From assembly GCF_001194135.2 (NCBI RefSeq), contig NC_068984.1, positions 16,413,963 through 16,477,962 of the forward strand: DNA of 64,000 nucleotides, in the 5' to 3' direction. Within the stretch, counting starts at the first letter, position 1. Each line of letters opens with the position of its first letter. Of the stretch, positions 1-64,000 are shown one piece after another. Source of the DNA: Octopus bimaculoides (Eukaryota). Under the pieces are notes generated by a model. That model was given only the letters and a program-made list of their open reading frames with translations. It made no database searches and was not told the DNA's origin. A program made the position numbers and the translations under genes.

Positions 1-26624: not shown

Positions 26625-26744
26625 CGTAGCTGGTAGTAATATCATTATTAAAAGAACATCTCAAAATTTGAATACTTTTTTAGTGTATTTATCCAATACG
26701 AAATATTTTAAGGTCCACCAAATCGTTCAAGAAATCTTTTAATA

Positions 26745-26816
26745 CAAATAGAACGTTTCAGCACACGAAATCCGTGAGTGACTCTAAGCTATTGACTAGG
26801 TGCTTCATCAGCTGGG
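26745..26816 (-). ncRNA. Hammerhead ribozyme-like motif with a large loop 2
   Basis: Minus: CTGATGA (26811-26805), stem II AGCAC/GTGCT with a 35-nt loop, GAAAC (26759-26755), palindromic ACGU stem III and a GUU site. Stem I has only 2 bp. Confidence 0.5.
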
Positions 26817-28022
26817 AGTTGATAAGTTAAGATAATTTTTAAGAATATTGGTGCGTTCAGTTAGAGCACTCTCTTCAAACCTAATCCCAAACTTATCTGA
26901 GATTTCTCCTTATAAGGTTAAGTCCCTAATTGTTATGGTATCTTGTCGAGTAATGCGAAAAAGATGTGGTTATATCGGGTGGGTGGAGGTCTTTCCAGTA
27001 TTTCGGTTTCTTGGACTAAAGAGTCGTACTTTTTACGGTTGTACCTCCTCAACAAAAATGTCCTAATGAACAAAGCCAAGTTGGGGCTCATCTCTGTACT
27101 CCGTTTCGTTTTTCTTTTTCTTTGAAAAAGACCAGGATACCTTCGTGAGGTGTTGAGTTCGTAAACAAGAATCTAAAGTGTCGTATCGAACACATTCATA
27201 AGCTGCTTTAATATAGATTTGCCTTAAATTGTCATCAAATGTCATGATTTTCCAGAGGAAACTGATCTGATACTCACATTGCGTATTTCCAGTAGAGTGG
27301 TAAAGGTCTGAGCAGTAAAAGCTGAAACAGCACTTTTATGTAAGAATGATTTCAGTTCAGAAGACATGAAAGAAGCTGCTCAATCTTAATGTTCATATGC
27401 ATGTAAACCGGAAATGGAAAATAACGTAGCCAAGCAAGAGAAGACAGTTAATCAAGAATGGATTAAAGTAAAGCACCCTTAAACTCAATGATTATGTGGT
27501 AAGGGGGACGCAGAGTTGTGATGAACTAATCCTTGTTGTACGGCAGTATCGTGACTTGAAATCTTAATGGATATTGCAGCTAGAAACAACACGTTTAATG
27601 CCATCCATCGAATGCAGAAGATTCTGCACTCGAACAAAATGAATTAAGCTTTTAAATGCCAATGTAGTGGAGAAGATTTGTGGAGTTCAAAGAGATTACT
27701 CTGCGAAGTAGAACCACAAAAATCACATGATAGTGCATCTATGATAGCATTAAGAGATCCAGGATTATGTCGGATTTTTTAACAGGACGGCATGAATTTT
27801 AATCGCCTGCGTAATAATTTCTCATTTTTAATCTTGCTGCTGTGTTTTACATAGAATTTATACAGATTTTTATCAGTGAATAGTTTACTTAAAACAAAGA
27901 GTCACCATTTTTTCATAACCACAACAGGCAAAGATATTTCTGCTGCGCAATAATTTCATCTCAAACTTTAAAAATCAAGTAAAAATGCAACAGGCTAATC
28001 ATCTTCAATAGGTTTGTGTGTG

Positions 28023-28377
28023 TTGGCACTCCGTCGCTTACGATCAACGGAACAGCCTGCTCGTGAAATTAACGTGCAAGTGGCTGAGTAATCCACAGAC
28101 ACGTGTACCCTCAACGTAGTTCTCGGGGATATTCAGCGTGACACAGTGTGACAAGGTTGACCCTTTGAATTACAGGCACAACAGAAACAGGAAGTAAGAG
28201 TGAGAGAAAGTTGTGGTGAAAGAGTACAGCAGGGTTCGCCACCATTCCCTGCCGGAGCTTCGTGGAGCTTTAGGTGTTTCCGCTCAATAAACACTCACAA
28301 CGCCCGGTCTGGGAATCGAAACCGTGATCCTATGACCGCGAGTCCGCTGCTCTAACCACTGGGCCATTGCGCCTCCA
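28023..28377 (-). mobile_element. SINE family C, near full length
   Basis: Matches 13469-13846. Confidence 0.9.
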
Positions 28378-29067
28378 CCTTCAATAGGAGTATGGCAGTA
28401 TAAAATATATGATTGTCTTTACGAATGACAAGTTCCGTAACAGCTCTTAAGTTACTGATTGTTGTTACAAACTCCCACCGAGAGCAGAAACTGAGCATTG
28501 ATTAAAGATCTTATTCTTTCAGAGAAACAAGGAAACCATCAGGTATTATAAGTGAACATACCTGTAAATCGAGAACGAGAATGCTTATAAGCAAATATGA
28601 AATTTTCTCCGAGCGAAGTAAAATAATGGTGGGGACTTTTTCGCTATTGCTAATTTGATAACTTAGAATGCAAATAGATTTAGATGACAATTTACATTTA
28701 TCGTTATCCAGTGACGCATTAAATTTTAGAGCAATTTTTAAGAATTTAGAAAAAAATGTTTTGTTCCTTTTCTGTTTTACCATACATGATGACGTGATGA
28801 CGACATGTGAGTAGACGCATATTCCTTCTTGCTCTTTTTTACGAACAAGCTTGTCTATTTATTTGTTGGAACTACGCAACAATGTTTGTTGGCGCACGAA
28901 GTAAAGATGGTGTAATCGTCCGTCTGCCTCAAAAGCAGTAAATACTTTATTATCGAAAAGCTATGCAACACAATGGTAAATGCTACATAAGTCGATAGTA
29001 TTATGTGCCTTGTCAGTAGATATATTCTCACAAATTGTAGAGGTTGGTGTATACATACATACATACA

Positions 29068-29101
<34 letters not shown>

Positions 29102-29177
29102 GGCGTAGGAATGGCTCTGTGGTAAGTAGCTTGCTTACCAACCACATGGTTCTGAGTTCAGTCCCACTGCGTGGCAC
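29102..29177 (+). mobile_element. SINE family B head, truncated and fused to an LTR
   Basis: GGCGTAGGAATGGCTCTGTGG...CCCACTGCGTGGCAC, then an abrupt switch to LTR sequence. Confidence 0.85.
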
Positions 29178-30294
29178 GAACTCAAAAAGGAGAAATGGTG
29201 ACGAATGGAAAAACAGAGGACTCCTTTTATTTAAACGCGTCGCACGGTCGAACACAAAATAATATATCAAATATGATATACGTGATATGTTATACGACGA
29301 TAACATAGATGACCAGTAATGAAAGACCACAACCGTATTAGATGAATAACAGAGATATTTATTGTAGCGTTAAAGATGTATGTCTGTGTGAGAGTGTGAA
29401 TGCGACATATAATAACATAATCAAAGACAGGCCGTCATACAAAGAAAAGTATGTATATGAGTGATACATGTATGTGTATGTGTATTATTACAGCAGATAG
29501 AAAGNNNNNNNNNNNNNNNNNNNNNNNNNNNNNNNNNNNNNNNNNNNNNNNNNNNNNNNNNNNNNNNNNNNNNNNNNNNNNNNNNNNNNNNNNNNNNNNN
29601 NNNNNNNNNNNNNNNNNNNNNNNNNNNNNNNNNNNNNNNNNNNNNNNNNNNNNNNNNNNNNNNNNNNNNNNNNNNNNNNNNNNNNNNNNNNNNNNNNNNN
29701 NNNNNNNNNNNNNNNNNNNNNNNNNNNNNNNNNNNNNNNNNNNNNNNNNNNNNNNNNNNNNNNNNNNNNNNNNNNNNNNNNNNNNNNNNNNNNNNNNNNN
29801 NNNNNNNNNNNNNNNNNNNNNNNNNNNNNNNNNNNNNNNNNNNNNNNNNNNNNNNNNNNNNNNNNNNNNNNNNNNNNNNNNNNNNNNNNNNNNNNNNNNN
29901 NNNNNNNNNNNNNNNNNNNNNNNNNNNNNNNNNNNNNNNNNNNNNNNNNNNNNNNNNNNNNNNNNNNNNNNNNNNNNNNNNNNNNNGACAAATTTGTTGG
30001 GTATGAGTTGATCTATTTATAGCGTTAAGGGGGCTCACCAGATATCAGAAATATACTCTATCGCGTGACCTTATTAAGGGCTGTGATTGGTCAGTTTGCG
30101 TTCTGGCGGGAACGGTTCGAAGAAGTTGCCGATTCGAATAATGATCAGTCACCTGATGACAAGGAATGGGTTCTCTACTACGCTCGCATTTATTTATATT
30201 TAAATGAGAAGATTGTATGTAATGGCGATAGTAGTTGTGTATCTAATGGCGATAGGTAGTTTTGTATCTAGTGACGATAGGTAGTTTCACTACA
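29178..30294 (-). mobile_element. LTR copy A (Ty3/Gypsy-like), 3' LTR of a TRIM-like pair; contains an N gap and lacks about 20 bp of the U5 end
   Basis: Reverse complement of 53771-54861; on the minus strand it begins TGTAGTGAAACTACC at 30294. Confidence 0.88.
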
Positions 30295-30470
30295 CTAGCC
30301 TCGCACCAGTCGGTTTGTCGAAGGCAAAGAGACGAAATAAGAAAAAAAAATTGGAGTGAAAAAGACTTAAAGAACGGTTGGTCTATTACTGGCATTTAGT
30401 TACCATTTTTAAGTGAAACTGTGTGAACAGGATCACATAGGCTATACAGATCAGAAAGGCTGTATGAACG

Positions 30471-30491
30471 AATCAACGTCGGCGGTCACCA
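30471..30491 (-). promoter_or_regulatory. Primer-binding site complementary to tRNA-Trp
   Basis: Minus TGGTGACCGCCGACGTTGATT, 2 nt after the LTR end ...CCTTACA. The known tRNA-Trp PBS is TGGTGACCCCGACGTGAT. Confidence 0.85.
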
Positions 30492-30493
30492 AT

Positions 30494-30685
30494 TGTAAGG
30501 TACGACCGTGCGAACTCATAAAAGGAGAAATGTTGACGGATGGAAAAACAGAGGACTCCTTTTATTTAAACGCGTCACACGTTCGAACACACAATAATAT
30601 ATCAATGATGATATATTTGATATGTTATGCGACGATAACATAGATGACCAGTAATGAAAGACCACAACTGTATTAGATGAATAAC
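30494..30685 (-). mobile_element. LTR copy B (3' 192 bp of a 5' LTR)
   Basis: Homologous to the ends of copies A, C and D; ends CGTACCTTACA on the minus strand, directly before the PBS. Confidence 0.88.
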
Positions 30686-30719
30686 CATTACATACAATCT
30701 TCTAATAATGTATCCTTAC

Positions 30720-31220
30720 CTCCAGGAATGAAAGAATATAGCTGAAAACATTGCAATAGAAACATCAACTTGTAAAACTTGTAAGCACGACAGACGTGGA
30801 CCTTTGGAGACTGTGTGTATTCCACGCCATCCTGAATAATAAATAACTTGTGATAGATTCGAATAAAAACATCGATCAGAATCGAAGACAATTGAAAAGA
30901 CTTGATATTGTTCAATTGATCAGACAACAAAATTCATGCATTGTTGTAGAGATCAGCTGCTGCTGAGCAGATGTGAATGTTCCGTCTAAAGTTATGAACG
31001 GAACAATCTATAGTGAACTGATGCGAAACTTACAGCTTTTGTACATTGACAATAAATTTTCACACGTTGTCTTTGGAGCGCTAAGCAATGTGAAAAATAA
31101 TTCAGATATCTATGTATAAATGCTAGGGTTAGCTGGGAAGAAATTTATAATAAAAGCCTAACTGATACAATCCAAATTACATCTATCCAAGATATTGCGA
31201 ATACCTATGACACATTTTCG
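30720..31220 (+). pseudogene. Decayed RLE-type non-LTR retrotransposon C-terminus (restriction-like endonuclease; R2/R4/NeSL group)
   Basis: One frame reads KRLDIV...CIVVEISCC*ADVNV...YSELMRNLQLLY...VVFGALSNV. This resembles the RLE motifs RPDIV, IIEISCPAD and IVxGALG. Confidence 0.7.
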
Positions 31221-31246
31221 ATCTCTGATTACATTGAAGATATAAT

Positions 31247-31411
31247 GGTTTCAAATTTTGGCACAAGGCCAAAAGTTATGAGGAAATGGTCAGTCAATGA
31301 CATAGGTTCTAGTGAACACCAGGTATTTGTTTTATTGACCCTGGAAAGATAAAAAGCATAGTAGACTTCGGTGGAATTCGAACTCAGAATGTAAAGTCGG
31401 AAGAAACGCCA
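31247..31411 (-). mobile_element. SINE family A, truncated by the mariner remnant
   Basis: Core GACTTCGGTGGAATTCGAACTCAGAATG. Confidence 0.75.
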
Positions 31412-31882
31412 CTGATCAGGCGTCAAAAGTCATGGCACCCACCGAATGGAAGGAGACCTTTGACATGCTAAGTTCGTTATGCAGAATGTTCTCAACTCGT
31501 TCACGGGCGATGCCTAAAGCATTAGCTATCTGATTAACATTTAAACGTCTGTCATCCATCACCATGTGGTGAACACGGTCGATGTTTTCTTGAGTGGTGG
31601 CTATGGCAAGACGTCCGAACCTTGGGTCATTTTCGAGATTTCCCTACTCCTCTTGAATTCAGCTGCCCACTTTTGCACAGTTGATAAAACTGGAGCACCA
31701 TCCCCTAATGTAGCAACCATATCAGCAAGAATATCCTTGAGGGGGGGTAACCCCTTTTTCTGCAGATATTTGATAACTCCAGGGTGCCAGATTTTATCCA
31801 TTTTCACGAAATGTCTCTAGTACCACTTTTCCAAGTCCTCAATTCTGTATCCGATGTGGATTTATCTGGAAAGAAAGAAATG
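31412..31882 (-). pseudogene. Mariner transposase N-terminal remnant with frameshifts
   Basis: MDKIWHPGVIKYLQKKG...LGDGAPVLSTVQKWAAEFKR, then (frameshift) LENDPRFGR...DDRRLNVNQIANALGI...ILHNELSMSKVS, then (frameshift) RWVP*LLTPDQ. These are the mariner HTH and WVPxxL motifs. Confidence 0.9.
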
Positions 31883-32475
31883 NNNNNNNNNNNNNNNNNN
31901 NNNNNNNNNNNNNNNNNNNNNNNNNNNNNNNNNNNNNNNNNNNNNNNNNNNNNNNNNNNNNNNNNNNNNNNNNNNNNNNNNNNNNNNNNNNNNNNNNNNN
32001 NNNNNNNNNNNNNNNNNNNNNNNNNNNNNNNNNNNNNNNNNNNNNNNNNNNNNNNNNNNNNNNNNNNNNNNNNNNNNNNNNNNNNNNNNNNNNNNNNNNN
32101 NNNNNNNNNNNNNNNNNNNNNNNNNNNNNNNNNNNNNNNNNNNNNNNNNNNNNNNNNNNNNNNNNNNNNNNNNNNNNNNNNNNNNNNNNNNNNNNNNNNN
32201 NNNNNNNNNNNNNNNNNNNNNNNNNNNNNNNNNNNNNNNNNNNNNNNNNNNNNNNNNNNNNNNNNNNNNNNNNNNNNNNNNNNNNNNNNNNNNNNNNNNN
32301 NNNNNNNNNNNNNNNNNNNNNNNNNNNNNNNNNNNNNNNNNNNNNNNNNNNNNNNNNNNNNNNNNNNNNNNNNNNNNNNNNNNNNNNNNNNNNNNNNNNN
32401 NNNNNNNNNNNNNNNNNNNNNNNNNNNNNNNNNNNNNNNNNNNNNNNNNNNNNNNNNNNNNNNNNNNNNNNNNNN

Positions 32476-32610
32476 GTCTACCAAATCCACTGACAAGGCT
32501 CTGGTCGGCCCGAGGCTATAGTAGATACTTGCCCAAGGTGTCACGCAGTGGGACTGAACCCAGAACCATGTGGTTGGTAAGCAAGCTACTTACCACACAG
32601 CCACTCCTAT
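32476..32610 (-). mobile_element. SINE family B head
   Basis: Reverse complement of the 33146-33310 head. Confidence 0.85.
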
Positions 32611-32625
32611 ACATACATACATACA

Positions 32626-32659
<34 letters not shown>

Positions 32660-33145
32660 CATACATACATACATACATACATACATACATACAAGCTGGC
32701 TGTCAACTTGTAGACGAGCGCAACCATAACTGACAAATTATCTTATCTTAATAGTTAGAGACAATGGCCGTCAGCAATGCCCATGCTGAAATTTAAAGTC
32801 GATAACAGCTGGCACAACACTGCTAAGACTCTCTCATACAAAACCAAGTAGTCCAGCAACAAACACAAGCGAGATCTCTGGCTTGTGTCTAAACAAAGAC
32901 AAGGGTTCTCTCACGCACAGCTTTTTAGATTGCAATTGACTCAACTGAGTTAACGTGTCCTTTAACAGGTTTTGTTTTTCATTCTGCAAAGTGTCCAATG
33001 AAATCACCCTCCCAGATTTGAGTTTGGACGCGCAGTAAAATCAAATCGAGAAGACTTCCAGTGCAAGCCTCTACTGACACATGTCAGTATTTTTTAACTG
33101 AAAAAAAGTATAGGAGAAAGGCATTTGTAATAGCATAATAAGCAA

Positions 33146-33332
33146 GGCGTAGGAGTGGCTGTGTGGTAAGTAGCTTGCTTACTGACCGCATGTTTCCAGG
33201 TTCATTCCCACTGCGTGGAACCTTGGGCAAGTGTCTTCTACTATAGCCTCGGGCCGACCAAAGCTTTGTGAGTAGACTTGGTAGACGGAAACTGAAGGAA
33301 GCCCGTCGTATATATATATATANNNNNNNNNN

Positions 33333-33371
<39 letters not shown>

Positions 33372-33572
33372 TGTTTCTGTGTTTGTCCCCCCAACATCGC
33401 TTGACAACCGATGCTGGTGTGTTTATGTCCCTGTAACTTAGCGGTTCGGCAAAAGAGACCTATAGAATAAGTAATAGGCTTACAAAGAATAAGTCCTGGG
33501 TCCGATTTGCTCGACTAAAGGCGGTGCTCGAGCATGGCCACAGTCAAATGACTGAAACAAGTAAAAGAGTAA
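33146..33572 (+). mobile_element. SINE family B, full length (tRNA head, CORE-like segment, internal (TA)/(TG) microsatellite, tail)
   Basis: GGCGTAGGAGTGGCTGTGTGG...GGTTCATTCCC...CCTTGGGCAAGTGTCTT...GCCCGTCG[TA/TG]n...GACTGAAACAAGTAAAAGAG. Confidence 0.92.
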
Positions 33573-33991
33573 GATAACCGGAACTTATTACAACATATAG
33601 TCGGAATAGTGTATGGTCCTCTTGCTAGCGCTTGTCGTGAGATATTTGACTGGATATAGTTAAATAGCCACTGTTGCCAATACTGTGTGGCATAAGTATG
33701 GTACAAGCGTTTGCCACCATAATTCATTGATAGCATTACTTGTAACTCACAAAGTAATGCTACAAGTAATGCTATCTGTTGGAGTTTCGGCACTTTAGCT
33801 GCTATTTCTGAACTTCGGTATGTGGTGAAGCAACTTTTGCTGACCCCTTAATTATGTTTATAAATGTATAAGAACTTTTAAATAAGTTCTTCACCGATAA
33901 TGGTATTTTCATACCTAAGGGCTTGGTAAAAATTATTAATTATTAATAAATTAATAAATTGATAATCTTTTACCCTTTTAATTGTAATAAT

Positions 33992-34060
<69 letters not shown>

Positions 34061-34464
34061 ATTTGAATATATACGATTATATTTTATCTACTATTTATGC
34101 ATGTGAACTGCGAAGATTGGTGGTTAGCAAATATTGGCCAAAGATTGTACATAGAAGTCTTCTTCTTCTCTTTGAGATCATTTGCATCGACCTAGTTTCG
34201 CCGATGTTATCAATCTACCATATATCCATCCAGCGTTATAATGTATAAATCATTATTGATTACAACCGAGTTCCGAAAGCGGGAGCTAAATAAAATCTTA
34301 TCCGTTAGGTTCACCACTTCAACTGAGAGAAGGAAATATGACTATTTGTATTTACACCCATACATATCCTTTGGCTGTATGTTAATTCCTGGCTTAGAAC
34401 AGAAGGGGGATAGGATGGTGTATTAGAGCCAGTACGGTTTGGTAACATGAACCTTGCTTTCGCT

Positions 34465-34723
34465 AGGCTGTGTAATAAAGCTGTGTAATAAGAAGTTTGC
34501 TTCCCAACCTCATGGTTCCGGGTTCAGTCCCATTACTTGGAACCTTGGGTAAGTGTCTTCGGGCCGAACAGAGCCTTATGAGTGGATTTGGTTGACGGAG
34601 ACTGAAAGAAACCCGTCGTATATACATACATACATACATACATACATACGTACGTACATACATACGTACACACACACACACACACACACACACANNNNNN
34701 NNNNNNNNNNNNNNNNNNNNNNN

Positions 34724-34771
<48 letters not shown>

Positions 34772-34977
34772 ATGTGAAACCCATAACCGTTTAACAACCG
34801 GTGTTGGTGTGTTTATGTCCCCGTAAACAGTTCGGCAAAAGAGACCGGTGGAATAAGCACCAGGCTTAACATAAAAACAGTAAGTACTGGGTCTATTAGT
34901 TCGACTAAAATTCTTCAAGACGATGCCCCAGCATGGCCACAGTCGAATGAATGCAACAACTAAAAGATAAAAGATAA
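34465..34977 (+). mobile_element. SINE family B, decayed full length
   Basis: Head, internal microsatellite and tail match 33146-33572. Confidence 0.82.
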
Positions 34978-36166
34978 TTGTTTTTGATACTTACATAGAC
35001 GCGAGCAGTCTCTCGACTTCCCCACCATTCGATCCAGCGGCACAACCAGAATGCATCAGCTGGAGGAGGATAGAGTTGAACCAGTTTTCGGCTAATAATG
35101 ATTTTCAGCAGTGTAGATTGGGGGCAACGTGAAAATATGTGCTTTCTTAAAGGACAAATCGCGCTACCCGGTCCTGGATTTGAACCTACGATATTACGAT
35201 CACGAGCAGCCGAACACCCGAACCACTACTTCATGTACCTTGACCGGGTAGTGTAATATTCATATATTTCTTATTGACAATAGCAACGTACATGAAGTGA
35301 AATAGTTTAATCAGCAATTCGGAGAAGTGACGGATTCAGATCGCCAATTTAATGTAATATATGTGAATGGGTTGTCATCCATAATGAAAGAAAAATGGAA
35401 AACGTAGACGATGTTCTCTTCTGTACATGCACAATATTTCTGAGAAAAGAGACTTCATGCATTAACTTTGTTGATTCGGATCTGATTTCAAGCTCCAGTG
35501 CCTTGCAATGTCTTCATAGTTTACGGTTTTGTGACTACAACCATGCATAAATGAGCATTTGGAAATCATTGACAAATAGGAACAGAACTGAAAAATAAAA
35601 GTGTTGAAGACTGGGTTATTTTGCATTAACATCTTTGTCTTTCTCTCTGTCGTGTCCTCTCTACATTCTTGGTATGTTTTTATGATACTAAATGTCTAAC
35701 GAACAAAGACAATTATGTAAATATTGATTTCTTACAAAGGCCCAACGAATTGTTAGGCGGATAAGACTACGAAGACGAAACGCGCGTGCTTACACTCACG
35801 AAGACATTTATGAATCAACTGACCGAATATACGCCATCTTGTAATTTGTTAGCTGCGAAATGCTGTGTCCTTTTGCAATGACGTCCATTCTAATAGTAAA
35901 TGAGAAGTTCACTCCAGTGTTGTCAGTAACAGGAGTAATGAACAATAATAATAGTTGAAGGCTTCGATAATTTGTTAGCAATTGGAGTAATCTGTGAGAA
36001 ACCACTTCACTGTATATTCAATCATTCTTCCTCGATGGTAGCTCAAAGAAATAATTGATTGCAAAATACATACGTATATTATGTATGTCCGTCAATAATT
36101 GCAATCACATATATATATAGACAGATAGAGAAAGAGAGAATTAAACATACATATATACATGCGCGC

Positions 36167-36216
<50 letters not shown>

Positions 36217-36661
36217 TTTTAATAAAAGAATGTCAAAGGAACGTTTGCTGGTGGCGTTATTCAGTACTGAGAGTAAAATCAAATGTTATGTGAAGACATG
36301 GCTGATAGAGTTTCGCATTTCGTCAGTCGGCTTAGTACAAAGCTTCAGTTGGTGTTCCAGTAAACTTGATCTTCTCAGACAGAAGATAAATAGGTATCAT
36401 ATTACATCATATATATGTATTATATATGTTAATCATCATCATTATCCTCATAGCTGTTTTAATAGGTCTGTCGTTCATTTTTCCATGCTTACAAAGGTAC
36501 TGTCACCAACGCTCAGATATTTCCAAAAAAATTAATATTCTTCCATAACCGGAAACGGTTTCACAGAAGAATGGAAAAGAATGACACCACTTGTATGACA
36601 GTGATACTCGTTTACAACTATCACGTGATGTCAAGAAACTTACACAAAGACTCACACAATA

Positions 36662-36857
36662 GGCGCAGGAGTGGATGTGTGGTAACTAGCTTGCTTGCCA
36701 ACCACATGGTTCTGGGTTCAGTCCCACTGCGTAGCACCTTGGTTAAGTGTCTTCTACTATAGTAGAAGAGACTTGCCCAAGTTGCCACGCGGTGGGACTG
36801 AATCCGGAACCATGTGGTTGGGAAGCAAGCTTCTTACCACACAGCCACGCCTGGGCT
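36662..36857. mobile_element. Two SINE family B heads fused as a loop-less inverted repeat
   Basis: Plus-strand head at 36662-36759 and minus-strand head at 36760-36857, joined at TCTTCTACTA|TAGTAGAAGA. Confidence 0.92.
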
Positions 36858-37759
36858 TATAGATACACGTACATGTATGTTCATATATATATATATATAT
36901 ATANNNNNNNNNNNNNNNNNNNNNNNNNNNNNNNNNNNNNNNNNNNNNNNNNNNNNNNNNNNNNNNNNNNNNNNNNNNNNNNNNNNNNNNNNNNNNNNNN
37001 NNNNNNNNNNNNNNNNNNNNNNNNNNNNNNNNNNNNNNNNNNNNNNNNNNNNNNNNNNNNNNNNNNNNNNNNNNNNNNNNNNNNNNNNNNNNNNNNNNNN
37101 NNNNNNNNNNNNNNNNNNNNNNNNNNNNNNNNNNNNNNNNNNNNNNNNNNNNNNNNNNNNNNNNNNNNNNNNNNNNNNNNNNNNNNNNNNNNNNNNNNNN
37201 NNNNNNNNNNNNNNNNNNNNNNNNNNNNNNNNNNNNNNNNNNNNNNNNNNNNNNNNNNNNNNNNNNNNNNNNNNNNNNNNNNNNNNNNNNNNNNNNNNNN
37301 NNNNNNNNNNNNNNNNNNNNNNNNNNNNNNNNNNNNNNNNNNNNNNNNNNNNNNNNNNNNNNNNNNNNNNNNNNNNNNNNNNNNNNNNNNNNNNNNNNNN
37401 NNNNNNNNNNNNNNNNNNNNNNNNNNNNNNNNNNNNNNNNNNNNNNNNNNNNNNNNNNNAGCATAGTAATTCATGAAGCAGAAGATTTCAAAGATTTTGT
37501 TTTGTACCATGTAATTCAATATATTATCGCTAATGATATTTGTGTAGCGTTACAAACCATATAGCACCATGTTGATCTAATATTCACTGTATCTCAGAAG
37601 AAGAAAAAAAACACTCAGAGAATTCAGAAACAAAGATACGAGATGCATAGATTCAATAAGAGTGATTGGTAGAAATAGAATAGGGAAAAGAGCGAGAGGA
37701 CAAAGAATAGCGAATGTAAAAGAGAATGACAAAGTGAGAGAGAAAGAGAGGGGGGACAG

Positions 37760-37812
<53 letters not shown>

Positions 37813-37952
37813 CAGCTGGACGTAAACATAAAAAATGTCAGTGTACGCTCACAAAATTCTTTGAGTAGATTTTCATGGAACTTCAGTTTGGTGTTGCTAA
37901 TTCTATACCAGACTCTTATTCACTTTTCTAACTCAGTATATCATATATATGT

Positions 37953-38303
37953 GGAGGCGCAATGTCCCAGTGGTTAGGGCAGCAAACTCGCGGTCATAGG
38001 ATCGCGGTTTCGATTCCCAGACCGGGCGTTGTGAGTGTTTATTGAGCGAAAACACCTAAAGCTCCACGAGGCTCCGGCAGGGGATGGTGGCGAACCCTGC
38101 TGTACTCTTCCACCACAACTTTCTCTCACTCTTACTTCCTATTTCTGTTATGTCTGTAATTCAAAGGGTCAGCCTTATCACACTGTGTCACGCTGAATAT
38201 CCCCGAGAACTACGTTAAGGGTACACGTGTCCGTGTCTGTGGAGTGCTCAGCCACTTGCACGTTAATTTCACGAGCAGGCTGTTCCGTTGATCGGATCAA
38301 CTG
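37953..38303 (+). mobile_element. SINE family C (3' end lost in the gap)
   Basis: GTGGAGGCGCAATGTCCCAGTGGTTAGGGCAGC...GGTTTCGATTCCCAGACC...GTTGATCGGATCAACTG. Confidence 0.9.
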
Positions 38304-39109
38304 NNNNNNNNNNNNNNNNNNNNNNNNNNNNNNNNNNNNNNNNNNNNNNNNNNNNNNNNNNNNNNNNNNNNNNNNNNNNNNNNNNNNNNNNNNNNNNNNN
38401 NNNNNNNNNNNNNNNNNNNNNNNNNNNNNNNNNNNNNNNNNNNNNNNNNNNNNNNNNNNNNNNNNNNNNNNNNNNNNNNNNNNNNNNNNNNNNNNNNNNN
38501 NNNNNNNNNNNNNNNNNNNNNNNNNNNNNNNNNNNNNNNNNNNNNNNNNNNNNNNNNNNNNNNNNNNNNNNNNNNNNNNNATATATATAGTAAAGTTTCT
38601 TTGTTTATTGTACAGGCAGTAGTTTGAAGTGCTCAGATAAAAAACCCGAAACGCAAAGGTATAAAAAAATGTTAAGGAGAATTTCAGATAGGTTCAACAA
38701 TTTAAATAAACATATATTCTGCCGTGGATCGATGTATATCAGTTTCTAAATATACTAATGTGTCACTCATTAAAACATGTTTAAAAATCTATGAATACAT
38801 AAATATATAAAAATTTAATATACATATATAAATAGATGAGTGAAATTGGATTATAAAAGTGTACGTGTATAAAAGTATAGATGTATAAAAATATATTTAG
38901 AATTGCAGTCTTATTAAAAGGCATTGTAGAACGGCGTTGTAAAAATAATCTTAAAATAAAATATGCTCTTACAAAAAGGTGGATAAAATAATGTCGTCCG
39001 AAGTTCGAATAAATAAACAGTGTAACATTGAGATTGGATTTTTCAGTAATCCAAGAGAATAATCCAAGAGAATAAGTAATCCTGTTTAGATAAACCGTTG
39101 GTGATAATC

Positions 39110-39199
39110 CTCTCACGGTCGTTTCAGGGGCACAGTAATCCATAGATTTTAAGGGTATTTTCACTCCAAAAATTAGATACTGCCTCCTTCACCAGAGAG
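39110..39199 (-). ncRNA. Decayed hammerhead ribozyme motif in a Penelope pLTR
   Basis: Minus: CTCT-CTGGTGA-AGG(A)GGCA...TGCCCCT-GAAAC-GACC-GT-G-AGAG. Stems I, II and III can form, but A6 is G and N17 is G. Confidence 0.55.
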
Positions 39200-39230
39200 T
39201 GTATTATTCAGGATTCACATTTCGGGCAAA

Positions 39231-41031
39231 TTATCTTTAACTAACCACAAGGGTCTTGCACAGAGGGGACAGTACAAGGACGAACAAAACATAAAAATGA
39301 GGGAAATAAACAAACGGATGAAAAAGAAATGAAAAAATTAATGAAAGATGGAATGACAGCCACTCGGACCCCACATTCCGAACGACTTCATTGAACTCTT
39401 TTATAGTCTATTTTGGATGAGACAGTTCTCATTTGAACCGTTTAAACAAATCATGTGACCTTACCATATCTTTTAGTTCAACTGTGTCTACTTCTTCCTC
39501 CAAATCACAGTCTTCCTTCCCAAACACCTCTCTGAGTTCTTGAATGGGCTCATTGTCAACGAGCACCCCACCCCATATGAGATAGTAATCCTCAGAAATG
39601 TCAATTTTTATCAGGTTGTTTATATTTTCAAGCTTTTTCACTAAGTCCTTGTTCTCTTTACTATATACCACAAAGGCTTTTTTTCCCACACGGGACGGTG
39701 ATTGGGAGGTTTGCTGTTCATGTGTGCTGCCTCTTTTCTTTATAAGGGCAGGGTCAGCGTTTGGTGGGGAATGTCGAGGGCTGATGTCTGCAGGGGAAGG
39801 ACAGGTTGGAGTAGGACAGGTTGGGGGTAGGATGGGAACGGGTTGGGGATTTTTATCACTGGTGTGCATTCTCTTCTGCCGCCTTCTGTTTTTCTTTCTN
39901 NNNNNNNNNATCACTGGTGTGCATTCTCTTCTGCCGCCTTCTGTTCTTCTTTCTGTTAACCGCTGTCCACTCCTCCGTTATTTCCTCTTGTTCCCTCGGT
40001 CCGTGTATTCCTTCTGACTTCGACACTTCAACAGGTGGAAGTTTGGTCTCCATCGGTGTAGTCATTGAAACTTTTACAGGGGGCAGAGAACACTCAACTC
40101 TTATGTGGCCTTTCTAGCCATACTTGAAACACCTAAGCTTCCTGCCCTCCACCATTACCCTCAGTTTCCTATCACCCACCACCATGGTGTCCGTGATAGC
40201 ATCTAGGTCTTCTGGTGTAACCTGGATGGCCATTTCCAGGCCTTTCCTCAGCCAGTTCCTTTCTGGTATTCTCATCATCTTCTCCTCCAGGCCCAACACT
40301 ATCGCCGTCGCTAACCAGGCAACATCCACCTCTGGTGGTAGCTCCTCCACCCTCACCCTGGAAGCCCGTCTTCCAAGGTAGGAGAGTAGGAGGATGATAT
40401 TGTCCGAAGACAATGAGGCCACGGAGTGTTGCCTGGCCTTTTCCTCTGATGAGAAACTCACCTCCACCGTGGCATACTTGGCACCCCTGGCCAGGTAAGT
40501 TATTTCCAGCCAGATGGGTGCCAAACACTTCTCGATTTCTTTTCTCTCCGCAATCTCTACCTTTTTCTCTCTCTTTGAAAACGATTTGACTATCACTGAT
40601 TTTCTTTGTTTCTTTCGTGACTTCACTGGAGGGGTCAGTACCACCTCGTACTCCTCCCTTTTCATTTGGTCTTTGTACATCTTAAACTCCCGCATATTAA
40701 AATTTATTCCTTCCTTCTTAACTCTGGTCATGTCCGCAAAACTTTTACCACTTTTCAAACTGGTTTCCCCTCCTCTTTTCACCAGCTCCTTCTGTATATT
40801 GATTAAACATCTCTCCATGTCGGACGTACTGATATTATCATATTGCATTTTAATGGTTAAACAAGGCTTCCTCCTTCAAACAAGGAAGACAACGGCAACA
40901 GTCCCGCTCACCGAGAAAAACGAGGTGTTTTTAAAAACACAACAGTTCAACAATGTGACGCACGTAAAACAACAAGCAACTTACTAACTTTTCTGAAACA
41001 CCACGTCCAACTCAAAAGTGAAAAGAACGAA
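39231..41031 (-). mobile_element. L1/Tx1-like non-LTR element encoding ORF1 only (HAL1-like)
   Basis: 5' UTR with GGACGTG, a decayed ORF1 at 40848-39429, then a 200-bp T-rich 3' UTR with the shared tail. There is no room for an EN/RT ORF2. Confidence 0.72.
39429..40848 (-). pseudogene. Decayed Tx1/L1-type ORF1 protein (RRM-like region plus zinc knuckle)
   Basis: Track ORFs 40114..40848, 39856..40065 and 39429..39914 join up. The in-frame readthrough CFKYG*KGHIRVEC is a decayed CX2CX4HX4C knuckle, followed by an EWTAVNRKK and Pro-rich linker. Confidence 0.8.
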
Positions 41032-41309
41032 TCTCAAGTAATTCACAATCTACACATTTCGTGCAATTTTATACTTGGTAGATGAGATTTAGTTATATAG
41101 GAAGGTGCAATTGTCAACAGGAGTAGGAAATCTTATAACAGGAATTATGGGAAATGCAAGTTAGAAAATGTTATAAATGTTAAGCAGGTTAATAAGTGAC
41201 CAATATGAGGTTACAAGATTGCAAGAGTATAGAAATTAATTGAAATATAGATAATTAAAGATTTAATGGTTAATTTATTGAGGTTTATCAAAATATTTAA
41301 ATGTTGAAC

Positions 41310-41692
41310 GGTATCTATGTTTACAGGAAAAAATATAGCATCCGAGAACTTATTTAATGATGTAGACTCATACCGACGAAGAATGTTCATGGACTCTCTA
41401 ATGCACAATTTACATACACGCGTAATTGTATTGTATGGGGGTGCTTGTGCTATTACAGATCAAGATAATGAGTATTGTATATTTTTTAGTTTAAGTTCTT
41501 GTATATACGAACTGGCGTTGTAGAAGATTTATATTTTACGTCAGTCAAAGAGTTCAAATGGGCCCTATATTGACGCTTAATGTCTACTGTGTTTCCTATA
41601 TAAACTCTTACCCTCTGTGTGGCAGGGATTTCCACAGAACACCTATATACTACGTTATTACATAAACAGGATCTGGCTAGCGGACACGACAC
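41310..41692 (-). pseudogene. Penelope-type GIY-YIG endonuclease remnant
   Basis: SCPLARSCLCNNVVYRCSV...RVYIGNTVDIKRQYRAH, then AQAPPYNTITRVCKLCIRE...SLNKFSD. Confidence 0.88.
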
Positions 41693-42306
41693 CTTTTTGT
41701 AAGAGCATATATTATTCTTAAATAATTTTTACAACACCGTTCTACAACACCTTTTAATATGACAGCAATTCTAAATATATTTTTATACTTCCATACGTTT
41801 ATGCATCTACACTTTTATAACCTATTTTCACTCATCTATTTATATATGCATATTAAATTTTAATATATTTATGTATTCATAGATTTTTAATGTTTTAATA
41901 TTTTAACGACTGATACATTAGTATATTTAGAAACTGATATTCATCGATTTACGGCAGAATATATGTTTATTTAAATTGTTGAACCTAACGTTTATATAGA
42001 TATAGCCTCATCTTTTCGATTTCAATTACCAAATATTTTATATTTCCTGAGCTATCATTATTGTTGCTATTGTGGTTGTTGTTTAAAGCAATTTGATTGG
42101 GCCTCATGAGACTTCTTGCGGAAATCTAGTTCGTTGAACTGAGTTAAACGTATTCAGAAACGTTTTTATGTTACGTTTCAAGTAACCTTACAATCATATT
42201 GGCTTTTGTTTTATTTATTTTCGTCTTTACTGAAGTAAAATTTATTTTAAAAAAAAACAATTTAATAAGGTTATTTTTTAATTTTTTGTTATATATCGTT
42301 CTACAA

Positions 42307-42500
42307 AGCGGCGAGCTGGCAGACCCGTTAGCTCACCGGGCAAAATGCTTAACGACATTTCGTTCTTCTTTACGTTGAGTTCAAATTCCGCCGAGGTCGA
42401 CTTTGCTGTTCATCTTTACGGGGTCGATTAGATAAGTACCATTTGAGATCTGGAATCGATGTAATCGACTTTTTCCCCTCCCACCGAAATTTGAGGCCAT
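42307..42500 (+). mobile_element. SINE family A
   Basis: GCGGCGAGCTGGCAG...GAGTTCAAATTCCGCCGAGGTCGACTTTGC. Further decayed copies are at about 43245-43410 (-), 43580-43740 (+) and 49388-49575 (+). Confidence 0.85.
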
Positions 42501-43753
42501 TATATATCTTCTATCAAACACCAAAGCCTTTAAAAAAAACTAGAGGTACGCCTTCATTTAAACGTAGATTTTTATAACTCCGCCTTTACGTTTTGTATTA
42601 TCCCACCTTCTTTTTAAATGTTTTTCAGATTCTTATAGTTTCAACATTAAAGATTCAAACTCCGCACTTTTCTGTTACTTCTTCTAAATCAATGCCAAAA
42701 GTACTTTTAGAAAATCAATAAGAAGGAATCCGAATGTAATGCTTTATAAAAATATTTATATATTAATTACATGGATAATGAAGCGCATATATTTCAAATA
42801 GCTGTATTAGTTTTCAAAGTAATGGCAATAATGTGCATTCCATAATAATAGCTTAAACTGCTGTTGCTTCAATTTATTAAGGATGAAAATGTAATTATAA
42901 ATGCAAACAAGATGTATTTATACATTTTCAATGCAAACGAAGTATTTTTATCCGCAAAACAAAGTACTTTTTAAGATACATCAACATAACTTAAAAAACT
43001 AAAATAGAAATAACAAAAAATTAAATAACGCTAATCAGTTTCTAGTTTTATAAATAATCTTTTAAAAAATTTTCTTGCAGATTTTGAATCTCTGATATTT
43101 AAAACAAACTGGTTGACTATTTCCAATTTTTTTCTTTCTTAAAAATAAAAAAAAAAGCGCGTAGTTGATATTTGAATTAAAAAGTGCAAACAATAATGTT
43201 GAAATGGTTTCTGATTTAGGTCTAAGGTTAGCAGCTTTAAGGGAAGAAGGTTAGCCAATGTCATCGACTCCAGTACTTGACGGGTTCTTTATTTTATCAA
43301 TCTCAGGAAGATTGACTTTGTTGAGCTGAACTCTGAACGTGACGAATATATAGATCAAATCCCGTGAAGCATTTTTTTCAAAACACGATTCTATCAGCTT
43401 GCGGCCTTTCAACAATATATTAATATAATACTGCAAAATTATTACATATGTTCAATATAATGCATTTATCTGGATTTTTGCAGTTGATGGATACGTCATG
43501 TATCCCGGAGAATATCTACGTGTGCAAATACTTCGTATTCTATGTTATAACCAATCTTGCATTATAGGAAAATCCCAAAGATAGTAGGCTAGCAAAATCG
43601 TTAGGGCGTTGGACAAAATGTTTGCAGTACTTGTACAGGGTTCACTTCCTTTCGGGGTTAACTTTGCCTTTCGTTCTTTCGGGTTCGATTAATTACAAGT
43701 CAAGTACTGGAATCGATGGTATCGACTAACCCCCCACCACTACCACCAACAAA

Positions 43754-43804
<51 letters not shown>

Positions 43805-44107
43805 CTCTCAAAATTATTGAACTTATGCTTAAAGCGGAAATCGTTATCAGAAAATCCTCTGAAAATTATTGGTTTGCAATTATTGTTTATTAGATATATT
43901 TGAGCTTGTCTCACTACACAATATTTATTTGAAAAACTTATCCAATTTGCTTTTATACTGCTCACGTTCATAAATAAACTGCCCAGGCTCATGTTGCTTT
44001 TGAGATTCTGTTGTACGCCACGACGATGTACTCTTAGAACTTCTCACATCTGAAGAGTTTCTGATATTCTTTCTTCTACATGTAATATAATACATTCTCT
44101 CCCCCTT

Positions 44108-44168
<61 letters not shown>

Positions 44169-44529
44169 CATCAGTGTCAGCTTAAACAATATTTCCGACA
44201 CTGTCAACGTAGCTTCTACTTCAACTTTGTCATCAGTAATCAACCAATTTTCAAACTCTTCTTTTTTGTACATTGCTTTTGGGTTCGGTTGCCAAACATT
44301 TAGTTCCATACTAACAAAAGGTGTCTTTGGTTACATTAGAAAATCAGTCTGTTTTTATAAAACAAGCAAATAAGTGAGNNNNNNNNNNNNNNNNNNNNNN
44401 NNNNNNNNNNNNNNNNNNNNNNNNNNNNNNNNNNNNNNNNNNNNNNNNNNNNNNNNNNNNNNNNNNNNNNNNNNNNNNNNNNNNNNNNNNNNNNNNNATA
44501 TATATATATATATATATATAATATACATA

Positions 44530-44950
44530 TATACGACGGGCTTCTTTCAGTTTCTGTCTACCAAATCCACTCACAAGGTTTTGGTCGGCCCGAAGCTATA
44601 GTTGAAGACACTTGCCCAAGGTGCCACGCAGTGGGACTGAACCCGGAACCATGTGTTTTGTAAGCAAGCTACTTACCACACAGCCGCTCCTGTGCCTATA
44701 TGTATGCATGTAGGTATGTATGTATGTATGTATGTATGTATGTATGTGTAAATGTGTGTCCTCCACCACCTCTTACCAATCCATGTTCATTTGATTATGT
44801 CCCCGTAACATAGCGGTTCAGTAAAATTTAACGATAGAATAAGTACTAGCCTTTAAAAAAATAAGTACTGCGGTCGATTTGTTCAGCTGAACCCTTCAAG
44901 GCAGTGTGCCCTAACATGACCGCAGCCGAATGACCGAAATTAGTAAAGAA
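44530..44950. mobile_element. SINE family B fragments: minus head (44530-44697) and plus tail (44755-44950)
   Basis: Both fragments match 33146-33572. Confidence 0.75.
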
Positions 44951-45516
44951 AAATGACGATTTTAAAAAATCATCTTCTCTGAGACTTCCATGATATTGCT
45001 TGCATAAACAATGAAGCGAGAAAGGAAATCCGTTTTGAAATTGCGTTTGTATCAGATTCATTTTATATCAGATTCGTTTTAAATATCACCGAGATTGGTT
45101 TAAATTCTTGTACAAATTCCTCTTCGATAATAATTCTTTAAAGGTCGTATGTTGCCATGGTCACACTGTTGAATTAATGATGTGTCTGAAAGCAAGAAAA
45201 TTGCTTTGATGTTTGTTTGGTTTGATTTGGTTTGGTTTGGTTTTTGTCTTTTAATAACAAATTACTTGTGCATGCCGTACAACTGCCAACTAACAAGATA
45301 ATTTTTGCTTTAATTCCAACTCCTACATAAGTAACCATTTGTTAAAAATAACTCAAGTCATGAATCTAATTCCACTGGAACCGTAATAAATTGGTAAACT
45401 ATTATTAACAGTCTTAAACACCGAAAATGTTAAACATCGAAAATGTTAAACACCGAAAATGTTCTCGCATTTTCTAATCACTGGAAGCTTTCGTTTCTGT
45501 CGCATGACACCGTTTA

Positions 45517-45745
45517 TGTTTTACTTGTTTCAGTAATTGGATTGTGGCCATTCTGGAGTGCCGTATTAAAGAATTTACTTTTTAATTCTGGTTCTTATTC
45601 TCGGCCCCAGGATTTATTCTTTGTAAGCCTAGTACTTATTCTATCGGTAACTTTTGCCGAACCTCTAAGTTACGGGGACGTAAACACGCCAGCATCGGTT
45701 GTCAAGCGATGTTGGGAGGACAAACAGACATACAAGCATACATAC

Positions 45746-45798
<53 letters not shown>

Positions 45799-45957
45799 CG
45801 ACGGGCTTCATTCAGTTTCCGTCAACCAAATCTACTCACAAGGCTTTGGTCGGCCCGAGGCTATAGTAGAAGACACTTGCCCAAGGTGCTACGCAGTGAG
45901 ACTGAACCCGGAACCATGCGGTTCGTAAGCAAGCTACTTACCACACACCCACTCCTA
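45517..45957 (-). mobile_element. SINE family B, full length
   Basis: Reverse complement of 33146-33572 with an internal (CATA)/(TA) tract. Confidence 0.9.
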
Positions 45958-46239
45958 TATATATATATTGTACATAGAGCCGAATCCACTTAATTGCAAA
46001 AACGAATAATTCTATAATTCGGCTTAATTTCATAAATTAAAATGTCAGTTTCTTTTAATAAATTGTATGAGCTATTTTTACCATGTCAATGTTATGTAAA
46101 ATGGGTGAAACACTACATGAAATTGAACGAAATCTTCTACATTTACTTCATATCAAGTCAGATCAGATTTTATACGAAGTAAAACAATTAATGTCAAAAT
46201 GGTGAAATGTACTCAATTTTTCCTAACATTTCAATGAAT

Positions 46240-47230
46240 CAAAGATCATCATCATCGTCGAGTTAGTGGTCGTGGCCGTCGTTTTCATCATCATAATCGT
46301 CGTTAACATCATCATCATCATTATCATTATCTTCATCATCATCATAGTCGTCGTCATCATCCTCATCATCTCAACCATTGTTATCATCGTCATCATCACC
46401 ATCATCATCATCTGTCGACTTTAATTTGCATTTGAGCCAGTCAAGATGATCGACAAGCCGTGTTTCTCTTTCCATCAATAGTGGCAACACCTCTGTCCTT
46501 CAACATGGTTTTTGAAAGATGCTGACTGTTCATCCTCCCATAGGTCAGGTTTCCGAAAGATAACCTCGCTGGTAGACAACTCTGGATGTCTCAGACACTA
46601 ACTGACAAGCTACAACCCTATACTTATTATACCGGAGACGTCGCCATAGACATGTTCATTGGTTTCCTTCTGCAGTCTATTTAACTTTGAAAGCCATTCG
46701 GAGATCGAAGGTTTGGGCCATGGACTTAATGACACTCCAAGTTTTCCACTCGTAAAGAAGAATTGTCTCAATCGCTACTGTGAGATTCTCTTCTTGAAGG
46801 CCTGATAACGTTAAAAGTTCAGATATTCTTCATATCTTTGAGTACTTTCCAGGCAAGACATTTGCGTACCTTGATGTCTTTCTCCGAGTCAGCTGTAAAT
46901 GATCTGAAGGGTCAAGCGGCAAAGATATTATTCTACTTAGCGAAGGCATCTGGGGAATGTATAACTGCTGCCATTCACAGAAAAGCGCTGTTGAAATGAG
47001 AAAAGCGCTGTTGAAGCGTTAAGTGGAATTTGGCAATCGAGGATCGAATCTACGCTATGCCTTCATCTGCCTTGTGCGACGCGTAATCAATTACAATGAA
47101 GACTATGTTTTTCCGTTTTCTTCGTATAACCCAACTTCTTTACATAGGGTTCCTGCTATCTACAGAAGACCTTGAATATGTGATATCGTGTGATAGCAAA
47201 AAGTTGTCTTCGACAAAGCCCAGTTAATGT
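46240..47230 (-). pseudogene. RTE-clade LINE ORF2 (RT/thumb) remnant with a (GAT)n 3' tail
   Basis: Minus-strand fragments FIVIDY, SEKDIKVRKCLAWKVLKDMKNI, IETILLYEWKTW and RHPELSTSEVI, followed by the (GAT)n tract (plus-strand (ATC)n at 46240-46411). Confidence 0.78.
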
Positions 47231-48636
47231 CATAGAAAAAAAACTATCGATATTCATATTTCTACAATTTATTTTTATACAGTATAAGTCCTTCAATAAC
47301 TAAATTTTCATGGGAGATAAAATATTTTTTAAAGTTCTGGGTCAGGCAGCGAATTGGTGTTATTTTGTTGTCTATATCATCGACTTCTTTGGTCCCTGAT
47401 TGATATAATTACAGTATTTTTATTAGTCGGCACGAACCTAATTGATTTTATTGATTAATTCCACGCATGTGAAAGTCACAACCGGAGCGTATAAATCTCA
47501 GTAAACTAAGGTAATTGAAGTCTGTCAAAGGAAAATGAAAAAAAAAAAAAAAAAGGAAAAAAACTTTCATGTGATACCGAAAAGTAAATTTTGATATCAA
47601 TTTGAAACGGAAATTAAATTTTGCCAAATTCGACATTCTACTATCAAATAAATAGTCATGAAGATACATAACAATACAAAAATAGCCTAGACAGGGTGAA
47701 TGTAAATAAATTTTGTATATACGAAACGTACTGCATGTAAAATAACGTTTTGTTCTTGTTTTATTATATAATCCATAGATGTGAAATATAATCCCAATAC
47801 ATCCTAACTGTTGTCGATATATTGAAATCTCGTAATTTATAGCATACTGTGCGAATTCAGTAAATTTCAAACTGCGGTTTGTTCCATGAAAATTTCAATA
47901 AGAGAAATTATTAAATTAAGCAGTTTCCTCTGTACAACCATCCCAATTTGATGTCTCTCGCCGTCGCTAACCAGAGTTTCTTGCTATATACGATCCCCCA
48001 AGCAATAAAAAAGTGATTGAAAGAACTTACTTAAGGAAGCCAAAAACAGACGATAAAAAAGGCAAAATTATTCCACTTTATATTGGTCTTCTTTGATCAT
48101 GTGACACACTTAGCAATGTATACCAACATATTAGTTTTGTATTGAATAGATCTCATAAAACATAAACCGCAGGACTTTCGACTTGAAGTGCAGCCTAATA
48201 GATTGGTTTTGTCTTCAGTTAAAGACTTATCAGAGATTGCTTATTTCGCCTTACAAACTGCGATATTTAGAACATGACATTTGTTTACCAAATATATCCT
48301 GTATGACTTCTGTATAAATATTTATTTATGACCACATTGTATTAATATTGTAGTTATTAGTGCCTAGTTTGTTAGACTTGCAGTGCTAGTGCGTAAATTT
48401 CGTTGTGTATCATAATTTTATTTACATTTCCCATAAAAATCACTACAGTTCTGAAATTCGGCTGATTTTAGGGTGAGGTAAGCTAGAGACTAATACGGTG
48501 AGGTAAGTGGGGTTCATTTCTCACTTCAAGCTGCTGAAAAACCTCTGGTTTTTCCGTTGTGTCCTTCTCTGCAACGACACTAAATGTGTGTTTTTTTAAC
48601 GTATGCAGTGTGAAAGTCATATATATTAGGGTGAAT

Positions 48637-48960
48637 GAAGGCGCATGGCTCAGTGGTTTAAATCGCCGAGCTCACAGTCATGAGGTAGTGAGTTCGATTC
48701 CCGGACCTAGCTGTATCTTGTGTTCTTGAGCAGTTCACTCGTTGCTCCAGTTCACTCAGCTGTAGAAATGAGTTGCGACGTCACTGGTGCCAAGCTGTAT
48801 CGGCCTTTGCTTTTCCCTTGGATAACTTTGGTGGTATGGAGAGAGGCTGGAATGCATGGGCGACTGCTGGTCTTAATTGCCCGGACTTGTGCCGCGGAGG
48901 GGAACTTTCTAGGTGCAACCCGATGGTCATACGTGACCGATGGAGGTCTTTACTCTTTAC
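48637..48960 (+). mobile_element. tRNA-derived CORE-like SINE (family D)
   Basis: GGCGCATGGCTCAGTGG...GAGTTCGATTCCCGG...GTGTTCTTGAGCA...; ends in CTTTAC repeats. Confidence 0.75.
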
Positions 48961-48969
48961 TCCTTTATA

Positions 48970-49023
<54 letters not shown>

Positions 49024-49044
49024 ATTATGTATGTCTGCAGTTGT

Positions 49045-49089
<45 letters not shown>

Positions 49090-50109
49090 CAGATAGATGT
49101 GTGTGTTTGTCTGCCTATCTGTTTATGCAATGTTTTCCGCTGAGGTGTAGAATTAAGTTCAAGAAAGTAACTCGCTCTGCTCATATCATTTAAAAATTAT
49201 AAATATCAGACAATTGTTTACGTTATGAGAATTTAGAAACTTCGAGAGAGATGAGGTAAATTATTTTTAACATTGGAATTCGAAACTTATTAAGCTGTAA
49301 AATAAGAGCGTGTAGAATGTAAACTTTCGATTTTCTTTCGTCCAAGGGATTTTTAATGTTTCTCGCGCTATCATTTATATCTTTATAAGGGGGTGAGCTG
49401 GCAGAATTGTCACCGTCCTGGATAAAATGCTCGACAACATTTCTTTCGGCTTTCCTTTCTGAGTTCAAATGATGCCGAGGTTGACTTTGGTACTAGTTGA
49501 GCACTGAAATCAATGTTTTCTACTAACGCCATCACCCCACTCTAATTTCAGGCCTTGAGCCTATAATAGAAAGGCTTATCTATAACTTTATCTACTTCAA
49601 CTTCTTCGTTAAAATATAATCTACCTCAAACAATTGTGCTAACTCTACAAATTTAAGTTAACAATATTCTTACATAACTGTTTTCAGTCCCACTTTGTGG
49701 GACATTGGGCAAGTGTCTTCTACTATAGCTTCGGGCCGACCAAAGCCTTGTAAGTGGACTTGGTAGACGGAAACTGAAAGAAGCCCATCGTATATATATA
49801 TATGTATATGTATANNNNNNNNNNNNNNNNNNNNNNNNNNNNNNNNNNNNNNNNNNNNNNNNNNNNNNNNNNNNNNNNNNNNNNNNNNNNNNNNNNNNNN
49901 NNNNNNNNNNNNNNNNNNNNNNNNNNNNNNNNNNNNNNNNNNNNNNNNNNNNNNNNNNNNNNNNNNNNNNNNNNNNNNNNNNNNNNNNNNNNNNNNNNNN
50001 NNNNNNNNNNNNNNNNNNNNNNNNNNNNNNNNNNNNNNNNNNNNNNNNNNNNNNNNNNNNNNNNNNNNNNNNNNNNNNNNNNNNNNNNNNNNNNNNNNNN
50101 NNNNNNNNN

Positions 50110-50150
<41 letters not shown>

Positions 50151-50289
50151 TATATACATACATACATACATAAATACATACATACATACATACATACATA
50201 CATACGGTGAATAAGCATAGTAAAGTTAAATGCCCAAATGGGAAGAATTGTATACAACATATGAGAACCAGTCTGTTACTTCGTTCTTC

Positions 50290-51150
50290 TAATTGCCCTC
50301 ATACTATCAAGAATACAAATAACGGGATAAAAAGAACAAACCCATTATATATTCAAAAATGCCCGAAAATTTGAAGATTATTGCTTCGTTCATAGTTCCA
50401 TTCGCTAAGAAAATTAAGGGTAATTTGGTTGGAACCTTCTTAGAATTGGTTATTTCGTATCTAATATTTTATGCCTGATTATATTTTCAATTAACGAAAG
50501 AAAACTATCTAATTTTTGTAATAATTGTAATAGTAGTAAATGCCATAACAGTAACACTAATGGAATACACGTTAGTAATGTAAGTAAATTTGAGACGGCT
50601 AGTGTACAAGGGGAAACAACCCAAGTCAAATCCCATCCCAACCTCTTGAATGGAGGAAAAAAATGACAAATAGCAATTATACTGAATGCAATGATGTGAA
50701 ACAGAGTAATAATACGAATACTAATGAAAATACCTGTTGTGATTGCAGGGTTAGAAGTTAATGACTATTTAAAAATTATTGTAAACAAAAGAATATTGTT
50801 TACAGATGTAAGGTGATATCTGAGAGTAAAAGTTTGTTCTACATAGGGGCTACGCAGAATTTTATTAAGAAGCGTGTCTCTAACTATATTTGCACTTTTA
50901 ATAATGGGAACAAGTCTTCTACCAGCTTCAGTAAATTCATTAGGGACTTGAACGACAAGAAAAAAGAGTTTTTCTGTGGGGTGGAACATTATAAGCAAGG
51001 TGACTGCTTATAAACCTGGAAACTCCATTTGCTTTTTCTGTCTAGAAGAACTGTTCTTGATCTTATATTCTAGCAGACGTTTCTTAATTGGTAGAGTAGA
51101 GACTGGTTTTTCATGTGTTCACCCATGTAAATGGTCTCTTAGAAACTACC
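50290..51150 (+). pseudogene. Penelope-like RT-thumb and GIY-YIG remnant
   Basis: FIVPFAKKIKGNLVGTFLELV; CCDCRVRS**LFKNYCKQKNIVYRCKV...FYIGATQNFIKKRVSNY; AYKPGNSICFFCLEELFLILYS. Confidence 0.85.
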
Positions 51151-51664
51151 ATTAAATATATAATCATCACTGATGATAAGCGTTAAAAAATGGTTAGTAG
51201 ATGTAATATTGATGAAAAATATGTATAATATAATATATTGATTAAATGGTGTAGATGGATGTTGTCTTCTAAACGTGGCAATGCATTGGTATTTTACTAT
51301 TAATTTAATTAAGCACGTTCTCATAAATATATCATTGAAATTCTTATAATGATTTATAAAACTAAATTTGAGATAGTAATTACAACTTTAATGTACTTAG
51401 TTTTGATATAAAATATCTATAAATAGTATCTGGTAACGTTTAGGTTTTGCTTTTGTCTACAAGGTTTATATTGACCCTAGAATAACGCACAAATATTGAT
51501 GAATGTTACCACCCTCACCCTCACTCTCTCTCTCTTTCTCTCTATCTAGCTTTCTCTCTCACTCGCTTTAATCTCTCTCCCTATAACATCTATTTCGCCT
51601 TAACTACCACACCACCACCAATAAAAAGCCATCATGTATTACATATGCACAAATATATCAAACG

Positions 51665-51717
<53 letters not shown>

Positions 51718-52641
51718 NNNNNNNNNNNNNNNNNNNNNNNNNNNNNNNNNNNNNNNNNNNNNNNNNNNNNNNNNNNNNNNNNNNNNNNNNNNNNNNNNNN
51801 NNNNNNNNNNNNNNNNNNNNNNNNNNNNNNNNNNNNNNNNNNNNNNNNNNNNNNNNNNNNNNNNNNNNNNNNNNNNNNNNNNNNNNNNNNNNNNNNNNNN
51901 NNNNNNNNNNNNNNNNNNNNNNNNNNNNNNNNNNNNNNNNNNNNNNNNNNNNNNNNNNNNNNNNNNNNNNNNNNNNNNNNNNNNNNNNNNNNNNNNNNNN
52001 NNNNNNNNNNNNNNNNNNNNNNNNNNNNNNNNNNNNNNNNNNNNNNNNNNNNNNNNNNNNNNNNNNNNNNNNNNNNNNNNNNNNNNNNNNNNNNNNNNNN
52101 NNNNNNNNNNNNNNNNNNNNNNNNNNNNNNNNNNNNNNNNNNNNNNNNNNNNNNNNNNNNNNNNNNNNNNNNNNNNNNNNNNNNNNNNNNNNNNNNNNNN
52201 NNNNNNNNNNNNNNNNNNNNNNNNNNNNNNNNNNNNNNNNNNNNNNNNNNNNNNNNNNNNNNNNNNNNNNNNNNNNNNNNNNNNNNNNNNNNNNNNNNNN
52301 NNNNNNNNNNNNNNNNNNNNNNNNNNNNNNNNNNNNNNNNNNNNNNNNNNNNNNNNNNNNNNNNNNNNNNNNNNNNNNNNNNNNNNNNNNNNNNNNNNNN
52401 NNNNNNNNNNNNNNNNNNNNNNNNNNNNNNNNNNNNNNNNNNNNNNNNNNNNNNNNNNNNNNNNNNNNNNNNNNNNNNNNNNNNNNNNNNNNNNNNNNNN
52501 NNNNNNNNNNNNNNNNNNNNNNNNNNNNNNNNNNNNNNNNNNNNNNNNNNNNNNNNNNNNNNNNNNNNNNNNNNNNNNNNNNNNNNNNNNNNNNNNNNNN
52601 NNNNNNNNNNNNNNNNNNNNNNNNNNNNNNNNNNNNNNNNN

Positions 52642-53046
52642 GATTCATATTATTGTGTACCCAAGAACTGGTATAAAATTGCTCACGTGTTATTGACTCT
52701 CTTTCTATCTGCTGTAATATTTCACATACACACACATGTATCACTCACATACATACTTTTCTTTGTATGACGGCCTGTCTTTGATTATGTTATTATATGT
52801 CGCATTCACACTCTCACACAGACATACATCTTTAACGCCATAATAAATATCTCTGTTATTCATCTAATACGGTTGTGGTCTTTCATTACTGGTCATCTAT
52901 GTTATCGTCGCATAACATATCAAATATATCATCATTGATATATTATTGTGTTTTCGACCGTGTGACGCGTTTAAATAAAAGGAGTCCTCTGTTTTTCCAT
53001 CCGTCACCATTTCTCCTTTTATGAGTTCGCACGGTCGTTCCTTACA
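52642..53046 (+). mobile_element. LTR copy C (5' part in the gap)
   Basis: Homologous to copy D; ends CGTTCCTTACA; no PBS follows. Confidence 0.88.
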
Positions 53047-53358
53047 TATATATATGAAAATGACTGTTTTTTAAACAACGCACACATCTAAGTCTGTCGT
53101 AGGTCGACCAACACGTTGAAACGTAACTCCCATTTTGGAAAATTTCCCCCTGATGAAATATTCAATTAATCAGTTTCAATATGAAATTTCAAATTGAATT
53201 AATTTTATTTAACTTCTGTAATTGAACTAACTGGATATGGAAACGGCTGTAGGACAAGAATTTCATTATATGGATTTGAATATCTTTGAATAAATTGATG
53301 TCTGCATGTCAATTTCTCCATTTTCTTCCTTTTCTCATTCATAAATATTTTAAATACC

Positions 53359-53389
<31 letters not shown>

Positions 53390-53529
53390 GCAATACTAAT
53401 ATATTTAGTTTTCACTGAACACTGGTACAAACCGGAGAACAAGGATGCTAGCATCACTTAAAGGATTATAGGCCCTTGACACAATTGTGTGTATGTGTGT
53501 GTGTATGCGCATGTGCATGCGTGTGTATG

Positions 53530-53745
53530 TGCCTGTGTGTTTGTCCAGCCACCACTGTCTAACAACCAGTGTTAGTGTGTTTGCATCCCTCTAATATAGC
53601 GGTTCGGCACAAGTCATGGATGGAATAAGTAATAGGCTTTAAAAAATGAAAGTACTGGAGGTCGATTCATCCGACTAAAAGTTCTTCTAGGCGGTGCCCC
53701 AGCATGGCCGTAGTCTAATGACTGAAACAAGTAAGAGATAAAAGA
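53530..53745 (+). mobile_element. SINE family B tail
   Basis: ...GGCGGTGCCCCAGCATGGCCGTAGTCTAATGACTGAAACAAGTAAGAG. Confidence 0.75.
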
Positions 53746-53770
53746 TAAAAATTTTAAAAAGATGTAGTCT

Positions 53771-54861
53771 TGTAGTGAAACTACCTCCCGCCATTAGATA
53801 CAAACTACTATCGCCATTACATACAATCTTCTCATTTAAATATAAATAAATGCGAGCGTAGTAGAGAACCCATTCCTTGTCATCACGTGACTGATTATTA
53901 TTCGAATCGGCAACTTCTTCGAACCGTTCCCGCCAGGACGCAAACTGACCAATCACAGCCCTTAATAAGGTCACGTGATAGAGTATATTTCTGATATCTG
54001 GTGAGCCCCCTTAACGCTATAAATAGATCAACTCATACCCCACAAATTTGTCTCGGTCCAGTTTCTCTATAAAGACTGTTCCGTGTACCACACGACAGCA
54101 GCAGCAGTTCCAGCGACCACTTCAACAGCTTCGTCCAGCCAACGNNNNNNNNNNNNNNNNNNNNNNNNNNNNNNNNNNNNNNNNNNNNNNNNNNNNNNNN
54201 NNNNNNNNNNNNNNNNNNNNNNNNNNNNNNNNNNNNNNNNNNNNNNNNNNNNNNNNNNNNNNNNNNNNNNNNNNNNNNNNNNNNNNNNNNNNNNNNNNNN
54301 NNNNNNNNNNNNNNNNNNNNNNNNNNNNNNNNNNNNNNNNNNNNNNNNNNNNNNNNNNNNNNNNNNNNNNNNNNNNNNNNNNNNNNNNNNNNNNNNNNNN
54401 NNNNNNNNNNNNNNNNNNNNNNNNNNNNNNNNNNNNNNNNNNNNNNNNNNNNNNNNNNNNNNNNNNNNNNNNNNNNNNNNNNNNNNNNNNNNNNNNNNNN
54501 NNNNNNNNNNNNNNNNGACTCTCTTTCTCTCTGCTGTAATGACTCACACACATGTATCACTCACATACACACTTTTCTTTGTATGACGGCCTGTCTTTGA
54601 TTATGTTCTTATATGTCGCATTCACACTCTCACACAGACATACATCTTTAACGCTACAATAAATATCTCTGTTATTCATCTAATACGGTTGTGGTCTTTC
54701 ATTACTGGTCATCTATGTTATCGTCGCATAACATATCAAATATATCATCATTGATATATTATTTTGTGTTCGACCGTGTGACGCGTTTAAATAAAAGGAG
54801 TCCTCTGTTTTTCCATTCGTCACCATTTCTCCTTTTTGAGTTCGCACGGTCGTCCCTTAGA
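53771..54861 (+). mobile_element. Solo LTR copy D (Ty3/Gypsy-like)
   Basis: Starts TGTAGTG and ends CCTTAGA (TTACA in the sister copies). 4-bp TSD GTCT at 53767-53770 and 54862-54865; AATAAA at 54790-54795. Confidence 0.9.
53949..54023 (+). promoter_or_regulatory. LTR U3 pol II promoter motifs
   Basis: CCAAT at 53949-53953, E-box CACGTG at 53972-53977, TATAAA at 54018-54023. These are motifs only; activity is untested. Confidence 0.55.
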
Positions 54862-55629
54862 GTCTGCTTTTCCTTTCACTCGGATAAGACTGCTAACAGA
54901 TTTACCTAAACAATTGTCATTTCCATAATGCAAATGATCTTTTTTCCCCTCTCCTTTTAATAATAGTAAATGTGCTGCTCCTTGTTAAGTTTCCTATTAG
55001 CCGTCCACCGTACATTAAAACTAATCCACAAATGCGATGTTTCCAATCTCTGTGCAACATCAGCCCACTGGCCATTAGCTCATGCTCTTCCCCTCTTCTC
55101 CATACTGAACAAATATTTACACTAACACAGAAAAATTTGCAAACATTGATTAAACATAAACTATAATTAAAATCAAGATTATATTACTAGAAATAAACCA
55201 GTGATTATTCTGCAGAAAATTTTCAGACATAACGTCCATTTCTGTACTAATAAAATATGCATGTCAGAACAACACTGTATAGCCAATATATTTGAGTAGC
55301 ATTTTATATCAGCGCTTCTGGCTAACATAGATAATAATAACGAGTGGCTTTGTTTACAGGAGACTGGATGGATAAATTCTGATCGAGTTTACTAAGCCAG
55401 GAAGCCTTTTTTGTTTTTGAAATTTTCTTCGCAGATATATAGTTTGGCTTACTAATTCGGAAAATCCCATTTATTTCTTTTCTTTTCTTTTTTCCTTTCT
55501 TACTTTTAAGTTGTTTCAGTCATTAGACATCGGTCATGCTGGAGTACCGCCTTGAAGAACTTTTAATTGAATGAATCGATTCCAATGCTTTTTAAAAATT
55601 TCTTTTTTTAACTGGTACTTATTCTATCG

Positions 55630-55695
55630 GCCAAGATGTGGTAGCTACGAGAATTAAATATAAAGATTGTCCCTATTGCCATCGGAGCATGGGGG
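55630..55695 (+). pseudogene. Very short RLE-type LINE fragment inside a SINE
   Basis: AKMW*LRELNIKIVPIAIGAWG resembles the RLE motif xxMWxxxxxxxIPIVIGALG; it is only 22 codons. Confidence 0.4.
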
Positions 55696-55724
55696 ACAGA
55701 GACAAAGACACACACACACACATT

Positions 55725-55956
55725 TCAGTTTCCTTATTGCCCACAAGGGGCTAAACATAGAGAGGACAAACAAGGACAGACAAAGGGATTAAGTCGATTA
55801 CATCTATCCAGTGCGTAACTGGTACTTAATTTATCGAATCTGAACGGATAAAAGGCAAAGTCAACCTCGGCGGAATTTGAACTCAGAACGTAGCGGCAAA
55901 CGAAATGCCGCTAAGCATTTCGCCCGGCGTGCTAACGTTTCTGCCATCTCTCCGCC
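55725..55956 (-). mobile_element. SINE family A with L1/Tx1-like tail
   Basis: Near-identical in structure to 14664-14891. Confidence 0.88.
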
Positions 55957-56217
55957 TTTCAGTTTCTGTCTAGCAAATCTACAGGTAATACTCTGATCAG
56001 CCCAGGCCATAATAGAAGACACCTGCACAAAGTGCCACGCAGGGGGACTGAATCCCGAACTGTGGTTGGAAAGCAAGCAAGGAAGAAATCAGTGTTTGAA
56101 ATAACTATGCGTTTTTAAAAGCTAAAAGTTTTAAGAATTTTAACCAATCAGAACTCTCCATCATCAACATACTGGAAATTACGACTGCTATATTTTGATT
56201 TACGTATTATTAATTCC

Positions 56218-56960
56218 TCAAAATAATAATGATTTCAAATTTTGGCTCAGGGCCAGATATTTCGTAGGTGAGTCGATTACGTTAACCCAATGTTCAACTG
56301 GTATTTATCTTATTTCTTTACTGCCCACAAGGGGCTACACACAGAGGGGGAAAACAAGGACAGACAACCGGATTAAGTCGATTATATCAACCCCAATGCG
56401 TAACTGGTACTTATTTAATCGACCCCGAAAGGATCAAAGGCAAAGTCGACCTCGGCGGAATTTGAACTCAGAACGTAGCGGCAGACGGAATACTGCTAAG
56501 CATTTCGCCCGGCGTGCTAACGTTTCTGCCAGCTCGCCGCCTTAGCTGGTATTTATCGTATCGACTCCGAAAAGATGAAAGGCAAAGTCGACCTCGGTGG
56601 AATTTGAACTCAACGTAAAGACGGCCGAAATACCGCTAAGTATTTTTCCTGGTCTGCTAACGATACTGCCAGCATGCAGTCTTAATAATAATCTTTTCTT
56701 CTATAGGTACAAGGCTTGAAATTTCAGGGGAGAGAGTGAGTCAATTGCCTCGACCCCAGTGCATAAGTGGTACTTATTTAATCGCCCCCGTTGCCACTAG
56801 ACATTTCGTCCGGCGTGCTAACAATTCTGCCAGCACGCCGCCTTAATTACTACTAATAATAATAATCCTTTCTATTATAGGCACACGGCCTAGAATTTGC
56901 GAGAAGGGAGATAATCGAGACTACATGGACCCTAATACTTGACTGGTTCTTAATTTATGG
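56218..56960 (-). mobile_element. Head-to-tail cluster of 4-5 SINE family A copies
   Basis: Repeated core and head; the copy at 56310-56543 carries the L1/Tx1-like tail. Confidence 0.85.
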
Positions 56961-57518
56961 ATCCACTAGAAATTTGGTTCTCCCCGTTTGCTCGTTAGGC
57001 CTCTCCGAGTCTATAACCCGTACTCATTAACGTTTTTTTCCACAAGTTCTGAGCGTTTTCTCACGTCTGTATTCATATAGAAGAGTCTGACCAGCTGTCC
57101 ACAAGGCTTTGCTTTGTGGGTGCGAAACCTTGGGTAACTCTATATAAAATTTTGGCGTGATATATGTGTGTGTGCTTGTGTGTGTACCCCAACATGGCTG
57201 CAATCCAATAATGGAATCGGCTTGAAGTAACATATTTTGGGGAGGATGTAGTTGTTATAATCGATACTAGTACTTGATGGGATCAGGAAAAGTTCCTATC
57301 AAGTACTGATGGTGGCAGAATGACAGGAAAAGTTGATCTCAGTAAGGTGTGAAATCAGAAAGCAAAGGGCCGCAGCTACATACTACCTTTTACTGCAGTT
57401 AACACTATGAATTTTAACAAGGCACCCGGCTAGAAATGGTGCGGTGGATACCCAGCTAGTCTAATCGATCTCAATACTTGACATGAACATATTTTAACGA
57501 TCCCGGAAATATGTAAAG

Positions 57519-57800
57519 CATTGGTTCCCAAAGTGGGTGGTACTTCCCCCTGGGAGCGGCGGAAAGATCCAGCGGGGGACATTGAAGAAAAGTTGGGCGA
57601 TAATGGGGTGGCGATAATGGGGCGATGGATGTAAAAACAAATTAATGGGTTAATTAGATGAAGTTTTATTTGTGAAATTCAGTTGTTTTGAATTTGCTTC
57701 AGAAAGTGGTTTATATTTATGATAGCGAGTGGGGGTGGGCGCTAAGGATGTGGCCTTGGTGCCAAGGGATTGGCATCCCCAAAACCTTTGAGAACCACTG
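57519..57800. mobile_element. hAT/Charlie-like MITE (282 bp) inserted in a decayed SINE A
   Basis: Left CATTGGTTCCCAAAG; right reverse complement CAGTGGTTCTCAAAG. TSD ATGTAAAG (57511-57518) / ATGTAAAA (57801-57808). Confidence 0.88.
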
Positions 57801-58329
57801 ATGTAAAATTACGGAACTAAATACTGCACAGAATTTTGTTCTTTAATCTAATGTTCATTTGTTTGTTTGTTTTGGGTTGTTTTTTTGTTTTGTTTTTTCG
57901 AATTGCCACTTGTTTACATCATTGACTTTAAATTATAGCAGTTAATGTTATATGTTAAATATTGTTGGATTCGGTATCCCTGTGCTTTAGTGATAAAGAC
58001 AAATTTAATTAAGAGCTTCAATAACATCTAAAAGATTTCCAGCTTTTCCTAGATTTAAGCAGAGTTTCGTTCGACAAAATCACTACTTTAATAAGAATAA
58101 ACTTTTCTTGTACAGCACAAAATGAAAATGACGAGGGGTAGAGGTCACAAAATGTGTGTAAGGGAAGCTTTACATTGAAATCGCATCAATGAAGCAAGGA
58201 AAACAACAAAGAGAAAATATATGTGCTGAAGTCAGACTCTAGGGACAATCTAAAAAAACAACTACTCACAGATCTAAGATTATTCTATCAAGAACAAATG
58301 ACTTCTTCCAAGTAACATTCTTCGAACAA

Positions 58330-58450
58330 TACGGGGGTGGGCAAAAGTAGGTATACATTTACTTATTATGAGTGTAGTATTATTTTCATTTCTTTATTTC
58401 TTTTTATAATTCATTAAGCAACTGTGTACCTACTTTTGCCCACAGTTCTA
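58330..58450. mobile_element. Short Tc1/mariner-like MITE
   Basis: 17-bp perfect IR GTGGGCAAAAGTAGGTA at 58337-58353 and 58427-58443; TA at both outer ends. Confidence 0.75.
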
Positions 58451-58875
58451 GGTTCGTTCGCTCAGGCTACGCTGACTACACTCACCTTCCAACAAATTCC
58501 ATAGAGGATAGCATTTCCTTTTCTGCATTTTATGTTTCTTAGAAAAACTTGTAAAAAAAAAAATCGATGAGATTTGGTCAAAGAGGAAAGTATCTATCCT
58601 TAGTTCTTTCTACATAACTATACCCACCAAGCAGGAAAACCGTAAAGCCTGATCGATAGACCCTTCAATGTAAGCTATTTTCCCTTCACACAACCAGTTA
58701 TCTACTATCTTCGCAACTGTTTTCAGTTTTTATCATCACTTCTTTTCCGCCAGGTGTCGCAACAGGCAGTCTCTAGCAGTGGCGGCTCATGTATAGGAAC
58801 TGTGGAACTGCAGCACCCCCTATTTCGACTCGATATTATCAATAACATTCAATATAATAAGTCTTTTTTTTCTTT

Positions 58876-58966
58876 AATTCTTTCTTTATACTTGTACATT
58901 ATATAATTCTTTCTTTATACTTGTACATTATATAATTCTTCCTTTATACTTGTACATTATATAATT
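58876..58966. repeat. 29-bp tandem repeat x3
   Basis: AATTCTTTCTTTATACTTGTACATTATAT at 58876, 58905 and 58934. Confidence 0.95.
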
Positions 58967-59250
58967 GTAACGGTTGAGATTACCAGTTGTAAGCGATAAA
59001 AGATTTGTTTTTGTAGCGATGCCTGTTATGGTGCAACGTCGGGATCGCCAGTTTGTAACGGTTGGTTCTTGGGAAGGCTGCAATTCTCTTGTTCGGGGTC
59101 ACCAATTGTAAGCGGTTAAGTTTTTAGTTGAAGTCGAGGGTCACCAGTTGTAACGGTTAGGTTTTCATTAATGTAGTTACCAATTGTAACGGGTAAGATT
59201 GATTAGGTACACAATATTATGAAATGTCGGAGTCAGCAGTCGTAACGATA
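58963..59250 (-). repeat. Array of about 7 LTR-end/tRNA-Trp PBS junction motifs with variable spacers
   Basis: Minus consensus CCG(C)TTACA-AY-TGGTGACCCCGAC. Plus-strand CCA-equivalent positions end at 58985, 59050, 59104, 59146, 59182 and 59238. Confidence 0.8.
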
Positions 59251-59449
59251 AAAATTTGTTGTTACAACGGCATGTTGTAGGATGTGAAAGATGAACAATG
59301 CATGAAGTTTTGAGGAAATATTTATTTACCGTTACGTTACAATACCTTGCGTCGACGGGCAGGTTATAAATCCAAAAGCATGCGAAGTAAAGTTTGTGTT
59401 TGTGTTCTCTTCATTGTTTAGTAGTAATTACACAGAGAGATAGAATGAT

Positions 59450-59550
59450 ACATTATTTACACTATTTACATTATTTACATTCGACGGATATTTGTCCTCA
59501 TCTTGTTTGTTGCCCGTGGGCCGAGTTCGATTCCAAGTAGTGACCTGAAC

Positions 59551-59599
<49 letters not shown>

Positions 59600-59770
59600 T
59601 CGAAAAATACCTTAGAAATGAGAACCCAGGTTCGAAATTTCCCCAAGACACCTGAAGAAGGCTGGAGGCTGTATCAGCCGAAACGTTGTGTTAACAACAA
59701 ACAAGATGAGGACAAACATCCGTCAAATGTAAATAATGTACTTAACTCTTCATCTCTCGAATATAGAACC
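59450..59770 (+). mobile_element. Penelope-like mini-insertion (pLTR plus inverted partial pLTR)
   Basis: 13-bp TSD GAGATAGAATGAT at 59437-59449 and 59771-59783. Inverted arms at 59467-59512 and 59695-59740 (44/46). Contains the hammerhead motif. Confidence 0.88.
59647..59692 (+). ncRNA. Minimal type I hammerhead ribozyme (Penelope-type)
   Basis: GACAC-CTGAAGA-A-GGCTG-(10 nt)-CAGCC-GAA-ACGT-T-GTGTT. Stems I and II pair, stem III is the ACGU palindrome, and the predicted cleavage site is GUU after 59687. Confidence 0.85.
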
Positions 59771-61154
59771 GAGATAGAATGATGTTGCAAGAGAACAGGA
59801 TTAGAGCTAGTGAGAGTTGTAGGGTTGTGGGACGTTGCCTCACAGTTGCTGGCAGTAAACTTCATTTCTCCCTCTGACCAAGGTTCTAGCTGGTCAGCCA
59901 GACTTCGTTCTCACTGAGTTGTCACCGAAGCGACTAACTCGTTGAGTCATCACCAAGTGACTGAACTATCTTTTTGCTTGGGGTTTATGCTTTTACAACT
60001 CTCCAGAAGGATAGACATATCGTTGAGAACAATGGGCTTCGTTGGTGATACTGTGATATCTCTATTCTAGCTTTTGGTGAAGTAGAAGAGGTTAGAAAGG
60101 GTTAAGTGGTGAAGACATTATTTCAACCTAGCAAAAGGCAGTCTGGCAAATGTAAAATTGTTGTCAGAGAAAAACCATTATTCCACTGTGAGAAAAGTTC
60201 TATTGAACTGTTAATTTAAATTTGGCTATGGTGGATCGAATCCACTTCATGCCTGCAAGATCCTACATAATCCTTAAGCTTAATGTCAGTAGCCTTCCCC
60301 TAGTTTATGAAAAAAATACAAAAATCCTTGTATAGAACAGTGCTCTTCACAGTTCAGCGGCGCAGTGTTTGGCTGTTATGCGCATGCTCACATGTCCGAG
60401 ATAGGAAGTTTCATGGTGGTGGTGGTGGTGGTGGTACTGCTGCTGGTGATGACACTGTTGCTGCTTTTAATTTCTTGCCATCATAGTGTGATGTCAATGT
60501 TGTACGAGACGTTGTCTTGGCAATGACGTCAAACTTTGTAGTTGCCATGGCCGTAACAATACTGACTGTAGTCAGGCCGAAAGTTTCAAATCTCTTCTCT
60601 CATTCTCTATCTATCTGTCTATCTATCTATTTATCTATTTATGTCTATCTCTCTCTCTGTATTGTCTGTATCTTATCTCTCATTTTCCTCCGCCGCGAAC
60701 ATTATAGTGGCATTCTTGGATCCATATTTAGCGAAAGTATTGCAGAAATACCCAACCTAAAAATTTGTCATTTTTCCCCAAATTTCATTTGAATTCTTCG
60801 GTTTTCAAAAACGAAGTTACGACTTTACAAAAAAAAAAAAAAAAAAAAAGAGAGAGAGAGAAGTAAAACAGCTTTTCAAAATTTTTAATTTCCTCACCAT
60901 ACACTTGAAATTTTATCTTTTTTTAATTTTTTGCTTTAATTTTACATTTGAATATACAGAGATTACGATCTTGAGAAAAAATAAAATTTGTTTCGAAATT
61001 TCAATTTTTTAAAAAATTAATAACACCTGGATTTCAGAAAAAACATATCCATCTCGATCCAAATCTTTTGGAAGTTTTAAAAATTGTCCGTTAATTGCAT
61101 GTGTACAGGACAACAACCATTAGCCAAATGCTCCCCAAAACAGACACAAACGTG

Positions 61155-61370
61155 TGTGTTTGGTAAGAAGCTTGCTTCCCAGCCATATGGTTCCGGGTTT
61201 GTTTGTTTGTTTATGTCCCCATAACATTGCGGTTCAACAAAGAGACTGAAAAATAAGTGCCAGGCTTTACAGAAATAAGTACTGGGCTCAAGTCATTCGA
61301 TAAAACCCTTCAAAGTGGTACCCCAGCATAGTAACAGTCTTTTGACTGAAACAGATTAAAAGATAAAAGA
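61155..61370 (+). mobile_element. SINE family B, internally deleted
   Basis: Partial head joined to the tail. Confidence 0.7.
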
Positions 61371-61479
61371 TACACCCATACATAAATAAATAAATACATA
61401 CCTACATATATACATACATACGCACGTATGTACGTACAAACAGCACGTGTATAAAAACGTTTTGCTAGTGACCTTCTCT

Positions 61480-61768
61480 TCTTTTGGCCCTTCTAAAGCC
61501 TAGCCAGGCTCATGGGCCCGGTTTCCCGGTTTCTATGGCGTATGTGTTCCCCGCAGCTGGACGGGACGCCAGTCCATCGCAGCGTTACTCAAGAAACAGA
61601 AAGAAAGAGTGAGAGAAAGTTGGGGCGAAAGAGTACAACAGGGGTCGCTACCACACCCTGCCAGAGCCTCGTGGAGCTTTAGGTGTTTTCGCTCCATAAA
61701 CACTCAACGCCCGGTCTGGGAATCGAAACTGCGAGTCCGCTGCCCTAACCACTGGGCCATTGCACCTC
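61480..61768 (-). mobile_element. SINE with family C head and a V-domain-like 3' half
   Basis: Head and body match family C, but the 3' part reads CTGCGATGGACTGGCGTCCCGTCC...AGAAACCGGG on the minus strand. Confidence 0.8.
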
Positions 61769-62666
61769 CACAGTAACCTTCTAGCATCTAAGTTATTTCA
61801 TCTCTTCGGAGTGTTCCAATCTTTCCAGACTGTTTACCATCTTCAAGACATTTTACCAATTTCTCGAATTTTCTTTCTCTCCCAGAATTTGACCTTCACA
61901 AATATTTTTCTCTCATATTCAAATTTTTTGCATCAAGAACTCTTTTTTCCAACCCTTCTCTCTTTGTTTCACAAACGCACACCTGAAGAAAACTATTTTC
62001 CGTCTATACTTTTTTGCTCATACACATACACACACATATGTAATACCTTCCACCTTACACCAGCCCACAGCACTTCTGTAACATTTTCATTCACTTATAG
62101 ACACGCTCTCCCTCTCCCTCTCTCACACACACACACCCTTCCTCTCACTACTCACGTTACACTCACCAACATCCTCCATTCCTCCTAATCAACGCCACCA
62201 TATTTCTCCATATCTTTACACATACATACACCACACCAACTCATATGAACACATCATTGTTTCTTACGCTCGCTCCAGACTCGTAAACACTGATATATGT
62301 ATTCTACACGCCTGCGCTTCTCAGCTCCCTATATAGAACAGCATTCTCCCTGTTTCTAACCATTCACCGTCCTCTTACGACTCTTTCCCCACTTAATTTT
62401 TTTTTTTAATGTTGTAGTACTTTTTTCCTTTTATGCACTCACTATCTCTCTGCTCCCTCTCTCTTTGCTTCTCCTTCAACTTTCCTTTCTGATAAACGAC
62501 AAATTTTCAAAACGTAAAAGACACTCATTTCTCTCAAGTATGAGCCAACTAGTGAAGGTATTCTTATACAGTGCCGAGTAACTTGAAATCTATTTGGACT
62601 TACTAAATTCTATGCATCTATGCATGAGAATGAATGAACGAGTAAGTGGTAGAGAGATATGATGCT

Positions 62667-63062
62667 AGTAAATATATGTGCTGTAATGTATTGACATCCG
62701 ATAGGGTTCTTACTAATCACGTAACTGGTGAGAAACTTATTGAAAACGTATTATCACGTAATTGAAAGTCTCGTAATGTTGTATATGTAATACATTGTGG
62801 TGAGTGTGGAGTACAATATATAAGTCAAAGGACTCGAGTATTACATCAACGTCTCAATGGACATAGACAAGCCGTTAAGTTAAGTCTCTCGGTGTATTTA
62901 TGAATATCTTACGATACATAATGAAGGGTTTGATTGCTTTAGGATAAAGATAAGAGACTGTGTATCAGATGAGGTTGAATCAACAAAGCACTACTAGGAA
63001 AAGAAAATTTTTAGTTAATAGCACTCTGCAGTATATACATACCCTTTGGACCTCAATGATAA
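62667..63062 (+). pseudogene. Penelope-type GIY-YIG endonuclease remnant (second subtype)
   Basis: YMCCNV...NHVTGE...KSRNVVYVIHCGECGVQYISQRTRVLHQRLNGHR, then (frameshifts) HNEGFDCFRIKI and LGKENF*LIALCSIYIPFG. Confidence 0.82.
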
Positions 63063-64000
63063 GGCTGTTGGAAGATGGAACAGTATCATGTGAAAATGAA
63101 GGAAACGCTTCTTTTTTTTTTATCTTAGTCAATTTTAAGGAGGCAACGTAGCCATGAAATGTAGAGTAAAGATGGTGAGAAATTACACAAAGATCTATAG
63201 GTAATGTGGAAATAGCTAAATGGATTATAGCCCGAGTGTTACGTTCTGTTCAGATCATATTCGTTAAAGACGCTCAACAGATTAAAGAGTATACGTAGTA
63301 AAAATATCATGGATGTGAGTTCTTGATAATTAGTTTTTCTGGTCGATTATTTAAAGATGCTAAAAAAAAAAGATGTCAAAAAAAAAGTAAAGAAGGAATT
63401 CATAACTGTGCCCTTTGTTACTAAAACTATGGATAAAATGGATTTAAATACAGTTTTTGAAGATGGAAGTATAGACGATCTTTTACTTATTGGAGTTATG
63501 TGTTGTGTATGTGTGTGTACACACACACACCACATATACATAGTTAAAAAATATACAAAAAATACACAAAACATAGAAACAGTTGAAAAATCAACAAACA
63601 GGGTGTGTTTGTGTTAGTTTGTCTCAGGAAAAATGGAAGAAGTCTTTGACGTTTCAGGCCTACGCTCTTCCACAGAAGGAAATGAGAGAAAACAGATGGA
63701 GGGGTAAGAAAAAAACTGGAGAAAAAAGATGTTTCGTGTTTGAATTAACAGTTGAGCTGACCGGAAGGAAGGAAGGAGGTGACAGTATATATATAATTAT
63801 ATGTATTTCTTCTATCTTAATGAATAAAAATTCTTCGGATAGAATAAATGGGTTAATAGGAACCAATGTAGCAAAGAACACAAAATAACTGTGGTGTAGT
63901 TCCTGTTTTTAAGGCAGGAACTCCTTGAAATTTTGGGTATTTGACTCGGTCATAATGTCTTACGTTTAAGATGATTCCCATGCATTCCCTGAAGAGAAGG

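What the first reader, a model, noticed from the sequence alone, without database searches (positions are those of the whole stretch)
58963..59250. CRISPR-like array of LTR-end + tRNA-Trp primer-binding-site junctions
Seen on the minus strand, in order: ATCGTTACG-AC-TGCTGACTCCGAC, CCCGTTACA-AT-TGGTAACT, ACCGTTACA-AC-TGGTGACCCTCGAC, ACCGCTTACA-AT-TGGTGACCCCGAA, ACCGTTACA-AAC-TGGCGATCCCGACGTTG, ATCGCTTACA-AC-TGGTAATC, and ACCGTTACA-AT. They are spaced 36-65 bp apart with mostly different intervening sequence. Established: TGGTGACCCCGACGTGAT is the tRNA-Trp PBS, and Gypsy 5' LTRs end ...TTACA a couple of nt before the PBS. The single junction at 30471-30500 in this window has the same form. An LTR element normally has one PBS, not about 7. 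On the plus strand each unit reads as a tRNA-Trp 3' end including CCA, followed by the first bases of minus-strand strong-stop DNA. Inference, three options: (a) serial amplification of the U5-PBS junction of a minus-strand LTR (an AATAAA lies 80 bp upstream at 59326-59321), perhaps acting as a multi-priming site or primer-tRNA decoy; (b) concatenated capture of primer-cDNA initiation products from several LTR families, a spacer-like record; (c) an old degenerate satellite. Some spacers are related (units 7/2 and 5/4), which favours duplication for at least part of the array.
Basis: partly seen in the sequence, partly recalled or inferred. Interest (0 to 1): 0.85.

Follow-up and report, generated by a model that had tools for sequence, protein, structure and literature searches.

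The report
Decayed tandem repeat of LTR-end/primer site
A 290-base stretch holds about eight worn, head-to-tail copies of the spot where a retrotransposon's terminal repeat meets its tRNA-Trp primer-binding site; it is an old transposon-derived minisatellite, not a CRISPR-like record, and is mildly unusual rather than important.

Summary
On the minus strand, 59270-58963 carries 7-8 copies of ~ACCG(Y)TTACA-AY-TGGTGACCCCGAC(GTTG), spaced 56/36/41/54/42/23/23 nt. This is far more than chance predicts. The core consensus matches the first 15 nt of the tRNA-Trp 3'-end complement. It is almost identical to a proven LTR-end/PBS junction in the same window (30500-30472).

The CRISPR-like reading is not supported. 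Units are homologous beyond the core, and the 36-42-nt units align end to end. The array has higher-order structure: U0-U1-U2 resembles U5b-U6-U7, AC and AT junction types alternate, and relaxed TRF finds periods of 36 and 96. Substitutions are mostly transitions. All of this fits one monomer (U5 tail + 2-3 nt + PBS) that was duplicated in tandem and then decayed.

A second, weaker copy of the upstream flank with about two units lies at 15489-15640. The first duplication therefore probably predates dispersal.

No LTR pair, coding remnant, tRNA gene, Rfam family or RNA structure accompanies the array. Only four units still pair well with tRNA-Trp in silico.

Best reading: a retrotransposon-derived short tandem array whose monomer happens to span U5/PBS. 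No octopus genome data could be reached, so its genome-wide copy structure is untested. Interest is low to moderate.

The parts
59226..59249 (-). Unit U1: ATCGTTACG-AC-TGCTGACTCCGAC. PBS-like sequence continues to about 59220 as ...ATTTCA.
   Evidence: Duplex with tRNA-Trp 3' end is -18.4 kcal/mol.
59175..59193 (-). Unit U2: CCCGTTACA-AT-TGGTAACT, with a degenerate PBS.
   Evidence: Duplex is -6.2 kcal/mol, within the random range. It shares the TGGTAACTACAT state with the E1 second motif and with locus B unit 2.
59133..59157 (-). Unit U3: ACCGTTACA-AC-TGGTGACCCTCGAC, with one inserted T.
   Evidence: Duplex is -24.2 kcal/mol.
59092..59116 (-). Unit U4: ACCGCTTACA-AT-TGGTGACCCCGAA.
   Evidence: Duplex is -24.7 kcal/mol.
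59034..59062 (-). Unit U5: ACCGTTACA-AAC-TGGCGATCCCGACGTTG.
   Evidence: Duplex is -24.8 kcal/mol.
58999..59020 (-). Unit U5b: degenerate, ATCGCTACA-AA-AACAAATCTTT, with no PBS.
   Evidence: It aligns with U0 in the block duplication.
58973..58997 (-). Unit U6: ATCGCTTACA-AC-TGGTAATCTCAAC. Its PBS differs from the consensus by four changes, all transitions.
58964..58974 (-). Unit U7: ACCGTTACA-AT, truncated. It runs straight into the 29-bp repeat.
59260..59270 (-). Unit U0: partial, CCGTTGTAACA(AC), upstream of U1.
   Evidence: U0-U1 aligns with U5b-U6 (score 24 against 9.7 +/- 1.8, 0/500 shuffles).
59271..59369 (-). Upstream flank, candidate U5 of a decayed LTR. AATAAA lies at 59326-59321.
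   Evidence: Homologous to the flank of locus B (score 22, empirical p=0.0023). No significant similarity to the U5 of the proven LTR family. No partner LTR found.
58870..58966 (-). Young 29-bp tandem repeat, about 3.3 copies at 95-98% identity, abutting the last unit.
15489..15640 (+). Locus B: a second, diverged copy of the upstream flank plus about two junction units (TATGGTGACGAC; CGTTACA-AG-TTGGTCAC).
   Evidence: p=0.0033; p=0.0023. nhmmer alone does not call it significant (E about 4.5-8).
30472..30500 (-). Proven LTR terminus (CCTTACA) + AT + tRNA-Trp-type PBS (TGGTGACCGCCGACGTTGAT) of a non-autonomous LTR element, E1.
   Evidence: Duplex is -28.8 kcal/mol.
30393..30414 (-). Possible second, degenerate junction copy in the E1 leader: CACTTAAAAATGGTAACTAAAT.
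   Evidence: 20/1000 shuffles; 43/2000 shuffles. The U5-tail-only test is not significant, so this is suggestive only.

Best explanation
The feature is an old, degenerate short tandem array (a minisatellite).

Anatomy:
- About eight units of 23-56 nt.
- Consensus monomer of about 40 nt: AAAACyTAACCGTTACA-AY-TGGTGACCCCGACGTTGmA.
- The monomer is the segment of an LTR retroelement that spans the last ~15-20 nt of U5, the 2-3-nt spacer and the tRNA-Trp primer-binding site.

What is shown:
- The core is an LTR-end/PBS(Trp) junction.
- The units descend from one another. Flanks are homologous, block U0-U1-U2 resembles block U5b-U6-U7, AC-type and AT-type units alternate, and periods of 36 and about 96 nt are detected.
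- Divergence is ordinary decay, biased to transitions and with indels.

What is inferred:
- A first duplication of the U5/PBS segment already existed in the ancestral mobile element. A second copy in the window (locus B) has about two units, and the same degenerate second-unit state (TGGTAACTAcAT) is seen in the array, in locus B and in the leader of the proven LTR element E1.
- The array at 59 kb then grew in place by unequal exchange or replication slippage. The young 29-bp repeat next to it did the same.
- It has been decaying since, and it has lost any recognisable partner LTR and coding region.
- The first duplication could have arisen during reverse transcription (an aberrant strand transfer around the PBS) or at the DNA level. 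The sequence cannot separate these two.
- No present function is indicated.
For: Core identity:
- The consensus TGGTGACCCCGACGT equals the first 15 nt of the tRNA-Trp 3'-end complement.
- The consensus monomer against the proven junction E1 gives 27 identities over 29 columns (one mismatch, one gap), z=12.1, 0/2000 shuffles.
- The LTR terminus is proven by a four-copy alignment.

Tandem descent:
- Self-similarity gives 206 window pairs against 41.6 +/- 12 in shuffles, with offsets 36, 42, 78, 92, 95 and 119.
- Conservation runs from about -13 to +12 around TACA.
- U0-U1-U2 against U5b-U6-U7 scores 24 against 9.7 +/- 1.8, 0/500 shuffles.
- Nearest neighbours are U1~U6, U2~U7, U3~U5 and U3~U4, with 16 transitions against 5 transversions.
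- Relaxed TRF finds period 36 x 2.8 copies (76% match) and period 96 x 2.7 copies.

Dispersed family:
- The flank-only comparison of the array with locus B gives p=0.0023.

Locus prone to tandem duplication:
- A 29-bp repeat of about 3.2 copies at 98% identity lies adjacent.

Literature:
- Short tandem arrays inside LTR retrotransposons are common.
- They have been hypothesised to arise by abnormal strand transfers.
- They can seed satellites (PMC7004042).
Against: - No LTR pair flanks the array (z=-0.4).
- The upstream flank is not detectably similar to the U5 of the proven LTR family.
- No coding remnant was found, although only the 10 longest open frames were scanned.
- The array therefore cannot be placed inside a defined element.
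- The homology to locus B is weak: nhmmer gives E about 4.5-8.
- The E1 second-motif evidence is marginal.
- The core is somewhat better conserved than the far ends of the longer units. That could also reflect constraint.
- No octopus genome, tRNA-Trp gene or orthologous locus could be reached.
Confidence: 0.7

Rival explanations
1. The multi-PBS leader is a heritable and useful trait of a family of non-autonomous LTR elements. It would be generated during reverse transcription by repeated aberrant strand transfer at the PBS. It would serve as redundant tRNA-Trp priming sites, or as a sponge or landing pad for primer tRNA, 3'-tRFs or pre-tRNA complexes.
For: - Three loci may share a second junction unit in the same degenerate state: the array's U2, locus B unit 2 and the E1 second motif.
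- Four units still pair with the tRNA-Trp 3' end more strongly than about 99% or more of random 22-mers from the window.
- PBS sites are known targets of 3'-tRFs (PMC7472051; 10.64898/2026.01.22.698655).
- PBS sites are also known targets of pre-tRNA/Puf68-guided H3K9 methylation (PMC13537249).
- Abnormal strand transfer has been proposed as the origin of tandem repeats inside LTR retrotransposons (PMC7004042).
Against: - Half of the units have lost pairing.
- Substitutions look neutral, with 16 transitions against 5 transversions, plus indels and microhomology deletions.
- No intact element, LTR pair or coding partner is present.
- The E1 duplication is only marginally supported.
- There is no RNA structure signal on either strand.
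- The single locus shows decay, not maintenance.
Confidence: 0.15
2. The array is a spacer-like record. Abortive tRNA-primed cDNA initiation products from several different LTR families would have been concatenated and captured.
For: Unit lengths vary (23-56 nt), and some inter-core stretches, in U1 and U4, are not obviously alignable.
Against: - Sequences 5' of each core are homologous to each other (AAAACyTAACCG).
- Whole blocks are duplicated.
- AC and AT unit types alternate, and TRF finds periods of 36 and 96 nt.
- The same degenerate unit recurs at locus B.
- No mechanism for such capture is known in animals.
Confidence: 0.02
3. The resemblance to a PBS is coincidental. The array would be an ordinary satellite or a fragment of the abundant tRNA-derived SINE of this genome.
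For: The SINE copies in the window contain TTCGGGGTC...ACCAGTT. With a 12-nt deletion this would resemble the plus-strand unit TCGGGGTCACCAGTTG.
Against: - The SINE continues ...ACCAGTTACGCACTGGGG and never runs into GTAACGGT.
- The array consensus matches a proven LTR/PBS junction in the same window with 27 identities over 29 columns (one mismatch, one gap).
- It also matches tRNA-Trp for 15 nt.
- ARAGORN and Rfam find nothing tRNA-like.
Confidence: 0.03
4. The array is an assembly artefact of a gap-rich short-read scaffold. Reads from many dispersed LTR/PBS junctions would have been collapsed or chained together.
For: The window has 16 N runs, totalling 4459 N.
Against: - No N lies inside or next to the array.
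- The units differ from one another by 10-35%, so they would not be collapsed or chained by an assembler.
- The internal block structure is coherent.
Confidence: 0.03

Closest known systems
Short tandem arrays inside LTR retrotransposon untranslated regions, such as the Tat/Ogre 3'UTR repeats that seed satellites (Macas 2009; Vondrak 2020, PMC7004042)
   Same: - Head-to-tail repeats of tens of nucleotides that lie within or derive from non-coding parts of an LTR element.
- The number of units varies between copies.
- The array can expand in place, and it shows higher-order structure.
- Aberrant strand transfer has been proposed as the origin.
   Different: - Here the monomer spans the U5 end and the primer-binding site itself, so the PBS is multiplied. 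The described cases lie in the 3'UTR or in the leader downstream of the PBS.
- The organism is an animal (a cephalopod-like genome), not a plant.
- Only a decayed fragment without its element is visible.
Canonical 5' LTR/PBS junction of tRNA-Trp-primed retroelements: ALV/RSV-type retroviruses, some insect Gypsy families such as Gypsy-32_NVi (PMC10886601), and element E1 at 30.5 kb in this window
   Same: The layout ...TTACA, then 2-3 nt, then TGGTGACCCCGAC..., complementary to the tRNA-Trp 3' end including CCA.
   Different: - A normal element has one junction. This locus has 7-8.
- Most are mutated.
- There is no partner LTR, PPT-LTR or gag/pol.
CRISPR array
   Same: Only the visual pattern of a short conserved motif alternating with less conserved stretches of tens of nucleotides.
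   Different: - The repeats are 62-92% alike rather than near-identical.
- The 'spacers' are homologous to each other.
- Unit length varies 2.4-fold.
- The context is a eukaryotic non-coding region rich in SINEs and microsatellites.
- No cas genes or leader are present.
PBS-derived 3'-tRF target sites in LTR-derived transcripts (Schorn laboratory; PMC7472051, 10.64898/2026.01.22.698655)
   Same: Sequences complementary to the 3' end of a mature tRNA, left behind by an LTR element.
   Different: - Those are single sites with demonstrated repression in mouse cells.
- Here there is an array of partly decayed sites, with no expression or small-RNA data.

Membership tests
LTR retroelement 5' LTR/PBS junction (sequence origin) | [quoted passage not shown] | tested here: met
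   - The consensus ...ACCGTTACA-AY-TGGTGACCCCGACGT equals the tRNA-Trp complement for 15 nt.
- It matches the proven junction E1 with 27 identities over 29 columns (one mismatch, one gap).
- The host tRNA-Trp gene itself could not be retrieved.
Complete LTR retrotransposon (the array as part of a definable element) | Two direct LTRs flanking the internal region. | tested here: not met
   - Self-BLAST of 57.5-61.5 kb finds no direct repeat pair.
- Sensitive local alignment of the upstream flank against the downstream 1.9 kb gives z=-0.4.
Complete LTR retrotransposon (the array as part of a definable element) | gag/pol coding sequence or remnants of it. | tested here: inconclusive
   - The region is dense in stop codons in all six frames.
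- The 10 longest open frames of the window have no Pfam hit.
- Short remnants were not scanned exhaustively.
Ty3/Gypsy superfamily | RT-RNaseH-integrase domain order and RT phylogeny. | not testable with these tools
   No coding sequence is linked to the array or to element E1, and no octopus repeat library was available.
TE-derived minisatellite / short tandem array | Head-to-tail units that descend from a common monomer. | tested here: met
   - Offsets of 36, 42, 78, 92 and 95 nt.
- TRF period 36 (76% match) and period 96 at relaxed settings.
- A block duplication.
- Default TRF thresholds miss the array.
TE-derived minisatellite / short tandem array | The monomer sequence is found in a dispersed repeat family. 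| tested here: inconclusive
   - One further copy of the flank plus about two units lies at 15489-15640 (p=0.0023), but nhmmer gives E about 4.5-8.
- The junction is shared with the E1 family.
- A genome-wide census was not possible.
CRISPR array | Near-identical direct repeats separated by unrelated, similarly sized spacers, with cas genes nearby. | tested here: not met
   - Units are 62-92% alike.
- Spacers are homologous to each other.
- Spacing ranges from 23 to 56 nt.
- No protein domains were found.
tRNA gene or tRNA-derived SINE | Cloverleaf structure or A/B-box head. | tested here: not met
   - ARAGORN finds 0 genes.
- Rfam finds nothing relevant.
- The SINE copies of the window do not contain the core.

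The most novel reading that the evidence does not exclude
A lineage of small non-autonomous LTR elements in this cephalopod genome carries and transmits a tandemly multiplied U5-end/PBS module. The module would be created by repeated aberrant strand transfer at the tRNA-Trp primer site. It would serve as redundant priming sites, or as a multivalent sink or landing pad for tRNA-Trp, its 3' fragments or pre-tRNA silencing complexes. The 59-kb array would then be a decayed example of a functional architecture that has not been described for LTR elements.
Probability: 0.08. Interest if true: 0.6.

Novelty: new variant of a known kind. Interest (0 to 1): 0.25.

Why it matters
If it is only what it appears to be, it adds a small curiosity: a transposon-derived minisatellite whose repeat unit is the primer-binding junction itself. 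It also shows that a visually CRISPR-like pattern in a eukaryotic genome can be ordinary tandem-repeat decay.

It would matter more if genome-wide data showed that young copies of the family carry several intact tRNA-Trp sites. That would bear on how reverse transcription is primed, and on how 3'-tRF or pre-tRNA-guided silencing recognises LTR elements.

Tried and rejected
- **Public DNA collections.** I scanned viral contigs twice and metagenome contigs twice for the junction motif. The only hit, L001, is a GC-rich bacterial coding region and a chance match. No eukaryotic genome collection was available.
- **Protein database.** I searched it with a composite of all open frames across the E1 junction, hoping to reach octopus contigs through spurious ORFs. 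It gave no hits.
- **Rfam** on 57.5-60.5 kb returned only a meaningless CrcZ match at E=0.67.
- **Pfam** on the 10 longest open frames returned nothing.
- **SINE origin.** It was considered because of the shared TTCGGGGTC...ACCAGTT. It was rejected because the SINE never continues into GTAACGGT.
- **Partner LTR.** I looked for one around the array and found none.
- **Homology of the array's upstream flank to the U5 of the proven LTR family** was not significant.
- **A third copy at 20198.** It is not supported against the array, although locus B and that region share another repeat.
- **Homology of the array's 3' end and the 29-bp repeat to locus B** was not significant.
- **Gapless PWM scan.** It was overfitted and uninformative.
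- **Literature searches for described multi-PBS arrays** found none, and the searches were noisy.
- **RNA folding of either strand** showed no excess stability.

Full report
**1. The observation**

| Unit | Sequence | Coordinates |
|---|---|---|
| U1 | ATCGTTACG-AC-TGCTGACTCCGAC | 59249-59226 |
| U2 | CCCGTTACA-AT-TGGTAACT | 59193-59175 |
| U3 | ACCGTTACA-AC-TGGTGACCCTCGAC | 59157-59133 |
| U4 | ACCGCTTACA-AT-TGGTGACCCCGAA | 59116-59092 |
| U5 | ACCGTTACA-AAC-TGGCGATCCCGACGTTG | 59062-59034 |
| U6 | ATCGCTTACA-AC-TGGTAATCTCAAC | 58997-58973 |
| U7 | ACCGTTACA-AT | 58974-58964 |

I add two degenerate units:
- U0, CCGTTGTAACA, at 59270-59260.
- U5b, ATCGCTACA-AA-..., at 59020-58999.

Core-to-core spacing is 56, 36, 41, 54, 42, 23 and 23 nt.

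The pattern is far beyond chance:
- All four exact CCGTTACA in the window lie in the array.
- The 16-nt junction pattern gives 7 hits against 1.55 expected.
- TGGTGACCCCGAC with up to 2 mismatches gives 4 hits against 0.39 expected, three of them in the array.
- Self-similarity of the region is 206 matching 12-nt windows against 41.6 +/- 12 in shuffles.
- The repeat finder independently reports the family.
- No assembly gap touches the array.

**2. What the core is**

The 18-mer TGGTGACCCCGACGTGAT is the reverse complement of the 3' end of human tRNA-Trp with CCA (10.1101/400127). The same 18-mer is used as the PBS primer for chicken EAV/ALV proviruses (PMC5029493). The array consensus TGGTGACCCCGACGT matches its first 15 nt.

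The window itself supplies a control. An LTR family has four copies:
- 29177-~30268, crossing a gap.
- 30494-30685.
- 52701-53048.
- 54517-54860.

Aligning the four ends shows that all terminate ...GTCGTnCCTTACA. After that, three copies diverge into unrelated flanks. The copy at 30.5 kb (E1) continues AT-TGGTGACCGCCGACGTTGAT. So 30500-30472 is a true LTR-end/PBS junction.

The array's consensus monomer aligns to it with 27 identities over 29 columns (one mismatch, one gap) (z=12.1, 0/2000 shuffles). This includes the ACC before TTACA and the GTTG after GAC. The core is therefore LTR/PBS-derived. It is not a coincidence, and it is not a piece of the window's abundant tRNA-derived SINE. That SINE shares TTCGGGGTC...ACCAGTT but continues differently.

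**3. How the units relate**

Anchoring all units on TACA shows conservation from about -13 to +12 (AAAt.TtAaCCGT TACA AyTGGTgAC.cC). In U1, U3 and U5 the PBS-like stretch runs about 19 nt (CCGACATTTCA / CGAC-TTCAA / CCGACGTTGCA). The 36-42-nt units are thus homologous from end to end. The longer units carry extra material.

Several results point to tandem descent:
- The block U0-U1(-U2) aligns with U5b-U6-U7 (score 24 against 9.7 +/- 1.8, 0/500 shuffles).
- Nearest neighbours are U1~U6, U2~U7, U3~U5 and U3~U4.
- The junction dinucleotide alternates: AC, AT, AC, AT, (A)AC, ..., AC, AT.
- With relaxed penalties TRF finds period 36 x 2.8 copies (59200-59093, 76% matches) and period 96 x 2.7 copies (59264-59011). 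Default thresholds miss it.
- Differences from the core consensus are 16 transitions against 5 transversions. The U6 PBS differs from the consensus by four changes, all transitions.

This is the signature of one monomer duplicated in tandem, partly as dimers and blocks, and then decaying neutrally. It argues against independent capture of products from different LTR families.

**4. Context**

- No tRNA gene is present and no Rfam family matches.
- Neither strand shows excess RNA structure (z=+1.1 and +0.5).
- The neighbourhood is full of stop codons in all frames.
- The 10 longest open frames of the window have no Pfam domain.
- No partner LTR exists within the window (z=-0.4).
- The upstream flank is not detectably similar to the U5 of the proven LTR family.
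- The AATAAA 80 nt upstream is weak evidence, since the hexamer occurs 149 times in the window.
- Directly downstream lies a young 29-bp repeat of about 3.2 copies at 98% identity. The locus is therefore prone to tandem duplication.

**5. A second copy**

The single PBS-like hit outside the array and E1 (15598-15610, + strand) sits in this sequence:

...ATATTTTTATGGTGACGAC-GACCTACA-CGTTACA-AG-TTGGTCAC...

Its upstream flank, with the motif excluded, is homologous to the flank upstream of the array (score 22; empirical p=0.0023 against 3000 random window pieces). The 71-nt piece around the motif aligns to U0-U1 (p=0.0033). nhmmer alone does not call this significant (E about 4.5-8), so it is a moderately supported relative.

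This 'locus B' has only about two units. Its second unit (TGGTCACTTTCT), the array's U2 (TGGTAACTACAT) and a second junction-like motif in the leader of E1 (TGGTAACTAAAT, 30414-30393) share the same departures from the PBS.

The statistics for E1's own duplication are marginal:
- 20/1000 shuffles reach the observed score.
- 43/2000 shuffles reach it.
- The U5-tail-only test is not significant.

Together these suggest, but do not prove, that a first duplication of the junction was already present in the ancestral element. On that reading the 59-kb copy expanded later.

**6. Could the units still work?**

Predicted duplex energies with the 18-nt 3' end of tRNA-Trp:

| Target | Energy (kcal/mol) |
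|---|---|
| Perfect PBS | -36.3 |
| E1 | -28.8 |
| U3, U4, U5 | -24.2 to -24.8 |
| U1 | -18.4 |
| U2 | -6.2 |
| U6 | -9.7 |
| U5b | -2.7 |
| U7 | -1.4 |
| Random 22-mers from the window | -6.3 +/- 3.4 (minimum -21.4) |

Four units keep substantial complementarity and four do not. That is what decay predicts, and it is not what a maintained multi-site device predicts.

**7. Mechanism**

Most likely (confidence about 0.7), a segment comprising the U5 tail, the 2-3-nt spacer and the PBS of a tRNA-Trp-primed LTR element was duplicated. The resulting short array then grew by unequal exchange or slippage and has since degenerated, and the rest of the element has been lost or is unrecognisable.

The initiating duplication may have happened during reverse transcription, through aberrant strand transfer at the PBS. 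That idea has been raised for tandem repeats inside LTR elements (PMC7004042). It may equally have happened at the DNA level. The sequence cannot decide between them.

Rivals:
- A transmitted, functional multi-PBS leader: 0.15.
- Capture of independent cDNA starts: 0.02.
- Coincidental satellite or SINE fragment: 0.03.
- Misassembly: 0.03.

**8. Comparison with the known, and novelty**

Short tandem arrays in non-coding parts of LTR retrotransposons are well known, and so are satellites derived from them (PMC7004042). I did not find a description of an array whose monomer is the U5/PBS junction itself. Those searches were limited and noisy.

I therefore file this as a new variant of a known kind. 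It is not a CRISPR-like system: the repeats are only 62-92% alike, the spacers are related to each other, and the setting is eukaryotic non-coding DNA. The Gypsy assignment is untestable here.

**9. Limits**

None of the collections I could reach holds cephalopod DNA. The viral and metagenome scans gave one chance bacterial hit, and the protein-database detour gave nothing. The following remain untested:
- The genome-wide structure of the family.
- The host tRNA-Trp sequence.
- Orthologous loci.
- Expression.
- Long-read support.

**10. Verdict**

Interest is 0.25.

Noticed in passing
window 59437-59783: A pair of 46-nt inverted repeats (59467-59512 and 59695-59740, 96% complementary) encloses B-box-like SINE fragments and an (AAT)16 microsatellite. 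The whole is flanked by a 13-nt direct repeat, ATCATTCTATCTC (59449-59437 and 59783-59771). It looks like a target-site duplication of an insertion about 200 nt upstream of the array.
   Followed up: partly
window 29177-30685, 52701-53048, 53772-54860: An LTR family with four copies. Its U3 carries CCAAT and TATAAATA boxes (about 53950-54025), and AATAAA lies 67 nt before the ...CCTTACA terminus. Element E1 consists of a truncated 5' LTR (192 bp), a tRNA-Trp PBS, only about 220 nt of internal sequence, and a 3' LTR of about 1.1 kb that crosses a gap. It is therefore a non-autonomous LTR element.
   Followed up: partly
window 798-1320, 13139-13480, 14731-14909, 18699-18768, 26458-26636, 31249-31418, 55792-55970, 56377-56695: About twelve copies of a tRNA-derived SINE (head GGCGAGCTGGCAGAA..., B box GAGTTCAAATTCCGCC). 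Several are in tandem or nested pairs.
   Followed up: no
window 58870-58966: A young 29-bp tandem repeat (TATATAATGTACAAGTATAAAGRAAGAAT, about 3.3 copies, 95-98% identity) starts exactly after the AT of the last junction unit.
   Followed up: partly
window 15706-15897 and 20537-20727; 15624-15700 and 20231-20304: Locus B and a region near 20.2-20.7 kb share another dispersed repeat (64% identity over 197 nt, E=7e-13; nhmmer E=0.036). A junction-like CCGCTTACAGATTGTAT lies at 20196-20213, but similarity of that region to the array is not significant.
   Followed up: partly
window 58337-58443: An imperfect hairpin with 29-nt arms (90% complementary) and a 49-nt loop.
   Followed up: no
window 5399-6399: A tandem repeat with a 50-nt period on both sides of a 100-N gap.
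   Followed up: no
whole window: The window contains 16 runs of N (4459 N, about 7%) and very many micro- and minisatellites (ACAT, AGAT, AC, CT, AT). This indicates a gap-rich short-read scaffold, so repeat copy numbers near the gaps are unreliable.
   Followed up: no
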